Shown: positions 1 through 9,246 of the stretch, piece after piece | Layout: every line of letters begins with the position of its first letter | How positions within the stretch are numbered: position 1 is the stretch's first letter | Source: an uncultured archaeon | GTDB lineage: Archaea; Asgardarchaeota; Jordiarchaeia; Jordiarchaeales; Jordiarchaeaceae | Assembly (NCBI GenBank): GCA_964510585.1 | Contig: CAZECW010000088.1 | Coordinates: 1 to 9,246, forward strand | Reading direction: 5' to 3' | DNA length: 9,246 nt | Program-made: the position numbers and the translations under genes | The notes under the pieces: generated by a model | What the model was told of the DNA's origin: nothing | What the model saw: only the letters and a program-made list of their open reading frames with translations | Databases searched by the model: none

Positions 1-987
1 CACCCCCTCCTTAACAACCCCCCTCTCATAAGCTCTCAACCCCTCTATTTCAGATTCTGAAAAATTAAGGTTAGCAGCTAGTATTGGAACATCGCCGATT
101 TGAGAAACTAGACCCCTAATATCTGAGCTTCTGTCCTGAATTATCCACCTCGTGGTGCCAATAGCCACATTCCTAAGAACATCAGCCTTCGAAGCCCTAA
201 CCACAGACAAAACAGCAGTCATCTGAGTGCCACCAGCCATCAAAACGGGAACTCTGGAAGCCGCACCCATAACAAGACCCGAGAATGCAGCAATCATTGG
301 ATCACCAACAGAAGCAATAGCCCTAACCGGATCCCTTTTAAGGTCGCCGAAACCCACCCCCGCCGCCCTTAGCCCCTCCTCTGCAACCCGTATCTTAAGA
401 TTGTGGGGATTTACAGGCATACTGCTACTCACCTTTAACTTGGCATCCACCCCCATGGCAAGTAGAACTCCCAAAGCAGTAGTGGTTCCTCCAGGAATGC
501 TCTCCCCTATAACAAGATAATCAGCTGTCCTAGAAAAGTTGCTTCCCACCACCTCCGCTTTTCTAATAACCTCCTTTACATTTTTAACTGCCCTACCAGT
601 TCTGATATCCTCACCAGGCTCACCCCCGAGATTAATGAAGGGCGCATGAGGCTCAACTTTCAACCCCCCACTAACCACAAAAACCGGCACATCAGCTAGG
701 GTTAAGGCTGAGCGTGTTATCAGGGCCGGGGTTGGAACTCCATCCGGTGTAACAGGGATTCCATCTATGCATTTGCATTCTCCATAAAATAGGAGTTCGA
801 CGTCCGCTGCGGGTGTATAATCAGTGATTTCTGGATACTTTCCCGCCGCGGAAATTTCAGGTATTTTGGCGGTCTCAGTATTCCCAATAGTGCAGATGAA
901 TAAGGGCTCCTTATTCTCTATTTTACTCAGAAAAGTTCTTGCTTCCACTTCACAGTGGGCTACTAAAATATCTCTGTGTTTTCCCAT
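1..987 (-). CDS. cobT: Archaeal-type nicotinate-nucleotide:lower-base phosphoribosyltransferase (CobT, MJ1598/TIGR00303-like class); 3' end runs off the window
   Basis: Manual translation of the reverse strand from ATG at 987 gives 329 open codons to position 1: MGKHRDILVAHCEVEARTFLSKIENKEPLFICTIGNTETAKIPEISAAG...YTPAADVELL...PVTPDGVPTPALITR...VIGESIPGGTTTALGVL...VSSSMPVNPH...VGDPM...VLMAGGTQM...IGTTRWI...YERGVVKEGV. These motifs are typical of archaeal CobT. GAAGGT (1000-995) lies 7 nt upstream of the ATG. Confidence 0.93.
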   Translation of the reverse strand, partial: MGKHRDILVAHCEVEARTFLSKIENKEPLFICTIGNTETAKIPEISAAGKYPEITDYTPAADVELLFYGECKCIDGIPVTPDGVPTPALITRSALTLADVPVFVVSGGLKVEPHAPFINLGGEPGEDIRTGRAVKNVKEVIRKAEVVGSNFSRTADYLVIGESIPGGTTTALGVLLAMGVDAKLKVSSSMPVNPHNLKIRVAEEGLRAAGVGFGDLKRDPVRAIASVGDPMIAAFSGLVMGAASRVPVLMAGGTQMTAVLSVVRASKADVLRNVAIGTTRWIIQDRSSDIRGLVSQIGDVPILAANLNFSESEIEGLRAYERGVVKEGV

Positions 988-1032
988 TTTTGAAACCTTC
1001 AAAGGGCCATGATATTTAATTGTACCGTCACA

Positions 1033-1040
1033 TTTATATA
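1033..1040 (+). promoter_or_regulatory. TATA-box-like element for the btuF-cob operon
   Basis: TTTATATA matches the archaeal TATA consensus. Standard spacing would put the transcription start near 1062-1064, upstream of the btuF RBS. Confidence 0.6.
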
Positions 1041-1075
1041 GGTTAAGTTATCCTCTGTAGGATAAATTATCCTAC
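1038..1075. promoter_or_regulatory. Two abutting 19-bp palindromic operator-like boxes (AGGWTA-N3-TATCCT cores)
   Basis: Box 1 is ATAGGTTAAGTTATCCTCT (1038-1056) and box 2 is GTAGGATAAATTATCCTAC (1057-1075); they are identical at 14/19 positions. Box 2 lies inside a perfect 10-1-10 inverted repeat, TGTAGGATAA-A-TTATCCTACA (1056-1076). Confidence 0.75.
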
Positions 1076-1082
1076 AATGGGA

Positions 1083-1090
1083 TTTAAAAA
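1083..1090 (-). promoter_or_regulatory. TATA-box-like element for cobT
   Basis: The minus strand reads ...GACAAAAGG-TTTTTAAATCCC, a purine/A-rich BRE-like stretch followed by a TATA-like element. The predicted start near 1060 points toward cobT. Confidence 0.45.
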
Positions 1091-1104
1091 CCTTTTGTCA
1101 ATGA

Positions 1105-1111
1105 GAGGTGA
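1105..1111 (+). promoter_or_regulatory. Shine-Dalgarno site for btuF
   Basis: GAGGTGA lies 5 nt before the in-frame TTG at 1117. The same motif precedes the TTG at 8948. Confidence 0.6.
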
Positions 1112-1116
1112 AAAAC

Positions 1117-2205
1117 TTGGGAACCACTCTCAGAAGCAGGAAAGCCCTAGCAGCAATACTAATAGTGATAGTAGCAATTTCGGTGACTGGGTTATCAACC
1201 TATGCAGTTATAAACAACCAAAAATTCACTCAGCAAAGCTACCTACTCAGCCTGATACTGTTTCAACTAGGTCAACCCAGAATAGTATCATGCGCACCCA
1301 ACATAGACGAAATACTTTGCGGTTTAGACCTTGAAGAATACATAGTTGGCTGCGTAGACCATGACCCCTACGGAATGGGATACCTAATGGAAGATTATTA
1401 CCTGCCCAGAATTGTTGAACTAATATTGGCGGGAAAAATAAGCAATAAAATAAACTGGTGGTATCCCAGTGTGGAATCTGTGGTAACACTTAATCCCACA
1501 ATAGTACTCCTAGACTCAGGCGTTCCCAACCAAGTATCAATGTACTCCTCCCTTGTAAGCCAAGGCATACCCGCATTCTTAGTTCCCCAAGGTACGAGAA
1601 TTAGCCAAATAGAGGTATCCATTCTGCAGGTTGGCAGCTTGTTCAAAAGAGGCTCACTAGCTCAAGGCCTTGTTGATAAAATGGAAACAAAAATAAACAC
1701 CATCCAAGAAAACGTGACAGGTCAACCAGTACTCAAAGTACTAGTATGCGTGTGGATAGATTTTAGCCAAAACCAAGTGTACACCTGTGGAAATAACACT
1801 TTCCTTAGTGAAATCGTTCAGAAATCAGGTGGCCTGAACGTCTTCTATGACAACCTCCTATCATGGCCCGTAGTAACATTAGCTGAGGCTGCGGCGAAAA
1901 ATCCAGATAAAATAATTATCTTAGATCACTACGCATACTTGAACCCCTCAGAAACATACTCTAATATTAAGAATGATCCTAATCTTGGCAACACACTTGC
2001 TGCGCAAAATGATGAAATATACTTTGTTCAGGGGCAGGCAGAAAACTTGTTCTCAAGGCCGGGGCCGAGAGTTGCCGAGGGCGTTGAACTTCTGGCCAAA
2101 GTACTGTTTCCAGATTTATTCGGTGTGACTTTCTCTCCTCCCTATCCCTATATACTGAATACGGGAAATTATAAAGGGTACTTGGATTCATTTATACTAG
2201 AGTGA
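1117..2205 (+). CDS. btuF: Cobalamin/iron-complex ABC transporter substrate-binding protein (BtuF-like) with an N-terminal membrane anchor
   Basis: N-terminal basic plus hydrophobic segment (RSRKALAAILIVIVAISVTGL). Family motifs RIVSCAPNIDEIL, PSVESVVTLNPTIVL, EAAAKNPDKIII and LFSRPGPRVAEGVELLAK. The corrinoid assignment rests on gene context. Start placed at TTG 1117 because GAGGTGA includes the GTG at 1108, which is the alternative start. Confidence 0.85.
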   Translation: MGTTLRSRKALAAILIVIVAISVTGLSTYAVINNQKFTQQSYLLSLILFQLGQPRIVSCAPNIDEILCGLDLEEYIVGCVDHDPYGMGYLMEDYYLPRIVELILAGKISNKINWWYPSVESVVTLNPTIVLLDSGVPNQVSMYSSLVSQGIPAFLVPQGTRISQIEVSILQVGSLFKRGSLAQGLVDKMETKINTIQENVTGQPVLKVLVCVWIDFSQNQVYTCGNNTFLSEIVQKSGGLNVFYDNLLSWPVVTLAEAAAKNPDKIIILDHYAYLNPSETYSNIKNDPNLGNTLAAQNDEIYFVQGQAENLFSRPGPRVAEGVELLAKVLFPDLFGVTFSPPYPYILNTGNYKGYLDSFILE

Positions 2206-3326
2206 GGCGAACTATTTTGGTTAAAACTTTCTCTTCTCTTTTTTTTGTTGGCGCTCCGAATCTGGTTAGGCGCAAAATTTTTCTGCTAACTTTATTCGTT
2301 ACTGTAGGGTTGGCTATATTGGCGATATTGATACTTGCGTCTCTTGTTTTTGGGGCGCAGGAGGTTACCTTGGGCGATGTTTTTGCGTCTCTTAACAGAC
2401 TTTGGATTTTTGGGAGACCAATTCAAAATTATGGCGTTACATTGCCCAGCTATATTGATTGGAGCTTTGACATTATACTTTATCATTCGAGGATTCCTAG
2501 GACTTTTACTGCTATTCTTATTGGTGCGGGTCTTGCTGTTTCTGGAGCCATTATGCAGGCGCTTGTTAGGAATCCTCTTGTGGATCCGTATATTAGTGGT
2601 GTGTCGTCTGGGGCGGCTTTTGGGGCGGTGCTTATTTTGCTTACCTCTATTTTCTCTGGTTTTTTGGAAACTGTTTCTCTTCCTTTGGCGGCCTTTTTGG
2701 GTGGGCTTGGGGCGTTTGGAATAACTTTTATTATATATAGGAGTGCGGGTGAAACTCCTACAAGTTTTGTTTTGGGGGGAGTGATTGTTGGTATAGCTTT
2801 TTCTTCATTGACAACATTCTTCATTGTTACTTCTACGAGGGAGATTCATGGTGCTCTTTTCTGGCTTTTTGGAAGTATAGCTTATGTTACTTGGGATGTT
2901 GTATGGATTCTTTTGCCTGTGGTGGTAGTGATTGTTCTGGTGTCTTTGTTGTATGCTAGGGAATTTAATGTTCTTCTTTTGGGTGATGAGCAAGCGGCTC
3001 AGTTGGGTCTGAGGGTTAAGTGGTTTAAGAGGATTATGTTGATAGTTGCTGCGCTTCTTGCCAGTTTTTGTGTTGCGTTCACGGGGATTATAGGGTTTGT
3101 TGGTCTCGTTGTTCCTCACATGATTCGGTTGGCTCTGGGTAGTGATCATAGGCTTTTGCTTCCCTTATCAACGATTTTTGGTGCAAATCTTTTGCTCGTT
3201 GCGGATATTGTGGCTAGGGTTGTTATGAGACCTGCTGAGCTTCCCATAGGTATAATAACTTCATTTATTGGTGTGCCCTTCTTCGCATACCTACTTATTA
3301 GGAGAGGTAAAAGATATGCCATGTAG
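2202..3326 (+). CDS. btuC: Cobalamin/iron-complex ABC transporter permease (BtuC/FecCD family)
   Basis: Very hydrophobic. Motifs RIPRTFTAILIGAGLAVSGAIMQALVRNPLVDPYISGVSSGA, LLLGDEQAAQLG, GIIGFVGLVVPHMIR and ELPIGIITSFIGVPFF. GTG 2202 overlaps the btuF stop; TTG 2217 is an alternative start. Confidence 0.9.
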   Translation: MRRTILVKTFSSLFFVGAPNLVRRKIFLLTLFVTVGLAILAILILASLVFGAQEVTLGDVFASLNRLWIFGRPIQNYGVTLPSYIDWSFDIILYHSRIPRTFTAILIGAGLAVSGAIMQALVRNPLVDPYISGVSSGAAFGAVLILLTSIFSGFLETVSLPLAAFLGGLGAFGITFIIYRSAGETPTSFVLGGVIVGIAFSSLTTFFIVTSTREIHGALFWLFGSIAYVTWDVVWILLPVVVVIVLVSLLYAREFNVLLLGDEQAAQLGLRVKWFKRIMLIVAALLASFCVAFTGIIGFVGLVVPHMIRLALGSDHRLLLPLSTIFGANLLLVADIVARVVMRPAELPIGIITSFIGVPFFAYLLIRRGKRYAM

Positions 3327-4197
3327 TAGCGATGTAATCATTAGGGTTAAAGGCTTAGTGTACACTTATGATTCTGTTAGAGCTCTTGACGGTTTGACTT
3401 TTGAGGTTAACAGAGGTGAGTTTGTCGGTCTTGTTGGTCCTAATGGTTCTGGGAAAACTACTCTTATTAAGTGTTTGAGCAAATTGTATACTCCTCATGA
3501 GGGTAGTATAGAGTTGGATGGGCGTGATTTGAGGAAGTTGTCCCAATTGGAGGGCGCCAAAATATACGCCGTGGTGCCTTCAGAATTTACTATGGATATG
3601 AACATCTCAGTTGCGGACACTGTACTCTTGGGGAGGTATCCTTATCTGGAGGGTTTATGGTGGGAAAAGGAACGAGACGAAGAAATTGCTTTGGACGCTA
3701 TGGGAAAATTGAATGTTTCACATTTTGGGAATAGAAAACTTGGAGAATTAAGCAGTGGGGAAAAGCAGAGAGTCCTAATAGCTAAGGCTATAGCTCAGGA
3801 GGCGAAAGTACTTCTAATAGATGAACCTGTAGCTCACCTGGATTTGGGATACCAAATGGAAATTATGGAAATGTTGAGGAGTTTAGCTAGGGATGGCGTA
3901 ACAATTATTGCTGCGATGCATGAACTTAACCTTGCAGTCAGGTATTGCGATAAACTCATAGTACTTGATAAGGGCCGGGTTGTAGCTTGCGGCAAACCCA
4001 AAGATATAGTTACACAAAAGCTTATTGAGGATGTCTACGGAGTAAAATCAATCGTCCATGACGTTCCAGAAATAGGGCTGGTAATAATTCCCCTGTCGGG
4101 TTCCAATAATGGTGGTGTGTTTGATAAGAAAAATGGTAAGAAGGGAGCTGCTGAGCTTAGTAAGACCCAGACATGGAGGAGAGGTGTGGAAGCATAG
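3316..4197 (+). CDS. btuD: Cobalamin/iron-complex ABC transporter ATP-binding protein (BtuD/FecE family)
   Basis: Walker A GPNGSGKT, signature LSSGE, Walker B LLIDEP, H-loop AAMHE. Start placed at ATG 3316 with GAGGT (3304-3308) 7 nt upstream, rather than GTG 3268. Confidence 0.9.
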   Translation: MPCSSDVIIRVKGLVYTYDSVRALDGLTFEVNRGEFVGLVGPNGSGKTTLIKCLSKLYTPHEGSIELDGRDLRKLSQLEGAKIYAVVPSEFTMDMNISVADTVLLGRYPYLEGLWWEKERDEEIALDAMGKLNVSHFGNRKLGELSSGEKQRVLIAKAIAQEAKVLLIDEPVAHLDLGYQMEIMEMLRSLARDGVTIIAAMHELNLAVRYCDKLIVLDKGRVVACGKPKDIVTQKLIEDVYGVKSIVHDVPEIGLVIIPLSGSNNGGVFDKKNGKKGAAELSKTQTWRRGVEA

Positions 4198-5290
4198 TCC
4201 TCACCTGATAGATTTTAGCTGTAACTTGAACCCACTTGGGCCTCCTGAGGAAACTATCAAAATAATCCAGCAAAACTTGGATTACATTGTTAATTATCCT
4301 GATGACCAATGCACCCATTTGAAATCAAAATTGTCAGACTTTCTTAATGTACCTTTGGGGAACATAATCGTGGGTTGTGGTTCTACCGAGTTAATTAAAG
4401 CGTTTGCTGAAGCTTTCGTAAAGCCGAGTGGCCATGTAGTAGTCTGTTCCCCAACTTATGATGAGTATGCTTTTTACTGCCAATTTATGGGGGGAATCGT
4501 TGATAGAGTTCCTCTTAGGGAGAATAAGGAATTTTGCTTAGAGACGGAGTCTCTCTTTGAGTTGGTTGATGGTAGTACGAGGGCAGTTTTTCTATGTAAT
4601 CCAAATAATCCCACTAGCAGGTTTGAGAGCAAAAATAAAATTTTAGAGCTGGTGGAGGAGTGTGAAAGTAGGAATGTTTTGGTTTTTATTGATGAGGCGT
4701 TCATTGATTTTGTGAGGGAGGGGAAAAGCAACTCTTTTGTTTCTGAGGTGCAAAATCATGGTAATCTTTTCGTTTCACGCTCTTTGACCAAAATTTTCAG
4801 CATACCAGGCATTAGAGTTGGGTATGGGGTGGGTGGAGAAGAAATAATAAAATATATGGATAAGGCGCGTTTGTCATGGAATGTGGGGATACTTGAACAA
4901 GCCTTGGCATGTGGGCTGATTGGTGACTGTCATTCCTATTTGGAGAGAACAGTGAGTTTTGTTGAAACTGAAAAAAGGAGGATGTATGAGAAACTTTCCC
5001 ACATTTTTGGGTATCGGCCTGTTAGGCCGGATGCCAACTTTATTTTTGTTAAAATCAAGGAGTTGGGTGTCAACAGCACTGATTTCAAGAACATTATGTT
5101 GACTCACGGATTTCTCATAAGGGACTGCAGCTCTTTTGGTGAGGCTTTCTCAAATTATATTAGAATAGCCATAAAGAAAAGTGAGCAGAACTCAAGTCTC
5201 CTAGAAAAGTTAAAAGCGGTTTCCGAGGAGATACTGTCGAGTTGCAGAAAAGAATTTGAAGCACCAGAAAAGTCCATTAGTAAGTGTTGA
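4121..5290 (+). CDS. cobD: L-threonine-O-3-phosphate decarboxylase (PLP-dependent, CobD)
   Basis: Motifs HGG, DFSCNLNPLG, YPD, GCGSTELI, LCNPNNPT, IDEAFIDF, SRSLTKIFSIPGIRVGY (PLP lysine), RDCSSF and YIRIA; adjacent to cbiB. The start is uncertain: ATG 4109, TTG 4121 (after TGGTG) or ATG 4133. Confidence 0.88.
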   Translation: MIRKMVRRELLSLVRPRHGGEVWKHSPHLIDFSCNLNPLGPPEETIKIIQQNLDYIVNYPDDQCTHLKSKLSDFLNVPLGNIIVGCGSTELIKAFAEAFVKPSGHVVVCSPTYDEYAFYCQFMGGIVDRVPLRENKEFCLETESLFELVDGSTRAVFLCNPNNPTSRFESKNKILELVEECESRNVLVFIDEAFIDFVREGKSNSFVSEVQNHGNLFVSRSLTKIFSIPGIRVGYGVGGEEIIKYMDKARLSWNVGILEQALACGLIGDCHSYLERTVSFVETEKRRMYEKLSHIFGYRPVRPDANFIFVKIKELGVNSTDFKNIMLTHGFLIRDCSSFGEAFSNYIRIAIKKSEQNSSLLEKLKAVSEEILSSCRKEFEAPEKSISKC

Positions 5291-5322
5291 TTCAATTCTT
5301 AAAAGGTTTCTGAGGTTTCCCG

Positions 5323-6348
5323 ATGGAACTAGTGAATCTCGTCTATCCTCTCGGAATCATTGTGATTGCTTTAACTATTGACTTTTTACTCGGAGAGCCA
5401 CCCAGAAAAATTCATCCCACAATATGGATGGGGCGGCTCATCTCACTAATCGACGGGAGAATACCGCGGGGAAAGCCTACCCGAGAAAAAATTTTGGGCG
5501 TTTTTCTCGCCATTTTCACCATCTCCATTTTTCTGATTTCTACCTTGCTGGTGTTGACCCTAGTCAGATTTATGTGGGGCAAAATTGCTTGGGTGCTTGT
5601 CGCCTCCTTCATTTTTAAATCAACCTTTGCCATAAAAGATATGGAGAGGCATGCAACTCCTATAATTCATGAGCTCGTTAATGGAAATCTTCCCGGTGCT
5701 CGGGAGCAGGTTTCCCGCATAGTGGGCCGGGATGTGACCAACCTAGATGAACCACACATCTTATCTGCTACTGTGGAGAGCGTCTCTGAAAGTATTGTGG
5801 ACGGCTTTTTTTCTCCATTTCTATTTTTCGCCTTTTTGGGTGTTCCTGGCGCAATTTTTTTCCGCTCAATAAACACCCTAGACTCAATGGTAGGCTATAA
5901 GACTGAGAAATACAAGAATGTTGGTTGGTTTTCAGCACGCCTCGATGATTTTGCAAACTGGTTCCCTGCAAGAGTCTCCCTTCCCTTCATAGCGCTAGCC
6001 TCAAAGTTGTTGGGTGCAGACTGGAGGAGTTGCCTAAAGGTAGCTTTGAGGGATCATAGGAAAACGAAGAGTCCTAATGGAGGGTGGCCAATGGCAGCTA
6101 TGGCTGGAGCTCTCCATGTACGTCTCGAAAAGATAGGTTACCACGTATTGGGTGAGGAGTACCCATTTCCCAGATTTAGAGAAACAGAAAAGGCTGTTAA
6201 AATAATGAAAGTCTCCTGTTTGCTCTTTACGCTAACCCTATCGCCCGTAGCTATATTTTTGGGAATTTTTGTACAGGGGCTGATTGAGAATTTACTCATA
6301 AAACTCTTAACAGATGCGTTAGGTTGGGGTCTATGTTGCCTGATATAA
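5323..6348 (+). CDS. cbiB: Adenosylcobinamide-phosphate synthase CbiB
   Basis: Motifs DFLLGEP..HPTIWMG, VESVSESIVDG, RSINTLDSMVGYK, GWFSARLDDFANWFPARV and SPNGGWPMAAMAGAL. Membrane-protein profile. TGAGGT lies at 5311-5316. Confidence 0.95.
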   Translation: MELVNLVYPLGIIVIALTIDFLLGEPPRKIHPTIWMGRLISLIDGRIPRGKPTREKILGVFLAIFTISIFLISTLLVLTLVRFMWGKIAWVLVASFIFKSTFAIKDMERHATPIIHELVNGNLPGAREQVSRIVGRDVTNLDEPHILSATVESVSESIVDGFFSPFLFFAFLGVPGAIFFRSINTLDSMVGYKTEKYKNVGWFSARLDDFANWFPARVSLPFIALASKLLGADWRSCLKVALRDHRKTKSPNGGWPMAAMAGALHVRLEKIGYHVLGEEYPFPRFRETEKAVKIMKVSCLLFTLTLSPVAIFLGIFVQGLIENLLIKLLTDALGWGLCCLI

Positions 6349-7436
6349 ATGTGGAATTAATTGAATCAAGTAAAGGCTGCTGTGCGCTTGTGAGTTTACC
6401 TAAAACCTTTAGGGCTGTGAGTTCCGCCCCACTGGGATTCGGCATAATAAGTGTGGATAAGATTCTCATTCTTCAAGTTACCAGGGACTATGATTCGGAG
6501 CGGCCAGAGGACGAACTCCAAGACCTAATTGATGATTTAAACCTTGGAAAAAACACTGTGGGACTAATGACCGCCGCGGAAGTGAAAAAGGTATTAACAG
6601 TAACTCATCGATCATTAGATGATTTACAGATAACCGTTGTTGCCACCGCTGGTGCTTCAAACGCCCTAATAGCGGGGGAGGATCCCTATAAAAAAGAGAG
6701 TGAGAGGAAGCATTCTGGAACTATTAACATTATTGCTTTAGTCAATAAAGCATTGACCGACGGGGCCTTAGTAAATGCGGTTATTACTGCAACTGAGGCG
6801 AAGAGTGTAGCTCTGAGGAACCTTGGTTTTGCAGCGAGCGGAACAACCACAGACAGCATAGTAATTGCCTGTCCCCCCGATGGAGGAAAGCTGAGATACG
6901 CTGGGACAGCTACTGATGTGGGGATTCTTTTATCCCGAGCAGTTAAACAAGCGGTTATAGAATCGTTGACAAAAGCTGGAGAAGCGAAAAGCAGAAATTT
7001 TATGGACAGACTCTGCGAGCGTGGCATAACAATGGAAAATTTGTTGGATGCCGCTATGGAACTCCAAATTCCAGATACTGAACACAGCACCGAAGAAATA
7101 AGGAAATTTTTTGTGGAGGAGATTAACAGGTTAACAGGTGATGTAAACATTAACTCCCTAGTTTGCTCAGCCATGTTTCTTGAGGACCTCGGTTCAAGCG
7201 GGGGAATTTATGGACTCAGCGTAGACGACTTCAAAAAGGATCCGGTTCATATCTTGGCGGATGAAATCCTAGGAATGGCCATCGCGGAGTACATCGCTGG
7301 AACAAAGGGCCTTTTAAACTACGTCCGATACGACAGGAAGAAGCCGGGCATAATTGCCACCCTGGGACCTTTTCTGGACGATGTTGTAGCTTCTCTGGTG
7401 GGAGGAATCATGTCAAGTATCTACTCAAAACTCTAA
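6333..7436 (+). CDS. cbiS: Bifunctional adenosylcobinamide amidohydrolase (CbiZ) / alpha-ribazole-phosphate phosphatase (archaeal CobZ) fusion, CbiS-like
   Basis: The N-terminal domain to ~6990 has CbiZ motifs GLMTAA, TAGASN, GTINI, ATEAK and GTTTDS. The C-terminal ~145 aa has archaeal CobZ-type motifs ADEILGMAIAEYIAG, YVRYDRKKPG and LGPFLDD. ATG 6333 is preferred over TTG 6324. Confidence 0.85.
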   Translation: MLPDINVELIESSKGCCALVSLPKTFRAVSSAPLGFGIISVDKILILQVTRDYDSERPEDELQDLIDDLNLGKNTVGLMTAAEVKKVLTVTHRSLDDLQITVVATAGASNALIAGEDPYKKESERKHSGTINIIALVNKALTDGALVNAVITATEAKSVALRNLGFAASGTTTDSIVIACPPDGGKLRYAGTATDVGILLSRAVKQAVIESLTKAGEAKSRNFMDRLCERGITMENLLDAAMELQIPDTEHSTEEIRKFFVEEINRLTGDVNINSLVCSAMFLEDLGSSGGIYGLSVDDFKKDPVHILADEILGMAIAEYIAGTKGLLNYVRYDRKKPGIIATLGPFLDDVVASLVGGIMSSIYSKL

Positions 7437-7437
7437 A

Positions 7438-8244
7438 ATGGAGCATGTAGAAATGGGGGCTATAGACGGCTTAAAAACACTAGTAGCCATGTTTACCGTA
7501 ATTCCCGTTAGGAAGAGCCACTTCTCTGAGGAGACTTCAGAGTATTTGCCCCTAACCATCATTATAGGTGCCCTTTATGGAGTTTTTGCTGGAACAGTCT
7601 ACTCTGGATTGGCGCTTATACTTCCTACTTTCGCCTCGGCTGCAATTATGCTTCTAACCGTATATTTACTGAACGGCTTTTTCCATGTAGACGGGCTCAT
7701 AGATTTTGGAGATGGAATCGCAGCATTTGGAGACAAGCAGAAGAAGCTAAGCGCCATGAAGGATGTCCGAGTGGGAGCTGGAGGTCTAATCCTTGCACTT
7801 CTAACAACAATAGCAACGGTGTCACTCTACAGCGTATTACCATATGTTCAACTATTCCTATTCGTCTTTGCGATAGAGGTTTTGTGCAAAAATTCCCTAC
7901 TGGCGTGCGCCACTCTCGGTAAGCCCCACGAGTCCGGAATAGGCAAACAATTCGTAGAGGGGATGAACAAGAAAAGGCTTTTAGCATCAACCCTACTGAC
8001 ATTAGCATTCTTAATCCTCATAATGTTCTCCTACAATTATTTTCTCCACCTCAGTATAACCTGCGAAGTAAAAATTTTCCTCCTATTCTCACCCGTACTA
8101 TCCCTTATTTCTGGGGCCTTCATTGCTGTTCTCTCCAACAGGATCTTTGGCTGTGTCACTGGTGATGTACTGGGCGCTTCACACGAGATTTCCAGACTCA
8201 TTTTACTAGCATTAATAGTGGCGGTGATTTCACTATATGCTTAG
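7438..8244 (+). CDS. cobS: Adenosylcobinamide-GDP ribazoletransferase (cobamide synthase) CobS
   Basis: Multi-TM protein with FTVIP, GFFHVDGLIDFGDG, AMKDVRVGAGG and FGCVTGDVLGAS. ATG 7453 is an alternative start. Confidence 0.93.
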   Translation: MEHVEMGAIDGLKTLVAMFTVIPVRKSHFSEETSEYLPLTIIIGALYGVFAGTVYSGLALILPTFASAAIMLLTVYLLNGFFHVDGLIDFGDGIAAFGDKQKKLSAMKDVRVGAGGLILALLTTIATVSLYSVLPYVQLFLFVFAIEVLCKNSLLACATLGKPHESGIGKQFVEGMNKKRLLASTLLTLAFLILIMFSYNYFLHLSITCEVKIFLLFSPVLSLISGAFIAVLSNRIFGCVTGDVLGASHEISRLILLALIVAVISLYA

Positions 8245-8911
8245 GATTGATGGTCTCATTATGGCTGGGGGAAGAAGCTTAAGAATTAAAGAACTTGGGG
8301 AAAAACCAATGATACGCCTAAACGGGCGCCCCCTGATAGACTATGTGTTAAAGGCAATGAGCGAGTCGAAACTCATCAAGAGCATCCACGTAGCAGTAAG
8401 TTCACACACAAAAAACACCACAGATTACCTAAAAAGGGTTAAGAAATACCATTTTCAAATAGTTCAAACTCCCGGAGCAGGCTACATAGAAGACCTACGA
8501 TACGCCATTAATCTTTCTGGAATGTCTGATGTGCTTGTTTGCCCCGCCGACACCCCATTCCTCAGGGGAGACCTATTAGACCTAGTGGTGAAGGAGTTCT
8601 TCAGAGTTGGTAAACCATCACTTGTAACCGTGGTTCCCCTAGAAATGGTACAAAGTTTGGGTCTAGGACCCACAACAGTAATGAAAATAGATGAATTGGA
8701 CATGGTGCCCACAGGGGTAAACGTGGTTAAAGGAGAAAAACTAGTCACTGGAGCAACTCTTGATGAGAGCTACTTCAAAGTAAGCCGCAAAGAATTCGCC
8801 ATTAACATAAATAGCAGGAGAGACCTAAAAATCGCCGAAAAAATACTCAAAAATCGCCCAAAAAAATTTCAACCCACAAGATTTATGAGTCATTTTAAAT
8901 CCACTCCTTAA
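8237..8911 (+). CDS. cobY: GTP:adenosylcobinamide-phosphate guanylyltransferase CobY
   Basis: Nucleotidyltransferase motifs LIMAGG..R, EKPMIRLNGRPLIDYV, GAGYIEDL, ADTPFL and ININSRRDLKIAE. Lies beside cobS; GGTGA at 8223-8227. Confidence 0.9.
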   Translation: MLRIDGLIMAGGRSLRIKELGEKPMIRLNGRPLIDYVLKAMSESKLIKSIHVAVSSHTKNTTDYLKRVKKYHFQIVQTPGAGYIEDLRYAINLSGMSDVLVCPADTPFLRGDLLDLVVKEFFRVGKPSLVTVVPLEMVQSLGLGPTTVMKIDELDMVPTGVNVVKGEKLVTGATLDESYFKVSRKEFAININSRRDLKIAEKILKNRPKKFQPTRFMSHFKSTP

Positions 8912-8947
8912 AAAAGCCCTAAAGCCACAATTTTTAGAGGTGATTAA

Positions 8948-9246
8948 TTGCCTGATTTCTGGGAAGTGCTCTACACCAGAAGAAGCATTCGAGAATTCAA
9001 AAAAGGGGCTCCAGTGGAACCCTGGAAAATAGAAAAAATATTGGACGCTGCTAGGTGGGCTCCCAGCCCTGAAAATATGCAGTACTGGAGAATGGTTTTG
9101 GTAAAAGACCAAGAAATGAAAGAATACATAGCAGATATGGCCCAGGAGCATGGAGCAACAGTTTTTGGAAACTTTCCCTACGAAATAGTTGAAGATAGAC
9201 TCTGGTACATCCCAGAAAAATCTAGAGCAGCGGTCATTGAAAGAGC
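8948..9246 (+). CDS. Nitroreductase-family flavoprotein; 3' end runs off the window
   Basis: Manual translation from TTG 8948 (in-frame TAA just before it, GAGGTGAT at 8937-8944): MPDFWEVLYTRRSIREFKKGAPVEPWKIEKILDAARWAPSPENMQYWRMVLVKDQEMKEYIADMAQEHGATVFGNFPYEIVEDRLWYIPEKSRAAVIER. RRSIR and APS..N.Q.W are nitroreductase FMN-binding motifs. Confidence 0.88.
   Translation, partial: MPDFWEVLYTRRSIREFKKGAPVEPWKIEKILDAARWAPSPENMQYWRMVLVKDQEMKEYIADMAQEHGATVFGNFPYEIVEDRLWYIPEKSRAAVIER

Follow-up and report, generated by a model that had tools for sequence, protein, structure and literature searches.

Bacterial cobalamin riboswitch regulons (RF00174) comprise corrinoid uptake systems of the btuFCD or ECF type together with genes for nucleotide-loop assembly and salvage, and they are presumed to respond to the corrinoid supply by feedback. 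Archaea lack B12 riboswitches to our knowledge, and we know of essentially no description of how cobamide uptake and salvage are controlled in this domain. For some archaea, Rodionov et al. (J Biol Chem, 2003) reportedly predicted the binding signal of a hypothetical B12 regulator, named “CBL-box”, and they are said to have proposed no regulator. Asgard genomes did not yet exist at that time.

The locus described here resembles the riboswitch regulons in its targets and in the presumed feedback by corrinoid, but it seems to employ a palindrome in the promoter DNA and a predicted protein reader instead of a leader RNA. The CBL-box, as described, is likewise a palindrome in the DNA which precedes B12 genes of archaea where bacteria would use a riboswitch; unlike for the CBL-box, a candidate regulator, a protein with a DUF4443 domain, is proposed here.

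The window, i.e. the whole analysed stretch of 9,246 nucleotides, represents an entire 9.2-kb contig of a Jordarchaeial metagenome-assembled genome (MAG; 3.78 Mb, 96% complete), whose closest relatives in public data are Candidatus Jordarchaeia/Freyarchaeota of the Asgard archaea. The sequencing runs listed for the window are DNA runs of hot-spring metagenomes, with no RNA run among them. Following the divergence from cobT the operon has the order btuF, btuC, btuD, cobD, cbiB, cbiZ-PgpA, cobS and cobY (Table 1). The 3' end of cobT is cut by the contig edge; its likely start codon is the ATG at 987 which is preceded by GAAGGT. The btuF gene starts with TTG at 1117 (ATG in 5/5 relatives) behind the motif GAGGTG at 1105-1110. 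The spacer between both genes contains, in this order, the TATA-like element TTTATATA, box 1, box 2, the TATA-like element TTTAAAAA and GAGGTG.

Table 1. Predicted genes and promoter features of the window.
Feature	Position	Strand	Basis or remark
cobT, archaeal-type NaMN-dependent phosphoribosyltransferase	1..987	-	TIGR00303, 384 bits vs cut-off 240; Pfam DBI_PRT weak
Spacer cobT/btuF, 129 bp	988-1116		cobT (-) and btuF (+) divergent; ORF map
TATA-like TTTATATA (TATATAAA on minus strand)	1033..1040	.	putative promoter role
Box 1, TAGGTTAAGTTATCCT, degenerate operator copy	1039..1054	.	sequence, repeat search
Box 2, TAGGATAAATTATCCTA, consensus operator	1058..1074	.	core of perfect 10-1-10 palindrome 1056-1076
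TATA-like TTTAAAAA, conserved	1083..1090	.	putative promoter role
btuF-like, periplasmic corrinoid-binding protein	1117..2205	+	Pfam Peripla_BP_2, alignment
btuC, FecCD permease	2202-3326	+	
btuD, ABC ATPase	3268-4197	+	position of the ORF
cobD-type aminotransferase	4109-5290	+	
cbiB	5323-6348	+	
cbiZ fused to PgpA/CobZ-like domain	6324-7436	+	
cobS	7438-8244	+	
cobY-like nucleotidyltransferase	8237-8911	+	
Nitroreductase-family gene, truncated by contig end	8948..9244	+	operon membership uncertain

The original prediction had described two abutting operator-like 19-mers at 1038-1076. Both were found as described, ATAGGTTAAGTTATCCTCT at 1038-1056 and GTAGGATAAATTATCCTAC at 1057-1075 with 14/19 identical positions, so that the pair ends at 1075 instead of 1076. 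The repeat search also recovered a direct repeat of 88% (1039-1054 and 1058-1073, spacing 19) and, around the second box, the perfect 10-1-10 palindrome that had been recognised before, which is formed by the inverted repeat 1056-1065/1067-1076. The overlap of the first box with a TATA-like element was confirmed as well, the overlapping part being its left half, and the proposed core AGGWTA-N3-TAWCCT turned out to be the conserved unit.

Allowing for up to two mismatches, TAGGWTAANTTATCCT has four strand-matches in the window compared with 0.10 expected, and none of 200 shuffles reached four. Perfect 10-1-10 palindromes, in contrast, occur six times genome-wide vs approximately 3.6 expected; as a single palindrome of this kind is not rare, our case is built on conservation.

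In the direction of btuF the element TTTATATA precedes box 2 by 17 nt; in the direction of cobT it immediately follows box 1. The element TTTAAAAA starts 9 nt past the core of box 2 and ends 26 nt ahead of the btuF start codon. On the cobT side box 1 is directly followed by CTATATAAAT, which also follows the box on another contig of this genome (C216).

Footprinting of the cobT/btuF spacer in relatives, as proposed along with the original prediction, revealed that the block from TTTATATA via both boxes to TTTAAAAA is constant in six congeneric genomes though their BtuF proteins are only 52-82% identical, and that the remainder of the spacer drifts. The constant stretch extends from ACC.TCA.ATTTATATAGG via box 2 to TTTAAA. 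It is interrupted within box 2 at the central base, where alone this box varies in the genus, and by the left half of box 1, which reads AGGTTAA, AGGTCAA or AGGACGA next to an invariable right half TTATCCT.

Beyond the genus, another family of this order retains two boxes upstream of btuF in a mirrored layout, and relatives in the Odinarchaeota and Baldrarchaeum, whose BtuF proteins are 34-39% identical, possess a single perfect box upstream of btuF. In the Odinarchaeota one box precedes the operon btuFCD-cobD-cbiB-cbiZ-cobS-cobY, and cobT, which is convergent at the far end of this operon, has a box of its own; a Lokiarchaeial contig carries a box in a btuF/cobT divergon. Since the Odinarchaeotal promoters are separate and have one box each, the Jordarchaeial tandem is best read as two single-box promoters placed back to back. 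Orthologous promoters of different genera and families hence share the site, and the boxes are real and deeply conserved predicted protein-binding sites which mark genes of B12 uptake and salvage across the Asgard archaea.

The exact 17-mer TAGGATAANTTATCCTA was detected in 30 of 400 Asgard genomes, belonging to 19 of 85 genera, nearly always in intergenic position (backward control: 0). Its flanking genes comprise btuF/btuC (8 loci) and cobT, a corrinoid protein (B12-binding and B12-binding_2 domains) with a methyltransferase of the URO-D type (5 loci), and an ECF-S-like protein of about 200 aa and 5-7 transmembrane segments followed by membrane-anchored DUF4430 proteins (at least 4 loci). 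The palindrome GGAT(A/T)A ... T(A/T)ATCC is thus a feature of corrinoid uptake and salvage promoters. The original prediction had envisaged hits of such a motif scan either at B12-related or at metal-uptake genes: the sites lie at genes of B12 uptake and salvage and of corrinoid proteins, and neither this genome nor the 400 Asgard genomes yielded one at feo, mnt or znu genes.

A scan of 185,579 species (596 Gb) for the 17-mer returned 106 stretches vs a chance estimate of about 140. Approximately one third of the 80 matches listed are of Asgard origin, and among these 80 matches B12-specific neighbours were seen only at loci from archaeal records, those with a bacterial record title having none. 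The scan for the variant CTGGATAANTTATCCAG mostly yielded chance matches in bacteria and was used as a contrast only; it contained three further sites adjacent to DUF4443 genes.

The present genome encodes only three strong boxes, two of them in the window and the third at C216:15229 where its neighbours are an ORF of 64 aa and an operon for a molybdopterin oxidoreductase. This operon and, in Thor genomes, UbiE-like methyltransferases are members of the regulon without an obvious link to B12, which speaks against a corrinoid regulon. Weaker matches with one or two mismatches, of which 12 out of 30 are intergenic, were dismissed as noise, their neighbours (thiolase, PHP-domain, HerA-like and AIR-synthase-like proteins, a POR subunit and an MFS transporter) having no visible connection to B12. 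The gene on C32 which is orthologous (77% identity) to the box-linked corrinoid protein of the congeners has no box.

Genes encoding CbiC and CbiD were not found in the genome at its completeness of 96%, and the organism probably lives on salvaged corrinoids. Taking into account that 28 ORFs with a B12-binding domain are encoded and that corrin-ring genes are not detectable, the promoter probably controls the sole supply line of cobamides. The lengths of these 28 ORFs do not suggest a regulator of the CarH type (MerR fused to a B12-binding domain).

As had been predicted, no cobalamin riboswitch is present: Rfam gave no such match in the window at E values up to 1 and no match of RF00174 in the genome, although seven bacterial controls were recognised, and a spacer of 129 bp is too short to accommodate one. 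The comparisons presented above support the proposal that a dimeric protein operator would take the place of the riboswitch and couple corrinoid uptake with nucleotide-loop assembly.

A wHTH-DUF4443 gene is present as a single copy in this genome (G000:C149:15022-15306, 84.5 bits; protein L169:1180-1815, 211 aa), and 292 of the 400 Asgard genomes likewise contain one copy of DUF4443; the family is also encoded by Sulfolobus acidocaldarius. In nine or more independent lineages of archaea, among the Asgard archaea, the Archaeoglobi and DPANN, such a regulator gene adjoins corrinoid-transport genes, and a palindrome of the form GGAT(A/T)A-N3-T(A/T)ATCC lies in the promoter region common to both. 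In Ca. Asgardarchaeum abyssi the gene (wHTH of the CggR_N / PH0730-like_N type plus DUF4443) is located directly upstream of the box-bearing ECF-S-like/DUF4430 pair. In three genomes of the Asgard family f13, where the site is TTGGATAA-N-TTATCC(A/G)A, the regulator is divergent from ECF-S-like/DUF4430, and in Njordarchaeum P0014 TTGGATAAATTGTCCAA lies in the spacer that separates the operon of the regulator gene from that of ECF-S-like/DUF4430. The low-GC archaeon P0039 has CTGGATAAATTATCCA in a 64-nt spacer common to the regulator and the ECF-S/DUF4430 operon, and P0046 has AGCTGGATAAGTTATCCAGCT at the head of an operon whose last gene is the regulator.

Outside these loci, an Archaeoglobi representative encodes an operon btuF-btuC-btuD-DUF4443, divergent from an RNR gene, with CTGGATAACATGTCCAG just after the TATA element. 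The regulator is divergent from an ECF-S gene in P0060 (TAGGTTATACTAACCTA) and from a gene with a weak ECF-transporter match in P0030 (TTGGATTATCCATCCAA), whereas in P0112 the site TTGGATATAATATCCAA lies 3' of the regulator gene, ahead of the next gene. The exact form CTGGATAA-N-TTATCCAG was found in an Aenigmatarchaeota SAG and at one more locus with a DUF4443 gene at a distance of up to 2.5 kb. The DUF4443 contexts of P0085 and P0096 showed no such arrangement.

In the predicted structure of the candidate (pLDDT 96.5) an N-terminal winged helix precedes an alpha/beta domain of the GAD-like type. The only entry of the PDB that matches it in full length, and its sole full-length relative in structure and sequence, is PH0730 of Pyrococcus horikoshii (2p8t; Pfam PH0730-like_N and DUF4443; E 5.7e-17, TM 0.70/0.80), a “hypothetical protein” from structural genomics. 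The PH0730 family is listed only as a transcription factor family in a census of P. furiosus (PMC6316755), and our literature search retrieved no function, ligand or DNA site for PH0730/DUF4443 and nothing on this operator. The wHTH of the candidate resembles those of the DtxR family, CggR, BirA and NiaR. Against the candidate, the DUF4443 alignment contains neither a conserved His nor a known corrinoid-binding motif. Based on the recurrent gene arrangement we regard it as rather probable that the DUF4443 protein binds the boxes.

Alternatively, the boxes may be operators of a B12 regulon which are read by another transcription factor, e.g. of the Lrp/AsnC, TrmB or MarR type, DUF4443 being a frequent neighbour of the transporters or a member of the regulon. 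This possibility appears unlikely to us, but it has several observations on its side. Two Odinarchaeota MAGs (G026, 84% complete, and G043, 82%) contain two perfect boxes each and no DUF4443 gene even at E = 10, and their nominal congener has a DUF4443 gene and no core box. The correlation between boxes and DUF4443 is weak: the gene is present in 27 of the 30 box-positive genomes vs 73% of all genomes, so that its mere occurrence is not discriminating. Neither in this genus nor in the Lokiarchaeia is the DUF4443 gene close to a box; it is paired there with an FrhB-like gene. Furthermore, the 15-bp layout abcde-WWNWW-edcba is similar to what we take to be the layout of Lrp-family sites, and in Jord and Thor loci a stand-alone gene resembling an Lrp/AsnC ligand domain, read from the sequence by eye, lies 2-3 kb from the box.

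Against another reader speaks the union of transcription factor gene, palindrome and transporter in the lineages listed above, where the spacer often measures only about 60-200 bp or the regulator belongs to the same operon. In addition, clustering of the ORFs flanking the boxes revealed no other DNA-binding family that recurs beside them. An HxlR gene was found next to a box solely in one pair of related genomes, two Lokiarchaeial ones, and this protein was rejected as the binder because it was judged to act locally, on the gene divergent from its own.

The original prediction had left the choice between a metal-sensing repressor of the DtxR/IdeR type and an unknown corrinoid-sensing factor; the evidence favours the latter and lends no support to the former. 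A DtxR-type repressor (Co/Fe/Mn) acting on both boxes would tie B12 salvage to the metal status of the cell, and like DtxR, IdeR and MDR1 the proposed regulator would be a dimeric winged-helix protein at tandem palindromes which overlap an archaeal promoter and carry the outer half-site AGG...CCT. The 6-3-6 geometry of the boxes is indeed reminiscent of DtxR boxes, the DUF4443-linked spacer of P0060 reads TAGGTTATACTAACCTA, and the wHTH of the candidate regulator is itself weakly DtxR-like (Pfam Fe_dep_repress, E 0.007; Foldseek match to DR2539 with 35% identity over 77 columns).

The survey of DtxR-family genes suggested at the outset also identified one full DtxR in the genome (L001:1027-1707 on C63; PF01325, PF02742 and FeoA), besides a second, weak PF01325 match on C51. 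However, the full DtxR adjoins feoB behind an operator pair of its own, TTTAGGGTACCCTAAA and TTTAGGAGAGCCTAAA, of the type TTTAGG-N4-CCTAAA, and an Odinarchaeotal DtxR-feoB promoter, TTAGGTTTACCTAA, is of the same AGG-N4-CCT type. The boxes, in contrast, have a half-site spacing of AGG-N9-CCT and belong to a B12 regulon rather than to Fe/Mn genes, the candidate contains the GAD-like DUF4443 domain instead of the metal-binding and dimerisation domain of DtxR, no box was detected at metal-uptake genes of the genomes scanned and all annotated targets are corrinoid-related. We therefore consider a DtxR-type binder very improbable.

Even less credit is given to the idea that the palindromes work at the RNA level, as hairpins in the leader of btuF or cobT (attenuator, processing site or protein-binding stem): a folding energy of -24.4 kcal/mol (z = -3.6 vs shuffles) was obtained for 1030-1120 and box 2 would be partly transcribed if TTTATATA were the TATA element of btuF, but the arms GGATAA/TTATCC are conserved in sequence beyond mere pairing ability, the boxes at C216 and at several other promoters lie upstream of TATA-like elements (directly upstream at the latter) and would thus be untranscribed, the homology at C216 stops at the box edge, and no Rfam family matches.

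Returning to the DUF4443 protein as the reader, we think it likely overall that the boxes are DNA operators of an Asgard-wide, protein-based corrinoid regulon, most likely read by wHTH-DUF4443 and most likely repressing. Each box, a palindrome (T)AGGATAA-N-TTATCCT(A) of 15-17 bp, would accept one dimer of the winged-helix regulator, and the tandem would represent two single-box promoters fused back to back in the Jordarchaeia. The likeliest binder would be the only wHTH-DUF4443 protein of the genome, whose C-terminal GAD-like domain may sense the corrinoid. At plentiful corrinoid, repression would result from occupation of box 2 over the transcription start of btuF and of box 1 over the TATA/BRE region.

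This arrangement can be compared with the single-box btuF promoters of the Odinarchaeota and Baldrarchaeum, which consist of a TATA-like element, the box, and then a Shine-Dalgarno motif and the start codon. The gap between TATA and box measures 14 and 19 nt there and 17 nt for box 2 here, and box 2 should accordingly cover the btuF transcription start in the same geometry. In the Archaeoglobi the box begins 3 nt past the TATA element. The placement in these three groups corresponds to the classical position of an archaeal repressor over the predicted transcription start.

Feedback control is functionally expected for an uptake and salvage operon and corrinoid-dependent repression is therefore the sign that we favour, with about an even chance of being correct; the same balance applies to DUF4443 acting as a repressor and, taken separately, to a corrinoid being its effector. 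Two layouts are possible for the Jordarchaeial spacer. The promoters may face each other with both transcription starts under the boxes, which would imply pure repression, or they may be oriented back to back, the boxes then coinciding with the BRE or preceding it, where binding could occlude TFB or activate.

The third box of the genome has a different position. At C216 the six genomes are homologous precisely as far as the outer edge of the box. On the conserved side, read on the minus strand, TATATAAAT follows the box after 8 nt, and the ATG comes after approximately 56 further nt, among them GGGAGGG. As a box upstream of TATA occupies an activator-like position, the sign of the regulation may differ between promoters.

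SurR and TrmBL1 of the Thermococcales are dual-mode archaeal one-component regulators. The boxes resemble their sites in being located downstream of TATA at some promoters (btuF of Odinarchaeota, Baldrarchaeum and Archaeoglobi) and upstream of it at another (C216), but the protein family, the motif and the effector differ and the dual action proposed here is read from geometry only; a dual mode similar to SurR/TrmBL1 is a live possibility. In its widest form, which we put forward tentatively and with somewhat less than even confidence, wHTH-DUF4443 would be a transcription factor that senses cobamides directly and, as a protein, the counterpart in archaea of the bacterial B12 riboswitch, shared by Asgard archaea, Archaeoglobi, DPANN and other archaea. 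It would repress uptake and salvage promoters, in which the box lies between TATA and start, and activate promoters with the box upstream of TATA such as that of the C216 operon of the small ORF and the Mo-oxidoreductase.

With regard to function the predicted system is the equivalent in archaea of the B12 riboswitch regulons of bacteria, and with regard to mechanism it would be an ordinary one-component pair of operator and regulator. The window contributes the Asgard-wide variant AGGATAA-N-TTATCCT, the fused layout of two promoters and, by way of the comparison with its relatives, the Odinarchaeotal counter-example. The combination of a sharply defined operator with PH0730/DUF4443, a structurally solved and functionally blank protein, as its likely reader turns the control of archaeal B12 genes into a question that can be tested at the bench. 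Moreover, the operator motif is usable for the annotation of B12 regulons of uncultured archaea, including novel transporters of corrinoids and enzymes linked to B12.

The third strong box of the Jordarchaeia genome G000, located on contig C216 (see the table), lies 8 nt upstream of TATATAAAT and is followed further downstream by a 64-aa ORF and by genes for a molybdopterin oxidoreductase and a 4Fe-4S subunit. The 64-aa ORF consists of two similar helical halves and belongs to no Pfam family. All six genomes of the genus keep the box, whose edge marks the exact limit of homology.

The operon encoding the DtxR homologue (with its FeoA domain) and feoB on contig C63 is preceded by TTTAAATA and by a pair of boxes of the classic iron type (TTTAGGGTACCCTAAA and TTTAGGAGAGCCTAAA). 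In an Odin genome, TTAGGTTTACCTAA stands at the equivalent place (L340:780-800). Boxes of this type are probably the real Asgard DtxR/IdeR operator.

In Jordarchaeia the gene of the candidate box reader, the wHTH-DUF4443 protein, is divergent from a gene of roughly 325 aa for an FrhB/FpoF-like (F420-dependent, 4Fe-4S) protein. Many Lokiarchaeia carry a gene of roughly 329 aa in the equivalent position, the match being one of position and length only. No box lies in the spacer between the DUF4443 gene and its divergent neighbour (loci on C149 and L181-L198). On the low-GC archaeon contig a second CCTGGATAAATTATCCAGA site follows the DUF4443 gene at a distance of 2.3 kb downstream, flanked by genes for a 755-aa beta-propeller protein and a 161-aa protein without Pfam family.

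Coordinates of the features discussed
Feature	Source	Position	Strand
Third strong box	G000:C216	15229-15243 (L015:6229-6243)	
DtxR gene (+FeoA domain)	G000:C63	L001:1027-1707	
feoB	G000:C63	L001:2-1012	
DtxR-feoB upstream region	G000:C63	L001:1735-1790	minus
Divergent gene pair including DUF4443	G000:C149	L169:3-977; L169:1180-1815	minus; plus
Second CCTGGATAAATTATCCAGA site	low-GC archaeon contig	L211:7847 / L212:5421	
CbiZ (cobinamide amidohydrolase) + PgpA-like domain fusion	window	6324-7436	
Exact-box loci, Asgard family f7	L047, L048, L129, L151	L047:1501; L048:1501; L129:2681; L151:3066	
Odinarchaeota contig features	L199	3494-4363; 13688-15308	

The exact box also precedes a gene of 269-280 aa in loci of family f7, one of which is titled Thorarchaeota; the one copy scanned encodes a UbiE-like SAM methyltransferase, and in two loci a 139-aa gene comes next. 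These box-preceded genes are candidate new B12-linked genes, possibly, if speculatively, serving lower-ligand modification. On the Odinarchaeota contig, nadC (quinolinate phosphoribosyltransferase), whose product makes NaMN, the substrate of CobT, is located immediately upstream of the boxed btuF operon, and the cobT box is shared divergently by two genes, one asparagine-synthase-like, the other for a Dph6/PAB0415-like ATP pyrophosphatase.

In the window, btuF starts at position 1117 with TTG, whereas all five congeners have ATG at the aligned position; the GTG at 1108 proposed by the ORF finder is probably not the start. The C-terminal PgpA-like domain of the CbiZ fusion is possibly a CobZ-type alpha-ribazole-phosphate phosphatase.

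Genome-wide, 28 ORFs of G000 contain a B12-binding domain. About sixteen are corrinoid proteins of 210-240 aa, and the larger ones (about 400-560 aa) may, judged by length only, be B12-dependent radical-SAM enzymes. Neither CbiC nor CbiD was detected in this genome at 96% completeness, which makes the organism a probable corrin-ring auxotroph.
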